Positions 1 to 64,000 of a stretch of DNA of 64,000 nucleotides are shown piece by piece. Every line of letters starts with the position of its first letter. The stretch's first letter is position 1. Both the position numbers and the translations under genes were made by a program. Under the pieces are notes generated by a model. That model worked only from the letters and a program-made list of their open reading frames with translations, searched no databases and had not been told where the DNA came from. Origin of the DNA: Giardia intestinalis (taxonomy: Eukaryota); assembly GCA_000002435.2 (NCBI GenBank), contig CM018791.1. The stretch is one strand, 5' to 3'.

Positions 1-425
1 AAAATCTGCCGAACATTAGGCCGCCGACCTGCTGGGTGGCGCTTCCAACGCAAAGCCCGGGGCCAGGCTACCACAGACAGCTTCTTGCGTGTCCATGGTA
101 ACTGGCCACTAGTCTCCGAGAAGACCCCCAGATCGCCGTGGATACATGTTTATACTCTAGCATAGTATTCATAGCCTGTAGCAATCCTGTCAATATAAGC
201 CGTACATAGCGTAAGAATTCTGTTGGTGTTTAAGCCGTAGTTACCCGTCACAAGCACTGTAATGAATGACAGGTCAGGAAGAGACAGCGAGATCGCGAAA
301 CCAGGTTGATATGCCAGAATAAGGATGAGCACCCTTGGGTCCATAGAGCTGAGTCCTTATAGAATTATGCAAAACGACTCATCTGTTACTTAGAGGGTTT
401 GCTGGTAACGAGGACATAATTGGAT

Positions 426-758
426 CTATGCATTTGAGGAACTATCAAGAGGACTGCCTAAAGTGCTTTCAGAGCAATTTTGCAAAGAACACACCTCCTC
501 CACAGCTACCATAGCACACCCATATGCATGCAGATAGTTACGCACACGAATAGCTTGCTTCCGAGTAAGGTGTGCTCGTTTGTAGTCATGTGCATCAAAG
601 AGGGCTGAAAATGCCTGTAAAGCAACCTGAGAGCCCAGGCTTTCCCAGAAGTGAAGATTCATTATCGTCTTCGCACGTTCTATATGCTTAGGACCAGATT
701 CAACGCCTTCATCCTCTGTGTCTGGGGCTGGTGCGCGAGATGGGAAAAGAATGGGCAT
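426..758 (-). CDS. Hypothetical small protein (about 110 aa). The ORF-track start at 866 is a TTG; the first ATG is at 758, and a shorter alternative ATG is at 662.
   Basis: Open frame of 146 codons on the minus strand with ungapped, non-repetitive sequence. No recognisable domain. Start codon is uncertain. Confidence 0.3.
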   Translation of the reverse strand: MPILFPSRAPAPDTEDEGVESGPKHIERAKTIMNLHFWESLGSQVALQAFSALFDAHDYKRAHLTRKQAIRVRNYLHAYGCAMVAVEEVCSLQNCSESTLGSPLDSSSNA

Positions 759-823
759 AGGTCTTCTGTTAGATCGCAGAGAAAGAGTGAAAGGACGAGT
801 AGAAGAAAATAAAAAACATAAAA

Positions 824-1486
824 ATGGACGATTCTGGTAACGATATTGGAGAGCAGCTCCGCACAAAAATCAACTCCCTGAGAACACAGCTAGCCACACT
901 CAAGGACAGCGCGCGCAGTGCCATACAGGACGATGATATAGCCCGCTTAGCTCTATTGCAGGGCAAGGTCACCGAGATCTCAGGGGCACTTACATCTCTA
1001 AAAGCTGAGTTCAAAGCTCTTACGTTATCTGACAACCTAACACGTGAGCTAGATCAGCTTTTAGTGTTTTTAGAGACAGGTGTTAACAGTCTTAAGAGCG
1101 AGCTCAGACAGGCAGACCGCGGGCCGGTAGTGACGACAGTTGACGTACCCACTGTCGTAACCCGAGAGGTGCTGCAGACTCTCGATACAAAGAAGGACAA
1201 CGAAATACTAAAGTTGGCGGATAATGTGAAGATAATCGCCGAGGTTAACAATCGTATCAATGAGAAGCTGGATGAGGGGGCAGAGGTCATGGAGGATGTT
1301 GACACGGAAATAGTGGCAGCGCAGGAAAAGATTGACCAGGCTGTGGGTAGAATGAAGCTCTTCCAGAGCTACATGAAGAAAACAAAGGTCCCTGCCTCTG
1401 TCTGCATTCTTACCTTCATTTTCCTGATTATCGTTTGGTCGTCTAAAGCATTCTGCTCATGGGGATTCACGTGGCAGTGTCCTTAA
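824..1486 (+). CDS. Tail-anchored coiled-coil protein, Q-SNARE (syntaxin-like) candidate
   Basis: 220 aa. Heptad coiled-coil with a SNARE-like segment '...IVAAQEKIDQAVGRMKLF...' containing a central Gln, followed directly by one C-terminal TM helix (VCILTFIFLIIVW). A-rich initiator 'aaaaaacataaaaATG'. Confidence 0.55.
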   Translation: MDDSGNDIGEQLRTKINSLRTQLATLKDSARSAIQDDDIARLALLQGKVTEISGALTSLKAEFKALTLSDNLTRELDQLLVFLETGVNSLKSELRQADRGPVVTTVDVPTVVTREVLQTLDTKKDNEILKLADNVKIIAEVNNRINEKLDEGAEVMEDVDTEIVAAQEKIDQAVGRMKLFQSYMKKTKVPASVCILTFIFLIIVWSSKAFCSWGFTWQCP

Positions 1487-1524
1487 GCCGCCCTGCGGCA
1501 CCGCGAACTTTATGTAAACAATTA

Positions 1525-2661
1525 ATGGTATCCTTGCTTGACCCTGCCTTATCTCCCCACGGTTCGCGCTCATTGACATCGCCGCGGGTGTTGGTTGCTC
1601 TTGCGCGCTTGGGGCTGTCACCAGAAGAGCTGGAGCATGACTTACAGGCTCAGGTCCAGGACAAGAGCTGCGACCCTTATTCAAAAGAAACAAGGCATAA
1701 GTTGGATGCTGTAAAACACATGACCGAATTTGTAGACAAGTATGGTGTCACAGAAGAAGAGGGGAAGCTCTACAGCCTCGAGTCCCTTGTTTCCGCGAAT
1801 CCTCTAACAAATGAAGTTGCTGAGCTGTGCACGTCTTACAAGGCGCAGTCTATCCGGGGACTAAAGCACAAACACGACGATCTCAACGTTGAAGAGCATC
1901 CACTTGCCAACACATGGAGCAACAGGAAAAGAACGAAGCCTTCAAACTCACCAAAGAAAGCCCATGCGTCTCCTGAGTACTCACGAACTCAAAGACAGAA
2001 TAGGGCTCTATTTGCATCACAACCACTGTCATTTGACGATCGCATAGCTCAGAAGCGAGCAAGCATCAGCGCTGAAAAGGCAAGAATGATAGCCAGAGTC
2101 GAAGATGCGCTGCAGACACATGCAAGGGACATGAACGCGCAGACCACTTACCAGCAGAAGAAGGCTACCAGGCGATATGAAGCCCTTGAGCGGCTTTTAA
2201 AGGAGAAGGAGGAAGCCAGACAAGATCACCTTCTGAAGCAGCAGTTATCTGTTCAGCGCAGAGAAAACGCGGTGAAGACACTGGCGGAGATTGACCTGAA
2301 CCGATCAACGCTTCTACAGTACAATCTACACGTGAAGGAGCTCAAGCGACGACGCTTCCTAGAACTCCAAGATTGCGAACGGGAGCAGCAGAGGCAAAAG
2401 GGGCTCCTCAATAGCTTTTATGCAGATGTCGTTCGGCATCGTCGCGAGGAACGCCTGGCAAAGAAACAACAGTTGGCCGAAATGGCGATTGCGGCAAAAC
2501 AGAAGGTGTTCTCCCTGTTGAATCACCAAGCTGTCATAAATGCTTGTCACCGTGGCTTACAAATGCGGAATTCTCTTACGAAGGAGGCTACTAAATTGAG
2601 CAGCCACGCTTCCACAACCTTCGGACACTTGCCAGAACAGAGAAGTAATTGGGCTCAGTAA
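1525..2661 (+). CDS. Hypothetical coiled-coil protein. The ORF track starts at an ATG at 1459, which overlaps the upstream gene; the ATG at 1525 has the A/T-rich context 'aaacaattaATG'.
   Basis: Long open frame (379-400 aa). The C-terminal half is K/E/R/Q-rich with coiled-coil character. No domain recognised. Confidence 0.5.
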   Translation: MVSLLDPALSPHGSRSLTSPRVLVALARLGLSPEELEHDLQAQVQDKSCDPYSKETRHKLDAVKHMTEFVDKYGVTEEEGKLYSLESLVSANPLTNEVAELCTSYKAQSIRGLKHKHDDLNVEEHPLANTWSNRKRTKPSNSPKKAHASPEYSRTQRQNRALFASQPLSFDDRIAQKRASISAEKARMIARVEDALQTHARDMNAQTTYQQKKATRRYEALERLLKEKEEARQDHLLKQQLSVQRRENAVKTLAEIDLNRSTLLQYNLHVKELKRRRFLELQDCEREQQRQKGLLNSFYADVVRHRREERLAKKQQLAEMAIAAKQKVFSLLNHQAVINACHRGLQMRNSLTKEATKLSSHASTTFGHLPEQRSNWAQ

Positions 2662-2759
2662 GGGCTCGTGCAGAAACAACGAAGGATGCGGAGACCTTCT
2701 TTATATACCCACAGTTGAACCCTTGCGCCCGATATTCTAGTAATTTGCTCGCGCAAAAA

Positions 2760-3314
2760 ATGCCATTAGCCCGAAATCAACATTCCGACCCCCCGGACGA
2801 GCGTCCTATCTACATCTTCTACGTCCCAGAGGAGGAGTTCCAAGAGTCCATTGTCATGTATCTGAAGGAGCTTTCCCATGCGCGGTACATGCCAACCGGA
2901 ATCCATGCGTTGTTATCAGAATTGGACCTCTCGTCCGATGCGCATCTTGACGTTTTCATCTACACATGTAGCATACTCAAGCGAATCTCAAGGAGGAGCC
3001 CATCGTTGCTGACCATTGAAACCATATTGGATTACTTTGCTGCCTGCTTCATTATCTCGTACAGTATGCTCTCCGACCTCACCCCACCCCTGCATGAATG
3101 GGCCGACGCCCTGGGGAAGCCATATAGTGAACGAAGGCTTTTGCAGCTCCAACGGAAGGCTCTTCTCCTCCTCCACTGGAAGATCTTCATCTCTAGACGG
3201 CAGTACGACTGGATGTGCCGTGAGATCCAGCGCACTCATGCGGAGCTGGGCTATAAGCCTCCCACGCGCTCCAAACACTTCGACTACAGAGATTATTGGC
3301 GAGGCTTCCGGTAA
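2760..3314 (+). CDS. PHO80-like (P/U-type) cyclin-fold protein
   Basis: The ORF-track start at 2649 is TTG. The first ATG at 2760 is preceded by 'gcgcaaaaaATG'. The core '...TCSILKRISRRSPSLLTIETILDYFAACFIISYSM...EWADALGKPYSERRLLQLQRKALLLLHWKIFISRRQY' matches the Pho85-cyclin box pattern (YAKVGGIS..ELN.LE..FL..LD..L.V). Confidence 0.5.
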   Translation: MPLARNQHSDPPDERPIYIFYVPEEEFQESIVMYLKELSHARYMPTGIHALLSELDLSSDAHLDVFIYTCSILKRISRRSPSLLTIETILDYFAACFIISYSMLSDLTPPLHEWADALGKPYSERRLLQLQRKALLLLHWKIFISRRQYDWMCREIQRTHAELGYKPPTRSKHFDYRDYWRGFR

Positions 3315-3462
3315 GGCAGATAAACTAGTGTGATTTACAGTAATATACCACGTTTGACAGTGCACTAATGCTAGTTAGGTCACCATGTTAGTTGTATTTC
3401 GTAGTAATAGTAGTAAGTAGTCGAACAGTGTCGAAGATATAGCTACATCTCGCTGTGCTTAG

Positions 3463-4416
3463 TTAGAGCTCTTTCTTGTCGTTCTTTGTCTTCTTACTCT
3501 TGAGCTTCTCCAGCTGCTTCTCTAATTCTGCCACTCGCTTCTCCAGCGTGAGCATTCTCGATCGTGTGGCGGTATTTGGAACGGACGATCCAGCAGATCC
3601 CTTGTCTTCTTTGCCTTTTTTCATCTTCTCCTCTGCCTGCTTAATGTGCTCTTCGAATGCTTTGCTCGTTTTGTCTTGTGCTTCCCGTCGTCGATCCAAA
3701 GTCTCCTTGTCCGATTTGATCTCTGCTTGAACAAAAGCGTCGACATCTGCACCAGCCTGACCACCCAGATAGTGTGTCCATATTCCATTGCTATAGACAG
3801 CAAACGTCGGGACTCGGTCTATGTGCACCGCGCCACACTCTTTGAGCATGTCGTCACAGTTGAGTGCGTAGAACTGTACGGACGGGTCAGCAGCGTGCAT
3901 TCTCGTTGCAGAGCGCAGAATGGAGATTGCCGTACTCGGACACGCTGCACATTTCTTCCGCGAGACGAAAAGGACCGCGGCGCCAGAGTGAGTCCCGTTA
4001 TCAACTCCCTTCATGACACTCTCCAGAGACGCGTCCGAGACTACGAGCGAATCATCGTAAGGTGCAAACTTATAGCGGATGTATTCTGATATTCCTGCAA
4101 GAGTAAATTCTCCTCTATACCTCTCTGCGTTCATCTCTTCGTAGACTAGAACATAGAGCGCCGGAAGGTTTTGAAGGTCAGGTGTCCCAAATATCTGCGC
4201 GTTGGCTTCGTCGTCCTTGTCAACCAGGAAGGTGTTATTGTGCAGGGCCATGACAGCATCTATTACCTCGCGCTGGTCATCCGTCAAGCCCGAGGAAGAT
4301 CCAAAGAAGGTGATCACGTCACCGGTGAGGGCTTTGATCTCGTCAAACTTCTTAATTGTAAGAGTGCAAAATGTGACAAGCAAGAGAAGCAGGAGCATTT
4401 TTCGAAACCTTGGCAT
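3463..4416 (-). CDS. ER-resident thioredoxin-fold (PDI-like) protein with an atypical CAAC active site and a C-terminal KKEL
   Basis: N-terminal signal peptide (MPRFRKMLLLLLLVTFCTL). Thioredoxin-fold segment 'VLFVSRKKCAACPS...VPTFAVY' with a cis-Pro loop. K/E-rich coiled tail ending in the KDEL-type retrieval signal '...NDKKEL'. Confidence 0.65.
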   Translation of the reverse strand: MPRFRKMLLLLLLVTFCTLTIKKFDEIKALTGDVITFFGSSSGLTDDQREVIDAVMALHNNTFLVDKDDEANAQIFGTPDLQNLPALYVLVYEEMNAERYRGEFTLAGISEYIRYKFAPYDDSLVVSDASLESVMKGVDNGTHSGAAVLFVSRKKCAACPSTAISILRSATRMHAADPSVQFYALNCDDMLKECGAVHIDRVPTFAVYSNGIWTHYLGGQAGADVDAFVQAEIKSDKETLDRRREAQDKTSKAFEEHIKQAEEKMKKGKEDKGSAGSSVPNTATRSRMLTLEKRVAELEKQLEKLKSKKTKNDKKEL

Positions 4417-4431
4417 TTAGTATCTATTATA

Positions 4432-4447
4432 ATGTGACATGTCACAT
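4432..4447. promoter_or_regulatory. Perfect 16-bp palindrome ATGTGACATGTCACAT in the 108-bp divergent promoter between the PDI-like gene and the DMT transporter gene
   Basis: Read directly from the sequence: 'aATGTGACATGTCACATgag'. The sequence is its own reverse complement. It sits 16 bp upstream of the minus-strand ATG at 4416 and 78 bp upstream of the plus-strand ATG at 4525. Confidence 0.3.
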
Positions 4448-4524
4448 GAGTAATTAATAATCAGTTAAAATCACCATGCTCTTAAGGATTCATTTTTGTA
4501 TCGTTCACAATCACTACAGGCTCG

Positions 4525-5793
4525 ATGTGGTGCAGGATCAACCCTAAGTATCATACCTTGCTCCTCATTATAGTGATGATGACCACGGGAACCCTCAACA
4601 CCGTTTCCAGGAAGATTTCATACCAAATGGAGGGTAAGAACATCGAGGGTCAACAAGAGCCATATAACAAAGCGTGGATAACGACTTTCTTCATGTTCGT
4701 TGGCGAAAGTATCTGTTTGGCCATCTTTTACATAAAACGATGCCTTGTTAAGCGAAATGTTTCTATGACGTCTCTCGATATGACTGCTAATGAGGTGACT
4801 GAATACGAGCAGGAAAACATTACGATCCTCAATGACATTACGCACACGTCTGTCTACACAGAGGCAGCTGAGCCTCCGCAGGACACTCAAACGACAGTGA
4901 CAAATTTGAGGAAGCCTGTAACAGGGTCGTTACCCTATTGGAAATTCGTGTTTGCGACGGCTTGTTTCGCTATTCTAGATCTTGTGCAGACAACGGCCTT
5001 CAATATAGCCATGGTATATGTGCCGGCGTCTGCGGCCCAGATTCTCCGAGGATTCGCCATAGTCTTCTGTTTGGTTCTCGCGATCCCCTTGCTGAAGAGG
5101 AAGCCGAAAATGTGGGAGATTATGGGGGTTTGCTTTGCGTTTCTTGGGCTAGCTCTGGTCGGTATTGCCACTACCATCCAGGAGCAGAACCTAGGAGAGT
5201 ATGGAAGCACATTTACGACTATTATGGGTGTTTTCCTTGTAATTTCTGGCCAGCTTTTTTCTGCGACGCAGTTCCTCATGGAGGAGAAGATTCTCAAGAG
5301 TCAGGACATAGACCCCCTAATGGTTGTCGGCTGGGAGGGTGTCTGTGGCGTGATTCTGTCGCTGTGCGTTGCGTGCCCGCTGGCACACGTGATACCTGGC
5401 AGCGACCACGGGAGCCTGGAGAACTATGCTAACTCGTGGTATATGTCCTTCGTCAACGGGAGCATCATAGCCATGAACATCCTGTATGTGTTGTCCATTC
5501 TCTTCTTCAACTGGTCTGGGCTGACTGTCGGGAAGTCCCTTACGTCGACCCATCGGTCTCTGTTCGACAATTTGAGATCGCTGTTGATATGGGTCATCAT
5601 GGTCATAATATACTATTCGACGAGGCACTACAATCGCCCGTACGGGGAGCCCCTCACCCTCTACTCACTTCTGGAGCTGTTTGGATTTGGGGTAATGATC
5701 TTGGGCGTCATGATTCACAACGACGTCCGTGGGTTTGGCGCGAAGGCTACGTGCAGAGATGAGCGAAAGACAAAATATAAATCCTTTAAGTAA
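4525..5793 (+). CDS. Drug/metabolite-transporter (DMT) superfamily membrane transporter (SLC35F/CRT-like)
   Basis: 422 aa with about 10 predicted TM helices. Duplicated EamA-like halves (for example 'AFNIAMVYVPASAAQILRGFAIVFCLVLAIPLL'). Polytopic throughout. Confidence 0.6.
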   Translation: MWCRINPKYHTLLLIIVMMTTGTLNTVSRKISYQMEGKNIEGQQEPYNKAWITTFFMFVGESICLAIFYIKRCLVKRNVSMTSLDMTANEVTEYEQENITILNDITHTSVYTEAAEPPQDTQTTVTNLRKPVTGSLPYWKFVFATACFAILDLVQTTAFNIAMVYVPASAAQILRGFAIVFCLVLAIPLLKRKPKMWEIMGVCFAFLGLALVGIATTIQEQNLGEYGSTFTTIMGVFLVISGQLFSATQFLMEEKILKSQDIDPLMVVGWEGVCGVILSLCVACPLAHVIPGSDHGSLENYANSWYMSFVNGSIIAMNILYVLSILFFNWSGLTVGKSLTSTHRSLFDNLRSLLIWVIMVIIYYSTRHYNRPYGEPLTLYSLLELFGFGVMILGVMIHNDVRGFGAKATCRDERKTKYKSFK

Positions 5794-5992
5794 TGACAAT
5801 TGATAGAATTATTACAGGGTGGCTGTTGACCTAAGTTATAGTTCTGTCCTTTAAGCTTGTTGTTTTTAGAGATACTTATGAACCTGGGTATCAGTTAATC
5901 AATAAGTGAATGTTGAAGGATAGAATCGTCAGTAGCCTTTTTTCTAAAATTCGTCGGTATCCAGGCATCATTCACACACACGGTACTTCCTT

Positions 5993-7012
5993 ATGCTGAG
6001 CTCTGTTTTTCTTCCAGCATATTACACCGGTACTACAGATGTCATCAACGGACTAGAAAGTCTCGCTGCGCAGAGAACTTGCAGCAAGCCTCGAAGGAGG
6101 CACTCCATACGCAGTTATAGAGCAGCTTCTATAGACCCAGCTGAAGTAGAACAAGAATGTCCACCACCATTGCCGCCGCCACTGCCTAGGCCAAACACAA
6201 TTTTAGATTTTATTCATTCACCTTTACGGCCTATAGAGGCTAGTTCACAAAAGCAGAGGCGCAGCGTTAGTGAACACCCTGCTCGCCACCATGGTGTCCG
6301 CCCCCCTATCTTAGATGCATCCATTTCTCAGCCACCCCAGATCCTGGAGTCTCTTCCTAAGAGCCGGTCCTTCAGCGAAGAGCCTGGCCCTCCCGAGAAG
6401 CCTCGCTACCCAAAGGCAAGGATTTCTGCAGACAGGCTAGATAGGCTCTACAGGACATACAGCAGAAGGTTCACTACGAAGATAGCAAACCAGAAACGGG
6501 CCACCAGTGTAAACAGTTGGTCTCAGAAGAAGGCCGAGAAAGATAGAGAAACGCTCGATGCAATAACCAGAATAGAAAGCACACCGTGTATGTTCGGTAG
6601 CCCACAGGACCTCGATTCTCTAGCTGTGCAGAAGGCTGAGGTCGTCAGGGCCATAAGTTCCCACAAGGGGAAGAAGCTGACAGAGTCCGCCGCTTCTCTT
6701 GCCGGGGATAAAAGTTTACACTGCCGCAAGTCGTACCTGGGAAAGTATTACTCGCTTCGTTACCTCGACAGGATTGCTGAGTGTGAAGCAGACAAGGCCA
6801 TCATTGCAAACGCAAAGAAGGTTGCTGCGGATGTGGGGCTTGCAGACAACTCCAGCACAAAGCTATGGGCTAAGATAACCCTGGATGAAGATGAAGGAGG
6901 ATACAACATCAGCATACGCGCACCCCTCGATTTCCTCTTTGAAAAGTCCCCTGTCCACGACACACTCCAGACCATATACGAGACAGCATCTGAGCGGAAT
7001 ATGTACACATAA
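5993..7012 (+). CDS. Hypothetical Pro/Ser-rich protein
   Basis: 339-codon open frame starting at an ATG. PPPLPPPLPRP tract. No domain recognised. Confidence 0.45.
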   Translation: MLSSVFLPAYYTGTTDVINGLESLAAQRTCSKPRRRHSIRSYRAASIDPAEVEQECPPPLPPPLPRPNTILDFIHSPLRPIEASSQKQRRSVSEHPARHHGVRPPILDASISQPPQILESLPKSRSFSEEPGPPEKPRYPKARISADRLDRLYRTYSRRFTTKIANQKRATSVNSWSQKKAEKDRETLDAITRIESTPCMFGSPQDLDSLAVQKAEVVRAISSHKGKKLTESAASLAGDKSLHCRKSYLGKYYSLRYLDRIAECEADKAIIANAKKVAADVGLADNSSTKLWAKITLDEDEGGYNISIRAPLDFLFEKSPVHDTLQTIYETASERNMYT

Positions 7013-7021
7013 TCACTGCTT

Positions 7022-10000
7022 TCAGACTTGATCTGATTGCCTGAGCCGTGCCTGGACCTCCTCTAGACAATTGTCCATCTTCTCCACCCGCTCAATGTCA
7101 CGCCCGACATCTAGAGCGTGTCCCAGACAGTTCCTCTTTAAATGCCTATACTGGTGATACAACAGGTCATGACTGTTCGGGAAGTAGAACCTGCGGATAA
7201 ACGTGTACATCACATCAGGGAGGAGAGCGGCAAACACCACAGAAGAGACGGTCACCCAAAAGTGCAGGGTGTGGCTAGCGAATGACATCGTATTCAGGAG
7301 TGTCTCGGTGATTATGGTCGTGTAGTTGGTCAGCAGAAGCAGGATAACAAATACTGTGACGGTGAAGATCAGGGCTATGAGAGTCGCCCACGACCAGTAC
7401 TTTGTTTGGAGGCATATTTTTATCGTGACAATAAAGATCAGCTCATTGAGCAAGTAGTAACCAAACAGCGTTAGATCTATATTATGCCCATTCATCTCCG
7501 TCACATTATAACTAATAGCAAAACGAGTCAGAAAGTACATGCATAGAGAGTGATAGAACGCAATCAGAATGCGCAAGCCGATGCTCTTGATGTTAGTTTC
7601 TGGCTTTTTCTCAAACACAGAGTAAACCCGGGGATGCACCTCTAGAACGCGGTCCTTGATGTCGTGCTCCGTGAGTGCGTAGATGAAGATTGGAAAGAAC
7701 GTGAGAACTATATTATACATGGTCACCATCATGTCGTTGAACAGGATCTGGCTTGTGAAAAGACATTGACCACTGAACAAGCCGTTAACAAAGACCAGGA
7801 TCAAATTCTTGTAAATGCAGTACTCAATGAGCTCGCTGTTTCGCAGATGGGTGTAGTGGCCGTGCACGAAGAGCAGCCGGCGGAGATACTTAAACTCCGG
7901 CAGAGAGAAGTCGGACGAGTTAGACGCATGCAGGCCCTCGTTGCCCGCAATCCCCACCCCAATGTTCGCTGACTTAATCATCGGGCAGTCGTTCGCCCCG
8001 TCCCCGATGGCCAGTGTTGTTATGTACTTATCCCTGTTCCGGGTCATTGTTACTATTAACGCCTTTTCTTCTGGAGACAATCGGCAGCATACAACAGCCG
8101 TGGAGTGCATCGTTACGCTTAAGAGGAAATCGTGTAAATTATTCATGTAGATCAGCTTGAACACGTCGCTGTCAATCACGGTCGTGAACGGCACGGTTGT
8201 CTTGTACTCCTTCTTTTTCCGATAAAGCTCTGTGAATGAAAAGGCGTCCTTGAGCTGCCTCCCAAACTTGGTAAACTTCTGCTTAACGCTAGACACGTCT
8301 GAGGTTGGCTGTTGTGCTCCTGAGGGCTTCCTATCTTGAGGATGCTCAGATGTATCATAAGTGTTGTACTCTGCAGCGTCTTCGACCCTACGATGTATCA
8401 ATTTGCGCCGTTCCTTTATGACCGTCGGAGACACCCTCTTCTCAAATGCGTCAAGGAGCGTTATTAGTGCCAGTAGCTTGTTCTTTGTAGGGCTCTTTTC
8501 CAGCTTTTCAAGCACGAACTCAGATATGGGAGGGGCTACAACTTCGCCTTGCTTCAGCTTTTCCTCCATCAGAGTGACTTCTTCGTGTGTCAGATATAAC
8601 CACTCAGACTCTGCCGGGGCAAGGTTGCTGCTTCGAGCGATGTTAACTGCTGTCTGGGTCTTGTCACCCGTAAGCATCCACACCTTAATGCCTGCACTCA
8701 ATAGAGTCGCTAACGTCTCCGGAACCATATCTGCTAGGCGGTCCTCGATGGCAGAGGCCGCAAGGAAAGTCAGGTCTCGCTCGAGTCTCTTAGTATGAGA
8801 GATGTATTCAGGGTCACTGTCCGGCTTAATAGATACCTCCCTCCATGTCTTGAGAAAGTTATCTAAAAAGCCTGGGGAAAGCTCCCGAACCGCCCACACG
8901 AGAGTCCGGAGGCCCTCGCACGAAAAGTTGTCAATTGCCGCCTTAATTGGGGGTAGATTCATGGGGTTCTCCCCCAGGATGGGCTTACAGTATGGCAAGA
9001 GGAACGAATCTGCTCCCTTGCTCAACAAAAACGGATTTCCCGGAACGGTGCAGAGCTGAATGGGCGTAAAGAAAACGCGGCGCTTAGATCTGCTATATGA
9101 AAAGCGAGGGAAGCACACTACATCCTTCGGGTCAGGTGTAGGACAGGGTGATCCATTGACCAAATAAGGAGCGATCATTGACGTAAAGTGCTCGGATGGC
9201 TCGATGCCTTCCTCACAAAGGACTATTGACATGCGTTTCCGAGCAGAAGTGAAGGGCACCACAACTGGAAATGTGTAGGTAACAGGGACACTCACTTGTC
9301 GGGGGGCCACAGAGTCCTCGTTCAGTGAGAAGCTGTAATTATACCGAACATATTCTGCCTCACGACCTGTAATAACAAGACGAAAAGCTGCAGCAGCCTT
9401 TGCAAACGCGATTTCATCAGGCGATTCCCCTTGATAAACAAGAGTGCCACCCTTGTCACTAACGATTATTGTGTTGCAAAGGGCGAGGGCATATGTCATA
9501 AGATCACTGACGTGATTCTTCTCCTCTTTGGCCTCTAGAACTAGGGTGGAATGACTGATAGTACACAGTTCAAGCTTTCCTGCTGCAATAACTGTATCGT
9601 ACACACACTGGACTCCATCGAAGAGAGTATAGAATGAGTGGAATATCATCTCGTTACTCGTCAGCGTCCCTGTCTTGTCACTGAAAATAATGTCCACCTC
9701 AGCTAGGTCTTCGATCAGTGCAGACGCCTTGACGACACAATGGACCTTAGCTGGAGGCAGCGGGTCGTAGGCACGCTTGTCAAGCTGAGGGAGAAGCTCG
9801 GCTTTCCGTAACCGCGTGTCCATCTCTATAAAGATACCTTGAACCAACCGCACAAGCTCCAATGAAACAAAGAGCGACATGGGTAGGGCATATGAAAATA
9901 GAACAGCATACGACATCCCTCGCATCAGGAAGGTGCCGAACTTCTTTGTGTTTGGGAAGCCTGCATAAGGATACCTGGTCAGATAGTCGCCGTTCGTTGC

Positions 10001-11704
10001 TGCTGCTATTGCCCCACAGATGATAACCCCCGCTACAAGAAAGAGTATTTCCAAGAGGAGAACCCTATCTAATCTCTTCTGCACATGGCTTAGCTTCAAG
10101 GGAGGCTTTGTTTGGTTCATCATGAGACGTGTGTCATAGGCAGTGTAAATTACGGCTCCAACAGCCAACTCTGTATTTTGCAGCTTCATGCCTTTGAGCA
10201 AGGTGTTATCAGTGTTGAAGTGAAGAAGCTTGTGGGTGTTATCGGTAGTGTAATTGGGGCCAGCAGCAAGATTTGTAAGTGGAAAGGCTGATACCAAATC
10301 AAGGGTCTCCGTTAAGGGAAGCTCTCCGTTTGCTCTATCACACGCTTGTGCAACAGACGCAGCAAAGCCAGTCCGTGGCGTTGTGGTTATTGAAGACCGT
10401 GTTGCCATATCTCGACCTGCTTGGTCTACTGGACTATCTCTGCTAGCTTTGCTGCTGATGCTAGTTACTCTAGGGACAACAGAGTCAAGCTTATCAATGC
10501 TAAATCCGTGGGAGCTGGTTAGGTCCTTGGCAACTTCAGTGGGCTCTGATGAAGTCACTGCGAGATCTAAATCGATAGCCAACGAGCCGGCGCAACCGCT
10601 GGTTGGCTTCACAAAAGTATGCGAGGAATTTCCAACAGATGCATCATTCAGAATGGAGTCGCCATCCTCGCTGTTCTCAGCTATATTGCTGATACCAGCA
10701 GTTGATAACAGGTTATCGGCACGAACGCCAAGGGGCCCTGTTCCTGGTACAGTATCCTGAGCAGATGGACTTGACGGTTGATAGGAGGGATAGCGTGCAG
10801 AGACGTACACAGCAGAAAAGGGAGACGCCATTGATTTGAGATTTCCAGGTGTCTTGTTGACACCCGAGTAACCTCCCGCAACCGCAGGAGGTGGTGCATA
10901 AAGTGCCATGGATTTGATCGCCAGCCGCGCGGCAAAGTCGTTTGCTGTGCCTGCTCGTGCACCGGGGTCGTGAAAGCCTATGCCATACGGAGACCAATGA
11001 TAGCTGACCTTCCCCGTGAACAAGGTCAGATTAGAATTAGGTGGATACGCGGTTATACGCCCCCACAGTGTCCTGAGAAATGACAGAAGCTCCAATTCAT
11101 TGTTGTATGGACTAAGGTGCGTGAGGATAACATTTCTGGGTTTCAGATTACTCTCTCCATCCAAGCTTGCAGTGTTAACCATGGCAGTCTTTGTCTGAGA
11201 GCTGGAGATCATAAGAAGACAGTCTGCAGGCACCTCATCGCCGTCCCTAATGATGACCAGGTCTCCCTGTGAAATTTTCGAAGCCGGCAGGGACAGAACC
11301 TCTCCCTTTCGAACTATCTTGTAGACCTTGCTATTCGAGATTTTGTCTGACCTTGACCGTCCAATGTCCTCAATGATTTCTCGCACGGCAGATATCACAA
11401 GAATAAATATGACTGGTGTTATCAGTGTACCGAATCCCACAATTGCCAGCCCAGGAATGGAGTTACAAAGTAAAACCGTAAGGAAGAAAATATTGTTAGG
11501 CCGTTGGTACTGTTCAATTAAAAACTTGAAGATAAAATTATACCAGGTGTACTTGCATGTGCTGATATGGTTTGTTTTAGCGATGCCTTCATCAAAGAAG
11601 TTAAACAGGATTGCATTTTGCTTGTCTCCAGAAGCACTCGATGTCCTCTTTGAACTGCGCTTGCAGCACAATGAGTTACATTTGCAGCACTTCGGTCGCG
11701 CCAT
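7022..11704 (-). CDS. P4-type ATPase (phospholipid flippase), 1560 aa with large lineage-specific insertions
   Basis: P-type motifs DKTGTLT ('FSDKTGTLTSNEM'), TGDK ('MLTGDKTQTA') and GDGxND ('IGDGANDCPMIKSANIGVGI'). P4-specific TM4 motif 'LPMSLFVSLELVRLVQ'. N-terminal '...CKYTWYNFIFKFLIEQYQRPNNIFFL'. Confidence 0.9.
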   Translation of the reverse strand: MARPKCCKCNSLCCKRSSKRTSSASGDKQNAILFNFFDEGIAKTNHISTCKYTWYNFIFKFLIEQYQRPNNIFFLTVLLCNSIPGLAIVGFGTLITPVIFILVISAVREIIEDIGRSRSDKISNSKVYKIVRKGEVLSLPASKISQGDLVIIRDGDEVPADCLLMISSSQTKTAMVNTASLDGESNLKPRNVILTHLSPYNNELELLSFLRTLWGRITAYPPNSNLTLFTGKVSYHWSPYGIGFHDPGARAGTANDFAARLAIKSMALYAPPPAVAGGYSGVNKTPGNLKSMASPFSAVYVSARYPSYQPSSPSAQDTVPGTGPLGVRADNLLSTAGISNIAENSEDGDSILNDASVGNSSHTFVKPTSGCAGSLAIDLDLAVTSSEPTEVAKDLTSSHGFSIDKLDSVVPRVTSISSKASRDSPVDQAGRDMATRSSITTTPRTGFAASVAQACDRANGELPLTETLDLVSAFPLTNLAAGPNYTTDNTHKLLHFNTDNTLLKGMKLQNTELAVGAVIYTAYDTRLMMNQTKPPLKLSHVQKRLDRVLLLEILFLVAGVIICGAIAAATNGDYLTRYPYAGFPNTKKFGTFLMRGMSYAVLFSYALPMSLFVSLELVRLVQGIFIEMDTRLRKAELLPQLDKRAYDPLPPAKVHCVVKASALIEDLAEVDIIFSDKTGTLTSNEMIFHSFYTLFDGVQCVYDTVIAAGKLELCTISHSTLVLEAKEEKNHVSDLMTYALALCNTIIVSDKGGTLVYQGESPDEIAFAKAAAAFRLVITGREAEYVRYNYSFSLNEDSVAPRQVSVPVTYTFPVVVPFTSARKRMSIVLCEEGIEPSEHFTSMIAPYLVNGSPCPTPDPKDVVCFPRFSYSRSKRRVFFTPIQLCTVPGNPFLLSKGADSFLLPYCKPILGENPMNLPPIKAAIDNFSCEGLRTLVWAVRELSPGFLDNFLKTWREVSIKPDSDPEYISHTKRLERDLTFLAASAIEDRLADMVPETLATLLSAGIKVWMLTGDKTQTAVNIARSSNLAPAESEWLYLTHEEVTLMEEKLKQGEVVAPPISEFVLEKLEKSPTKNKLLALITLLDAFEKRVSPTVIKERRKLIHRRVEDAAEYNTYDTSEHPQDRKPSGAQQPTSDVSSVKQKFTKFGRQLKDAFSFTELYRKKKEYKTTVPFTTVIDSDVFKLIYMNNLHDFLLSVTMHSTAVVCCRLSPEEKALIVTMTRNRDKYITTLAIGDGANDCPMIKSANIGVGIAGNEGLHASNSSDFSLPEFKYLRRLLFVHGHYTHLRNSELIEYCIYKNLILVFVNGLFSGQCLFTSQILFNDMMVTMYNIVLTFFPIFIYALTEHDIKDRVLEVHPRVYSVFEKKPETNIKSIGLRILIAFYHSLCMYFLTRFAISYNVTEMNGHNIDLTLFGYYLLNELIFIVTIKICLQTKYWSWATLIALIFTVTVFVILLLLTNYTTIITETLLNTMSFASHTLHFWVTVSSVVFAALLPDVMYTFIRRFYFPNSHDLLYHQYRHLKRNCLGHALDVGRDIERVEKMDNCLEEVQARLRQSDQV

Positions 11705-12420
11705 CTAGTGCTATCTTCGTTAATAAACCGGTCGATACAAGTAATTAGGACACGAGGCCGAGAAAATTTTAAGATCTTTTTACGATTTTTTAAAATTAAA
11801 AGTGATGTTGATCTAATTATTGTTACAACACACTGGACGGTGCAGTTTATGCAATGATTAAGGAGATCCGTGTACTAGTAAGTGCAATCTAATATCAATT
11901 TACCTATAATTGTCTTCTTCATATCCACATCTTGGCACTTGTGCTCTTTATTAGACTGAGGGCGTCTCTATCAGGTCTATAGTTATCTCTTGTCTGGCCC
12001 TGAGCATCTTAGCTTCACATCCAAGTAGTCGAATTTAACTAGACGTTTAGTTTTCGATATGCGATGTACACAACGCAGATCCTTCTGTTCGGGGATCAAA
12101 GAGTCATGAGAAAACCACAATCGGATCCGCTAAATCTCTCTATTGACCGGTTTGACGGACTTTTTGTCACAGGCAAAATACACATTATCTGTTGGCCTTA
12201 AGAGATTGAGCTAGGACAAATGAAACAGCTGAAATTGCTGGACGACACTGAAAGAGGATATCTTGCAGCTGTATTGAGTGCTTCTCTTTAACTGCTTATA
12301 TAATTAGAAGTAAACAATGACAATCACTAGCTGGTCACTACTGAATTGTAGCCCCGTTGGAAGTAAAGCAGTAAGCCGAGCATTGAGCACAGTATCAAAA
12401 ACTTTTGCAAATTTCATCAA

Positions 12421-13500
12421 ATGACCATTTTTAGCGGCCCCCGTGGCTTGTTTGCGTGCTACTGTCTTGTCGCCGAGTCTTCAGAGTCCCCTAAACGTTG
12501 TTATATTGGGTTTACGAACAATCCTTTGCGCAGAATCCGGCAGCACAATAGAAAGATTGCCGGAGGTGCTCGGAAGACGTCTCGCTATGGCCCATGGCGA
12601 ATGGTCCTATTTGTTGGAGGATTTTCTACCAAAGTATCGGCCCTAAAGTTTGAGTATATCTGGACGTACCCTACTCGTAGCAGGTATGTGAACTGTATCT
12701 CTGCTACCTCACAGAAGTTACGCTTAGCATGCCCCCGAAGCATTTCAACGGCACTCGACGTCCTGGTCACGCTTTTAATCCATCCTCCCTTTTCTCTTCA
12801 GCCTCTCTACGTCGTACTTCTGGACGCTGAGGGTAATAGAGTTAAGTCCCAACTAGAACAGCACTCTGTCCCCGTATTTGTTAGCACTATGGAGGCTTTG
12901 CAAATAGAGCCGGGGGTGCGAGCACCGAGCGACATTATATATGCCCAATGTACTTCATCGAACGGGACAACCGACACAACGTTCACCGATGTCTGTCCTA
13001 TATGCCAAGACGGAGTATCTCCATCCAACGTCCAATGCATGCAGTGCAGTGCGCGTTTTTGTATCACCTGTGCTGGAAAGCTCTTCACAAGGCGAAATAC
13101 TTTGATACCTTGTTTCGGAAAGTGTCCAATATGTAAGAGAGAGTTTCAGTGGAAGGAAATGCTCAGAAAGCGGGCGGAAGAGCTTGTTGCCGGACGTAAA
13201 TCAGTACCTCATAAGACCCAAGCTGTTGATGGACAATCAAGCCTATCTCAGAACTCCTCCTATGATGATTATGACACCATCAGCTTACTATCTTCATCAT
13301 CTGAGCCAGAAAAGGATGATATTTCGAGAGACGAAAGCGGAACCGTTGCCAGCGTTCAGCCCGTATCCTCTGTGGCTCTAAGTGACTCTAGCAGATCACC
13401 AGCCACAACGTCCCCCACTAAGCCTCTTGCCATAGACCCTCTTCTCTCCTCACCTCGTCCCTGTGCCCTTCCATCTGATGTCATAAGTATCACAGATTGA
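12421..13500 (+). CDS. SLX1: SLX1-type structure-specific endonuclease (GIY-YIG nuclease domain plus C-terminal RING/PHD-like zinc finger)
   Basis: GIY-YIG signature 'CYIGFTNNPLRRIRQHN'. C-terminal Cys-rich finger 'CPICQDG...CMQCSARFCITCAGKLF...CFGKCPICKREF'. This is the SLX1 domain order. Confidence 0.8.
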   Translation: MTIFSGPRGLFACYCLVAESSESPKRCYIGFTNNPLRRIRQHNRKIAGGARKTSRYGPWRMVLFVGGFSTKVSALKFEYIWTYPTRSRYVNCISATSQKLRLACPRSISTALDVLVTLLIHPPFSLQPLYVVLLDAEGNRVKSQLEQHSVPVFVSTMEALQIEPGVRAPSDIIYAQCTSSNGTTDTTFTDVCPICQDGVSPSNVQCMQCSARFCITCAGKLFTRRNTLIPCFGKCPICKREFQWKEMLRKRAEELVAGRKSVPHKTQAVDGQSSLSQNSSYDDYDTISLLSSSSEPEKDDISRDESGTVASVQPVSSVALSDSSRSPATTSPTKPLAIDPLLSSPRPCALPSDVISITD

Positions 13501-13521
13501 TTTAGTTCAGAAAAATCGGAG

Positions 13522-15213
13522 ATGGGTGACACTCTCGGACTGGCTCTCGGGCGTGTGGGACGCTTCTTGTCACAACATTACTGGAACTTTGAGGCCCTAG
13601 CTGGGCTGACCGCTGATGGCCGTCCGCTAGAGCACGCCTTATCTTGCTTTTACGAAACCATGAATGGTGCTGTATCTAGGTCTATCTCCGTGGACTATAA
13701 AGACAACTATGGCCCTTTACCATGGGAAGGCATCTATAGCTTAGCAGACGGCTCTGCACTAGAGGACGTTTATGGCATCACAGGTCCGGATCAAGTTATT
13801 GATTCTAGAGCCGAGCTAAGCCTTTATCATCGGTATCTCAAGAATGGGGATGAAGAGGAAAGTCGAGCCTTGTATGCAGACGCTGGGGCCAAGTTCTTTC
13901 ATGCGTGGAAGCGTTTTAACAAGCTCTCGTCGCCAACGATGACACCAGCAGGAATCCCTGGGATTTCCGACGTTCGCATCAATTTCCATAAGACAGAAAG
14001 GTTTGCAACAGACTTCGCTGCACCAAACTCAACGTCTCCTTTTGCGCTTGAGCTTCCTAGAGCAAATTTGAGTCAATCAGAGGTCCCCTCAGATTACTTC
14101 AACGAGGCATCTACCACGGGGAATACGCACGCTATCCTATCGTCTATTTATGATATTGCTATGAAACAGTTGGAAAAGTGTGATAGGCTGGACTGTTTGG
14201 TCCTGTTCTTGGCATCGGATACTCACTGGGGAACTGTCCTCACAGATATCCTGGATGAGATCTTGCCAGAAGTGCCGCGCACATCAGCTTTACTCTATGA
14301 TATCATCGATTATAAGTCTCCAAATGAGCCGTCACCCCTTGTTTGTCCGAATCCTCTTCTGGCTTCTAAACGCAGAAAATGCTCTCAGATGTCACTGTGG
14401 CACAACATAGCTGACCGTCTAAGCTCATATGCCCTACTACCTCTTTCATATGCAAGCATCAGCAACTATTTTCGGAATGCATGCGCATCCGAAGTGGACA
14501 TAGAGACACCAGGTGCTGCTGAAAATGGGCTACGGGGTAATAGGCAGGCATGTTTAACTGATGCTAGTGCTGTTATGTCCTTGGCCGTTCATAGTTTTGT
14601 GCGTCAGGCTCGGACACACACGTATCGGCTCAGTAATGTGGTGGACGGACTTGTCCCAGTTTCTTATGGTAATATCTTGGCAACCGGTTTGAATATTTCT
14701 CTCACTGGGGGCTTCTATGAGCACACACTAGATCTCAGTGGGTTGGTAGCTGCTTATCTCCAAAGCCCGATAGACTCCTCTTTCGCTGCTGCGCGGAGCT
14801 TCTGCATAGACCCTCTGGATCTCAGCGCAAAACCACGTGGGTGGGTAAACTCCTACGTCAAGCAGTATGCCGAGCTCTTCCGACAGCCCATTATACGAAA
14901 TAGTCGCGGTCTTCTATTGAGAGGGCCTGTTCTTCAACTTCCAGACGCCTTTCCCCACATTTTCACTCAGCGCTGTGGACTCTCATACAGAACAGAGCTG
15001 CCGATAGCAGTGGAACTACGCAACACGCCGTACTATTATGCAAATCTGTGTGCCACTGAGAAGTTAATACAAGGGAGATCATCTTTTCGTGACGATAACT
15101 TGGAGCTAGAGGATACTCTTCAGTACCTCTGTGTCCTGAAGGATGTTTATAAACCATCGAGACACCTTGCTGGAATACAGATAAGCGACGACCGCAGCGG
15201 TAGTGAGCAATAG
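13522..15213 (+). CDS. Hypothetical protein (563 aa)
   Basis: Long open frame starting 21 bp after the SLX1 stop. Non-repetitive. No domain recognised. Confidence 0.55.
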   Translation: MGDTLGLALGRVGRFLSQHYWNFEALAGLTADGRPLEHALSCFYETMNGAVSRSISVDYKDNYGPLPWEGIYSLADGSALEDVYGITGPDQVIDSRAELSLYHRYLKNGDEEESRALYADAGAKFFHAWKRFNKLSSPTMTPAGIPGISDVRINFHKTERFATDFAAPNSTSPFALELPRANLSQSEVPSDYFNEASTTGNTHAILSSIYDIAMKQLEKCDRLDCLVLFLASDTHWGTVLTDILDEILPEVPRTSALLYDIIDYKSPNEPSPLVCPNPLLASKRRKCSQMSLWHNIADRLSSYALLPLSYASISNYFRNACASEVDIETPGAAENGLRGNRQACLTDASAVMSLAVHSFVRQARTHTYRLSNVVDGLVPVSYGNILATGLNISLTGGFYEHTLDLSGLVAAYLQSPIDSSFAAARSFCIDPLDLSAKPRGWVNSYVKQYAELFRQPIIRNSRGLLLRGPVLQLPDAFPHIFTQRCGLSYRTELPIAVELRNTPYYYANLCATEKLIQGRSSFRDDNLELEDTLQYLCVLKDVYKPSRHLAGIQISDDRSGSEQ

Positions 15214-15272
15214 CCGCCACATCAATCACCTAGACATTTACACTGGTGCCCCCAAAACGACTCACACGAACA

Positions 15273-15443
15273 CTAGGATCCTCGGGCCTTCTCAGCGGCC
15301 ATGGCGTCCCTCAGCTGCGTGAAATGTTTCACAGCAAACTCGTAGATATTACTCGGTTGTTCCCGGAGGACCTCGCGGCAGAGATCCATGAGCAGGCCCG
15401 GGAACTCCGGCGGATACTTCGCGTTTTGCACGAATTGGGACAT
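15273..15443 (-). CDS. RIIa/DPY-30-type dimerisation-docking domain micro-protein (56 aa). It is not in the ORF track because it is under 60 aa.
   Basis: I translated the minus strand by hand: MSQFVQNAKYPPEFPGLLMDLCREVLREQPSNIYEFAVKHFTQLRDAMAAEKARGS*. The segment 'P.GL...L...VLR.QP.....FA..YF..L' is the canonical RIIa (PKA-RII/ROPN/SP17/DPY-30) helix-turn-helix dimerisation motif. It starts with ATG (cat at 15441-15443) and ends with a TAG stop at 15273-15275. Confidence 0.55.
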   Translation of the reverse strand: MSQFVQNAKYPPEFPGLLMDLCREVLREQPSNIYEFAVKHFTQLRDAMAAEKARGS

Positions 15444-15703
15444 GTTGTTCTGCTAATTTTGTGCAAAAATAGCACGCATTTAGTAAATTTCCACAAATTC
15501 GCTTCTTGTGCACGTTGAGTAAAGGTGTAGCTGGAAAACGTGTTGCCCGGGTATGGACACTGCAAGACCTGCCAGCAAGAGCTATCGCCCCAGGGAACGA
15601 GACACAGGCTCCGGCCTGCATCTTGCTAGAGGGCTTGCGTCGCAGGCTGTCAAAAAAATATGATAGAATTGACTTTAAAATACTTTGTTGGTTTTCCATA
15701 AGA

Positions 15704-17452
15704 TTACGCTGCTCTTTCACAATATCCACCTCGAAAGCCAGGATCGCACAAGCAGCGGTTGTCGCGGCACACACCATTTCCAGAGCAAACAACACCGTTG
15801 TCTGAATTGGTGACGCATGTGATGGCGGTGCAAACGCCATCTAACATCACTGCGTTGTGGTTGCACTCGCATTCAAATCCACCGGTTCCTTCTACACAGT
15901 GGCCATGACCCCCACAAACCCTTCTTTGGCCGTCGTTATACTCAGAGACACACTGCCTCGGGTAGCACGCCGTCGACGCATAGAGCTCTCCCTCTGGGCA
16001 TTTATAATCTTCACAGTACTGTCCGAGGTATCCGCTGTCGCAGACACACTTACCATCGAAGCACTGCCCATGGTTCGTGCACTCAACCATGGTTGTGATT
16101 GGGTTCAGGCAGTTCCTATGGACACATTTGCTTGTGTCAAGAAGCTCGTAATCGTCATCGCACATGCAGTAGTCAATATACTCATTGGTTGAGAGCTTAT
16201 TCCTTTGACAGACCCCGTGGCTGCTGCAGGTCTCTGGCATGTCTTCTTGCATGTCCGAGACACAAGTTAAAGGAACGCACTCACCAGTGGGGGTGGCTAC
16301 AGAGTAGGTGCTGCACAGATCACAGTGCTTTCCGCTGTATTGATAGTTGCAGCTGCACATACCAGTGAGATAGTCGCAAGTCCCGTGACCAGAGCATAAC
16401 ACTGGTTCGCCTATAGGGCTATAGTCAGTGATGCAGCTTTTCGGGACACAATACCCGTTGTGTGAAACATATGCTTTGTTGCAGGTACAGCCCCATATAC
16501 CGTCGGTATTTGTACAAGTACCATGGGGGCAAACCTGTCCCAGCACAATGCACTGGAGAGGAGTACACTCCGTTCCTCCTATGAGGGCGAAGCCTTGATC
16601 GCACACACAGTGGTCTACAACGCATGAGCCACCCCCGGAGCAAACGTCACCAGAGCTAGAGATGCACAGTTGATTGACGCACTCTCCACCTTTAGATACA
16701 TATCCTTCTTCACACTGCTGTATCTCGTACTGGCATAGACTTCCTTCATAGCCTTCATCGCACACGCAGCCTTTCCTTTTACATGTTCCATGCCCCATGC
16801 AGACGGTGTAGTTTCCTTCCTCACCGCTGAGGCATGTCTTGGGAATGCATGCATTGCCGATGTTTTTCATCTTTGGCAAGCACAGACAAAATGCTTTTGT
16901 AGCCTTTGTGGCGGGGATGCATATGCCGTGGCCACCACACGCAGTGGGCTCTCCCATTATGTCACTAACGCACTCATTGGGTATGCAGTGAGCCCCAATG
17001 AGAGTAGATTTGGCAGAGCACTCTTCACACAGTTTTCCTGCATATGATTCAAGGCACTGGCAGTACGGCTCGTCATCAAGCCCGTACATGCATACACCAT
17101 TACCGCTGCACACCTTCCCATCCGATATACAGTCTGGAGGCACACAGTTATGCCCCATAGCTATATACCCATCTTCACAAGTACATGTAAATGGAGCAGT
17201 TGCTGAGCATTCTCCGTGGCGTCCACAGTAGTATCTTGTTGCTCTATTGACACAATCTTCTGGCTGGCAGCCTTGCTCCGATAAGGCGTATCCTCTGTCA
17301 CAGTGACACTTGGACCCGATGCAGTCTCCCCTGCCAGAGCAGACTGTTCCACTAAAGACACAGTCCTCTGGATAGCAATTTTCACCGACGGCGACCCTAC
17401 CCTCGGGGCAGACAAGCGCAGAGACCACTGTTATAAAGCCTATCAAAAGCAT
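15704..17452 (-). CDS. Secreted cysteine-rich EGF-like repeat protein (tenascin-like / high-cysteine protein family). No C-terminal TM.
   Basis: The ORF-track start at 17488 is TTG. The first ATG at 17452 is preceded by 'caaagaaaaATG' and gives the signal peptide MLLIGFITVVSALVCPEG. About 11% Cys in repeated C-x-C/CxxC EGF-like modules ('GHGTCDYLTGMCSCNYQYSGKHCD'). Confidence 0.75.
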   Translation of the reverse strand: MLLIGFITVVSALVCPEGRVAVGENCYPEDCVFSGTVCSGRGDCIGSKCHCDRGYALSEQGCQPEDCVNRATRYYCGRHGECSATAPFTCTCEDGYIAMGHNCVPPDCISDGKVCSGNGVCMYGLDDEPYCQCLESYAGKLCEECSAKSTLIGAHCIPNECVSDIMGEPTACGGHGICIPATKATKAFCLCLPKMKNIGNACIPKTCLSGEEGNYTVCMGHGTCKRKGCVCDEGYEGSLCQYEIQQCEEGYVSKGGECVNQLCISSSGDVCSGGGSCVVDHCVCDQGFALIGGTECTPLQCIVLGQVCPHGTCTNTDGIWGCTCNKAYVSHNGYCVPKSCITDYSPIGEPVLCSGHGTCDYLTGMCSCNYQYSGKHCDLCSTYSVATPTGECVPLTCVSDMQEDMPETCSSHGVCQRNKLSTNEYIDYCMCDDDYELLDTSKCVHRNCLNPITTMVECTNHGQCFDGKCVCDSGYLGQYCEDYKCPEGELYASTACYPRQCVSEYNDGQRRVCGGHGHCVEGTGGFECECNHNAVMLDGVCTAITCVTNSDNGVVCSGNGVCRDNRCLCDPGFRGGYCERAA

Positions 17453-17523
17453 TTTTCTTTGCACAGCTGGATGGGCGGCACATACCAACTATTTTGACAG
17501 AAGAGATTTACATATTAGTGGTT

Positions 17524-19446
17524 TTACGTGCTAGTGGCGCGTCCCTCCAGTGACTTGCCCATCTCGAGCATCAGTCTGTGAGCTCGGTCCCTGCACTTCT
17601 TGAGCTCCAGTAAATCAATCAATTTGCGCTTCGCAAGGTCATCGGCATCCGCCAGAAAATCGGAGCTTTGGGTAACCAATCGGTTTCCCTTCTCCACGAT
17701 ATCTTTGGACAAGAGATCCTTGTGCTCCCGGAGCGCCTCCTTCAAACCAGCAATGAGACCACCTAGCTCCTTACTGTATTCAAAGATCTCACGCTCGCGT
17801 TTATCTGCCTCCTTGTTCTCCGCAGCAGCCTTAAGCATCTCATTGATAGCATCCTGGGATAAAGAGGCATTGTTAATCTTTATTGACTGTTGGACACCCG
17901 TGTCCTGGTCGACTGCCTTGACATGAATCAGCCCATTCTCGTCTACCTCAAAGCTAATATCTATCTTGAGAGAACCGCGCGGGCCTGGTGGAAGATTGTC
18001 CAGCTCGAATTCCCCTAAGTAATGGTTCTGTGACGCAATCTCGCGCTCTCCTTGAAAGACCTTAATCTTGACCGATCGCTGATTGTCCTCTGATGTGGTG
18101 AATGTCTGTGTTTTCCTTGTAGGAATGGTTGCATTGCGCTTGATGATGGGGGAAAAGATACCACCCAGCGTTTCTAAACCCAGAGAAAGCGGGGCTACAT
18201 CCAGGAGTAGGATGCTATTAACCTCGTGATTAAGAATTGCACCCTGCACAGCTGCACCTAGAGACACTGATTCGTCGGGGTTCATCGTTGTAAGCCCTTT
18301 TTGCTTAAAGAATTCGCTCACCTTTCTCTGTAGTGCCAGGCTCCTGGTGGTTCCACCAACGTAAAGAATCTTAGAGATGTCTCTTGGTGTCAAATCAGCG
18401 TCTGTCAGGGCTTGTTTGCACGGTGGGATGAGCCTAGCAACAAGAGGGGCTGTCAACAATTCGAACTGATCACGTGTAATGACCTTCTTGTAGCTCTTTC
18501 CGTCATAAAATCCGGGAAGAATGATTTCGGTGCTGACCTTTTCTGAGAATTGCTTCTTAGCTGTTTCTGCGCTCAGCTTTAAAGTGTACATCATGACAGG
18601 GTCTGCCCGGATAGCATCCATGATGGCTGCCTTCATGGACTTGGTGTCTGGGGCTCCTCGTGCAAATGTCTCAGCTATATCTCCGATAAGATACTCGACA
18701 AATCCGTTGTCCCAATCATCTCCTCCAAGAAACCCGTCCCCCGCCGTTGCAATGACACTGTACACGCCATCCCCGGAGCACTCCATGATGGAGATGTCGT
18801 ACGTCCCACCTCCGGCGTCTATAACGACGAAGATTTCGTTCTCTTTGATCTTATTACTGCTGGAATTATAGTTGTAGAGCAGTGCAGCTGCGGTTGGCTC
18901 AGACAAAACCCGGATAACATCCAGATTGGCCAACTGTCCAGCCAACTCCGTTGCTCTCCGCTGATCGTTATTGAAATATGCAGGACAAGTAATGACAGCA
19001 TGCGGCTTGTCCTCTATCTCGAGCCCCGACCGCTGCTGTACTTGTGACTTGATATACTTCAAGATTTCTGAACCCACCTCAATAGGGCTGACCGACTTGT
19101 GAAGGTTTGGAACGTTGATCATGGCTTCTCCATTGGGTCCCTGTACTATGTCATAGGAGACATGCTTTGCAGCACGCTTTACTTCTGCATCTGTGAAGCG
19201 CCTACCAATAAGTCTCTTACTGGCATTAATTGTATTCTTCACGTTAGTTAGAGCCTGCCGCTCTGCCTCTGCTCCAACCAAGGGGGTGTCGCGGGCCTCC
19301 AGGGGCAGGTAACCCACTACAGAGGGAACCGTTCGAGAACCGTCGAGCATGGGAAGGACGGTCGGCACGCCACTGACCATGGTAGAGACGCACGAGTTCG
19401 TTGTCCCCAGATCAAAGCCGAGGCACTTTACGTGCCGCTTAAGCAT
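17524..19446 (-). CDS. Hsp70 chaperone of the DnaK/mitochondrial type (mitosomal Hsp70 candidate)
   Basis: 'GFDLGTTNSCV', 'DAGGGTYDIS', 'VLLLDVAPLSLGLETLGG'. Ends '...GRATST' with no EEVD (so not cytosolic) and no KDEL (so not BiP). The ORF-track start is TTG; the first ATG is at 19446. Confidence 0.9.
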   Translation of the reverse strand: MLKRHVKCLGFDLGTTNSCVSTMVSGVPTVLPMLDGSRTVPSVVGYLPLEARDTPLVGAEAERQALTNVKNTINASKRLIGRRFTDAEVKRAAKHVSYDIVQGPNGEAMINVPNLHKSVSPIEVGSEILKYIKSQVQQRSGLEIEDKPHAVITCPAYFNNDQRRATELAGQLANLDVIRVLSEPTAAALLYNYNSSSNKIKENEIFVVIDAGGGTYDISIMECSGDGVYSVIATAGDGFLGGDDWDNGFVEYLIGDIAETFARGAPDTKSMKAAIMDAIRADPVMMYTLKLSAETAKKQFSEKVSTEIILPGFYDGKSYKKVITRDQFELLTAPLVARLIPPCKQALTDADLTPRDISKILYVGGTTRSLALQRKVSEFFKQKGLTTMNPDESVSLGAAVQGAILNHEVNSILLLDVAPLSLGLETLGGIFSPIIKRNATIPTRKTQTFTTSEDNQRSVKIKVFQGEREIASQNHYLGEFELDNLPPGPRGSLKIDISFEVDENGLIHVKAVDQDTGVQQSIKINNASLSQDAINEMLKAAAENKEADKREREIFEYSKELGGLIAGLKEALREHKDLLSKDIVEKGNRLVTQSSDFLADADDLAKRKLIDLLELKKCRDRAHRLMLEMGKSLEGRATST

Positions 19447-19562
19447 GGTCCGCAATTTACATTTACAAAGAAGCTTTTTCCACTTCTGGGTGGAGCGGAA
19501 AACACCCGAACAAGACGGATACTACGCATAGAATAATTATGCAATGCAACTCACAAGAACAC

Positions 19563-21314
19563 TCATAAGAACTTAGGTTGATACAGCGAGGTGATAGCCT
19601 GTTGTTCCTGAACCGCTTCGTATGTATCACCTTGAATCTCAACCATCTCGCCGCTGTTGTTGATGTTCTCGGGGAAGTGCTTTGTGCGTGCCAATATTCT
19701 TTCAGAAAAGCCGCACTTTCCACGATCGCTCTTTAGCACTCCCATGAAGAAGGCGACAATGACCAGCGCAATGCCAAAGAAGGTGCAAGAAAGCATTCCT
19801 GTCTGTATGCCGCGCTTCAGTCCATACCTTGGATCACTACTACTGCTGGAGGCCGTGATGGTTGATTGAACGGTGACAGCCAGAGCTATACCAATGGAGT
19901 GCCCCAAGTTGGTCATGATGGAGTTCAGAGACCCTATTGTTGGGGCATACTTCGTGGGGGTGTTGGCCAGTGACGCAGTCTGAATAGAAATGAGCAGAGC
20001 GATAAAACTAATTATGCAGATAGTCCCCATAACAACGACAAGGGCCACGTGCTCATCTAAGAAGATAGCCTCGATGCACATGGCGACGAGGTAGGTCAGT
20101 CCAAAGATTATGATTATGACGCGTGCCACGATCTTCTTGTTTGCAAAGGTAAAGAGGGGGGAAAACACGATACTGAGGACGCCACCAATGGCTGAGAAAA
20201 GGCCGTTTTCAATAGACTTACGCTCATAGTACCGAACGATGATATATGGGAAGAAAAAGCGTTCTCCAAAGTAAAGCGACGCAGCCATGAGCATAGCAAT
20301 GAGGTTCTTGATGACCGAGGGGTTGAACGCAGACTTCATATAGAGAGGGCACTTGCTCCACCTTGTGTTCCAGAAGAAGAAGACAACGAAGACACCTACC
20401 CCAAACAATAGAGACAGGGTCCCTGCATACCAAGGCATGCCCTCAGAGATAGATGTGAGCCCAAAGATGATCAGGGTGACCGCAGTGATGATAAAGATCG
20501 CCCCAATCCAGTCTATCTTCGCAGCCCTGTTACCCTTGATCCGAAGGCAGAGGAAGATGCTGTAGGTGGCGTGGAGCATGGAAAACAGCCCGATTATGGT
20601 CATCATGTACGTCCACTCACTCTTCTCAGCAATTACACTAGAGACCAGCGACGAGAAGATGGTCCCGATGGGCGTTGCAGCGCTATTTACCGTAAGGACG
20701 ATGGGCAGCGTCGCCTTGCTGGTCATCATATAAGCCATAGGATTGCCAAGGGGTAAGAGCAGCGCAAGTCCGAAGGATGCCAGGAGCCGGCAGATGATCA
20801 CCGCAGCAAGGCTAGTGGGGAAGAAGGTAATAAGAAACGTAAACAGGCCAAAGGTATATGAGCTTGCAATGTAAACGTAGCTAATGCCGAATTTCTCAGC
20901 CAGCTTGGGTGCAAGGCAGCCGAAGCCGCAGCAGATGAGCAGCTCGGAATGGATGACCCACTGGACAACAGAGGTTTCAACCCCCAACTTATTAGAGATG
21001 AGCGGAAGGTTTACCGCAAAGCACACGGCCTCCATGGCGTAGATTAGCTGACCAGGTGCAACGATCAGCCCAGCGATCCAAGCGGGAGTGCCTCCGAGCT
21101 TACTCTTTTTGCAGAAGGACTTGGGGGGATTCTGTGCCAAGGCTGCTGCCTTCATAGCTGCCGGGTCAGGCCCGGTCTCCTGTTGAGGATGAGGCATGGT
21201 GTACGAGGGCTGGCCTTGAAACGCTCCTCCCCCCTGGGGGGCAACTTTGCTACGGGAGAATATCTCATCGGATCCGAGGATGCCGTCGCCTTCACGCGTG
21301 AGCGGATCTGCCAT
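19563..21314 (-). CDS. Major-facilitator-superfamily (MFS) transporter
   Basis: About 12-14 TM helices following a soluble N-terminal tail. The ORF-track start is GTG; the first ATG at 21314 has the upstream A-rich 'tcaaaaaaacaaaaaactagg'. Confidence 0.65.
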   Translation of the reverse strand: MADPLTREGDGILGSDEIFSRSKVAPQGGGAFQGQPSYTMPHPQQETGPDPAAMKAAALAQNPPKSFCKKSKLGGTPAWIAGLIVAPGQLIYAMEAVCFAVNLPLISNKLGVETSVVQWVIHSELLICCGFGCLAPKLAEKFGISYVYIASSYTFGLFTFLITFFPTSLAAVIICRLLASFGLALLLPLGNPMAYMMTSKATLPIVLTVNSAATPIGTIFSSLVSSVIAEKSEWTYMMTIIGLFSMLHATYSIFLCLRIKGNRAAKIDWIGAIFIITAVTLIIFGLTSISEGMPWYAGTLSLLFGVGVFVVFFFWNTRWSKCPLYMKSAFNPSVIKNLIAMLMAASLYFGERFFFPYIIVRYYERKSIENGLFSAIGGVLSIVFSPLFTFANKKIVARVIIIIFGLTYLVAMCIEAIFLDEHVALVVVMGTICIISFIALLISIQTASLANTPTKYAPTIGSLNSIMTNLGHSIGIALAVTVQSTITASSSSSDPRYGLKRGIQTGMLSCTFFGIALVIVAFFMGVLKSDRGKCGFSERILARTKHFPENINNSGEMVEIQGDTYEAVQEQQAITSLYQPKFL

Positions 21315-21465
21315 GCGCACCTAGTTTTTTGTTTTTTTGACGAAGATTAAATGTAAGAAGACGACAGTCTGAAACATTACGATGATGCGCGCATGCACAG
21401 ACACCTGCGCGACCTTTTCCACAGGTTGACACACTCGTAAGAAAGGTGCCTGCTGGCTCATATAT

Positions 21466-21825
21466 TTACACAAAGGAGTTATATGCCCTCCTGAAGACCC
21501 GCAGCTCTTCTGCAGGAAGCTCCGCGACAAGTCGCTGGATCTGCAGGAGCACGTTTGCCATCTGGTCCTCTCGAAGATTGCACTTTTCAGCCATGGCCTT
21601 GAGGAGGCGTTCGCGGAGCTCCTCGTCTGTCATGGTTAGTGGGCACGGGGAATCTTCAGAAGCTTTTGCAGGCAGAGGTGAGTGGGTCTGGGCCTGAATC
21701 TGTCCGTAGCTGATGTCAGGGAGTATGTTTGCACCTGGAACGAGAAGATCCTGGTGGACATAATCCGAAGGCAACTTGTCCTCCTCTGCGCTCAACAGCC
21801 TCTCTATGTACTCTCTGGTGTTCAT
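21466..21825 (-). CDS. Hypothetical small acidic protein (119 aa from the ATG at 21825; longer alternatives start at the ATGs at 21885 and 21909)
   Basis: Open frame. The ATG at 21825 is preceded by the A/T-rich 'ttttttaaaaggATG'. This shares the 48-bp divergent region with the gene starting at 21874. No domain recognised. Confidence 0.35.
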   Translation of the reverse strand: MNTREYIERLLSAEEDKLPSDYVHQDLLVPGANILPDISYGQIQAQTHSPLPAKASEDSPCPLTMTDEELRERLLKAMAEKCNLREDQMANVLLQIQRLVAELPAEELRVFRRAYNSFV

Positions 21826-21873
21826 CCTTTTAAAAAAGGTACTGCTGTCGTCCTCTTTTTTTGCTCTTAAAGG

Positions 21874-24855
21874 ATGACAACCCATGGTTACGCAGACAGA
21901 GCTACTCATTCCTCGTGTTCCTCCCGCAAGAGTGAATTTAGGAAGAAGCCGGGGATAACTCCTCTTCCAGGATTTCTTCCTACTTCCGCAGAATCTATCA
22001 GACTAGCCCTAAGCCTCTCGCTGCATGGAATGCCACATGATCGGGTGTTCGGAGTGTACAAGGAGGGCTACTATACTCTTATCAACACATACCTCTGGGA
22101 TATATCTCGATTTAACCAGCTTATAGACGCTTTCAGTGAGTATTTGGTAGTGACACCAATCTCTCTGGAAAGCTTTTCCACCGGCCTGGTCTCGTTTATT
22201 AAGGTATCGGATGCTTTTTGCACCTTATTAGATTTTGTAATCCTGAGTGATAATCAGGAGCTTCGCGATAGTATCTGTGCACTTTATAAAGAAAAGTGCG
22301 CACAGCAGGATTCGAACCTCTATCCGTACGAACTGCATGTCAAAGAGATTTCTCAGCGATACATCGCTTGCATCGACTCAGAGCTGCACGAGGGTCTTAC
22401 TAAGCAGAAGAATCGTTATAGGATCGCATACACCCGCTTATTGGAGATGTATTCTGAGGACATAGCGGCCGTTAACCGGATTCTTGGTAATGTTGGGGCA
22501 CAGTTTATCAGCGACAGGAATATCTTAGGATCAGCCGGTCTTTTCCCTACCATTCTGACCTCTCGTCTGCTGTCATTCATCAAAACTTCTTTTCCACACA
22601 ATGCTGACCTTGCTCCTAGCCCAGTAGCCATGCCACCTGTCCTAGACTTCCGCTCCTTTGACACAGGGTTTCCAGACTTCAGCAGCCGATCACCTGTCGT
22701 GCGCGTAAAGTCTATTCAGCAAGGACACGAATACAGTGCCAGAAGCTCTACATCCTACACTGCACGAAGGAGTTATGCAGATAACAAGAGCCAGCCCCTC
22801 TATCAAGATCCAATCCAGCAAAAACCTAGTTTATTCAACATTCGGGCAGAGCTATTGAACCTTATGTCGGCAACAGAGACCCAAGTGCACACCGATCACC
22901 GGCAGCAGCAACATATCACTCAGCGTTCCTCGGCTGCTGGCTTTTTCATCAGAGATGGAGCGGGCTTTGAAACGCAGCATATAAATGGGAAATCAAGCAT
23001 AGTAGAGGGACAAGGGATAGATGTGGGGTTGCAAACAGAGACAGAGATAAGCCTTGGAGCTGCCGATGCAGGCGTCTGGACAGTGCCCATTGATACCAGT
23101 GATCAGCTTGTCAGTACAGACACGCAGCTACAGGTAGATACACAGACACAAGTGGAGCTGGAGAAGCAGCGAGAGGTGGAGATACAAACAGAAGCAGACG
23201 CAACGGTTATGCACTCTCTGAGTGAGCTGCATACTGCACTACAGAACAAGCTCGGATTTGATGATTCTATCACTTTGGCATACACTCTTCTAGAACACCT
23301 TCTAGAGCAAGTACATGAGGCCAAAGAACAGAACGTGTCTGACAGCAATTCAGAGACAGGAGCAGAGGATGCAGCAACACAAACCATAACTAGTAGTCAA
23401 GATGCTCTACAGGCAGAAACCTGTGGGACCAATACGGTAGTAACGAATATGAATTTGCACACAAGAACGTCGACAACTGGACCCCTTCAATCAAACACAG
23501 AGCTTTTGACTCCTGCAATACACGAGGAGAAGCCATCGGAGAATCAGTGGATAGCACATGACCCGGAGCAAGAGGAGACACCACTTGGGAATGACCATCT
23601 CTGGAAGCAAGTATTCGATCCTTACTTGGCACGAGTTTCATTTGCCCAGTGCCTCTCACAAGAAATTTCAGATGGAGAGAACTCTCTGCAACCTATTTTT
23701 GACACATGTGATCAATCATCTCTGATCATGTCTGCAGACGGAGTTGTTGGGGCGGCAATCTTTTCAGTTTCAAGGTCTTTTCCAGAGTTTATATATGATA
23801 CGTTGACGAGTAACAGCTCAGAGTTTTATACATCTCAGTCTCAGCTCCAAACAATGGCTCAGATGGAAGAGGGTCATCCAAGGTACTGTGAGGCCGAACA
23901 CATGTCAGCTGAATTGTCGGTAAATATGCAGCTTAAGCATGCTCCTCAAGCATGTAAAGAACATAGCTACGAAATACGCTACAACAACCTCTTGAGCAAG
24001 TACACATCAATGGAAGAGCAGTCCCTCAAACGGACTTTAGAGGCCGAGGAGTTACAAGCAAAAGTGGATGCGTTGACAGAGGAGATAGAATCATTGCGAG
24101 TAGAGCTACAGAGAGTGAGAGATAGATACGCAGTCGATTGTCTAAACAATTATGGGATGATAGTGCAAGGGTCAATAAGCGAGAACGAGGATTTGTCCAA
24201 GGATAGGTACTTAGCACGTGGAAAGTTAGAAGGGGAAGTAATTGCTCAGACAGCAACCCAACAGGAAAAGGGGCACCAATTGCCGAAGCAGGTGACAGAG
24301 AGTGCTGCCCTCTTCTTAACCGCTGACCTACTAGAATCTAAACAATCAATAGATCATGAAGTTTGCAGCAGTACAGCAGAAAGGATTGTGTGCTCTGTTA
24401 TCAGAAATGATGTCGTTGCGGGGGTTCAAGACGAGGATGCGCTAGCAGAGAGCGCTATTACAATGCAGCCACAGGACAAGGCTGAACGTGACACATTAGA
24501 AAGAGAAAGGGGTCTGCTGGCTATGCAAGAAAATACATTTCTCTTGCAGCAACTCGATGTTCTAGAACGACAAGAACAGACCCTTCTTGCTAAGCTTAAT
24601 CAGGTGTCAGAAGAGAGCCAAGCCAAGACCAAATTGAATAAGAACATACAAAGCATGCTATCGACTATCAGCCTGACTGTGAGTACCCAGTTGAGCGACA
24701 TGGAGCAGCTGAATACTCTTGTTGACAGTATAGAAACGAGTGCCTTTTCATTGCGGCCAGAAATAAAGAAGCTCCATTCTTATCTTGCCAATACAGCCAG
24801 TGTGTCATCTCATCGGTCTTCTTCTGCCTCCTTTATTGACTGCCTGGATGACTAG
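21874..24855 (+). CDS. Hypothetical large protein (993 aa) with C-terminal coiled-coil segments
   Basis: Uninterrupted 993-codon frame. Q/E-rich heptad regions ('LEAEELQAKVDALTEEIESLRVELQRVRDRY'). Confidence 0.6.
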   Translation: MTTHGYADRATHSSCSSRKSEFRKKPGITPLPGFLPTSAESIRLALSLSLHGMPHDRVFGVYKEGYYTLINTYLWDISRFNQLIDAFSEYLVVTPISLESFSTGLVSFIKVSDAFCTLLDFVILSDNQELRDSICALYKEKCAQQDSNLYPYELHVKEISQRYIACIDSELHEGLTKQKNRYRIAYTRLLEMYSEDIAAVNRILGNVGAQFISDRNILGSAGLFPTILTSRLLSFIKTSFPHNADLAPSPVAMPPVLDFRSFDTGFPDFSSRSPVVRVKSIQQGHEYSARSSTSYTARRSYADNKSQPLYQDPIQQKPSLFNIRAELLNLMSATETQVHTDHRQQQHITQRSSAAGFFIRDGAGFETQHINGKSSIVEGQGIDVGLQTETEISLGAADAGVWTVPIDTSDQLVSTDTQLQVDTQTQVELEKQREVEIQTEADATVMHSLSELHTALQNKLGFDDSITLAYTLLEHLLEQVHEAKEQNVSDSNSETGAEDAATQTITSSQDALQAETCGTNTVVTNMNLHTRTSTTGPLQSNTELLTPAIHEEKPSENQWIAHDPEQEETPLGNDHLWKQVFDPYLARVSFAQCLSQEISDGENSLQPIFDTCDQSSLIMSADGVVGAAIFSVSRSFPEFIYDTLTSNSSEFYTSQSQLQTMAQMEEGHPRYCEAEHMSAELSVNMQLKHAPQACKEHSYEIRYNNLLSKYTSMEEQSLKRTLEAEELQAKVDALTEEIESLRVELQRVRDRYAVDCLNNYGMIVQGSISENEDLSKDRYLARGKLEGEVIAQTATQQEKGHQLPKQVTESAALFLTADLLESKQSIDHEVCSSTAERIVCSVIRNDVVAGVQDEDALAESAITMQPQDKAERDTLERERGLLAMQENTFLLQQLDVLERQEQTLLAKLNQVSEESQAKTKLNKNIQSMLSTISLTVSTQLSDMEQLNTLVDSIETSAFSLRPEIKKLHSYLANTASVSSHRSSSASFIDCLDD

Positions 24856-24877
24856 TTTTTACAAAATTCAAAGTTGC

Positions 24878-25402
24878 ATGGCAGAGACGTATAATCTTCA
24901 GCCAGGACCTCCTCGTGTTCTTATTGGGAACTGGGTGGAAGAAAAGGCGTTCTGGGACGCCAAGAAAGCTTACCAGCAACGCCTAGCCAACGGCGAGGAA
25001 ATCCTTGAGCCCGCGTGCCAGACTCTCGAGCTGCAAGCAGGGTCCCTCTTTCTGGACCAGGAGTTTTGCACGACTAATAATGACTACGGAGACTTTACGC
25101 AGAGCAATAAGCCTGTGTACGGTAAGCCGCAGGTAGCGCCCACAAGTGTTGCTGCGGCACAGTTGGCGGCGGCCAAGAAAGAGGAGACCTGCGCACTGCT
25201 CGACCAGACAAAGGCACACGATATATTTGGTACCAGCGGAAAGCCTCTGGCTTCTAATGACGACATGCTTTCAGTGACACGCTCAACCTACTACAAAGAT
25301 GAGCTGGATCCCAGGCCCAGGCTGCCCCTCTTTGAGGAGCACATCAAACTCTACAACACCAGCCGGCGCAAGTGCGATGGGTCTGGGCCCGTCTGTCAGT
25401 AA
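24878..25402 (+). CDS. Hypothetical protein (174 aa)
   Basis: The ORF-track start at 24785 is TTG and overlaps the upstream gene. The ATG at 24878 is preceded by 'tttttacaaaattcaaagttgcATG'. The stop at 25402 is followed immediately by AGTGAAC. Confidence 0.5.
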   Translation: MAETYNLQPGPPRVLIGNWVEEKAFWDAKKAYQQRLANGEEILEPACQTLELQAGSLFLDQEFCTTNNDYGDFTQSNKPVYGKPQVAPTSVAAAQLAAAKKEETCALLDQTKAHDIFGTSGKPLASNDDMLSVTRSTYYKDELDPRPRLPLFEEHIKLYNTSRRKCDGSGPVCQ

Positions 25403-25409
25403 AGTGAAC
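25403..25409 (+). terminator. Putative polyadenylation signal AGTGAAC (AGTRAAY) for the gene 24878..25402
   Basis: It directly abuts the TAA stop ('cagTAAAGTGAACtac'). It matches the Giardia-type AGTRAAY consensus. Confidence 0.5.
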
Positions 25410-25420
25410 TACTATGTGCG

Positions 25421-25427
25421 GTTTACT
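25421..25427 (-). terminator. Putative polyadenylation signal AGTAAAC (minus strand) for the kelch-repeat gene
   Basis: The minus strand reads 'TAAcgAGTAAACcgc'. It lies 3 nt after the stop at 25430-25432 and is interleaved with the plus-strand signal of the convergent gene. Confidence 0.5.
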
Positions 25428-25429
25428 CG

Positions 25430-28378
25430 TTAGAGAGATGCGTTCATATCATCATCCTCCTCGAGTGGCTCGTCTTCAAGCTGCTCCTCATCAGGTAGTA
25501 GTTCATCGTTGCTGTCCCCTTCGTCCAAGGGCCCGTCATCCAGAGGCTCATTCTGATCATCTTCTGCAAGACCTTCCAATGCATCCGGGATCGCTGCATC
25601 ATTGTCTTCCTCAGCTACCGGTTCTTCTTGTTCAGGTACATCCATTGGGTCATTGGGATCATCGTGGTCCTGGTCTTCGTCTGGAAACTCTTCACCAAGG
25701 TCAGGATTCTCGTCATCAGGAGCGTCTTCGTTAAGCTCTTCTTCAGCCTCATTGGGATTGTCATCGTCGAGCGGCTCTTCCTCAACCAGTTGCTCTTCAT
25801 CGGGAACTTCTTCTAATTGTTTTTCAAGTGCCTCCTCTGGCGCCTCTTCCAACATCTCTTCCGGCATTTCGTCTGGCATCGTTTTCAGTGCTTCTTCTGG
25901 TTCTTCTTCTAGGGGCTCTTCTAGTATCTCCTCTGGTTGTTCTTCTAAGGGCTCCTCAGCACATTCCTCGGTAGGCTGCTGGTTGGCGGATTCGTGCGAC
26001 CCCGACTGTTCCGCTTCCATATGTTCTTCAGGGGTCTCATCGACCAACTGTTCATCTTCAACTTGCTCAACCAGCTCGTTGCTAGGATCTCTGTCCTCAA
26101 CTTTGGAGGATGGGGAGGACAGGTTTTCAAGTGCCTTGTTGGGCGCTTCTTCGGAGTGCTTGCTTTCTTCGAGTTCTTCATCAGCCCGTTCTTCTGGAGC
26201 TTCATCTTTAACCGATGCTTCATCATGCTCTTGCTCATCCTCTTGCATATCCTTATTGCTCGACGAGTCTGCATGTGGGCCTTTATGAGAATAGTGTTCT
26301 TGTGCGTCTTCTGGATCCTCTAGAACTCCTCCATCACCTTGAGTGTCTGAAGACTGTTCCTCTTTGGGAGCTTCTTTGAGCGCCGCTGGATGCTCATATT
26401 CCTGAATCGGTTCGTTGAGGGTTAGGACTTGTTGGTCATTGTCGTGCTCAGCATGATCTTCGACTGGTTCGTCAATGGATGGCTCTTCTAGTTTGTCTGG
26501 AGATAGAGGGTCTTGCAAGTGTTCTGGGGCCACCTCCCCTAACACCTCTCTAGGAGACTCTTCCTCCATCTCAATTTCTGCAGGGGCTTCTTGCTCATTT
26601 TGATCATCATCATGGTGGTTTGACTCTTCAATAGGTTCTTCTTCAAGTGGCCTGTCAGGCGCCATATTATGATCCTCTTCATGGATAGGCTCCTCGAGAG
26701 TCATCAGGTGCTCTTCGTCATGAATAGGTTCCTCCACGTTAGGCTCAAACTCTCTGACCATCCTGGTTTGTGGAGAATTTCCTTCGATCTCGATCTCTTC
26801 CATATGAGGGGCATCTTCTGCTTCAGGTACAGGCTCCTCAACTGGTCCGCGTGCAGATAGCTGATGATCTTGCTCATTCATGAAGTCTGAGGAAGCAGAG
26901 TGGTCAGGAGCTGCCAGTGGGGCAGACACGGGCTCCTCAACCGGCCGTTTGTCTTGCTTATCATCTGGTAGGGGAGAATCAGAGTGTAAAGGCGCATAGC
27001 TAATAGTGGACACCCTTGGCTCTGCAGCCACAACATCCAAGTCGCGAGGATGAAGCTTGCCCTCTGCAACAGCAGCCTCATAAGGCTCCTCATTGACCTT
27101 AGTATCCTGCTCAGCAGCAGGCTGTGCCTTTGTGCTACGAAGCTGGGAGTCTGAAAGAGATCCCTCCAGCGTCTTCATGTGAGACTCCAGCTCAAAAACC
27201 CTCGACTTGAGCTGCTTATTCTCGAGGACAATCGATTCCATGTCTGTCTGGAGCGTTGATATCTTATTCTTCAGACTCGAAATTACCGTGAGTAGCTCCT
27301 GTTTTACTGTCTCTGCTGCAGCTCCGTCGACAACCATGGAGGCCCCAAGGGATCTGGTGGTATCCTCATACTGACCACCGCCTTCAACGTGTATGCCGAG
27401 TGCGTTGCGGAGGCTCATAGTACTAAATCGGTACGTATCAAGATATATCGTCTTGTGCGTACCACAGCCAGAAACTATATAGCAAAAGTCCTGCTCAAAG
27501 ATGAGGGACGAGAGACACCTGCCCTCGGATGGTGCAAGACCTGTTATGGTCACCGAGTGCCACTTGTTCTCCTGAAGATCAAAGAGCCAAAGATCGGCGT
27601 AGAGCTTTCCTGCGTCGACGCCACCAAATAGCAGGAGGTAGTTGTTCCTGAATACAGCAACCGTGTGGTCACTGCGCATCTTGAAGAGTGACAGCCTGTG
27701 CCATTGATCAGAACTGGCGAGATATTCAAAGATAACCATGTTAGAAGACGTCTTCTGTGAGTATTGACTGCCGCCAATGAGCACTACTCGATTCTGTACA
27801 TATGTCAACGAAAAGCGGCGCAGAGGATACGGCAGGTTGGCCGCCTTGATAATTGAATTTGATCGCAGATCGATTAGGTATGCGTCTGCCAGCACGGTCG
27901 AGCTTGGCGTTGCGCTGACGGTACCAGGTTGATTCGTTGCTGGCGTAACTGTCACTCCACCACACACAAGAAACTGGGCCTCATTGACTTGGCAAAGATT
28001 GTACCCGTTGCGTGCAGGAACGCTGACCCCAGTTAAGTTAAGATGCACAGCGTTTAATTCATCTGGGTCAAGAAGGTAGAATTGCAGATCACGAGATAGC
28101 TGATGGCCACGTTGATAGGTTATTGAAATGAGAATAAGATTGTTGAAAGGGGTGAGGCGCAGACCAGATAGTGCGGAGGTGTCTATCATGGAGCGAATGG
28201 GCCGCTCAGTGATCTTGACTTCTTCATGCGTGGGTTCAAGGAGCAAGAGCTTAATGCTCGAAGCGGTTCCTTCGCGATAGAGCTTAATGCCATAGTGATG
28301 GTCTCCGATACTGACCACCTGCGAAGAAAGTAGGTGGTTTGTGAGATTGCGCTTGACCTTGGAGAAAAGGACTCGCAT
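25430..28378 (-). CDS. Kelch-repeat beta-propeller protein with a central coiled-coil and a C-terminal poly-acidic (E/D/P-rich) tail of about 450 aa
   Basis: Kelch blades ('LIGGSQYSQ...WHRL', 'LLLFGGVDAGKLYADLWLFDLQENKWHSV'). Then a coiled-coil ('LQTDMESIVLENKQLKSRVFELESHMKTLEGSL'). Then an 'EEPLEE/PEEALE' low-complexity tail. The ORF-track start is GTG; the first ATG is at 28378. Confidence 0.75.
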   Translation of the reverse strand: MRVLFSKVKRNLTNHLLSSQVVSIGDHHYGIKLYREGTASSIKLLLLEPTHEEVKITERPIRSMIDTSALSGLRLTPFNNLILISITYQRGHQLSRDLQFYLLDPDELNAVHLNLTGVSVPARNGYNLCQVNEAQFLVCGGVTVTPATNQPGTVSATPSSTVLADAYLIDLRSNSIIKAANLPYPLRRFSLTYVQNRVVLIGGSQYSQKTSSNMVIFEYLASSDQWHRLSLFKMRSDHTVAVFRNNYLLLFGGVDAGKLYADLWLFDLQENKWHSVTITGLAPSEGRCLSSLIFEQDFCYIVSGCGTHKTIYLDTYRFSTMSLRNALGIHVEGGGQYEDTTRSLGASMVVDGAAAETVKQELLTVISSLKNKISTLQTDMESIVLENKQLKSRVFELESHMKTLEGSLSDSQLRSTKAQPAAEQDTKVNEEPYEAAVAEGKLHPRDLDVVAAEPRVSTISYAPLHSDSPLPDDKQDKRPVEEPVSAPLAAPDHSASSDFMNEQDHQLSARGPVEEPVPEAEDAPHMEEIEIEGNSPQTRMVREFEPNVEEPIHDEEHLMTLEEPIHEEDHNMAPDRPLEEEPIEESNHHDDDQNEQEAPAEIEMEEESPREVLGEVAPEHLQDPLSPDKLEEPSIDEPVEDHAEHDNDQQVLTLNEPIQEYEHPAALKEAPKEEQSSDTQGDGGVLEDPEDAQEHYSHKGPHADSSSNKDMQEDEQEHDEASVKDEAPEERADEELEESKHSEEAPNKALENLSSPSSKVEDRDPSNELVEQVEDEQLVDETPEEHMEAEQSGSHESANQQPTEECAEEPLEEQPEEILEEPLEEEPEEALKTMPDEMPEEMLEEAPEEALEKQLEEVPDEEQLVEEEPLDDDNPNEAEEELNEDAPDDENPDLGEEFPDEDQDHDDPNDPMDVPEQEEPVAEEDNDAAIPDALEGLAEDDQNEPLDDGPLDEGDSNDELLPDEEQLEDEPLEEDDDMNASL

Positions 28379-28463
28379 GAGCGCCACTAATTCTGCTTTT
28401 TGGCTTCAGAGGTTGCCATTTCAAAATAAATTGCAATTAAAATGAACTTTACAACACTTTTAA

Positions 28464-30137
28464 TCATGTTTTGCGAAACAATAACACAACCTCGCAGACG
28501 GCTGCTGAAGCGTTAAAGAGCACAAGGATGACGGCGGTGGTGTAGAACATAACTCGTATACACAGATGCGGCTTATGATGCGCCTTGGACAAATCTAGCA
28601 TCCTGTAGCGAATCGATATTTCATTTTCTTTTAGCGCAGAGGTAGATTTAGCAGAGCCTTTCTTAGTTTTTCGCAACCGTTGTTTCTTTTTCTTGCTACC
28701 GCTCTCCTCATCTATCTCGTCACCAGACTCATTTTTCATAGGAGCAGAGCCGAACTCGACCCCATCTATGTTGCTTTGCTTTGCTCCCAGAGATTGCTCA
28801 TGAAGTGCTCTTTTAAGTTTTTCTTCCAGAATGTCACCAACAGAATTCTTCTTGAGTAATGGAAGCTTGTAGACCACCATAAGCGGGAATAGTTGGAAAA
28901 TAATGACCCCAAACACGTTCCCCATGATGCTGAGAACCTTGTCGATATTTGGTATGAGGATTGCCAAAGTAGTACAGACTACAGTTAATATGAAACCTAC
29001 CAAAATAAATAATCCGTATCCGCGCCTGGTATATTTGTCGATTTTGAACCATGCAAGAATATTTGCTCGGATCGGGTAAAGCATAACTGGAAAGCTCGTT
29101 AGGATCACAATGGAGTAGAGGAACATGACGACGGAGATGACGGTGTCACCAGTGAAAGAGAGGAGGATGTTTGAGTTCACGGGTATACAGTCGACAACTG
29201 AAGGATCCGGGCAGTTTCTGTTGAACATTAGAGAGCCCTCAATGGCAGCAGCTGCATAGATAACCGTGACTATGGGGAGGATGATCAAGATCGTCAACTT
29301 CATGCTGCGCGTTTTGTACCGTGGAGACCCCGTGATGTCGAACTGAATCGGGGTTATAGAGGCATGGAGTGAGTACAGTGTGGAGAAGATGGTATAATAG
29401 GATATGATGTCTGCGATGTAGTTAGTTGACTCAGGAAACCATGGAACGGGTGGCGCAGCGTGGTGCTGCCCATTTAGATTGCCAGTGGTAAACCAACCGA
29501 AGAAGCGGACATTGAGTACTATAAAGGCAAAAATAACAAAGACAACAGCGAAAGAGCTGACGATGTTGAGGGCACTGATGGACCGGGGGATCGTCAGGGG
29601 GAAGATGATAGCCGCTCCAATGATGACTTTAAATGTTACACTCCACATCTGTGACTCTAGTACGGTGAGGCCTGCCAGGGTTATTAGCGAGGTTCTGATG
29701 TAGTCAGCCGAGATAGAGACATAGGTTATAGGGAGAATGCAGGCCAGCACAGAGATGTCTACGCTCCACATAAAAGCCTTGCCATAAAGATTCCTAGCGA
29801 GCTCCCGGGCACTGGCAAAGTTCCCGTGATAGTTGACCTCCGTTATGAGCAGAAAACAATACGTGCAAAATGTAAGCGCAATCACGTCATAGCACGCAGC
29901 CACAGCAAAGCCGCTAACAGAGACGACCTTCGGAATGGCAAGAAGCCCTGACCCGATGCAACAATTGAATATTGTAAAGAGCAAGGCGTAACGGCTCGTA
30001 GCGCTGGATTTTCGATAGATATACACGTGCTCAGTTGACTGGATTGTTTCTGCTATGTCACAGTCTGGCTTGGTACTTTCTGTAGACATGTCCCCGTCGC
30101 GGGTAAGTCCTCTAGACTCTCCGGAATCTAAAGTCAT
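28464..30137 (-). CDS. Amino-acid transporter (AAAP/SLC38-like, Aa_trans family)
   Basis: 557 aa with about 11 TM helices. N-terminal Aa_trans signature 'ALLFTIFNCCIGSGLLAIPKVV'. Initiator 'ataaaaagtATG'. Confidence 0.7.
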   Translation of the reverse strand: MTLDSGESRGLTRDGDMSTESTKPDCDIAETIQSTEHVYIYRKSSATSRYALLFTIFNCCIGSGLLAIPKVVSVSGFAVAACYDVIALTFCTYCFLLITEVNYHGNFASARELARNLYGKAFMWSVDISVLACILPITYVSISADYIRTSLITLAGLTVLESQMWSVTFKVIIGAAIIFPLTIPRSISALNIVSSFAVVFVIFAFIVLNVRFFGWFTTGNLNGQHHAAPPVPWFPESTNYIADIISYYTIFSTLYSLHASITPIQFDITGSPRYKTRSMKLTILIILPIVTVIYAAAAIEGSLMFNRNCPDPSVVDCIPVNSNILLSFTGDTVISVVMFLYSIVILTSFPVMLYPIRANILAWFKIDKYTRRGYGLFILVGFILTVVCTTLAILIPNIDKVLSIMGNVFGVIIFQLFPLMVVYKLPLLKKNSVGDILEEKLKRALHEQSLGAKQSNIDGVEFGSAPMKNESGDEIDEESGSKKKKQRLRKTKKGSAKSTSALKENEISIRYRMLDLSKAHHKPHLCIRVMFYTTAVILVLFNASAAVCEVVLLFRKT

Positions 30138-30285
30138 ACTTTTTATACTTTAGCTCAACACTTAAAAGTAGCAAAAGACAACCGATAGCTGATTTACTAT
30201 CCTAGTTTACTACCACGTTACTACCACGTCCAGACAACTGGTTTGCTGGTTTGTATGCTGCTATGCTGACATGCCGGTACACTTT

Positions 30286-30708
30286 TTATGAGAGCGAATG
30301 TAAATAGCCCTGAAGAACGGCACCCTCCCCCAATTGAATTCTGCTGGAGCCTGCCGATACGTCTATGCTCGATGTGAGTGCCATCCACTTCTTCATGTCG
30401 AGGGTTAAATAGTACGCATTGGTCTCTGTAACGCGCAGATACGCCTGCTGCCGGTAACTGTTCCAACCAGCCAACGAGATCAATCCATCATAGCCTGTTA
30501 TTCGTGTGCTCTCGCAGAACATGTCTCCGTGAATATGCGTGATCCCAAAGACCTTGTCGGGCTGAAGGAGGTCCAGTGGGAGAAGCCCGGGTCCCTTGCA
30601 TGTCCACACGAGAGAGTCGACACTACACGAGGCTTCTGCGAGTCCTCCAGTAACACCAACAGCAAGGTGCTGCCAGAACAATATCGAGAGAACAACGAGC
30701 ACCCACAT
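30286..30708 (-). CDS. Hypothetical small secreted protein (140 aa) lying between the two transporter genes
   Basis: ATG start with 'cgaataaATG' context. N-terminal signal peptide MWVLVVLSILFWQHLAVG. No domain recognised. Confidence 0.35.
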   Translation of the reverse strand: MWVLVVLSILFWQHLAVGVTGGLAEASCSVDSLVWTCKGPGLLPLDLLQPDKVFGITHIHGDMFCESTRITGYDGLISLAGWNSYRQQAYLRVTETNAYYLTLDMKKWMALTSSIDVSAGSSRIQLGEGAVLQGYLHSLS

Positions 30709-30907
30709 TTATTCGTGCCTTCTCAGAGTTAAACGTTTCACTGGACCATCGTTTCATAAGTGTTGTAGATTGACTTAAGTGGCGACCATTCTCTCGTAAC
30801 ACAAACCTCAAGCGTGCCACTAACAAGAGTTTCAGACTTTTGGAAGTGTGTGTCTAATGCAGGGGTAGTCAGCCATATCGTAAGGTGTTCAAAGGGGTTT
30901 GAACACG

Positions 30908-33064
30908 CTAGAAGAGCAGAATAAATTGAAATATGAGAGAAGTAACAGTAAGTCCCAAGGACACCATCATAAGGATAAGAAATGTTATCTTCTTAGTGCG
31001 GGGCGCTATAATCTTAACGCGAGAGAAATCCGGTAGGGTGCCCATGACGACGATCCCAACAGCATACTGGGTGTGTTCCAGGGAGATTTTCTCAGAGCCT
31101 TGAGGCCCGGCCAAGACTACGTCCTTCGCAATTGTTTCGTATCCAAGTTCCACGCTTCCATCCATACCAGAGAGTGTATCGTCAATGAGCATCTTCTTCT
31201 CTTTCATTCGAGAAGTCACACTCTTGAAGGTATCCAGCTGGGATATCGACGCTTCCCTGTTGCATGGCTCTATGCTTTCGAGGTCGTCTTCTGTGATTTC
31301 TCTATGTAGAGATGCCTTAGACTCTATGTTCCGTCTGGTTACTGCCAAGATGTCTTTCTCCACAGCGGCGCCTTTACGTGGTTCTCTTCTAGTCCCAGGC
31401 TCGGCTGCCTTGCTGTACAGGGTAATGCTTCTTAGTGACTTGCTAGCGGTGGACTTACGCAGGCTCTGCCTCTCTCTATCCGGGATGCCGTCACATTTGG
31501 ACGGCGTGGTAGTACCTGAACACGAGGAGCCGGACGACGAGCTAGTTTCTGACGAATAAAAGTCAAGCAGGGCAGAAGAGTCCGATGACTCGTCGTCTAA
31601 GATATTATTCTCTCTGTAACGGGCTGCAATGGCACACAAGTCTATGTTCCGCCCAGCAGACATCCTGCGCAGGTAGGGCAGTTTATAGCGGATAACGAGA
31701 GGCACAAGTACGCAGACAATGCTGCCTAGAACGCTGGCGGCCAAGGAGGAGAGGATTGTCAGATTTGGAATTACCAGCGTGAGTGCAAGCGTGAAGCAGA
31801 TGATAGGCCCGGAGACTAATAGGTATAGGAGACGCGTTCTGCATGGAATGGAGCCCTTTTCCTTATTGCCCTGCGCATGTAGGCACGCCAATTCGGGCTC
31901 TGAAAGTGTTCTTCCTATAGGGAGCTTTGGCGAGTATCCTGCCAGCTTATGAAGAGATGCCAACCAAACGTTTTCTTGTGCAACTGCGGAATTATCAGGC
32001 TTTCTTCTAATAACCTTTGATGCATAAGGGATCAGCATGTTTCCCAGGACAATGATCTTCACAACTGCCACGAGCACTAGGGAGGCAGTATAAAGGATCA
32101 TGATTACAAGAACGCCAAATGGCATGATGTACTCCTTAGAAAAGGGATCCCTGTATACCAAAGACATGACATAGTTGTCTTGTAGTAAGATGCAATCCGT
32201 ATCGACTGCCGTACAGGTACCATCGAAGAAGAACACAGAAACAATGGAAACACCAAATGACAGGACCAATATAACGCCCACTGTGAAGAAAATGGTGGAC
32301 GCTGCCCACCGGTAACGGGATGAGTATGAGCCCTGCTGCTTGTTTTGCTGTCCGATAAGGGTAGGCGATATCCATAAGCAGTATAAGTAGTAAAAGGGAG
32401 AAAAGACTCCTGGTTTTGTGTGAAACTCAAAGGGCACAAGGGGAGCTGGGGGAGGGTCATGTCTGTAGCTGTGTACATATCCAGTCCTACGCCAATCTCC
32501 ATAGACTACGCAAACACACAAGAAAACGATGATGAAAAGAAAGCCAGCGACGGCACACCCAATTGTAAGACCGTGAAGGGTTCCCCGAGGCAAGAGAGTA
32601 AACGGAAGAATAACGACAATGCAGTACAACAACTTAATGAGTATATAAACTATGGGGTCGACCTTTTGAGTAAGCTGGCTGAGCTGTGCATACGCACCAA
32701 GGGTTTGGTCAACTAAGGCTAAAATCTCTGGGGCAGGAAGGTATGTAAGCATCGTGCTTATCGCTGCAAAGTGGTAAGCCCAAGGCCTCAAGACACGAGC
32801 TAGAAGATCCACAAGCGACGATGACGCCATGTGGTAGGCTGCTTCTGCCAGTACGATCTGCGCGTAAACGGAGTATGCAGCAGACAAAAGCATCAAAACG
32901 ACGGAGAGAGGAATCCCTAGTACATGCATAAAGCGTGGTGCCGCAAGGAGTAGGGGCGAAAAGCTGCAGAACAAGATTAGGGTGCTTGCTCCGACATACG
33001 CCTTCACACTCGATTCTCTCATGGGCGCTACACCTGAATGAGAAGCCTCCTTGGCCGTCAGCAT
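30908..33064 (-). CDS. Polytopic membrane protein, probable second amino-acid/solute transporter paralogue
   Basis: 718 aa with more than 10 TM helices and a Ser-rich cytosolic loop. Same orientation as, and adjacent to, the AAAP transporter. Confidence 0.55.
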   Translation of the reverse strand: MLTAKEASHSGVAPMRESSVKAYVGASTLILFCSFSPLLLAAPRFMHVLGIPLSVVLMLLSAAYSVYAQIVLAEAAYHMASSSLVDLLARVLRPWAYHFAAISTMLTYLPAPEILALVDQTLGAYAQLSQLTQKVDPIVYILIKLLYCIVVILPFTLLPRGTLHGLTIGCAVAGFLFIIVFLCVCVVYGDWRRTGYVHSYRHDPPPAPLVPFEFHTKPGVFSPFYYLYCLWISPTLIGQQNKQQGSYSSRYRWAASTIFFTVGVILVLSFGVSIVSVFFFDGTCTAVDTDCILLQDNYVMSLVYRDPFSKEYIMPFGVLVIMILYTASLVLVAVVKIIVLGNMLIPYASKVIRRKPDNSAVAQENVWLASLHKLAGYSPKLPIGRTLSEPELACLHAQGNKEKGSIPCRTRLLYLLVSGPIICFTLALTLVIPNLTILSSLAASVLGSIVCVLVPLVIRYKLPYLRRMSAGRNIDLCAIAARYRENNILDDESSDSSALLDFYSSETSSSSGSSCSGTTTPSKCDGIPDRERQSLRKSTASKSLRSITLYSKAAEPGTRREPRKGAAVEKDILAVTRRNIESKASLHREITEDDLESIEPCNREASISQLDTFKSVTSRMKEKKMLIDDTLSGMDGSVELGYETIAKDVVLAGPQGSEKISLEHTQYAVGIVVMGTLPDFSRVKIIAPRTKKITFLILMMVSLGLTVTSLIFQFILLF

Positions 33065-33178
33065 GGGTAGGTAGTCTGTCCCTCAGAAATTCTAGTGTTG
33101 GAATCCCTGTGGAGGTAGAAGCAAGAATGAACTTTCGAGTGAAATGGCGAAAATACATTCCAAATAAGAAAGCAGAAG

Positions 33179-35065
33179 ATGGGAAAGGGAACCACGCCTA
33201 AAACGTCCCAAATAGGCTCGGCTGCCGCCAGCCGAGTTACTCCTTCGTCCATGAAGATCTCTCACACAAATATAAAGAGTAAAGCGCAGACCCCGACCTC
33301 GTCCATGACCAAATCTTTGAACAGCACAGGTCAGCGCATTAAGGGGATGGTCAAGTCCCTCTTTGGCACTAAACCTCTCATCCAGGAGGATATGGAGCCC
33401 TCAGGGTCTTCTTCGGAGATGATTCCCTTGCCAACCAAGCCTATACCTGGCAAATCCCAGAGTTCGCAGACAAGTCACACTCCTAGGAGATCAACAAGGC
33501 AGTCCGATGACAAGTCTTCCACGCGTGAGACTGGACCTGCGCCCGTGACCGCTAGTAGCCCCGATGCACAGCAAGCAGAGACCCTCTTTCCTGCGGCGAT
33601 CGCCACGCTTGCCACCATGGCCAACGCAGCACTCGCGCAGGCCCTCACGAACCCTCAGGCGTCTGCAGCCCTGACATCATCACTTATTTCGTCTCAAGGT
33701 CTCTCTACACGGGACTTAGCACTAACGACCTCAAATTTACAGCCGCCTCAACCTAGTATCGAGTACCCAGCCTCCTTTGGGGCTAATTACAATTCCCTAA
33801 GCAAATCTGTGACACAGCCACCTCCGTCTATTAATCAGCCATCTCTGCATCCATCGGCCGCGCCTACAGAGCAAGAGTATGTTATTTTTCCTGCGTCAAT
33901 CATAAACATGTACATGGCCATGAGAAATAAGGGAACAGATGTGGCACAGAGCTCCGTACAGCACGTGAGACCAGCGATGGCAAACTCTTTACCGGTACAG
34001 CAAGCTACAGAGTCTTTTGTGTCCACGAAGCGCACGGTCCACTTTGAGGCTCCATCAAAGGATACAGTTGGCCTCTCCAATTCGACGGGGTCTATAATCC
34101 AAGGAAGCGCCCTTGAGATATCAGCAGGGGCTGCGGAGAAGGAGCCAGCTCCTAAGAAAGTCATCATACGTGAAGATCCCAAGCCCGTGGAGCCTCCAAA
34201 GCAGGATACTAGTGTCGCTGACGCAAAACCAGCTGTTCCCGATCAACCCAAGAATGAACCTTCGAAGCCGACTGGTACGTTTTTGTTTGGAAAGGCAGAT
34301 TTTAGTGTAACCAGTTCAGCTTCAACAGCTAAAGATGGGCAACCGCCCTTAGCTGATTCTGCTTCTACATCCAACACTCAGAACAAGGCTGTTACTTATT
34401 CATTTAAATTTGGAAGCACCTCTGAGGATACGAAGAGCAATACATCCTCTAATCCGCCGGGGCCTGATTCCGATTTGAAGAAGGAGGAGACTGCAACTGG
34501 AGATAGCGCTGCATTCAAATTATCGCAAACAGACAATGTCCCGAAACCTCCATCGAAAGGTTTTGTCTTTGGTGCCCCAGTAGCGCCTGCACAGCAACCA
34601 CCGCCTCCTTCAACTCAGCTAACCACAAAGCAAGAGCAGCCTCCAGAGCAAAAGAAGGATCACCCGGTCTTCTCATTCGGGTCTATGTCTGCATCGACTA
34701 CACAAGGGTTTGGATTTAAACCCCCGGCAGATGAGCCCAAATCGACACCAGTCGCACCTACTGCAGGCTTCTCCTTCACTGCCCCCCAGACGGGCGCTAA
34801 ACAGACAGGTGCGTTTTCCTTCCAGGTATCTACCCCTCCTGTGCAATTTGGAGCGACAGGAAGTAACGCCGCATCATCTACCCAGCCCGGTTTTAGTGGC
34901 TTTGGTGGGTTTGGCGGCGGCTCCTCTAGTCAGTCCGTCTTTGGTGCGGGCGTGTCTCCATTTGGTACACAACCTTCAACGACCGACGGGGCCTCGGGAC
35001 CTCAGGCAGGATCCTTCGGCTCCTTCACCTTCTCTAATCCGTCAATCAAACCGCAGCTCTCTTAA
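33179..35065 (+). CDS. FG-repeat (FxFG-type) nucleoporin candidate
   Basis: S/T/P/Q-rich and natively unstructured. The C-terminal 260 aa carry about 12 FG motifs spaced 15-30 aa apart: FLFGKADFS, FKFGSTS, FVFGAP, FSFGSMS, FGFKPP, FSFTAP, FSFQ, QFGATG, GFSGFGGFGG, SVFGAG, SPFGTQ, SFGSFTFS. Confidence 0.55.
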   Translation: MGKGTTPKTSQIGSAAASRVTPSSMKISHTNIKSKAQTPTSSMTKSLNSTGQRIKGMVKSLFGTKPLIQEDMEPSGSSSEMIPLPTKPIPGKSQSSQTSHTPRRSTRQSDDKSSTRETGPAPVTASSPDAQQAETLFPAAIATLATMANAALAQALTNPQASAALTSSLISSQGLSTRDLALTTSNLQPPQPSIEYPASFGANYNSLSKSVTQPPPSINQPSLHPSAAPTEQEYVIFPASIINMYMAMRNKGTDVAQSSVQHVRPAMANSLPVQQATESFVSTKRTVHFEAPSKDTVGLSNSTGSIIQGSALEISAGAAEKEPAPKKVIIREDPKPVEPPKQDTSVADAKPAVPDQPKNEPSKPTGTFLFGKADFSVTSSASTAKDGQPPLADSASTSNTQNKAVTYSFKFGSTSEDTKSNTSSNPPGPDSDLKKEETATGDSAAFKLSQTDNVPKPPSKGFVFGAPVAPAQQPPPPSTQLTTKQEQPPEQKKDHPVFSFGSMSASTTQGFGFKPPADEPKSTPVAPTAGFSFTAPQTGAKQTGAFSFQVSTPPVQFGATGSNAASSTQPGFSGFGGFGGGSSSQSVFGAGVSPFGTQPSTTDGASGPQAGSFGSFTFSNPSIKPQLS

Positions 35066-35074
35066 GGCGCTTAG

Positions 35075-35707
35075 TTAAGGACGACACACTGGTGGGCTAT
35101 ACTGCTCATGAATGCCTTTGTAAAGGGAAAAAAGCTTACAAAGGAAGTGCTTTTCACTTCTATCAGAATCTTTGGGGTCTCCGGATGTTTCTACGATGCG
35201 GTTAGTGAAAAAGCGCTCTAAGTTCACGTTGTAGCGGGCGCTATAGCAGTGTGCTTGACAAAGCATATCTATCTTATCGATAACGTGGGCTGCACGCGCA
35301 AGCGGAGAGTGAGCATCTTCATACATTGTAAACAGCTCTTTATAGAGTGCTCCCATGCGATGGAGACCAGAGTTGCAGAGGAGTAGTACCAGTTCTCTCA
35401 TAGCTGAAGCCTCTTGCATACGCTTTTCGGCGGCAGAGACCTTGCTCAGAGACTCGGGAATAATGTCACCGACGATAGACTCAGCCAAGTCGTGAAGGAG
35501 CATCATACAAACAAGACGTGTGCGCCTCTGCGGATCTAAGCTCACTGAGGAATCGAGGGCTACACAGGCCGTGGCGTAGCTGTGGTCAGCGACAGACTCA
35601 ACACAGCCAATTTCGGGATGGAGTGTCCAGCCAGTTCGTGGCAGGCAGCAGAGCCGATCCAGTAAAGCGTAAAAAGCCAAAAACGACTGCACACGGGAGG
35701 AGAGCAT
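35075..35707 (-). CDS. HD-domain phosphohydrolase (HDDC2/YfbR-like 5'-deoxynucleotidase family)
   Basis: '...LPRTGW...ESVADHSYATACVALD...' plus 'LVCMMLLHDLAESIVGDIIP' (the H..HD..D metal-binding motif). Confidence 0.75.
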   Translation of the reverse strand: MLSSRVQSFLAFYALLDRLCCLPRTGWTLHPEIGCVESVADHSYATACVALDSSVSLDPQRRTRLVCMMLLHDLAESIVGDIIPESLSKVSAAEKRMQEASAMRELVLLLCNSGLHRMGALYKELFTMYEDAHSPLARAAHVIDKIDMLCQAHCYSARYNVNLERFFTNRIVETSGDPKDSDRSEKHFLCKLFSLYKGIHEQYSPPVCRP

Positions 35708-35732
35708 TTCTTAACAGGCTCTGCCTGATTTG

Positions 35733-35739
35733 GTTTACT
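35733..35739 (-). terminator. Putative polyadenylation signal AGTAAAC for the PX-domain gene 35747..38824
   Basis: The minus strand reads '...gagggAGTAAACcaaatc'. It lies 8 nt downstream of the stop and 26 nt upstream of the HD-domain gene's ATG. Confidence 0.45.
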
Positions 35740-35746
35740 CCCTCGT

Positions 35747-38700
35747 TCAGCAGCGAGCTGCCTTTAAGAATTGTCTGTATATGTTACTCGTACGCACAAA
35801 CGTTATGGAGTGCATGCTATAAAGGTAAGCTTCTAAAAGCCTTGCTCGTTCCCTAATAAACTCCGGCTTCCAGCCGCCCAAAGCGTAAGGCCTGTCGGGT
35901 GGGATGTCAGGCAAAGTCGCTGCAGGATAGGCCGCAGAGATTGCCGCGTGAAGCTCCTTGACCTCCGAAAAGCGGCAGCTTATGTGGAGCCTCCTGCCGT
36001 CCATGCCCAGCTCAATGTAGTAACTAATGAAGGGTCGCGACCCAGAAATAATAACAGTGCGGTGGCTCAACACCTTGACATAGAAACTGGAGCATGACGA
36101 GGTGTCGACGAACAGGGATACATGTCTGCCGCTATCCCTATGCTTGTTGCTTCTAACTATGGACGATGCAGCTCCATGGCCACTCCTTCTAATTGCACTC
36201 AGTGTCTGCACAGACGGATCATACTCAACAGAATCGGATTCTCTCTCTAGTTGAGCCTCGATGTTGTGCCGTAAAGCCTGAAGCTCCTTGTCGCGCCTTT
36301 CACGAAGGCGAATCTCACGCATCAGCTCTCTATCCAAAAGAAGGCCACTATTAGTTGTGTCTATCGCAGAAGACGTCGTAGAGTTGGACTCTATCTGCGA
36401 ATTGACAGCGAAGCGTTTCCTCTCTGCCTCAAGTTTTTGGTACTCACGGTCAGCTTTGCGATTGGCCCGTTCAATCTCCTTGTCCATCCGCAACTTCTCT
36501 TCGGCTAAAAGACGCCGCAGCTCTTTCTCTTCCTGCCGTTTCTTCTGCTCCTCAATCTTTCGAAGTTGCTCTTCACGCAATTTCTCTGCCACGGCGATGT
36601 CTTCGCTGTGAGAGGACTCTGTTAGAGATGATACGGTTGTAGACGTCTCGCGCTCCATAGGCTCCTTCTTGTCCTTCTGCTGCTTCTTAGCAATCTTCTT
36701 ATCTGCACGACGCGTCTCGGTAGTGGATTTGATGGTGGAGTGGGGCTTAGACGAAGAAGTGTCTCCGTTAATCTTCTGTGGCTTTTCTGCTGGTGCGTCT
36801 TTAGTTTCCTTAATGAGGTCGGGCTTCTTCTTGATTGCGCTAGTCTTCTTTTTGTCTGCTTCATGCTTCGGTTCCTTCTCAGGCTTCTCAAGCTTCTTCT
36901 CCTTCTTCTGCTTGGCAGCATGATGCTTTTCCTTGGCATGTTCATCCCTCTGATGCTCCGCTTTATGCTTGGTATGTGATTTGGGAAGATGCTTTGGTGG
37001 AGTGTGTAGTTCTACAACAGGTGTATTCAGCCTATCAACATACAGGCTATCACTATCCTCATTATCGACGACCAAACTTATCGCAGGAGTATCAAGCCTG
37101 GATACAACCAAAGAGTCCTCCTGCACTTCTTGTTCTGTACGTAGAGCTGCATGGCCTGTCTCGTCCTCAAGCCCTTGAGGCTCTTCCTCTTGGCAGTATA
37201 GGTCCTCCTCGGCCTGGCGCAGCATCTCCTCCTCTTCACGTCGCGCCTGCTCAAGCATCTCTGCCTCTTTGCGAGCCATTTCAATATCAAATTCATCCAG
37301 CGTCTCTTCCGGAAGCTGAAGTACCCCTTCCGGTGTAGGCTCATATTCTTGTTCGTGGACCGACACCTGCTGTTCAATATAAGGCTCTTCTTGGCATACA
37401 TCAGAAGATTGTGCTAGCCCAAACGACCCATCGAGAACGTCAGGAGTTGCGACACGATCAACAACCAAATCCTCAGAAGGCAATAGCAGGCTCTCTGGCC
37501 CATGCGAGTCAGGTGGGGCAAAGTCGTCCGGAGTACTATCACAAGGAGTGACCTGACGATGGACCGAGCTTGCACAGCTATGTTCCTCTAGGGCTGGCTG
37601 TCCCCATTGAGATATCTCGCTTTTGAGTTCATCAATAAGGTCACTGTCTTGTATTCTCTCGAATGAATCCGATTCAGTCTTGTTAGAAATGTGCTCCAGA
37701 GGTGGAGCTGTCTCCATATCAGGCAAGCTCTCCAGGTCCTTGATCTCAGGGGTGTGTACTACCGCATCCTCAATGATAGCCTCCGCCTCACGAATGCTTC
37801 GTTCTGTCTCCGGGTCTGTTTGCAGTCTGGAAACAACATCCTCAGATACGTACTCATCAGCGTTGGAGAAGCTTCGCAAAAGCTCTACCTCCTGACTGCA
37901 TTGCGGTTCCTCGCTCAGGACCTGCTGTAAAGACTCGTCACAAGGTAGAGCCATGCTTATCTCCTCGCGGCTCTCAATAGGTACTAGCTGTTGTGGTTGT
38001 ATGTCCCTGAAGACTCTGTCCGCTCCAACAGCTGCGCGCAAACGCAGAATCTGATCTATGACCAGCATCTTCCTGACTCTGCGGAGATGCTCGAGCAGAG
38101 CTGCTGAGTCTTCTGCTTGAGCGGGGTCGACGACCTCTGGCCCTTGAGCAAAGGCTGTCTGAGGACTGGGGTCAATGGGGACTGAATCAGAAGGCGTAGG
38201 TACCCTGGAGACGCATATCGGAACGGCTGAGATGTCATTGTCTGAGAACGGCATAACTGGAGTCACATCAGAAAAGGCAGCCAAATCTGGGGCAGGTGCC
38301 TCACTAATTGCGGCAGGCGTCGATGGCGCATCATCAAAGCCAAAGAAGCCGAAAGCATCATTAGGCTCGATAGCGTCGGGGACCTCAGCGGCGCCATCCG
38401 CAAGGTTAGCCCCAAAGCCGAACATTTCATCCGGCTGCTCTGCAGGAGGGTCATTGGTGTTTGTTGGTTCGAGCATGTATTGTGGCTGGACATCATCGTT
38501 GTCGGGATTCTCGGGCCTAGGGGCCTCATCCTTACAGGTGTCCACGGGCTGGTCTTGTGGCTCATCATCAATAGGCCCTGCCTCCAATTTGGGTTCGTCG
38601 TTGTGCAGTTCCTGAGGATCATTGTAAGCATTATCTTCTGGCAAGCCATAGGCATATGCGTATGGGTTGGAACCATCACCGGCCACGTAAGGGGCGCCAT

Positions 38701-38824
38701 AGTAGTCCATGTCCGCGGCCATTGCGTAGGGGTTCTGGTGGTCACCAGTGGTCTCGTCCTGGCTCGTCCCGTAGTCCCCCCATCCATAGGCTTGGTATCC
38801 GCCCTGCTCCTGATCACCGTCCAT
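35747..38824 (-). CDS. PX-domain protein (C-terminal PX) with N-terminal acidic FGF motifs and a K/E-rich coiled-coil (GlPXD-family-like)
   Basis: C-terminal PX: 'YYIELGMDGRRLHISCRFSEVKELHAAISAAYPAATLPDIPPDRPYALGGWKPEFIRERARLLEAYL'. N-terminal 'EMFGFGAN' and 'DAFGFFGFDDAP'. The ORF-track start at 38881 is GTG; the first ATG at 38824 is preceded by 'cttaaaaaaATG'. Confidence 0.75.
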   Translation of the reverse strand: MDGDQEQGGYQAYGWGDYGTSQDETTGDHQNPYAMAADMDYYGAPYVAGDGSNPYAYAYGLPEDNAYNDPQELHNDEPKLEAGPIDDEPQDQPVDTCKDEAPRPENPDNDDVQPQYMLEPTNTNDPPAEQPDEMFGFGANLADGAAEVPDAIEPNDAFGFFGFDDAPSTPAAISEAPAPDLAAFSDVTPVMPFSDNDISAVPICVSRVPTPSDSVPIDPSPQTAFAQGPEVVDPAQAEDSAALLEHLRRVRKMLVIDQILRLRAAVGADRVFRDIQPQQLVPIESREEISMALPCDESLQQVLSEEPQCSQEVELLRSFSNADEYVSEDVVSRLQTDPETERSIREAEAIIEDAVVHTPEIKDLESLPDMETAPPLEHISNKTESDSFERIQDSDLIDELKSEISQWGQPALEEHSCASSVHRQVTPCDSTPDDFAPPDSHGPESLLLPSEDLVVDRVATPDVLDGSFGLAQSSDVCQEEPYIEQQVSVHEQEYEPTPEGVLQLPEETLDEFDIEMARKEAEMLEQARREEEEMLRQAEEDLYCQEEEPQGLEDETGHAALRTEQEVQEDSLVVSRLDTPAISLVVDNEDSDSLYVDRLNTPVVELHTPPKHLPKSHTKHKAEHQRDEHAKEKHHAAKQKKEKKLEKPEKEPKHEADKKKTSAIKKKPDLIKETKDAPAEKPQKINGDTSSSKPHSTIKSTTETRRADKKIAKKQQKDKKEPMERETSTTVSSLTESSHSEDIAVAEKLREEQLRKIEEQKKRQEEKELRRLLAEEKLRMDKEIERANRKADREYQKLEAERKRFAVNSQIESNSTTSSAIDTTNSGLLLDRELMREIRLRERRDKELQALRHNIEAQLERESDSVEYDPSVQTLSAIRRSGHGAASSIVRSNKHRDSGRHVSLFVDTSSCSSFYVKVLSHRTVIISGSRPFISYYIELGMDGRRLHISCRFSEVKELHAAISAAYPAATLPDIPPDRPYALGGWKPEFIRERARLLEAYLYSMHSITFVRTSNIYRQFLKAARC

Positions 38825-38973
38825 TTTTTTAAGATACAGAGGCAAAAGGCATCGAGGGGCGGCACTGCGGTCGTGTTTCACTTATTTTCCCCCGGCTGTG
38901 CGGATTCCTCTGTGGCAGCCACGCTACACTAGAGTATTCTTTAACAGTCCACAGGACTCCATGTGGGAAAAAA

Positions 38974-41157
38974 ATGTCTTCACGGTTCACTGAGACGAGT
39001 CGGTATGCTAACGACCGAATTGACATTGCGTTTCGCGATGATGTTTCATTGGATGATCTTGAGGAGCATACCATGTCCCTCCGTATTGACGACGATCAGC
39101 ATGCAACTCTGGGGTCTTCAACAGAAGAGTTTTCTCAAGTGACTGTAATAGACCTCTCCAGCATCGAAGCTAAGCGCAGGAGCAGCCTGCTGAGCGACTT
39201 TAAAATTCTTCAAGATCTGCACACTCGGCATTTCCTTAAATACAAAGAGTTATATTTCGACAAGACAAATAGTACACTATATATAACGCACGAAAAGGTT
39301 CTCGACATGCCTTTTGAAAGCTATATGAACAGTAAGGTCCGAGAACATGGAGACATTCCAGAGCAGGACATCCTCATTACCCTTGTTCAGCTTCTTGCCA
39401 TGGCTCGGTACCTCTCATCTTTGAAGCTTAGCAACCCCGAATGGGTGCGGTACATCTTCCTGCCCGCACACATCTATGTCTCAGCGATGGGCATCCTAAC
39501 GTTTGACTACGCAGCATGTTTTGAAAAAGCCCTGGCAAAGACCATAAGTGAAGACGTATACGAATGTCTTGCCCCAGAGTTTCTTGTTGAGCCATGGGGC
39601 TCTTCTCTACGGACATATAACTTCGACATCACTGGGACTCTGTCCTCAGGAGTTCTCCGCGATAGTGACAGAACCACGCCCCAGGATCAGAGTGTCGTAT
39701 GCGCATACGACAACATCATAGACACATATAGTGCGCAGGGAGGTGGCTCGCTCTTACGAGGGTGGGAGAGGCTGCAGTCATTCGACGAGCGGTCGCTAGT
39801 GTGGTCCATTGGATATCTAGTCTTGAGCATGTGTATTTATAGCAGGCGTGAAGCCCAATGTCAGAGCTCTCAGGCACCCCAGGACATTGCGTCTATGAGT
39901 AGTCAATTGAAGGTAGATGGCATGACAGCCGATGAATCTATTCCATCCCTTGTAGCTATCGGTTTGATGGAGAAGGTGGAGGAAGATACTTTCGCCCAGA
40001 CGACTGCGAAGCACGGCCGCGATGGGGACGCAGTCACAGCCTTTCTTCAGCAACGAATAGAGGATGGAAAGCGTCACAGCTATCTAGCTGAGACAAGGTA
40101 TATAGAGCTAGACAATAGCGTACCGCAAGAGGTTTGCGCCATCCTTGACCAATATGACTTGCGTAGCGTGTATTCATTGGCACTCATTGACTTCATTGGA
40201 CGGGCGCTGAAGGCTAGTGTGGAGGTACGCCCCCTTGTGAGTACACTTATCTCTGAAGAAGTGTTCTTTAATGCTCTGTCCGACATAGCGCAATTCTTGG
40301 AGTACCGCGACTCTCACGGCAACACGCCTCTCCATTTTGCTTGTGCCTTTGGGTGTGATTCGTTTATTTATGATAAGAGGAACACGCTAGTATACGCTAA
40401 GATGGGCAACGATAACATGCAGTCCGGCTCAATGATAGCAGCGTACATGGGCCATACCAAATGTCTGGAGGAGGTGGTCAAATATGAGTATAATTGTCGT
40501 GATGGTTATGGGAGAACTGCGCTCATGCTGGCCGCGTCTCAGGGCCACGTGGAGTGTGTGCACCATTGCATCATGGAGGCTAAACAAGTTGATAACAGCA
40601 ACAAAACAGCAATGATATATGCGGCAGAAAACGGCCATTGGGAGGTGGTGGAGATTCTCGCGCCCTTTGAGTCAGGGCGCCGCCCGGACAATGGTGAGCC
40701 TGCCATCTGTGTTGTGGCTCGGAAGGGGTATGCACGCTGTCTACGAGGCCTGCTAGACACAGAGCAGGAGTTTTTGCCTGAGGTGCTGCGAATAATTACA
40801 TCGCACCCGGCTGCCCTTGGGTTGAAGGAGCTTTCTGATGAGGCCTTGGTGAAGAGTGCGTCCGGTAACATCGTTAAGAACACGAGCTCACCATATTATG
40901 GCGAGTCATTCCTTAAGCCCGAACATTGCAGCTTTGTAGAATTCAACCCTCGAGACACTGATGACGAGCGTGCAAGGAAAGTCCGGGGATTGTTTCTTAT
41001 TGTCAAGACCCACTGTCGAAGGGTGAAGCTGATGCACCAGTGGGAAACAGAAGAAGAGTTCGTTCAAAAGGTCCTGGACGGACGGAACGTAAAATACTCA
41101 GCAACAAATTCCAGTCAGAATCTTTCAGAAATATCCAGCATGTACATTTCGTTTTAG
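38974..41157 (+). CDS. NEK-like pseudokinase with C-terminal ankyrin repeats
   Basis: The N-terminal domain keeps the kinase scaffold but lacks catalytic residues: 'ARYLSSLKLSNPEWV' replaces HRDLKPEN and 'FDYAAC' replaces DFG, while 'LAPEFLVEPWG' (APE) and 'VWSIGYLVLSMC' are retained. Ankyrin repeats 'GNTPLHFACAFG', 'GRTALMLAASQGHVECV' and 'NKTAMIYAAENGHWEVVEIL'. Initiator 'ggaaaaaaATG'. Confidence 0.7.
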   Translation: MSSRFTETSRYANDRIDIAFRDDVSLDDLEEHTMSLRIDDDQHATLGSSTEEFSQVTVIDLSSIEAKRRSSLLSDFKILQDLHTRHFLKYKELYFDKTNSTLYITHEKVLDMPFESYMNSKVREHGDIPEQDILITLVQLLAMARYLSSLKLSNPEWVRYIFLPAHIYVSAMGILTFDYAACFEKALAKTISEDVYECLAPEFLVEPWGSSLRTYNFDITGTLSSGVLRDSDRTTPQDQSVVCAYDNIIDTYSAQGGGSLLRGWERLQSFDERSLVWSIGYLVLSMCIYSRREAQCQSSQAPQDIASMSSQLKVDGMTADESIPSLVAIGLMEKVEEDTFAQTTAKHGRDGDAVTAFLQQRIEDGKRHSYLAETRYIELDNSVPQEVCAILDQYDLRSVYSLALIDFIGRALKASVEVRPLVSTLISEEVFFNALSDIAQFLEYRDSHGNTPLHFACAFGCDSFIYDKRNTLVYAKMGNDNMQSGSMIAAYMGHTKCLEEVVKYEYNCRDGYGRTALMLAASQGHVECVHHCIMEAKQVDNSNKTAMIYAAENGHWEVVEILAPFESGRRPDNGEPAICVVARKGYARCLRGLLDTEQEFLPEVLRIITSHPAALGLKELSDEALVKSASGNIVKNTSSPYYGESFLKPEHCSFVEFNPRDTDDERARKVRGLFLIVKTHCRRVKLMHQWETEEEFVQKVLDGRNVKYSATNSSQNLSEISSMYISF

Positions 41158-41254
41158 CAGTGATAGAAGTGCAGTGGCTGGACTGAACAGAGACTCCCCA
41201 GTTTATGGTCTCTGAGTCACCACAAATTAAGCTTGCGCTTGGATTTATTTTTTA

Positions 41255-42556
41255 ATGATTTACCTGGACAACCAGGCCACTACGGCTATCGACCCCCGCG
41301 TGTTAGCTAAGATGGTCCCGTACATGACCACAAACTTTGCTAATGTTCACTCTACGCACCGTCTGGGGCGCTCTCTCCGAAAGGTTGTTGAGAAGGCCAG
41401 GGAGCAGGTTGCCGGGGCGATAGGTGCCGCGCCCGGGGAGATCATATTCACTAGCGGTGCAACAGAGTCTAATAATATTGCGCTCAAGGGGGTTTGTCAC
41501 TTCTACGGTGATGACAAGCCGCATCTAGCAATTTCCCGGATCGAGCACAAGTGTGTCCTTGAGTCCGCGCGGAAGCTGGAGTCAGAGGGATTTAAGCTTC
41601 ACTGGATAGATGTAGACGACGAGGGACTTGTCAAGTTGGACCAGCTCCAGGACCTCCTGAAGACCTACTACGACCCCGAGGAGGAGGAGTCGAAGGTGGC
41701 CATTGTGAGCATCATGGCTGCGAACAATGAGATTGGGACCATCCAGGATTTGGGGGCCATTGGTAAGGTCTGCGAGCAATACGAGACGCTGTTTCACACC
41801 GATGCAGCGCAGGCCCTCGGCAAGATACCTCTGGATGTGGTCAGAGACAAGATTGATCTGATGAGTCTCTCGGGGCACAAGATTTATGGGCCCAAAGGCG
41901 TGGGTGCCTTGTACATAAAGAGAACCGATGAAAAGAGAGTCCACCTGGACCCCGTGTTCAGCGGGGGCGGCCAAGAAGGTGGGATCCGTAGCGGAACTCT
42001 CCCAGTTTTCCTGGTGGTTGGTATGGGTGAGGCGGCAGAGCTTGCACAGAAGGAGATGAAGAAGGACGCCCTCCACTACAAGAGCCTCTTTGAGATTGCC
42101 AGGGAGAAGCTGCTCTCCCTTCCTTCTGTGAGGCTTAATGGGCCGTTTCCAGAGGACGCGATTCTAGCAGACAAGACAAAAGGCGCTCAAAAGTCTCAGA
42201 AGAAGGAGCCCTTCAGTAAGAAGCGCATTCTTAACAACATGAACATCAGCTTTTTCGGGGTAGAAGGGGAGTCTCTGATGCTTGGATTGGATGATGCCAT
42301 TTGCATGTCCAGCGGAAGCGCCTGCACGTCTCAGTCCCTCGAGCCCAGCCATGTTCTGTTTGCGCTAGGGCTGGACCCAGAGTTTGCTCATACGGCTGTG
42401 CGACTGGGGACATCACGATTTACTACGGAGGCAGAGTTCCGCCGGGCATGCGATCTCATAGCGAAGCAGGTCGCCCATCTCAGGGATCTTTCGCCTCTCT
42501 GGGAGATGACTCAGAAGGGGATCGATACAAAGAGCATAGAGTGGAAGCATGACTAG
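41255..42556 (+). CDS. iscS: Cysteine desulfurase IscS/NifS (class-V aminotransferase; mitosomal Fe-S cluster assembly)
   Basis: PLP-lysine motif 'SGHKIYGPKGVGALYI'. Active-site Cys loop 'SSGSACTS'. N-terminal 'YLDNQATTAIDPRVLAKMVPYM'. Initiator 'ttttttaATG'. Confidence 0.9.
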   Translation: MIYLDNQATTAIDPRVLAKMVPYMTTNFANVHSTHRLGRSLRKVVEKAREQVAGAIGAAPGEIIFTSGATESNNIALKGVCHFYGDDKPHLAISRIEHKCVLESARKLESEGFKLHWIDVDDEGLVKLDQLQDLLKTYYDPEEEESKVAIVSIMAANNEIGTIQDLGAIGKVCEQYETLFHTDAAQALGKIPLDVVRDKIDLMSLSGHKIYGPKGVGALYIKRTDEKRVHLDPVFSGGGQEGGIRSGTLPVFLVVGMGEAAELAQKEMKKDALHYKSLFEIAREKLLSLPSVRLNGPFPEDAILADKTKGAQKSQKKEPFSKKRILNNMNISFFGVEGESLMLGLDDAICMSSGSACTSQSLEPSHVLFALGLDPEFAHTAVRLGTSRFTTEAEFRRACDLIAKQVAHLRDLSPLWEMTQKGIDTKSIEWKHD

Positions 42557-42561
42557 CATGC

Positions 42562-43332
42562 TCACACCACTTCACCACCTTCATTGTCTGATTCATTGGC
42601 AAACGTAGCGAATCCCCTAATGGAGCCCAGTAAGCGAAACTTCGCCAGTGACGTCTCGTTGACCCCTAAAATCTGTCCGTGGTCAGTATCCTCGTTCATT
42701 AGAAGGCGGATTGTGTGGGAGCTCACCGTTTTCTTGCTGGAACCAAGCGCCCTGCGTTCATATTTGTTAAGATTGGACGCCAGCGCAGCCAGTTCCAGCT
42801 TTTCTACAGAGGGGGGTGAAGCAGCTGCGGATGTTGCGTCTTCGCATAGTAGGGGGTAGCAGCGATATGGCTGCAAGTCCATGGATAGCTCCAGTCGTAC
42901 AACCTCTCGGCTGAGCATCCGCATGTAGTCACCGGCCCCGACTGGTTTGTTGCCGGTCATGAGGGGGCTTGCGTATGAATAAATTGGAGCTTGGAGTAGG
43001 AAGACCCGCCTAGGGGAGGCTATCGATGAGCCAAAAATGAGCGCGACCGTCACGTAGAGGCGGGAGGTCCGCAACGTGGGGAGGAGCCTCTCCACTGTCT
43101 CTGCGAGGCGGCCTCTGCAGGAGCGCAAGGAAGCGTGAAACTGACGCATTTGCCGCCCGACAGCCCTATCGGTTGAAGGTATCTGCCCCGCCGCCTCCAG
43201 AGCTGGATCGATCAGGACAGGAACCTGGCCGGTCACATATAGCAGGTATGCTGTCAAGCTGGCAACCAGATCAGGATACACTTCCGCGGGTATCGCGTTT
43301 TTCAGGGGAAGGGTGCTTGTGTGCTGGTCCAT
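42562..43332 (-). CDS. Hypothetical protein (256 aa); tentative HORMA-like N-terminus
   Basis: The ORF-track start at 43401 is GTG; the first ATG is at 43332. The N-terminal 'PAEVYPDLVASLTAYLLYVTGQVP' weakly resembles the Mad2/Rev7 HORMA start 'SAEIVAEFFSFGINSILYQRGIYP'. I cannot confirm this. Confidence 0.45.
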   Translation of the reverse strand: MDQHTSTLPLKNAIPAEVYPDLVASLTAYLLYVTGQVPVLIDPALEAAGQIPSTDRAVGRQMRQFHASLRSCRGRLAETVERLLPTLRTSRLYVTVALIFGSSIASPRRVFLLQAPIYSYASPLMTGNKPVGAGDYMRMLSREVVRLELSMDLQPYRCYPLLCEDATSAAASPPSVEKLELAALASNLNKYERRALGSSKKTVSSHTIRLLMNEDTDHGQILGVNETSLAKFRLLGSIRGFATFANESDNEGGEVV

Positions 43333-43894
43333 GAAATAGAATAAACTCAGACAGAGCAGGATAGGGACAGGGACTAGGTTCCTTGCGCGGAGCAGCTGCA
43401 CGTGGCCAGGCTAGGATGGAGGGCAAGAGAAGGAGATGGCGTTACTTGTGAGAATCCTAACCGCAGCGCTCAAAATGCTATGTGTAAAGGGAAGGCCTAG
43501 CCATTCGTGTGGCACAGTCCTCGGACATCAGGATCCTCTGGAGCAACAGCCCATCCACATGTAAACTATGCTCGAGCTGTTCTATCACCACACAAAGTTT
43601 TTTGAGTAGTAGGTGTCCACGATTGAAAAGCGCGATGCCATATTTCTTCATAAATGCTATCACTGTACGGTGATAAAACGGGTATAATAGTGCGTGGTAA
43701 TGTCACAAGTGCTACATAGTTCTATGTTTACAGGAATATTTATTCGGAGCTTGGAAGTTTGTTACAATATTTATCGAAGCATTCCTCCGTCAGGTAGCTT
43801 AGCAGGGTTGGACTTAAGGATTGTGGTCTTGGTGATTCCGCTTAGCAGTGTATAGGCTTCCAATAAAGGAGTGTAATTTTATATAAAATCGCGG

Positions 43895-45943
43895 ATGATT
43901 AACACTTTGCTATATTTGAGCTTATCGTCAGCAGCTAACGTTGAGACGGAACCCCTGCGCAACTCGCCCTATCAGAACGGATTTGGGATAAGCTGTTCGT
44001 CGTCTGTAATGATAGCAGACTGCCAGCAGATGAAGTGTCTTCCCACGGGGCGGTACATTACGGTTTGCTCCTTGTGTAGGACAGGATTGGTCCCCATAAA
44101 TGGGGTGTGCGTCAATCAAACTACTGCGCATGACTACGGAGACATAAGTGTCTGTCAAAAGAATGATGAAACAAATCCCACCCATTGTATCTCTTGTTCG
44201 AAGAACGGGTCCTCCAATAATTATTTTCTCTTCTACGGAGGATGCTATCTTGCTACCCGGTGGCCTGGTAATAGCTATTGTCTGTCGGCATCTAATGGAG
44301 TTTGCACCAGTTGCAACACCAACGCCAAGATGGTCTTCACCAATCCTAACACTACCGCACAAGAGAAGTGCATCCTCTGCTCAGACAACATCGGCTTTGG
44401 TGGTTCAAAGGGTATCCAGGGCTGTGCGGATTGTATGAACAGAAACTCTGCTGGTTCCACGGACATTCAGTGCTTGCGCTGCAAGGCTTACGATACTGCG
44501 CCAATTGACGACGCGTGCATACCCTTTGGCCGGCACACCTGCGCAGATGGGCACTGCACTCGTTGTTACAAGACTCACATTTTCCATCTGGGCGGCTGCT
44601 TTACACGGGGAGGGCCGCGAGCAGAGGCTGTCTGTGCTAGCAACAACCAGTTTGAGATAGGCGACTATTCGGCATGCAAAGCCTGCGTCAACACCAGCGA
44701 GGCGCCAGACCAGGGGAACTGTAAAAAACACTCTGAGCAGAACAAGTGCACGAAGAGCTCGACTGGAAGTTGCTCAGATTGTCTTCATAGCAACCCCGGT
44801 TCAACGTTCCTATTCTATGGGGGCTGCTATGATGCGACTGATGTTCCCGGAAGGCTGATCTGCAGTACCTCAAGCGGAGGCTCTTGTACTAGTGTCGTTA
44901 ACAACTCAGGTGTATACTTGAACGGTAGGGCCTGCTACTTTTGTAATGACACAGCTAACGGTGGGATCTCCAACTGCCTCACTTGCTCTTATGAATCCAA
45001 CGCGGTGGTGTGTAGCAGATGTGGCTCTGGCACTGCTAGGTCGCTAGATGGAAGGGAGTGCCTTAGCGACTGCGTCTTTCCACTGAGAAAGTATTGCAGT
45101 AATGATGTTTGTATTTGTGAGTGCGAGGTAGGTCATTACCTCAGTGGTAACACCTGCTTAGCGTGCCACGAGTCCTGTGCCTTTTGTACAGGGCCATCGG
45201 CGGACCAGTGTGAGGCGTGTACGCAGGGCTGGCTTTGGCGGTACGATGAGAACAATCACTTGACCTGCGTTGGCGTTGACGGTTGCGGGGACGGGTTCTA
45301 TCCGGACGTGGCCGAGTCTGCCTGTATGCCGTGTGATATTAACAGGTGCAAGACATGTGTGAAGCAAAGCAACGTGCTCTGTACCGAGTGCTCTACTGGA
45401 TACATCTCACTGAATGAAACTGTGTGTGTTGATAGCTGCGCAGGAGAGTATATGGAACCTAGCGCCACGGGAGCCAGGCGCTGCATTTGCCAGGAGGGAT
45501 ATACAAAGAACGCCGACAGTTCCAGGTGTGTACCGGTGCATCCGTGCCCCTCCGATACCAGTGGGTGTAGCAGGTGCGACAGCGCTGGGTACTGCATGAA
45601 GTGCACGAACACTGATCATGTCATTCAGCTGGGCAGAAAGTCCTGCACTAGCGAGTGTCCTCTCAATTCGTCGCCCCTGTACGAATACATATGTGTGTGC
45701 AACGAGGGGTCTGTTCTAACCAATGGTACGTGTACTATCGTGCCCACCACGACCAGTGGGGTGCCGGTTACGACAATGATTATCGCAATTGCCGTTATCG
45801 TTATCGTCGTGATCGTGGGTGTTCTCGTTGGGGTTTTGTGCTGGTACTTCCTGCGCAATAAGAGAAAGCGGTCGATTCGTCCACGCACTGTCTCCAAAAT
45901 GTCCGAGAGTATGGGGCTCGTGGGCTCAGTTGACGACTTTTAA
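43895..45943 (+). CDS. High-cysteine membrane protein (HCMP/VSP-like): signal peptide, CXXC/EGF-like ectodomain, single C-terminal TM and a 34-aa cytoplasmic tail
   Basis: About 12% Cys, with many CxxC motifs and GGCY motifs ('FLFYGGCY' twice). C-terminal 'IIAIAVIVIVVIVGVLVGVLCWYFL' followed by 'RNKRKRSIRPRT...'. The tail is longer than the VSP CRGKA pentapeptide, so this is an HCMP rather than a VSP. Confidence 0.8.
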   Translation: MINTLLYLSLSSAANVETEPLRNSPYQNGFGISCSSSVMIADCQQMKCLPTGRYITVCSLCRTGLVPINGVCVNQTTAHDYGDISVCQKNDETNPTHCISCSKNGSSNNYFLFYGGCYLATRWPGNSYCLSASNGVCTSCNTNAKMVFTNPNTTAQEKCILCSDNIGFGGSKGIQGCADCMNRNSAGSTDIQCLRCKAYDTAPIDDACIPFGRHTCADGHCTRCYKTHIFHLGGCFTRGGPRAEAVCASNNQFEIGDYSACKACVNTSEAPDQGNCKKHSEQNKCTKSSTGSCSDCLHSNPGSTFLFYGGCYDATDVPGRLICSTSSGGSCTSVVNNSGVYLNGRACYFCNDTANGGISNCLTCSYESNAVVCSRCGSGTARSLDGRECLSDCVFPLRKYCSNDVCICECEVGHYLSGNTCLACHESCAFCTGPSADQCEACTQGWLWRYDENNHLTCVGVDGCGDGFYPDVAESACMPCDINRCKTCVKQSNVLCTECSTGYISLNETVCVDSCAGEYMEPSATGARRCICQEGYTKNADSSRCVPVHPCPSDTSGCSRCDSAGYCMKCTNTDHVIQLGRKSCTSECPLNSSPLYEYICVCNEGSVLTNGTCTIVPTTTSGVPVTTMIIAIAVIVIVVIVGVLVGVLCWYFLRNKRKRSIRPRTVSKMSESMGLVGSVDDF

Positions 45944-46244
45944 TTCTATTGTTCGTCTCTTTTTGTCTATGTAAATTAATCTCTGCGAGCCCAGACAGTA
46001 GTAGCAAGGGCTCGTCTAAAGGTCCTGTTGTCTGAGCATTGATCGGCCACATGTAATGCTGGATTTACTCGTCAGCTATCTGCCTCTGTGAAGTGTCAAG
46101 CTGAGTTGTAGCTAGTTGTAGATAAATAGGCTTCATATACCTAGCCGGTCGCTGCCTCAGAGCCTTTCCAAAAGGCCTCAAGAGAAAGACCTTCTCATTG
46201 ACAGGTACTGATAGAGCAAATCGTTTCTTACCGCGAAAGCAAAA

Positions 46245-46544
46245 ATGGATGATCTGGACGTCGATTTCAACATGATACCCGAGGATGCTAAGAACCTGAG
46301 CGCATGCTCAAAGTGTCACTACGTAATGGAGAACCGGCAGTGGCGCTCGATCGATGGATGTCCAAATTGTAAGGAAGAGCGCGACACCCTCCGATTCCAA
46401 GGTGCAGTCGCTCTTCTTACCATGAACGACAAAGATTCATACATTCTTAGGCTTCTCCGAGCTAATTACAACGCTGAGCCAAGGATACCGGGGATATACG
46501 CCATCACGCTAGTAAGGCGTGCGTCTGCCGAAGAAGACGAGTAA
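46245..46544 (+). CDS. SPT4: Transcription elongation factor Spt4 (small subunit of DSIF)
   Basis: 99 aa. C4 zinc finger 'ACSKCHYVMENRQWRSIDGCPNCKEE'. Conserved C-terminal half '...NYNAEPRIPGIYAITLV'. Initiator 'gcaaaaATG'. Confidence 0.7.
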   Translation: MDDLDVDFNMIPEDAKNLSACSKCHYVMENRQWRSIDGCPNCKEERDTLRFQGAVALLTMNDKDSYILRLLRANYNAEPRIPGIYAITLVRRASAEEDE

Positions 46545-46546
46545 AT
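46540..46546 (+). terminator. Putative polyadenylation signal AGTAAAT overlapping the SPT4 stop codon
   Basis: 'gacgAGTAAATgata'. The TAA stop (46542-46544) is embedded in the AGTRAAY signal. Confidence 0.5.
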
Positions 46547-46556
46547 GATAATCTGT

Positions 46557-47285
46557 TCACGTGCCGTGCTCTTGGTGATATTCCTCTATCTCTTGGTTCG
46601 TCAGTAAAGGAATGCTCGCCCCTCCAAGGGTCATTGAAAAAGACGAAAGGTCAATCATCGCCCTGTACATCGAGAGCGCGCTCATCCCAATAAGCGTGTC
46701 GCAGACAGAGTCCAGGACTGCAAAGTTCATCGGTAAGAAAATATCTCCACACTGCATCAGGCAAATGTGGATTCTTCCGAGCATCCGAGTCGAGCCCACC
46801 CCAATCGCGCGCCCCGCATAACGGGTATCTATGTGGCCCTCTAGCCCACACGCACGCGCTGTTTTGCGGCCCATGGAGTTGAACTCTGCGCCCGTGTCGA
46901 TAACGCAGACGACCGGAGTCCCATTGATGGAGACGCGGATGTACAGAGATGGAACCGCGTTGACTAGGAGTCCTGGATAGTACTTGTTGATCTCAATGAG
47001 GTCCTGGTACACCTGCTCCGGGACCCCCGTCTGTTCCTGGGAAGAGGTGTCCCCGGATATACTGTAGAGCAGTGTAGACTTTTCCGGGATGCTTGAAAGC
47101 ACGGTCTCATCCCGGAGAACGCGGCCCTTGAACCAGAGAGCTGCCCCGGGGCCCGGTGGCGCGAACCCGTACTCTGACGCCAGGTGTGCGAGCAGCTGCC
47201 CCGCGCGTGCCCGCACATCGACAAGGGCCTCCACAGCAACGTCTTCTGCGAGCCGGACGTGATAAAGGAGCGCGGGAGGGGCCAT
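46557..47285 (-). CDS. DDI1: Ddi1-like protein: N-terminal ubiquitin-like domain plus retropepsin-type aspartyl protease
   Basis: Protease signature 'VVCVIDTGAEFNSM' (D-T-G-A) plus 'LIGMSAL'. The ORF-track start at 47567 overlaps the peroxiredoxin gene in another frame; the first ATG at 47285 gives 'MAPPALLYHVRLAED...' with a ubiquitin-like fold. Confidence 0.75.
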   Translation of the reverse strand: MAPPALLYHVRLAEDVAVEALVDVRARAGQLLAHLASEYGFAPPGPGAALWFKGRVLRDETVLSSIPEKSTLLYSISGDTSSQEQTGVPEQVYQDLIEINKYYPGLLVNAVPSLYIRVSINGTPVVCVIDTGAEFNSMGRKTARACGLEGHIDTRYAGRAIGVGSTRMLGRIHICLMQCGDIFLPMNFAVLDSVCDTLIGMSALSMYRAMIDLSSFSMTLGGASIPLLTNQEIEEYHQEHGT

Positions 47286-47317
47286 GGCGGTGTCCGAAAA
47301 ATACGAAAGGGACAGAA

Positions 47318-47324
47318 ATTCACT
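47318..47324 (-). terminator. Putative polyadenylation signal AGTGAAT for the peroxiredoxin gene
   Basis: The minus strand reads 'TAAgtggtgtAGTGAATttc'. It lies 8 nt after the stop at 47332-47334. Confidence 0.5.
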
Positions 47325-47331
47325 ACACCAC

Positions 47332-47937
47332 TTACTTCTTGAACGTCTTGGAGAAGTACTCCTTCTTCTTCTCGGGGTCGGGGATGATAGTGTCGTTCTT
47401 CTCGGGGGTCCAGCCGCACGGGATGACGCCGCCGGTTTTATCAGCGTACTGGAAGGCCTGGACCAGGCGCATGGCCTCCTCCACCGAGCGACCCACTGGA
47501 AGATCGTTGATCGTGACGTGGCGAACGACGCCCTTGTCAGAGACGATGAACATCCCGCGGAGCGCAATGCCGGCGTCCTCGACCAGAACGCCGAAGTCGC
47601 GGGCCATCTTGTGGTTCGTGTCGGCGAAGAGGTCGCACTTGCACGTCCCGATGCCGCCCTCGTTCTGGCCCTGGAGGCACCAGGCGTAGTGGCTGTAGAC
47701 GGAGTCCGTCGAGCCGATGATGATCTCCGCGTTGCACTTCTTCTTCAGCTGCTCAGCCAGATTCGAGAAGTGGATGATCTCCGAGGGGCAGACGAAGGTG
47801 AAGTCGAGCGGGTAGAAGAAGACAATCAGGTACTTGCCCTTGTAGTCAGAGAGCTTGCGCTTGGCGAACTTAAGCTCAGGGGTGACGACGTCGACCTCGA
47901 AGTCGGGGCAGGGCGTGCCGGGGATGGGGACGGGCAT
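47332..47937 (-). CDS. Typical 2-Cys peroxiredoxin (thioredoxin peroxidase)
   Basis: Peroxidatic Cys motif 'FTFVCPSEI'. Resolving Cys 'VIPCGWTP'. The first ATG at 47937 is preceded by the initiator 'aaaaattaaaATG'. The ORF-track N-terminal extension (from 48030) is out of context. Confidence 0.9.
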   Translation of the reverse strand: MPVPIPGTPCPDFEVDVVTPELKFAKRKLSDYKGKYLIVFFYPLDFTFVCPSEIIHFSNLAEQLKKKCNAEIIIGSTDSVYSHYAWCLQGQNEGGIGTCKCDLFADTNHKMARDFGVLVEDAGIALRGMFIVSDKGVVRHVTINDLPVGRSVEEAMRLVQAFQYADKTGGVIPCGWTPEKNDTIIPDPEKKKEYFSKTFKK

Positions 47938-48185
47938 TTTAATTTTTACCGAGTCCTGTGATATATTGTAATAACCAGAACTCGAGCTTGTGGAAATAGA
48001 AAAAAGATGACACCACCGGCAGTCTGGCAAAAGTCTAAGACTTTGCTATCCAACAAATCACCAAAAGAAGGACACTCTTTTTGACTGATAGTTTTTTCAA
48101 ATGAGGAAGGAGGTTGGTCTGTGTGCGACTGCTCTCACTCTGCTGGCGACTTTCGTCCCAGTCTATAGCACATGTATTTTAAAAA

Positions 48186-51100
48186 ATGTTCGGCTATATT
48201 ACTTGTGCAACCACAGGCATCGTGTTAGATCGCCTTAAGACCGCAACGCATGTCGAGCTGCACTTCTGCATTCGCTCTTGCACAGACCCACCTAACATAA
48301 TGGCCACCTCGCCCACGGTCTTCACTCCGCTCCAGCTCAAGGACAAGCGCAAGGGCGTATACACACCAAAGATCACTGATATCACGCTGCCCATACCCCT
48401 ACTAAGCGATCTGGATGCACACGAGCTTTGTATCTCCGTTCTTCTTGCAGAGGTTGCTAAGGATGGCACCACTGCATGTGCAGACCTAGTGCATGTGTGC
48501 TCCAGAGCCACACTTGCAGAGATCCTGGCTGGCCGAACTGTAGAAGAAACAGCTCCTTTCAGCAGCCCAGCTGCTTCACCCTGCACAGACCATATTAAAC
48601 TGTCGCTCTCCTACCGCAAGCCGCTGAGAAAGGCAAACAGTGCAGCGTACGAGTGTCTACGGCTCGACACGCTCTTTATTCAATTAGCCGATATTACGCT
48701 TCCCCTCAGCAAGAGAAGCTATCTAGATGAGCAGCGGCTGTGTCTCCGTGTGTGTACCCAGACGTATGCATCGGAGTTCCCACTAGCTGAGCTTCCCAGG
48801 GATCACTCTACTAAGAGGAGCTACCAGCTGGCCTCTCCGGTACCCATTTCCATTCCCTACTCTCCTGTGATAACCTTTCAGGTTGTCTTTTTGTATAGCG
48901 TAACAGTCTCTGAAACATTTTTCCGGCTGAACGGTCTCCAGGTAGGATCGCCCTCTGCCAATTCCCACAGCTTTTGTGATTACGTGCCTATCTTTCAGTG
49001 CTCAATCAGCAGCAAGAAGAATTTATATAAGTATCAGTCTTTTGGTGTTCCGCTCTCCCTCTGCTTTCCCCCGAGTCTTATATCCTCTGACTTGGTGTCC
49101 TTTTATGACGTCATCTGTGCGTCCCTTCAATTGGCTGCAGACTCCACTCACAAGAAGGCTCCCCGGAGCCTCACAGACCTCTTAGGACACCTTAAGGAGG
49201 CTGTTATCCCACACATTTTTGAGGGCATCTTTCTGCGCGGTGAAGACATAGCCGATGTCTTTTCTCCTTACAGATCTACGATCACTCTCACAAACCATTC
49301 AAAGTCTGACTCTGCCCGCTTCAAGGCTTACGAGAAGATTCTTCAGTATGCAGGTCTCACTGACACACTGCTGGCAGCTGTCGGAAAGGACTGGACAGAT
49401 CTGGCCGTGAGAGTGGGGACAGAGGTTGGTTTTTCACAGAATGTTGCACAGAACAAGATTCTGTTCGTCGCCACTTTTCTTTTGGACATGTTTGAGCCAT
49501 ACTCTTCGTCTGCAGCAAAGCGCAACGATACCATGTACCCTGACTCCACATCAGTATCGACGCCAGGCCTCTCCGAGTCATCTTCTTTCCAACGCTTTGA
49601 GTCCCTTAATTGTGCGTCGCGGGCCCGTGACATGCTCTATGCGTTTTCGTCTAAGCGGCAGGATAAAGATGCGGCAGCCTCGTGTCTCACGATTCTTCCA
49701 ATTGAGTTTTCCTTAGCAAATGCATTAGTATCCAATAAGGTGTGCATTTACACCATCAACTTTTCCGAAGATGGCACAGATGCCAACCAAACCTTTCATG
49801 ACGCTGCCCCCATAGTCATGTCAAAGCCCGAGCTATCTGGGAGCAATCGGGGTCTCTGGCAGTTCACTTTGGAGGAAAGAAGAGATAAGGCGCAGATGAT
49901 AGCTGTCGGGCCTGTACTTAGCGCTACTCAATCGAAGGTGTCCATAAACCGCGTTCTGCTAGGATGTAAGAACAACGCAGAGCTCACCTTTGCTAACTAT
50001 CTTTGGATGCTGCCGCAAGTCCTCTTTCTTCCCGATTCTGTTTCCTCCCAGCAGATGATCCGCGATCGCGTAACAGCGTTCGAAAAGTGCGTCCTTATAG
50101 CATGTCTCTATGACTTTGAGACCGGCGCACTCCTTGCCCGTGGAAGCCTACGATTAAAGAATGTCACTGATACCTTTATTTCAGCCGCAACATCTGATCT
50201 GGACGTCGAAATAAAGCTACGGTGGTTCTATGAACAGGAGTTTTCATCATCCGTTAAGGGGGTCGAGGACACGGTTACATTTTTAGCAAGTTGCTACGGG
50301 TTTCTGAAGGAGTTGGAGCCTGCTGGTTCTCCGCATCAATCTACTCATACCTCAGCGAATGTATCCATCTGTGGCAAGAACAGTGCATGCCTGGTCACCG
50401 CTGAAAACTCTAATAGACCGACGTCTGCGCCTTCCTCTATCCACGCAGAGGCTGCCAACTGTTCGCTGGTGCGCGAAAATTCTCCAGACTGCCCCGAAGA
50501 CTTAAGTACTATTGAGTATGTTCGAGCCCAAGCGGAACCCCGACAATTCACAGAGCGGAGCGAGATAGTGAGCCAGGATGACAAGGGACTACGCACTCCT
50601 CGACTCTTATCAGGAAAGGAGATAGAGATTATTGACGGAACTATTACGTTTCAGCTTGCACCCAGTCAGAGGCAAAGTACATCAGGACCGGTCTGTGGCA
50701 TCCCTAACAACACGAAAGACGAGATAGGTGTACTCAAACAATTAATACATACGTTGCGGAAGGACCTAGATCGGCTCACTCCCAAAACCTTTAGACAAGC
50801 GGTTGCTGCAAGCCCCTCGACATACGCTGGCCTAGAGCATCCGATTTCGGAGGATCTGCGACGGAAAGTGGAGGTCTCCACCGGCTTGGTGATGCAAGAG
50901 GAAGGCACCACATATGAATTATGTCAAACAATAGCTGAAAAGTTGGATCGAAATATCCTAGCATATCTGTTAGTGGATATGGTCAAGCAGAATGTCCAGC
51001 TAAGTAAGGAGCTTGATGGTACCAGAGACAAGATCGATGTTTTGGAGAGCGCCTGTACTACAAATGGTGCGGCGCTATCTAAATTGAAGGCCCTAGTACT

Positions 51101-51491
51101 GGAGCAGGAGCAACTACTTCAATATATGGAAGCGCAAAGCAAAAAGTCGATCCATACGTCAACAGAGTCAGCAGAAAGGCTTATTGCCGTTGAAAAGGAG
51201 AATGCACGGCTCACTGAAATCTTACGGGCCGTTACAGCTTCTTTGGGTAAGGATGGTGCTGCCAAGGTCATCTCCATCTCAAGGAACCCCGCAGGGTATA
51301 CCCGAGCACAGTCATCTCCATCGCTAGATGACGGAAGAAGTGGTGTGTTGCTTAGCGTTAAGCTACCGCCCGGAAGATTGCCTCCGTTGAGTCCTGACCC
51401 AGAAGCCTTGTCTCCGCATGCTGCCAGCAAAGCTTCTAACGTTGCGAAAAGAAAGAGTCCCAGCCAGGCCGTCATCCTTTCGCGGTCCTGA
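48186..51491 (+). CDS. Hypothetical large protein (1101 aa)
   Basis: Uninterrupted 1101-codon frame. Initiator 'attttaaaaaATG'. Coiled-coil near the C-terminus. No domain recognised. Confidence 0.6.
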   Translation: MFGYITCATTGIVLDRLKTATHVELHFCIRSCTDPPNIMATSPTVFTPLQLKDKRKGVYTPKITDITLPIPLLSDLDAHELCISVLLAEVAKDGTTACADLVHVCSRATLAEILAGRTVEETAPFSSPAASPCTDHIKLSLSYRKPLRKANSAAYECLRLDTLFIQLADITLPLSKRSYLDEQRLCLRVCTQTYASEFPLAELPRDHSTKRSYQLASPVPISIPYSPVITFQVVFLYSVTVSETFFRLNGLQVGSPSANSHSFCDYVPIFQCSISSKKNLYKYQSFGVPLSLCFPPSLISSDLVSFYDVICASLQLAADSTHKKAPRSLTDLLGHLKEAVIPHIFEGIFLRGEDIADVFSPYRSTITLTNHSKSDSARFKAYEKILQYAGLTDTLLAAVGKDWTDLAVRVGTEVGFSQNVAQNKILFVATFLLDMFEPYSSSAAKRNDTMYPDSTSVSTPGLSESSSFQRFESLNCASRARDMLYAFSSKRQDKDAAASCLTILPIEFSLANALVSNKVCIYTINFSEDGTDANQTFHDAAPIVMSKPELSGSNRGLWQFTLEERRDKAQMIAVGPVLSATQSKVSINRVLLGCKNNAELTFANYLWMLPQVLFLPDSVSSQQMIRDRVTAFEKCVLIACLYDFETGALLARGSLRLKNVTDTFISAATSDLDVEIKLRWFYEQEFSSSVKGVEDTVTFLASCYGFLKELEPAGSPHQSTHTSANVSICGKNSACLVTAENSNRPTSAPSSIHAEAANCSLVRENSPDCPEDLSTIEYVRAQAEPRQFTERSEIVSQDDKGLRTPRLLSGKEIEIIDGTITFQLAPSQRQSTSGPVCGIPNNTKDEIGVLKQLIHTLRKDLDRLTPKTFRQAVAASPSTYAGLEHPISEDLRRKVEVSTGLVMQEEGTTYELCQTIAEKLDRNILAYLLVDMVKQNVQLSKELDGTRDKIDVLESACTTNGAALSKLKALVLEQEQLLQYMEAQSKKSIHTSTESAERLIAVEKENARLTEILRAVTASLGKDGAAKVISISRNPAGYTRAQSSPSLDDGRSGVLLSVKLPPGRLPPLSPDPEALSPHAASKASNVAKRKSPSQAVILSRS

Positions 51492-51547
51492 AAATGGCGT
51501 CCACACGCTCTGCAATGATGTTCGATTAAATATGTAAGTAAAACTTT

Positions 51548-53347
51548 ATGTCTAATAGGTTTACCACCCAGACGGTGTTGGACTCCGTCCTCAAGAGCCG
51601 GGGCCTGTCCAGCTCAGACACGGAAATGCATGAACTCCCTGCTAGGTGGTCAGCAGTGGCGTCACACCTGTCTTCTTTTTTGCAGTGCGAAAATAACCCG
51701 CTGGAGTGCTACACAGCGATGTATGAGGCGGTCATAAGCCAGCCATGTCTCTCCTTCGAGCAGGACTGCCAGTGTGGGTCGTGCTCAGAGCGCGTGACGG
51801 AGTTCTTCCATTTGGGACCTTGTTCTCACAAGCTCTGTAAAGCCTGCCTCAGAAAGATGTTTGACCAACTCAATGATGAATGTCTGGTCTGCAATGAACC
51901 TATTAGAGAGCTCGCCTTCTGCAAACAGCCTGGCTCCATGCCTCCTCCACCGGCGCTTGTGCCGCCGCCTCTTGCTCTTCCTACCAAGGCCACCCCTGCC
52001 CCTGCACCCGCCTGCGAAGAGTGCCCTGTCTTTGCTTCTATTCTTAAAAAGAATGGTCTGCCACCAGACACGTCCGGAATTGTCCATGGATACAAGAAAA
52101 TCAAACAGATTAATTTACTGGAAGATGACTACATATCGTCTCCTCCTACGGGACAGACCCTTATTCCGGAGGAGGACTTGATATACCTCAGGGACTATAT
52201 GAAGTTTCAGTTCCTACACTTCTTCGAGGAAGTCGATGCCAGCGAGACTATCTTTTGCGCATGGAAGGGCGGCGACGCGGCTGAGCACCAACTCGAGTGT
52301 CCTCTCCGCGAAGATACGTGCAAGAATAAGGCACTTGGTTGCAGCTTTATGCAGCCATACATCATTGTAGCGTATCACGGGATAAACTGCGAGAATATAT
52401 GCCTCTACGAAAGTCAGCCGTGCCCTCTATGCAATAAGACAGTACTGAACAAGGACATGTACACCCATGAGGTCACTTGCTCTAAGAAGCTCATAGAAGA
52501 GCATAAGGAGAAGGTCAAGTCTTCGCAGAAAGAGTACATCGCTGGGGCTCAAGCTACTTTCGCTGCTGAGGCCTCCAAGGAAAACTCTCCTATGAAGAGC
52601 GCGTCTCCCAACAATCCGAATAGCAATCCAAGCATCGTCTCTCCTGAGAACAGGTCCGATGATGACATCAAGGGTATCACGATTAGGGATGCCTGCGAAA
52701 ACATGAACGTGCTGGGAGAGATGTATTGCGACCTTGTGACAGCTGCTCGCCCAGATATATACTCTAGCACCTCCAGCGCTGTCAACTCTTCTACTGACGT
52801 AAGGGGAAGCAGGGAGCTTTTACGCGATCCAACGGAGATTGTTGTGATAGGGCCTGCTGAGCTCTCACCTGAACAGGTCAAAGACATAAAAAGAACCAAG
52901 TCTCCCAAGTCTCCGAAGAGGTCTGGTGCATCGGAAAAGAACGATAACTCGAGGAAAGAAAGGAAGGGAACATCAGAGGCGCGTGTCTTATCTTACGAGG
53001 TCTGCTCCACTGGGTCTGGCCATCCGTTTGTGGTCTACAAGATCGAGCTCCCAAGCCAGGACGGCGGAGAGAGCGTAGTCATCCATAAGCGAATGAAGGA
53101 GATCAAGGCGTTCCACAAGCGCCTGCAGCGCAACTTTCCAAGTATCACGCTGCCCAAGCTTCCGCAGGACAGGCCTTGGGCACTCGGAGGGAACAAGCTT
53201 AAGTTTGTTCAGGAGCGCTCCAGACTTTTGGAGGCATATTGTGGAGACATCAATCACAATGCGATGATATATAAATCGAGGATTTATAAAGACTATATTA
53301 ACGAGCAATGCGCTTATGTGCCGATCACTTATGCTCTTAAAGAGTAG
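51548..53347 (+). CDS. RING-finger plus TRAF-type zinc-finger protein with a C-terminal PX domain
   Basis: RING-HC 'CGSC..(11)..CSHKLCKAC..(11)..CLVC'. Cys/His-rich TRAF-like finger 'CPLREDTCKNKALGCSF...CPLCNKTV...HEVTC'. C-terminal PX 'VVYKIELPSQDGGESVVIHKRMKEIKAFHKRLQRNFPSITLPKLPQDRPWALGGNKLKFVQERSRLLEAY'. Confidence 0.7.
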   Translation: MSNRFTTQTVLDSVLKSRGLSSSDTEMHELPARWSAVASHLSSFLQCENNPLECYTAMYEAVISQPCLSFEQDCQCGSCSERVTEFFHLGPCSHKLCKACLRKMFDQLNDECLVCNEPIRELAFCKQPGSMPPPPALVPPPLALPTKATPAPAPACEECPVFASILKKNGLPPDTSGIVHGYKKIKQINLLEDDYISSPPTGQTLIPEEDLIYLRDYMKFQFLHFFEEVDASETIFCAWKGGDAAEHQLECPLREDTCKNKALGCSFMQPYIIVAYHGINCENICLYESQPCPLCNKTVLNKDMYTHEVTCSKKLIEEHKEKVKSSQKEYIAGAQATFAAEASKENSPMKSASPNNPNSNPSIVSPENRSDDDIKGITIRDACENMNVLGEMYCDLVTAARPDIYSSTSSAVNSSTDVRGSRELLRDPTEIVVIGPAELSPEQVKDIKRTKSPKSPKRSGASEKNDNSRKERKGTSEARVLSYEVCSTGSGHPFVVYKIELPSQDGGESVVIHKRMKEIKAFHKRLQRNFPSITLPKLPQDRPWALGGNKLKFVQERSRLLEAYCGDINHNAMIYKSRIYKDYINEQCAYVPITYALKE

Positions 53348-53426
53348 GGTGGCCGCTCGGCTGTGGAAAGAATATTCAATTTGACTGGCGGAAGACCGGC
53401 AGTAAATTACTTTAAAAACAATCGCC

Positions 53427-55535
53427 ATGGAGGAGTTTTTTGGGTTTTCAGACGCGCCGGTTGCTCCTGGCCACGTCTCCGAGGAGGCTCTGTTCTTTGG
53501 CTTTGATGACGCCTCCGCTAACCAGCCGCAGCCCCCCGTCTCCATTCCATTTCCAGTTATCAACCAAGTCGCGACCATCCCAAGGTTTCAGGAGTTCCAA
53601 GAGTTCCAGGAGTATGACTCGCCAGAGCTTCGGGCAGCCAGGCAACCCAAGTTCCTGGATCCAGCACTATTTGTGGGCCCTGGGAGAGAGGACGTCATTC
53701 ATGATGTGGTGATAGATGAGGCAAAGTACGACTTCGGCTACGACCTTGACTACCTGCGAGAAACCACAGATGAGATGAAGACCGAAGAGGACGAGGAGGA
53801 CATAATAAGTAGGCTTCCCTACGGCTTTTCCTCCAACTACACATACAAGGACGATATGGCAGATCTTATGCGTAGCAGCCCTGTGAAAGACATTGTTCTC
53901 CCCCGGGTTGGTGTCACTGTAGAGTGCTCCGACAGTGACATGGAAGCAGAATTCAACCGTCTGCAAGCTATAGACTTCAACGAGAAGCGCAAGGACATAG
54001 AACAGATGCTTCGCATTCGTAGAGAGCAGGAGCACCAGAGAAGGCAAGAGGAAGAGCAAGAACGACTGCGGCAAGAGGCCCTTAAAGCTCAGAGCTCAGT
54101 TCCATCCCGGATCCCCTCTATTCCGGCCGCCGCCCCATCTGCCACTATTGCCTCTGATAGAGCAGTCGGACCTGCTGCCGTTCCAAGCCTTCCTCCCCTG
54201 TCTCAGCCAATGGTTGACGTTGCTCCGCAGCCAGAGCCCCAGCCAATTATGGATCTCCTGATAGCTCCAAAGGCAGTGGAGGCGGTGTATGCCCCGTTAC
54301 AAGCTACCCCTGTACAGCCTATCCATACCCAATCTTCCATTTTAGTGCCATCAGCTCCACCAGCGGCTACTCTGGCCCCTCAAGTATGCTCTATTGAGCA
54401 ACCTCCCTCAGAGGATCCTCAGCTAGAGGAAATGTTCGGATTCCAGTCACAACCCGATATTAGTTACTCCCCAGAAGTCAAGGATCTAGATAAGATAGAG
54501 CCAGACTTGACCGCAGATCCTGCCACAAATCCGGTTATCGTGGACCAGCCTGTCTCAAAGTCGTGGAGCGCAAGAGGATCGATACAGCAGCAGCTAGACA
54601 ATCTACAGAGCGAAATAAAGCAACTAGAGCAAGACTCCATGTTTTCTAAAGAAGATAGAAAGCGGAGCAGACACGCAGAAGCCCGTAAATATCTCGAAAC
54701 CAGAACATATACAGACAACTACGACGTTTTCAGACCGTCGCACCATCTACAGAAGTACTATGCAGCGAAGAAGCCAAAACCAAAGCCAAAGGAAACCATT
54801 TATTCCCCATACTCAGAGACGGAGCTATCGAACCAGCGCATGCAAGTGCGAGCAGAGCTGGAGGCTCAGAAGCACAAAGAGCAGCGGGAGCGCAACTACT
54901 ACGAGAAAATTGAGATCAAAAGGCTAACAGCCATGTACTCCAAGCTCGAATCTGAATTAACCGTCAAAGCCATCAGTGAGGAGCTTGCACAAGAAAAACG
55001 TCAGGAATTTGAAAAGTACTTCAAGAGCGCGTCCCTCCTTGAAAAGAGCTCTGACATGTACACCAGCACACACGATGATAAGACCATACGCATACAGGTA
55101 TCTGAGCATAACGCTTTGCATCTCCCCCGGTCCCTCTTCTTCACCCCTGATGGGAAGTATAAAAACTACGTTAGATACCTGGACTATAGGAAGGTTTTCG
55201 ACCGCTTCACGCACACGCAGGTCCTTATGTTCATATTCGCGGTGTCCTCGCAGGAGCGAAAGTTGAAGTGCATTTCCAAGACTTACGAGGACTTTCATGT
55301 CCTTCACAAGGAGCTTGTGGGGGCCTTCGGGTACTCAGCAGTACCTGGGCTTCCCTCCTTCCGATCCATGAACATGGGTGGCGGTAGACATGAGGTCATT
55401 CATGACACTCAAAAGAGACTAACCAAGTACCTGACTGAAATCAACAACGTCCAGGCTCTGCGCACATCCGCCATCTACAGGAGCTTCCTCAAGCACCAGG
55501 ACCTCAACTTTTTCCAGGGGATGCATCGCCACTAG
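53427..55535 (+). CDS. PX-domain protein (C-terminal PX) with N-terminal acidic FGF motifs and a coiled-coil
   Basis: Starts 'MEEFFGFSDAP...EEALFFGFDDAS'. Later 'LEEMFGFQSQPD'. C-terminal PX 'TYEDFHVLHKELVGAFGYSAVPGLPSFRSM...VIHDTQKRLTKYLTEI'. Confidence 0.7.
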   Translation: MEEFFGFSDAPVAPGHVSEEALFFGFDDASANQPQPPVSIPFPVINQVATIPRFQEFQEFQEYDSPELRAARQPKFLDPALFVGPGREDVIHDVVIDEAKYDFGYDLDYLRETTDEMKTEEDEEDIISRLPYGFSSNYTYKDDMADLMRSSPVKDIVLPRVGVTVECSDSDMEAEFNRLQAIDFNEKRKDIEQMLRIRREQEHQRRQEEEQERLRQEALKAQSSVPSRIPSIPAAAPSATIASDRAVGPAAVPSLPPLSQPMVDVAPQPEPQPIMDLLIAPKAVEAVYAPLQATPVQPIHTQSSILVPSAPPAATLAPQVCSIEQPPSEDPQLEEMFGFQSQPDISYSPEVKDLDKIEPDLTADPATNPVIVDQPVSKSWSARGSIQQQLDNLQSEIKQLEQDSMFSKEDRKRSRHAEARKYLETRTYTDNYDVFRPSHHLQKYYAAKKPKPKPKETIYSPYSETELSNQRMQVRAELEAQKHKEQRERNYYEKIEIKRLTAMYSKLESELTVKAISEELAQEKRQEFEKYFKSASLLEKSSDMYTSTHDDKTIRIQVSEHNALHLPRSLFFTPDGKYKNYVRYLDYRKVFDRFTHTQVLMFIFAVSSQERKLKCISKTYEDFHVLHKELVGAFGYSAVPGLPSFRSMNMGGGRHEVIHDTQKRLTKYLTEINNVQALRTSAIYRSFLKHQDLNFFQGMHRH

Positions 55536-55611
55536 CGCTGAGGACTACTTCCTCATGTAAACTTCTTTCTGCGGTTTTTTAAAAGGCGCCTTAAAAAAAA
55601 GTGTCTGACGG

Positions 55612-58600
55612 ATGGAGGACATTGCCTACACCGACGGATACGCTGCGCAGTACGGAGATAATTATGCATATGATGGGTATGGCTATGGTGGTGACCTGGC
55701 TGTGGGAGATTACAATCCGTACGGAACGGACTATGGTTATGATGCAGGAGGCTACGACTATGGTGCCGGGTACGGTGGGTATGGGAATCAAGAGACTGGA
55801 TATGGCGATCAGACATATGGATATGGTGAGCCTGCTGAGCAACCGCAAGACAGTTTATCGCTTAAGCTGGACGAGCCGAAGCCGTTTACTGAGCAAGACG
55901 ATGGGAGGTCCCTCGTCGTCCGTACTGATGCGGCGTCTGTGTCCATGGATCCTTTTAGTGCGCCCATAGATACAGTGACAGAGCCCATAGGTTCACAGAC
56001 GCACACGAGCTCCGCTTTTCCACCTGTCTCTCAGGACTTGCTGAACTCTATCAGGGTCCAGCAAGAGACTAGTGGAAACCTGAGTAAGTCTCCAAGCAAA
56101 ATCTCAAGCAGGCCTGCCTCTGCTAGACTTGACGAGCTTGATAAGGTAATCGAAGAAGATGCAGAACAGCTTAATAGGGAGGCCAAAACAGATACTCACG
56201 TTACTGGTGCTGCCCCCGATACTAGCGATATGTTTGGCTTTACTGACCAACCGGCGGCACCAACAGCTACCGAAGAGCCTGTCGCAACTGCTGGTGACGA
56301 CATGTTTGGATTTGGGCTAGAAAGTGACGCGCACGATGCAACGGTTCAGCCCCCAGTTGAAGATGCAGGGCCTGCTCTACCTGATAAAGAAGCTCCCTCC
56401 ACTGAGGCCGAAGACGATATGTTTGGCTTCGCCACATCTCCTCAGGAGACCATAGCCAGCCCTCCAGCAGGCTCCACCGCCCCTGCTGCTGAGCCTGTTG
56501 ACGACATGTTTGGCTTCACCGATCCTGCCGTCGAATCAGCGGCTACTGCAGAGCCAGGAACAATGGAGGGCGATGATATGTTTGGATTTGGCCCCTCAGA
56601 AAGCACACCTAAAGATCCTGACACTGATGCATCTGCAGTAGCTAAGGATGTAACGGTGGACGCTCAAGATGCTGCCGATGATATGTTCGGTTTTGATGGA
56701 GCGGGCTCCCCTGCAGAGGCTCCTGCACAATCAACCGAAGCAGTAGCAAGCCCAGTTGCTGACTTGGAGACGGACAGCATGTTTGGCTTTGATTCTCCGC
56801 CAGCCCCAGCAGATAATACTACTACTGTGCCTGTGGATGATTCGGCGGATGACCTGTTCGGATTTGGGCCTTCCACTTTAGATGCACAAGGTGAGCCCGC
56901 CCAAGATGCTCAGCCAGATATTCAAGATGTGGCACAAGTCTCCGCTGACAGCATGTTTGGCTTTGACTTGCCAGCTGATGCCTCGGCAACTGTGGAGCCA
57001 TCAACTACCGGCCTTGCTACTGAGAAGCCAGAGGATTCTCCTGTCGATGACATGTTCGGCTTTTCTCCAAACGAAGCAGCAGCTACAGCCAAGTCAGATG
57101 AGGATCAAGAGATAACGCCGGTGAACACCAAGACTTTAGACGAACCATTGTCAGTAGCAAATGATTACACCCAACCAACAGCTGGGCCCTCAGATGACAT
57201 GTTCGGCTTTGGAAACAGCGCAGATCTTCCTCAAACAGATTCTGTACCCCACTCTGGAGCCACGGCTGATAGCATGTTTGGATTTGACTCTGTACCAGCA
57301 ACAGGGGCCTCGGTAGAACCACCAACAGAGACGCCAGAGCTTCACGACGCATCTCAGACACAACCTACTTTGGACATGCCAACAATTCCAGAGCACATCC
57401 CAACTATAGAGGATAACCAAACGGACCTGTCACATGAGAGTCAAAATGAGAGTCAAGTTGCAAGTGAAGAGTCTGATCAGCTAAGAGAGACCAATGAGAC
57501 GCTGGAAGGAGAGGAAATGAATAAGGAACTGGCACAAGAGCCCGCTGTAGAGGATATGTTTGGCTTTGGGGATGCATCAGCGCCAGTGGAGGATTCCTCA
57601 ACAGAAAAGGCCACTGAAAGCCACCCAACTGAGCCACCTAATTTAGCAGATCTTCCACCTCCTGTGTCTGCATCATCACTGCTTCCCGTGCAGACACTTG
57701 AGTCTGCGAAGCAATCCGCAAGAGCTGCAACTACCCCAGTGGCCGATATGGCCATTGATATAGATTCTATGATCTCGGCTGCACTAGTTCCACAGCAACC
57801 CTCCCCCGCTCCTGAACAGAAGGTCGAGGACCAAGTTCTTGACGAATCCTCGCCTAACGTGATAACTGCAGAGCTTCCTCCCATTGTTGTGAAGGGATCT
57901 TTAGAAGAGGCCAACGACAAGTCTGCCGCAGAGTCGCAACATGAACCAGTAGAGCTCTCGGAGGACCGTGACCTCAGTAAAGATATCGAGCTGGTTGCTC
58001 AAGATCCTCTACCGGCCGAGGAGGATACGCAGGATATTTTTGTTGAGCCAGCTGTGCCAGTTGAAGCTCTAGAAAGGTTGGCGATCAGCGAAACGTTCAT
58101 CAAGCTCCAGGAGGAGCTTCAATTTACATACCTGATGCCAGAGCCTAACCGCGAAGAACTAGACAAGCTCCAGATGACTGATCATGAGCAGCAGCTTATT
58201 CAACTTAAGGACGAAGCGGAGCGGCTACAGAGAGAGAATAAGGTGCTCGCAGGCAGAAGTGCGGCTCCCAGGCATCTCCACCCTAACGAGTTTGATAGCA
58301 AATCTATCTCAGTTAGCTTCTTCGAGGGTCTTCTGAATGAGCCCACCCACAGTGATGGCATATCCCTAACGACTGGGGAAGAGCTTCGGCTCTTGGCGAT
58401 TCTGGAGCAGGGAGACTACGAAGCACTTGATGCTCTTCACGGCATGTCTCCAGAGGAGCTTCAGTTAATGGAGCAACGAGAACGCGAGTTCAATTTGAAG
58501 CTCAAGGAACTCACCGACCGCCGAGACGAGCTGTTGTACAAGGATGATACGGAGGCTTTAAAACTCATTGAGGAAGAGATCTGGGCCTTTGTAGACGCTG

Positions 58601-61047
58601 AGGAAGAAAAGAAAATGCGCATCCAAGCGGCAGACGACCTTTTGAAAAAGCGTGCTCAGGAGGAAGAGGACCGACGTCGTGCTGAGATAGAAGCAAAGAT
58701 CAAGGAGGAGCAGGATCGTGTTGCAGAGGAGCGCCGACTCCAGGAAGAGATGATAGCGCTCCAAAAGAAGCAGCAGCAAGAGTATGCAGAGCAGGAGACT
58801 AGGAAAGCAGATCTTCTCCGTGAGGCCATGGAAAAGGAGCAACTAGAGCGAATTGAGGAGGAGCAGCGCATAAAAGCAGAGGCACGACGACGCCTAATCG
58901 ACGATCTGGAGGCCACAGCTGAACGCGCAGCCGCCGAGGACCGGATACGGGTTAAGGCTGAGTTGGAAGAAATGGCCAGGATCAAAAAGGAACTGGAGGA
59001 GGCTGCCCGGACGGCCAGCGAAGAGAAGCGAAAGCTTCTTCTACAACAGAAGGAGCAATTGGAAAGAGAAATGGCCGAGACAGCAAGACGACACGAGGAA
59101 GACGTGGCGCGTAGGCACAAGGAGCTGCAAACTCTTCATGAGGAGCGGCGGAAGATGCGCGAACAACGCTTAGCCAGCTCAGAACCGATGGATGAGCTTC
59201 TTCGCGAAGATGGCAACGATGCCTCTGCCGATCCGTTCTCATATGCGTCTCTGGACATTGAGCGCAGAATCAGGGAAATGAAAGCCCAGTTAGAGAAGGA
59301 GATGACCGAAAAGATGGCCCTAGAGCACGCTGACCTCAATGCTCTAGAGCAGGAGTTGGCTGCTAAGAAGCTGTCGACCTTACAAGCAGAACGACTCTTA
59401 AGCACGGCTGCAAGCGATACAGTGGCACGGCTCGATAACGAGGATCGTCTCTTTAACGAAGCAATGGATGCCAAGCGCCAGGAGCTGCTTCTTTTGAAAG
59501 AACAGTATGGACTCGTGCGTCACCAGAACGAAAGTCAGCGCGCCTTGCACCTAGAGGAGCAGAGAAAGGCTAAGAAGTTAGCGAGGTTAGTCGAACAAGT
59601 TGCCGAGCTAGCCGAGAAGAAGCACAATTTAGAAAGAAAGATTGCCCATGGAAACAAAGAGTTTCACAAGAAAGAGAGCAAGCTGGTGGCTTCTAACAGC
59701 AAAGGCGCACTCAAAGCGTTGAGAAAGGAGCACGCTAAGGAGCACGAGGCGTTGGAGACGCAGCTCTCTAGCGTCTCAGAGCAGTTACGCAGAGCAAAGA
59801 AGCAGCTCAAGGTACTTAACCCCCAGGGAGAGACTTCTGATATGGACCGATCTCTTAGTGTCAAAGACTATTTGCGCTCCACAGATCGGAGTGAGAAAGA
59901 GCAAGAAGTGTCCGCTGCAGATAAGGACCATTCCCAGCCGCGTCTGTCCGTCTTCGAGGGAGGCTCTCTTGGCCAACCTTCGTTGGTAAGCGGCCATGGA
60001 ATTGGAACAGCGATGTCAACAGGTGTGGACCACGGAGATGGAGGGAGAAAGCAACATGCATCCAGTGACTTGCCTGTAGCGCTGCAGAAGCTGAGAGAGG
60101 AGCACGCTCGCAGGCTTGAGAAGATTGAGCAGCGACGAGCAGCCTTTGCTTCGGAAAGGGAGCAGCTTCAAGCCCAGGCACACGCGCTCGAGGCTCAGCT
60201 TTCCAAGCCCGTCAACGTTCCTGATTCTAAGCTACGCACCAGAGAGCAGCGCAAGCAGATCATTTTCGCAGAGATGAATAGAATGGAAAAGCTGTCGAAG
60301 GCACACATGGTTGAAGTTAAGCCTCAGATCCCAGAGAAAACAATCGATGACATTCTTAACGAACGCCGCAAACGACACGGGGAGGAGCGTGAGCAACTAA
60401 AGAACATGGCAGTGCGCTTTACATCTGCGTACGATCGGCATTCCCGGGTCTCTGTTAACATGGACAGCAGCGACGACGAATGGAATGACCTAGCTGCACG
60501 GACCTCCTCACGTTATGCAGATATTTCTGCTAAGCCACGCTCGATGCAGGCGCAGGTCCGCCAATTTGCATCTGATCGGATAGATCCTGCCTTCAATAGC
60601 TACATCGAGGCCCCTGTGCGACCTGGCTATGAGTCCTCTCTCCTCTCGTATGTGAAGGTGAGCTCTGACCCTACTACGTGCCACCCGACCAAGTTTGTGG
60701 CTCGGCTCACTGCACACACCTGGTGCATTGAGCAGAAGAGCAAGCCGTATGTGGTCTATACGTTTACAATCAGCACAGAGAAGGGTGTCTTTGAAGTAGC
60801 GAAGCGCTTCTCTGAGCTGCGTGAGCTGGACAAGGCGCTCCGTCGCGTTTTCCCAACAGTTACTTTGCCCAAGTATCCGTCGTCTATGGGAGGGAAGTTT
60901 ACTGATGAACAACTGGAGGAGCGGAAGCGGCTCCTTGGGCGCTATATGAGCCAGCTGAATCAGATCGCGGTCATTAGAACAAGCCAGGTGTACAAGGAGT
61001 TTATACAGATGAAGGTGAGACACGATATCCTTGTATATCACCGGTGA
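55612..61047 (+). CDS. Giant PX-domain protein (1811 aa): a 13-copy acidic 'DDMFGF' motif array, then a long E/R/K-rich coiled-coil, then a C-terminal PX
   Basis: N-terminal Y/G-rich segment. 13 copies of (D/E)(D/S)(M/L)FGF(G/D/T/S) at irregular spacing of about 25-35 aa. A coiled-coil of about 650 aa. C-terminal PX 'YVVYTFTISTEKGVFEVAKRFSELRELDKALRRVFPTVTLPKYPSSMGGKFTDEQLEERKRLLGRYM'. Confidence 0.8.
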   Translation: MEDIAYTDGYAAQYGDNYAYDGYGYGGDLAVGDYNPYGTDYGYDAGGYDYGAGYGGYGNQETGYGDQTYGYGEPAEQPQDSLSLKLDEPKPFTEQDDGRSLVVRTDAASVSMDPFSAPIDTVTEPIGSQTHTSSAFPPVSQDLLNSIRVQQETSGNLSKSPSKISSRPASARLDELDKVIEEDAEQLNREAKTDTHVTGAAPDTSDMFGFTDQPAAPTATEEPVATAGDDMFGFGLESDAHDATVQPPVEDAGPALPDKEAPSTEAEDDMFGFATSPQETIASPPAGSTAPAAEPVDDMFGFTDPAVESAATAEPGTMEGDDMFGFGPSESTPKDPDTDASAVAKDVTVDAQDAADDMFGFDGAGSPAEAPAQSTEAVASPVADLETDSMFGFDSPPAPADNTTTVPVDDSADDLFGFGPSTLDAQGEPAQDAQPDIQDVAQVSADSMFGFDLPADASATVEPSTTGLATEKPEDSPVDDMFGFSPNEAAATAKSDEDQEITPVNTKTLDEPLSVANDYTQPTAGPSDDMFGFGNSADLPQTDSVPHSGATADSMFGFDSVPATGASVEPPTETPELHDASQTQPTLDMPTIPEHIPTIEDNQTDLSHESQNESQVASEESDQLRETNETLEGEEMNKELAQEPAVEDMFGFGDASAPVEDSSTEKATESHPTEPPNLADLPPPVSASSLLPVQTLESAKQSARAATTPVADMAIDIDSMISAALVPQQPSPAPEQKVEDQVLDESSPNVITAELPPIVVKGSLEEANDKSAAESQHEPVELSEDRDLSKDIELVAQDPLPAEEDTQDIFVEPAVPVEALERLAISETFIKLQEELQFTYLMPEPNREELDKLQMTDHEQQLIQLKDEAERLQRENKVLAGRSAAPRHLHPNEFDSKSISVSFFEGLLNEPTHSDGISLTTGEELRLLAILEQGDYEALDALHGMSPEELQLMEQREREFNLKLKELTDRRDELLYKDDTEALKLIEEEIWAFVDAEEEKKMRIQAADDLLKKRAQEEEDRRRAEIEAKIKEEQDRVAEERRLQEEMIALQKKQQQEYAEQETRKADLLREAMEKEQLERIEEEQRIKAEARRRLIDDLEATAERAAAEDRIRVKAELEEMARIKKELEEAARTASEEKRKLLLQQKEQLEREMAETARRHEEDVARRHKELQTLHEERRKMREQRLASSEPMDELLREDGNDASADPFSYASLDIERRIREMKAQLEKEMTEKMALEHADLNALEQELAAKKLSTLQAERLLSTAASDTVARLDNEDRLFNEAMDAKRQELLLLKEQYGLVRHQNESQRALHLEEQRKAKKLARLVEQVAELAEKKHNLERKIAHGNKEFHKKESKLVASNSKGALKALRKEHAKEHEALETQLSSVSEQLRRAKKQLKVLNPQGETSDMDRSLSVKDYLRSTDRSEKEQEVSAADKDHSQPRLSVFEGGSLGQPSLVSGHGIGTAMSTGVDHGDGGRKQHASSDLPVALQKLREEHARRLEKIEQRRAAFASEREQLQAQAHALEAQLSKPVNVPDSKLRTREQRKQIIFAEMNRMEKLSKAHMVEVKPQIPEKTIDDILNERRKRHGEEREQLKNMAVRFTSAYDRHSRVSVNMDSSDDEWNDLAARTSSRYADISAKPRSMQAQVRQFASDRIDPAFNSYIEAPVRPGYESSLLSYVKVSSDPTTCHPTKFVARLTAHTWCIEQKSKPYVVYTFTISTEKGVFEVAKRFSELRELDKALRRVFPTVTLPKYPSSMGGKFTDEQLEERKRLLGRYMSQLNQIAVIRTSQVYKEFIQMKVRHDILVYHR
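56227..57570 (+). repeat. In-frame array of 13 degenerate repeats encoding the short linear motif D-D-M-F-G-F (DNA core 'gayrryatgttyggmtty') separated by divergent acidic spacers
   Basis: Recurring 'gatatgtttggcttt', 'gacgacatgtttggattt', 'gatgatatgttcggtttt', 'gacagcatgtttggcttt' and similar at about 56227, 56299, 56416, 56500, 56572, 56672, 56776, 56848, 56950, 57043, 57193, 57270 and 57553. Confidence 0.7.
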
Positions 61048-61053
61048 ATTGCG

Positions 61054-62175
61054 TTACGTCTCGTGTGACACGGACGTCTCTGGCTGGGAACCCTTCTGGG
61101 CGTATGAGACTTCACAAGTGGACTCATTGTCTTGTGCCTGGCAAACTCTTGAAAAAGCGGGAGTGTCGAGGGCCTTTGACTCTCCTGCCGTTGCGCGTGT
61201 GCTCATATACAATTCAGAGAATGAAGGGGCGTTGTAAATTGACGTTGTCTGGGGGTGTCCTGCTTCGGTGCGTTCATGGCGTCGCTGCGGTCTGTCAGGG
61301 CTGTTCAAGCTGGAGCCATCCCCGAGAGATGATTCGGCTGCTCGCCAGGGTTTGGCGGCAATGGAGGGCAAGACACCGACCGGCTTCTGGTGGACCATGG
61401 AGTCGCTGAGCATCTTGGTAGAGCTACCCGTGGACTTTGCCGAGCCAGACATCATTGTACGGGTGACTGACCTCTTCGGGGTCTTGTATATGAGCTTGAT
61501 CGGGCTTTTTCCGGGGGACGACATGCTCTGAATTGCCATCATCGATTCGCTCTTACTGTACTCATGCATTATCTCCGAACGGAAGTCGCTGAATTCCTGG
61601 ATGCTCTGCAGTGCAGGCTTTTCTGTGCACATGAGCATCGCCGGCGCCCGCGTGTTGAAATATTCTTCTTCCAGCTTTGCGATTGAGTGGGTAGGCTTAA
61701 TATTGGGAATAGGGACTTTCCGGGTAGGGTTGCTTGTAAGCTTAGTGCTTCGCGCCCTTTTCTCAGGATTTTTGCTCTGAATGGCAGCTATCCAGGCAGC
61801 AGTCAACTCTTGCTCTTCACGCATTCGCCTCTTCACAGCATTCATGGGCGAGCCTGTCTTGGAGTTGAGATCACAGTAATCGATGGGACGCTGTTGAACA
61901 AGAAGCCGCGCCTGGCTATACTCCCCCGCTCCCTTGGTTATCTCAGTTATCTTGCGGTATACGCGCTTATTTTCCTTATCTACCTGCCGCGCATTTTCGT
62001 GCTCCCGAAACGGGATGTGGTTGCTGGTGAAGCGACTGATGTGAGTATATTGTTTGGGGGCTGCGTTATCTACAGACGGCTTCAGTCGTGCCAGGCGCTG
62101 CTTATCCTTAAAGTCGCGCTCTTCTCGCCACTTCTTATCAAGAATTCGAGACGCCGTTGGAATGGCACGATCCAT
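61054..62175 (-). CDS. Hypothetical basic, Ser-rich protein
   Basis: Open frame. The second ATG at 62175 has the context 'cctaaaaATG'; the ORF-track ATG is at 62196. The N-terminal half is K/R-rich. No domain recognised. Confidence 0.4.
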   Translation of the reverse strand: MDRAIPTASRILDKKWREERDFKDKQRLARLKPSVDNAAPKQYTHISRFTSNHIPFREHENARQVDKENKRVYRKITEITKGAGEYSQARLLVQQRPIDYCDLNSKTGSPMNAVKRRMREEQELTAAWIAAIQSKNPEKRARSTKLTSNPTRKVPIPNIKPTHSIAKLEEEYFNTRAPAMLMCTEKPALQSIQEFSDFRSEIMHEYSKSESMMAIQSMSSPGKSPIKLIYKTPKRSVTRTMMSGSAKSTGSSTKMLSDSMVHQKPVGVLPSIAAKPWRAAESSLGDGSSLNSPDRPQRRHERTEAGHPQTTSIYNAPSFSELYMSTRATAGESKALDTPAFSRVCQAQDNESTCEVSYAQKGSQPETSVSHET

Positions 62176-62358
62176 TTTTAGGACTACAAAAAGCATTTAC
62201 CCCAGTGGGACATAGTTATCAATATATGCAACCAAGATATGCATCAGCAGGCTGTGTGTCTAGAGTAGTAGAAACTTGCAAGTGACAGAGTTGTCAGATC
62301 CCTCTGCCCCTGATAGATTTTAGAATCAATCAATGCTACAGATCTACTGCGGCACGCA

Positions 62359-64000
62359 TTAACTACGCACACTGGAAGGATGCATATAAGACTTAGCAGC
62401 ATATCCTGTATTGTAGGGAGGGTTTGATGGTGCCGCGTATAAATTATAGATGTTGTCATCTCCTGGACCCTGCAGAACATTTCCCACACGAAAACTGAAG
62501 GCTGGCTGTTTATATGAAGGATGAGGGATACGCGAAACGTGGCCCTCCAAGTTGGTTGTTGGTGGAAGATATGGTCCAGATGCTGTGGCCATCTGAACTG
62601 TGGATTGATGTACGGGCTGCTGCATTCCGTAAGAGCTATTGATCATGTTGCGAATTGGGTTGCTGGAATCTGGAGGCTCTATGTGGTGACTCTGGTCACC
62701 AAGAGAGTTACGTGTGGGTACACCTTGAGAGGACGCCATCTGCTGTGGAGAAGCAGGCGCATTGAAGGATGCTTCCACGTAAGAGATATTAGAGGCACTT
62801 GCAAAGCTACCTCCGCCTCCTCCTTGAGCATAGCCCCCAGAGACTCGTCTTCCAGCTGTCGGTAACAATACCTTCGTGGGCGAATTGCCAGCCAGCACAG
62901 ATGGGTCCGCTAGCAGAGAGACAGTGTCTGTTCCATAACTGTTAACATTGCTATCGATACTGGCTTCTATAATTGTATCTGTAGAAAATAAGTGAGGGTT
63001 GTGTTGTCTGACGCTGACAAACCCTTTAGACGGGCCCACCTTCACGAGAGCTCCCCTACCATTATCCTGCCTGACCATGTTCTGCGGAAGTGCCTGCTGG
63101 TTTCGAGAAGGTGAGCTGGTGACGTTGGTTGCAGCCTGTAGGGGTGAATGTGGGGAAATCGTTCGAAGCGGAGATAAAGATGAATCTCTCACAGTGTCCA
63201 CCTCAAACAGAGTCGGACTCACTCTTAGTGGAGATGACTGTATAGGTGAAGCAAGTGACTTAATTGTTGGAGAGTTTCTTGACCCTGCATCTGAATTCAT
63301 CATAGAACTTGCCAGAGGCTCTGTGTGTTGGAAGGCAGGAGAATTGCTGTAATCCTTGGCCAGGTCGTCATGCTCTCTAAAAAGATACTCTTGTTCGGGA
63401 TCCTGCTGCTGGCTCTTACTTGGGAGATCTACGTTGGGTTCATCTATTAATCCTCTCCACGGTGGAAGCTGCTTGACCTTTCCTGGCTTTGAGGGTAGTG
63501 TCAGTGCTTGAGATTTAGAGGTCCTCGTCTGCCTGATTCCCTGGCTTGAAGACCTGTGCAAGCCGTTTGGATCTGCATCTGCGCCAGTGTCATCATCATA
63601 CGATGCTACTGGCACCATGCTCCGTCTCTCAGCAGACTTTTGAGAGGCACCCTTTCCTTGCCTTTTCTCCTTCTCTGCTCCTCCTAAGTGCTCCTTCTGA
63701 CTTGCTATTATGCCCCGCGCTTGAGTTAAGAGTGCATTCTTATTGGATACTTCTGCTCGAAGCTTGTTGATCGTATTCTGCAAGTCTAAAACTTTAGACT
63801 CCTGTCTCAGCAGATCCTCCTGCATTACCTTGTACGATTTTTCCAGTTGCATGTAAGGAATCAAGTGTGGACTGGGGACTTGCTTGTTTTTCGCCTCGTC
63901 CAGCTCTGACAGTAAGCGCGTGCATCTCTTTTCTGATTCAAGTAGTTGGTCCTGCAGGAACACAATTTGCTTGTCTTTTTCAAGGACTTCCTTGGTGTCC
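62359..64000 (-). CDS. Hypothetical coiled-coil/Ser-Pro-rich protein, 5'-truncated by the window edge
   Basis: The ORF-track start at 63963 is GTG. I translated 63964-63999 on the minus strand by hand and it continues in frame (…DTKEVLEKDKQIV-FLQDQLLESEK…) as a heptad coiled-coil with no stop. The gene therefore starts beyond position 64000. Confidence 0.5.
   Translation of the reverse strand, partial: DTKEVLEKDKQIVFLQDQLLESEKRCTRLLSELDEAKNKQVPSPHLIPYMQLEKSYKVMQEDLLRQESKVLDLQNTINKLRAEVSNKNALLTQARGIIASQKEHLGGAEKEKRQGKGASQKSAERRSMVPVASYDDDTGADADPNGLHRSSSQGIRQTRTSKSQALTLPSKPGKVKQLPPWRGLIDEPNVDLPSKSQQQDPEQEYLFREHDDLAKDYSNSPAFQHTEPLASSMMNSDAGSRNSPTIKSLASPIQSSPLRVSPTLFEVDTVRDSSLSPLRTISPHSPLQAATNVTSSPSRNQQALPQNMVRQDNGRGALVKVGPSKGFVSVRQHNPHLFSTDTIIEASIDSNVNSYGTDTVSLLADPSVLAGNSPTKVLLPTAGRRVSGGYAQGGGGGSFASASNISYVEASFNAPASPQQMASSQGVPTRNSLGDQSHHIEPPDSSNPIRNMINSSYGMQQPVHQSTVQMATASGPYLPPTTNLEGHVSRIPHPSYKQPAFSFRVGNVLQGPGDDNIYNLYAAPSNPPYNTGYAAKSYMHPSSVRS

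Follow-up and report, generated by a model that had tools for sequence, protein, structure and literature searches.

What does an array of thirteen short phenylalanine-containing motifs do in a membrane-binding protein of Giardia intestinalis? The array lies in a 64,000-nucleotide stretch of contig CM018791.1 (assembly GCA_000002435.2), the whole of which is referred to as the window. The gene that contains it has the following main parts.

55612-61047, plus strand: GlPXD2 gene (GL50803_16595, UniProt A8B344), open reading frame of 1811 amino acids
56179-57621, plus strand: disordered acidic array region, amino acids 190-670 of GlPXD2, delimited by composition, charge-hydropathy and AF2
60781-61008, plus strand: PX (phosphoinositide-binding) domain, amino acids 1724-1799 of GlPXD2 (Pfam PF00787, E = 1.3e-13)

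The product of the open reading frame is identical to XP_001710121.1/A8B344 of G. intestinalis WB, and A8B344 corresponds to GL50803_16595 and GlPXD2 according to Table 1 of PMC7058353. This paper is the only one among the literature found that names GlPXD2. From the N- to the C-terminus, the protein consists of a Tyr/Gly-rich N-terminus that is invariant in the orthologue comparison, the acidic disordered motif array, a helical/coiled-coil region of about 700 amino acids that separates the array from the lipid-binding end, and the PX domain, which is the only Pfam domain detected in it. The host had been predicted to be a coiled-coil PX protein, and it can now be given a name: its C-terminal PX domain and its identity with the published gene place it in the Giardia PXD family (GlPXD1-6). 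The PX domain of GlPXD2 binds PI(3)P and PI(4,5)P2 in vitro (PMC7058353). The orthologues of GlPXD2 in P15 and GS carry the old NCBI/UniProt name 'liver stage antigen-like protein'.

Translation of 55612-61047(+) yields exactly 13 motifs of the type [D/E/S][D/S][M/L]FGF between residues 205 and 655, in full agreement with the number and the coordinates given by the original prediction. When the seventh position is included, the consensus is [D/E/S][D/S][M/L]FGF[G/D/T/A/S], and the 7-mers run from nucleotides 56224-56244 to 57550-57570.

56224-56244, plus strand: motif 1, SDMFGFT, conserved in P15 and assemblage B
56296-56316, plus strand: motif 2, DDMFGFG, conserved in P15 and assemblage B
56413-56433, plus strand: motif 3, DDMFGFA, conserved in P15 and assemblage B
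56500-56520, plus strand: motif 4, DDMFGFT, conserved in P15 and assemblage B
56572-56592, plus strand: motif 5, DDMFGFG, conserved in P15 and assemblage B
56677-56697, plus strand: motif 6, DDMFGFD, conserved in P15 and assemblage B
56773-56793, plus strand: motif 7, DSMFGFD, conserved in P15 and assemblage B
56848-56868, plus strand: motif 8, DDLFGFG, the sole WB copy with a literal DLF, conserved in P15 and assemblage B
56947-56967, plus strand: motif 9, DSMFGFD, conserved in P15 and assemblage B
57046-57066, plus strand: motif 10, DDMFGFS, fused with copy 11 in two assemblage-B isolates
57193-57213, plus strand: motif 11, DDMFGFG, conserved in P15 and assemblage B
57268-57288, plus strand: motif 12, DSMFGFD, conserved in P15 and assemblage B
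57550-57570, plus strand: motif 13, EDMFGFG, conserved in P15 and assemblage B

An example of a 15-mer motif peptide from the array is EAEDDMFGFATSPQE. Ten of the 13 WB copies contain D[ML]F, always followed by G, and the other three read S-M-F with an Asp at position -3. The motifs are spaced by 24-49 residues, except for a single gap of 94 residues, and their codons vary synonymously (TTT/TTC, GGC/GGA/GGT, GAT/GAC). The 13 FGF motifs cannot be explained by chance: when the residues of the whole protein were shuffled 20,000 times, FGF occurred 0.07 times on average and at most 3 times, and shuffling the 481-residue segment gave a mean of 0.09 and likewise a maximum of 3, compared to the 13 observed.

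The array region (481 amino acids) contains 22% D+E, 2% K+R and 43% P+A+T+S and has a net charge of -97. All of its 26 Phe residues are found inside the motifs, and the only other aromatic residue is one Tyr, Trp being absent. Charge-hydropathy analysis classes the region as disordered, and the AF2 prediction, which was built on an alignment of just four sequences, shows mostly coil with a pLDDT below 50 over nearly all of amino acids 192-648, and a single short helix at amino acids 617-629. The spacers are no more similar to each other than shuffled sequences (mean local score of 24.1, compared to 22.9 for the shuffled null), and TRF detects no tandem repeat in the DNA that encodes the array. 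As the spacers show no mutual relationship, the array is not a homogenised repeat. Thus, the spacers are acidic, Pro/Ala/Thr-rich and divergent, as had been claimed, and a motif of 6-7 amino acids that recurs 13 times between unrelated flanks in a disordered context is a short linear motif (SLiM) array rather than a structural repeat, also in line with the original prediction.

The evidence for conservation spans the G. intestinalis assemblages A, B and E, in which all 13 copies are found at orthologous positions. FGF is invariant in all 39 copies (13 copies in each of the three assemblages), preceded by Met at -1 in 34/39, by Asp at -2 in 30/39 and by Asp or Glu at -3 in 35/39. Between WB and P15 (assemblage A versus E), 72 of 78 motif residues are identical (92%), compared to 252 of 403 spacer residues (62.5%; Fisher p = 3e-8), and between WB and assemblage B the corresponding figures are 69/78 (88%) and 167/403 (41%; p = 2e-15). 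At residues that are identical in WB and P15, codons differ to a similar extent in motifs (17/72) and in spacers (67/252). The Nei-Gojobori omega is 0.035 for the motif codons and 0.036 for the PX domain, compared to 0.415 (about 0.3-0.4) for the spacers; synonymous divergence (dS) in the motifs is at least as high as in the spacers, and synonymous sites are near saturation between the lineages compared (overall dS about 1.7). The combination of a low motif omega with undiminished synonymous divergence indicates selection at the level of the protein, not homogenisation of the DNA, and supports the prediction that the peptide is maintained despite synonymous degeneracy. Eight of the 12 spacers have identical lengths in assemblages A, E and B. 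A comparison between isolates, which had been proposed as a check, finds the full set of 13 in assemblages A1, A2, E and B, and the loss of one unit leaves two assemblage-B isolates with 12. Free variation of the array, which the original prediction had considered as a possible outcome, is not what we see, since 12-13 copies are found throughout A, E and B.

A HMMER search with amino acids 1-980 against 1.84 billion representatives found no relatives outside assemblages A, B and E. It matched just the assemblage-B orthologue, along with two fragments that carry frameshifts, and no protein of G. muris or another diplomonad. Moreover, a scan of metagenome DNA for two spaced MFGF codon strings recovered 16 loci, none of which is Giardia-like (non-coding repeats and two phage-like ORFs).

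These data bear on whether the array might be low-complexity sequence that is functionally neutral, or else a repeat with an antigenic or structural role. Its position within a fast-evolving region, as seen from the spacer omega, and the 'liver stage antigen-like' names of the P15 and GS orthologues would fit such an explanation, but the motif codons share the low omega of the PX domain, each of the 13 positions was kept across lineages near synonymous saturation, the spacers are mutually unrelated and GlPXD2 is cytosolic at the cell cortex, which together make it very improbable. We rejected an antigenic repeat, as it is contradicted by the selection data (motif omega of 0.035), and a DNA-level homogenised repeat, as the spacers are unrelated and the motifs show no reduction in dS. 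The GlPXD2 array is a genuine set of SLiMs, multivalent and under selection, within an acidic disordered region.

The motif is not confined to GlPXD2. It is also found in two paralogues encoded in the window.

53430-53450, plus strand: GlPXD1 motif 1, EEFFGFS (amino acids 2-8), conserved in P15 and GS
53487-53507, plus strand: GlPXD1 motif 2, ALFFGFD (amino acids 21-27), conserved in the orthologue comparison
54426-54446, plus strand: GlPXD1 motif 3, EEMFGFQ (amino acids 334-340), conserved in the orthologue comparison
38411-38431, minus strand: motif of GlPXD4 (GL50803_42357, A8B322), DEMFGFG, conserved in assemblage B
38327-38359, minus strand: overlapping double motif of GlPXD4, DAFGFFGFDDA, which contains the pair AFGFFGFD, conserved in assemblage B

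Sharing with two paralogues had been predicted correctly, but the copy number had been put too low, at once or twice, as GlPXD1 has three and GlPXD4 two to three copies. The assemblage-B N-terminus of GlPXD4 used in this comparison was obtained from a BAH15c1 contig that was reached by synteny via peroxiredoxin and whose other flank is not syntenic. No copy was detected in GlPXD3. Six-frame translation of the window contains 27 FGF triplets, 19 of which are in the GlPXD1, GlPXD2 and GlPXD4 genes. Only these 19 have acidic residues just upstream, and six of the remaining eight are outside long ORFs.

Published work connects GlPXD2 with clathrin. GlCHC, AP2 alpha and AP2 beta each co-precipitate with it strongly and reciprocally, and its over-expression causes large membranous PV clusters that label for clathrin (both PMC7058353). 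The protein is cytosolic and found at the cell cortex and PVs, not at the nuclear envelope (PMC4954726, PMC7058353). GlPXD1 and GlPXD2 localize to the PV-PM interface and GlPXD3 intercalates between PVs (PMC7058353). The products of ORFs 7723 and 16595 were considered as possible clathrin-membrane linkers (PMC4954726). The GlPXD2 interactome also includes three SNAREs, GlNECAP1 and GlCLC/ACLC (PMC7058353), and among the PIP-binder interactomes only those of GlPXD1 and GlPXD2 contain the clathrin light-chain analogue GlACLC. Our literature search on motif strings found no published description of the motif; the legend of Fig 1A in PMC7058353 mentions 'positions of repetitive motifs', and the motif itself is not described in the text of that paper.

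In the light of these data, we propose that the array serves GlPXD2 as a multivalent region for docking partners and that the protein would act as a monomeric membrane adaptor of Giardia clathrin assemblies, and we assign this reading a probability of roughly 55%. The C-terminal PX domain would anchor GlPXD2 on phosphoinositide-marked membrane at the PV-PM interface, and the helical region of about 700 residues may serve to space or to oligomerise the protein. The polyanionic, disordered chain at the N-terminal side would display 13 [DE][DS][ML]FGF peptides, each of which might dock weakly to a folded coat domain, so that the avidity of many weak sites could cluster clathrin/AP2 at the membrane and keep the parasite's peculiar, static assemblies in place at its endocytic vacuoles, in the manner of the DLL/DLF array of AP180/CALM, which is absent from Giardia, or of the DPF array of Eps15. 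In GlPXD1 and GlPXD4, a few copies of the motif would be used in this way. We infer that contact is made through the motif and that its partner would be the clathrin terminal domain and/or the AP2 appendages. That the motif tracks the PX proteins of the clathrin interface, being conserved in GlPXD1 and GlPXD4 and absent from GlPXD3, is consistent with docking. However, GlPXD3 lacks the motif and yet strongly co-precipitates clathrin and AP2 (PMC7058353), which means that association in cross-linked co-IPs does not depend on the motif; the clathrin/AP2 interactions seen by co-IP may be indirect, as DSP cross-linking was used (PMC4954726). The high divergence of GlCHC also counts against the docking model.

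The evidence for selection and disorder would fit equally well with a real docking SLiM whose partner is neither clathrin heavy chain nor AP2. GlACLC, GlNECAP1 with its PHear-type domain, the SNAREs Gl5785, Gl10013 and Gl14469, or ESCRT or retromer are candidates, and such a partner appears rather unlikely. It would agree with the presence of the three SNAREs, GlNECAP1 and GlCLC/ACLC in the interactome, with the restriction of GlACLC to the GlPXD1 and GlPXD2 pull downs, and with the fact that the motif matches no canonical clathrin/AP2 consensus. For retromer, FAM21 provides a precedent, whose acidic Leu-Phe 'LFa' repeats are ligands of VPS35. FAM21 resembles GlPXD2 in having many copies of an acidic, Leu-Phe-type motif in the long disordered tail of an endosomal scaffold, but the acidic run follows LF in the LFa repeats and precedes the motif in GlPXD2. 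Moreover, retromer and ESCRT subunits are not listed among the GlPXD2 partners in the available text of PMC7058353, and the links to GlNECAP1 and GlCLC are weak or of low stringency, in contrast to the reciprocal and strong ones to CHC and AP2 alpha/beta.

Less probable still, and in our view doubtful, is that there is no single folded partner and that the Phe pairs are aromatic stickers, which together with the Tyr/Gly-rich N-terminus drive a condensate or meshwork that glues PVs and coat proteins. The stickers would be regularly spaced and provide almost all aromatic residues of the array region, the Tyr/Gly-rich N-terminus is invariant, and large membranous clusters form on over-expression. 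Five of the 13 copies contain FGFG, which fits FxFG, and the best PDB profile match is to Nsp1, at a non-significant E-value of 1.2. On the other hand, a net charge of -97 with 2% basic residues disfavours homotypic cohesion, a generic sticker requires neither the invariant Gly nor the preferred residues at positions -1, -2 and -3, and GlPXD2 is found at PVs rather than at the nuclear envelope.

Returning to the docking region, we suggest, more tentatively than for docking itself, that D-[D/S]-[M/L]-F-G-F represents an uncatalogued, Giardia-lineage class of clathrin/AP2-binding motifs. The principle of clathrin assembly may have been rebuilt on PX scaffolds (GlPXD2, GlPXD1, GlPXD4) without ANTH/AP180, and a conserved array of high valency might keep the assemblies static instead of vesicle-forming. 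PMC7058353 reports that no ANTH homologue was found in Giardia. Giardia clathrin forms no vesicles, and the array offers a concrete and mutable candidate for a coat interface, with 26 Phe in 13 motifs. The motif can be searched for proteome-wide and may thus predict further members of the assemblies.

How does the array compare with known motif systems? The original prediction had likened it to GAE, AP-2 appendage and NECAP WxxF ligands, a resemblance that did not hold, as none of the respective regular expressions matches within the array. The GAE/gamma-ear pattern (ELM LIG_AP_GAE_1, [DE][DES][DEGAS]F[SGAD][DEAP][LVIMFD]) has no match and the spacing is F-x-F, not F-x-x-phi, and the NECAP/WxxF pattern was likewise rejected. 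For the AP2 alpha-appendage, the regular expressions DP[FW], F.D.F and W..F give 0 matches in the array. Like the FxFG/GLFG nucleoporins, GlPXD2 has FG-type motifs in a long disordered region, but its spacers are strongly acidic, it is localized to PVs and it has a PX domain. The predicted likeness to cohesive FG motifs comes down to the match to Nsp1; the PDB profile search found nothing significant (Nsp1, E = 1.2; SidJ, E = 2.6). With FGFG in 5/13 copies only, and with PV localization, we rejected an FG nucleoporin.

There are also similarities to other ligands of the clathrin machinery. As in Eps15/epsin, whose DPF/DPW arrays are ligands of the AP2 alpha/beta2 appendages, many copies of acidic-aromatic D-x-F tripeptides occur in an endocytic scaffold, within a disordered tail, and reciprocal co-IP links GlPXD2 to both AP2 alpha and AP2 beta; unlike in Eps15/epsin, DP[FW] is absent from the array and the two DPF of GlPXD2 (amino acids 113 and 1207) are outside of it. 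MFGFD (four copies) and LFGFG resemble the clathrin box L-phi-x-phi-[DE], the ligand of site 1 on the clathrin terminal domain, and have an acidic context, but the first position is Met and just 4/13 copies end in Asp, and the pattern L[IVLMF].[IVLMF][DE] (ELM LIG_Clathr_ClatBox_1) has 0 matches anywhere in GlPXD2.

The closest functional analogue, rather than GAE, NECAP or FG-nucleoporin motifs, appears to be the clathrin-binding DLL/DLF array of AP180. AP180 has 12 repeats of about 23 amino acids with one DLL/DLF each, and the affinity of each for the clathrin terminal domain is about 0.2 mM (PMC5694535). They are also promiscuous for AP2 alpha and beta2, prefer Gly or Ala after L/F and include the site DLFGDAF (PMC11246429), whose Gly after LF is similar to D[ML]FGF of GlPXD2. 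As in AP180/CALM, a phosphoinositide-binding module is combined with a long acidic, Pro/Ala/Ser/Thr-rich disordered region that carries about a dozen D-[L/M]-[L/F] motifs at a spacing of 20-35 residues (13 in GlPXD2, at a minimum of 24 amino acids), and the protein associates with clathrin and AP2. Nevertheless, AP180 and GlPXD2 share no homology: with PX in place of ANTH, GlPXD2 is an analogue rather than a member of the family. Its array is N-terminal, that of AP180 C-terminal, and the helical/coiled-coil stretch precedes the lipid-binding domain. Finally, the GlPXD2 motif is longer and stricter than that of AP180, as 34/39 copies have Met where AP180 has Leu and all of them extend into an invariant G-F. 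Should the partner be confirmed, a multivalent adaptor of the AP180/Eps15 type would have evolved convergently, built on another kind of membrane-binding domain.

The open reading frame that carries the array matches XP_001710121.1 (UniProt A8B344) exactly, and the window comes from Giardia intestinalis WB C6. A8B344 is GL50803_16595, listed as GlPXD2 in Table 1 of Cernikova et al. 2020 (PMC7058353). GlPXD1 to GlPXD4 are all placed in the window, which therefore contains four of the six PX-domain genes of Giardia:

55612-61047, + strand: GlPXD2, 1811-aa open reading frame
53427-55535, + strand: GlPXD1 (A8B343, GL50803_7723), upstream neighbour of GlPXD2
51548-53347, + strand: GlPXD3 (A8B341, GL50803_16596), upstream of GlPXD2, with a RING finger and a PX domain
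35747-38824, - strand: GlPXD4 (A8B322, GL50803_42357)

All four fall within a 25-kb stretch, and three are arranged in direct tandem. WB, P15 (assemblage E) and GS (assemblage B) carry a block of a 1101-aa gene, GlPXD3, GlPXD1 and GlPXD2 where the assemblage B isolate BAH15c1 (contig JXTI01000001.1, 2700-9827) has a TLD-domain gene and a gene for a 1311-aa protein, with no Pfam match on record, on one flank of the peroxiredoxin gene. The difference stems either from a rearrangement or from a join in the assembly.

Translation of GlPXD2 reveals exactly 13 FGF-centred motifs between residues 205 and 655, whose 7-mers span nt 56224-56244 (first) to 57550-57570 (last). Both the count and the location of the original prediction, thirteen DDMFGF-like copies at 56227-57570, are thus borne out. 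FGF triplets are expected by chance at a mean of only 0.07-0.09, with a maximum of 3 in 20,000 residue-shuffle trials.

Residues at each motif position in 39 copies pooled from three lineages
Position -3: D or E 35/39
Position -2: D 30, S 7
Position -1: M 34, L 3, V 2
Positions 0 to +2: F-G-F 39/39
Position +3: G 14, D 12, T 5, A 3, S 2, E 2, I 1

The array region (aa 190-670, 481 aa) is rich in D+E (22%) and in P/A/T/S (43%), contains 2% K+R and carries a net charge of -97. Its 26 Phe residues are all inside motifs, and it has no Trp and a single Tyr. A charge-hydropathy plot puts it on the disordered side of the boundary, and AlphaFold2, whose alignment held four sequences only and whose prediction of disorder counts as supporting evidence only, gives a pLDDT <50 and mostly coil over almost all of aa 192-648, interrupted by a single short helix at aa 617-629. 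Similarity among the spacers does not exceed that among shuffled ones, and TRF detected no DNA tandem repeat across the array. The motifs are therefore islands amid otherwise unrelated sequence.

Orthologues were compared from assemblage E (P15, L001:14057-19489), from assemblage B (P0079, and GS at L003:10001-15337) and from a series of further assemblage A and B isolates. Each of the 13 motifs has a counterpart at the orthologous position in A1, A2, E and B. Identical residues between WB and P15 amount to 72/78 in the motif 6-mers and 252/403 in the spacers (Fisher p = 3e-8), and between WB and assemblage B to 69/78 and 167/403, respectively (Fisher p = 2e-15). Eight of the 12 spacers have identical lengths in WB, P15 and P0079.

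Nei-Gojobori estimates, WB vs P15
Motif codons: dN 0.041, dS 1.16, omega 0.035
Spacers: dN 0.215, dS 0.52, omega 0.415
PX domain: dN 0.025, dS 0.70, omega 0.036

Purifying selection on the motif peptide matches in strength that on the folded PX domain. Gene conversion at the DNA level would be another way to keep the motif. However, at residues identical between WB and P15, codon differences are equally frequent in motifs (17/72) and spacers (67/252, p = 0.65). Since omega is low and synonymous divergence is not reduced in the motifs, it is selection on the peptide, not gene conversion, that maintains them.

Copy number is almost fixed among the isolates compared. Two assemblage B isolates, SRR3177748 and SRR3177763 (L021:1001-6214 and L022:1001-6214), have 12-copy alleles, with copies 10 and 11 merged by an in-frame deletion of 38 aa. 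The junction is within a 20-nt identical run common to both copies (GCAGAAGACATGTTCGGCTT). The deletion resembles a product of unequal recombination or of slippage between motif copies, and it shows that motif DNA can mediate unit loss.

No relatives beyond G. intestinalis were recovered in protein searches, among representative proteins or in a metagenome pattern scan, of which the word-indexed protein search also missed Giardia orthologues present in the same collection, so that its negatives carry no weight. Two metagenome pattern matches have no relation to Giardia and probably reflect chance or phage repeats: an ORF with three VDMFGFPIK repeats on a 36% GC contig (L012:6900-7150, CAACVF010000044.1), and one with a tandem GDMFGFDGVGSPLQSMG duplication (L019:7445-7528), which, judged by eye, we take to resemble a phage tape-measure protein.

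The motif recurs in two of the other PX proteins. In GlPXD1 it occurs three times, as EEFFGFS right at the N-terminus, as ALFFGFD and as EEMFGFQ; P15 and GS retain an acidic, hydrophobic-FGF motif at each of these positions, with minor substitutions. GlPXD4 carries DEMFGFG plus an overlapping AFGFFGFD, both kept in assemblage B despite diverged flanks. GlPXD3, the only one of the four with an N-terminal RING finger, has none. Of the 27 FGF triplets found when the whole window is translated in six frames, 19 are in GlPXD1, GlPXD2 and GlPXD4, and only these 19 have an acidic upstream context.

Other elements precede the array in GlPXD2. Its N-terminus (aa 1-57, 55612-55782) is a Tyr/Gly/Asp-rich low-complexity sequence, MEDIAYTDGYAAQYGDNYAYDGYGYGG..., almost invariant in assemblages A, E and B (omega ~0.02); a similar Y/G-rich sequence is found at the N-terminus of GlPXD4 (38668-38824, - strand). 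The GlPXD2 N-terminus could serve as another module for interaction or self-association. Immediately before the array are a DPFSA site (aa 113-117, 55948-55962), invariant in A, E and B, and a nearly invariant 57-aa block (aa 131-187, 56002-56172; omega 0.012-0.054), SSAFPPVSQDLLNSIR...DELDKVIEEDAEQL, which includes DLL and is partly covered by AlphaFold2 helices (aa 141-154 and 169-191). Both may be additional coat-binding elements.

Matches of known endocytic motif classes in the array
Clathrin box, L[IVLMF].[IVLMF][DE]: 0
AP2 alpha appendage, DP[FW]: 0 (DPF only at GlPXD2 aa 113 and 1207)
AP2 alpha appendage, F.D.F: 0
AP2 alpha appendage / NECAP, W..F: 0
GAE, ELM LIG_AP_GAE_1: 0

The likenesses to GAE DFGx-phi and NECAP WxxF ligands originally proposed are therefore not seen. 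Nor is that to cohesive FG motifs, as the best PDB match of the motif profile, an Nsp1 FG repeat, is non-significant (E = 1.2). The general idea of an acidic-Phe endocytic array stands, with 13 selected copies in a disordered acidic region. In the portions of the literature searched we found no description of the DDMFGF motif or of the array as such; the Fig 1A legend of PMC7058353 does mention 'positions of repetitive motifs'.

GlPXD2 localizes to the cell cortex at peripheral vacuoles (PVs) (PMC4954726, PMC7058353), and its annotation is confined to the PX domain, which binds PI(3)P and PI(4,5)P2 in vitro (PMC7058353). In co-IPs, for which DSP cross-linking was used (PMC4954726), its interaction is reciprocal and strong with clathrin heavy chain and AP2 alpha and beta, and one-sided with AP2 mu and sigma (PMC7058353). 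STED places GlPXD1 and GlPXD2 at the interface of PVs and plasma membrane, the site of clathrin foci, while GlPXD3 intercalates between PVs, and over-expression of GlPXD2 leads to large, clathrin-labelled clusters of PVs (PMC7058353). Among PIP-binders, the clathrin light-chain analogue is found only in the interactomes of GlPXD1 and GlPXD2. GlPXD3, without the motif, nonetheless co-precipitates clathrin and AP2 (PMC7058353); thus, association in cross-linked lysates does not depend on the motif.

The analysis confirms a genuine multivalent SLiM array, under strong selection, in a protein already known from clathrin assemblies. It shows the array itself, its disorder, the selection acting on it and where it occurs among the paralogues. 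We infer that the motif is the contact site, and the identity of its partner likewise; the Giardia clathrin heavy chain is highly diverged. The best-supported reading, by analogy, is adaptor-like multivalent docking. GlPXD2 would follow the logic of monomeric clathrin adaptors, in which a module that binds lipid is linked to an extended disordered chain, whose numerous low-affinity docking peptides would be recognized by folded coat domains. Such valency would explain the PV-clustering phenotype and could add to the static nature of clathrin assemblies. With the array, the tethering of static clathrin in Giardia becomes a directly testable question.

The closest analogue is AP180, which has 12 repeats of ~23 aa with one DLL/DLF apiece, each binding the clathrin terminal domain at ~0.2 mM, with binding that scales with motif number (PMC5694535). 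NMR shows that its motifs also bind AP2 alpha and beta2 appendages promiscuously, with Gly or Ala preferred after L/F and a higher-affinity site, DLFGDAF (PMC11246429); in GlPXD2, D[ML]FG is present in 10 of 13 copies. Giardia lacks an ANTH homologue, according to the authors of PMC7058353. The array appears functionally analogous to AP180/Eps15-type arrays, from which GlPXD2 differs in its PX/coiled-coil scaffold and its new motif sequence.
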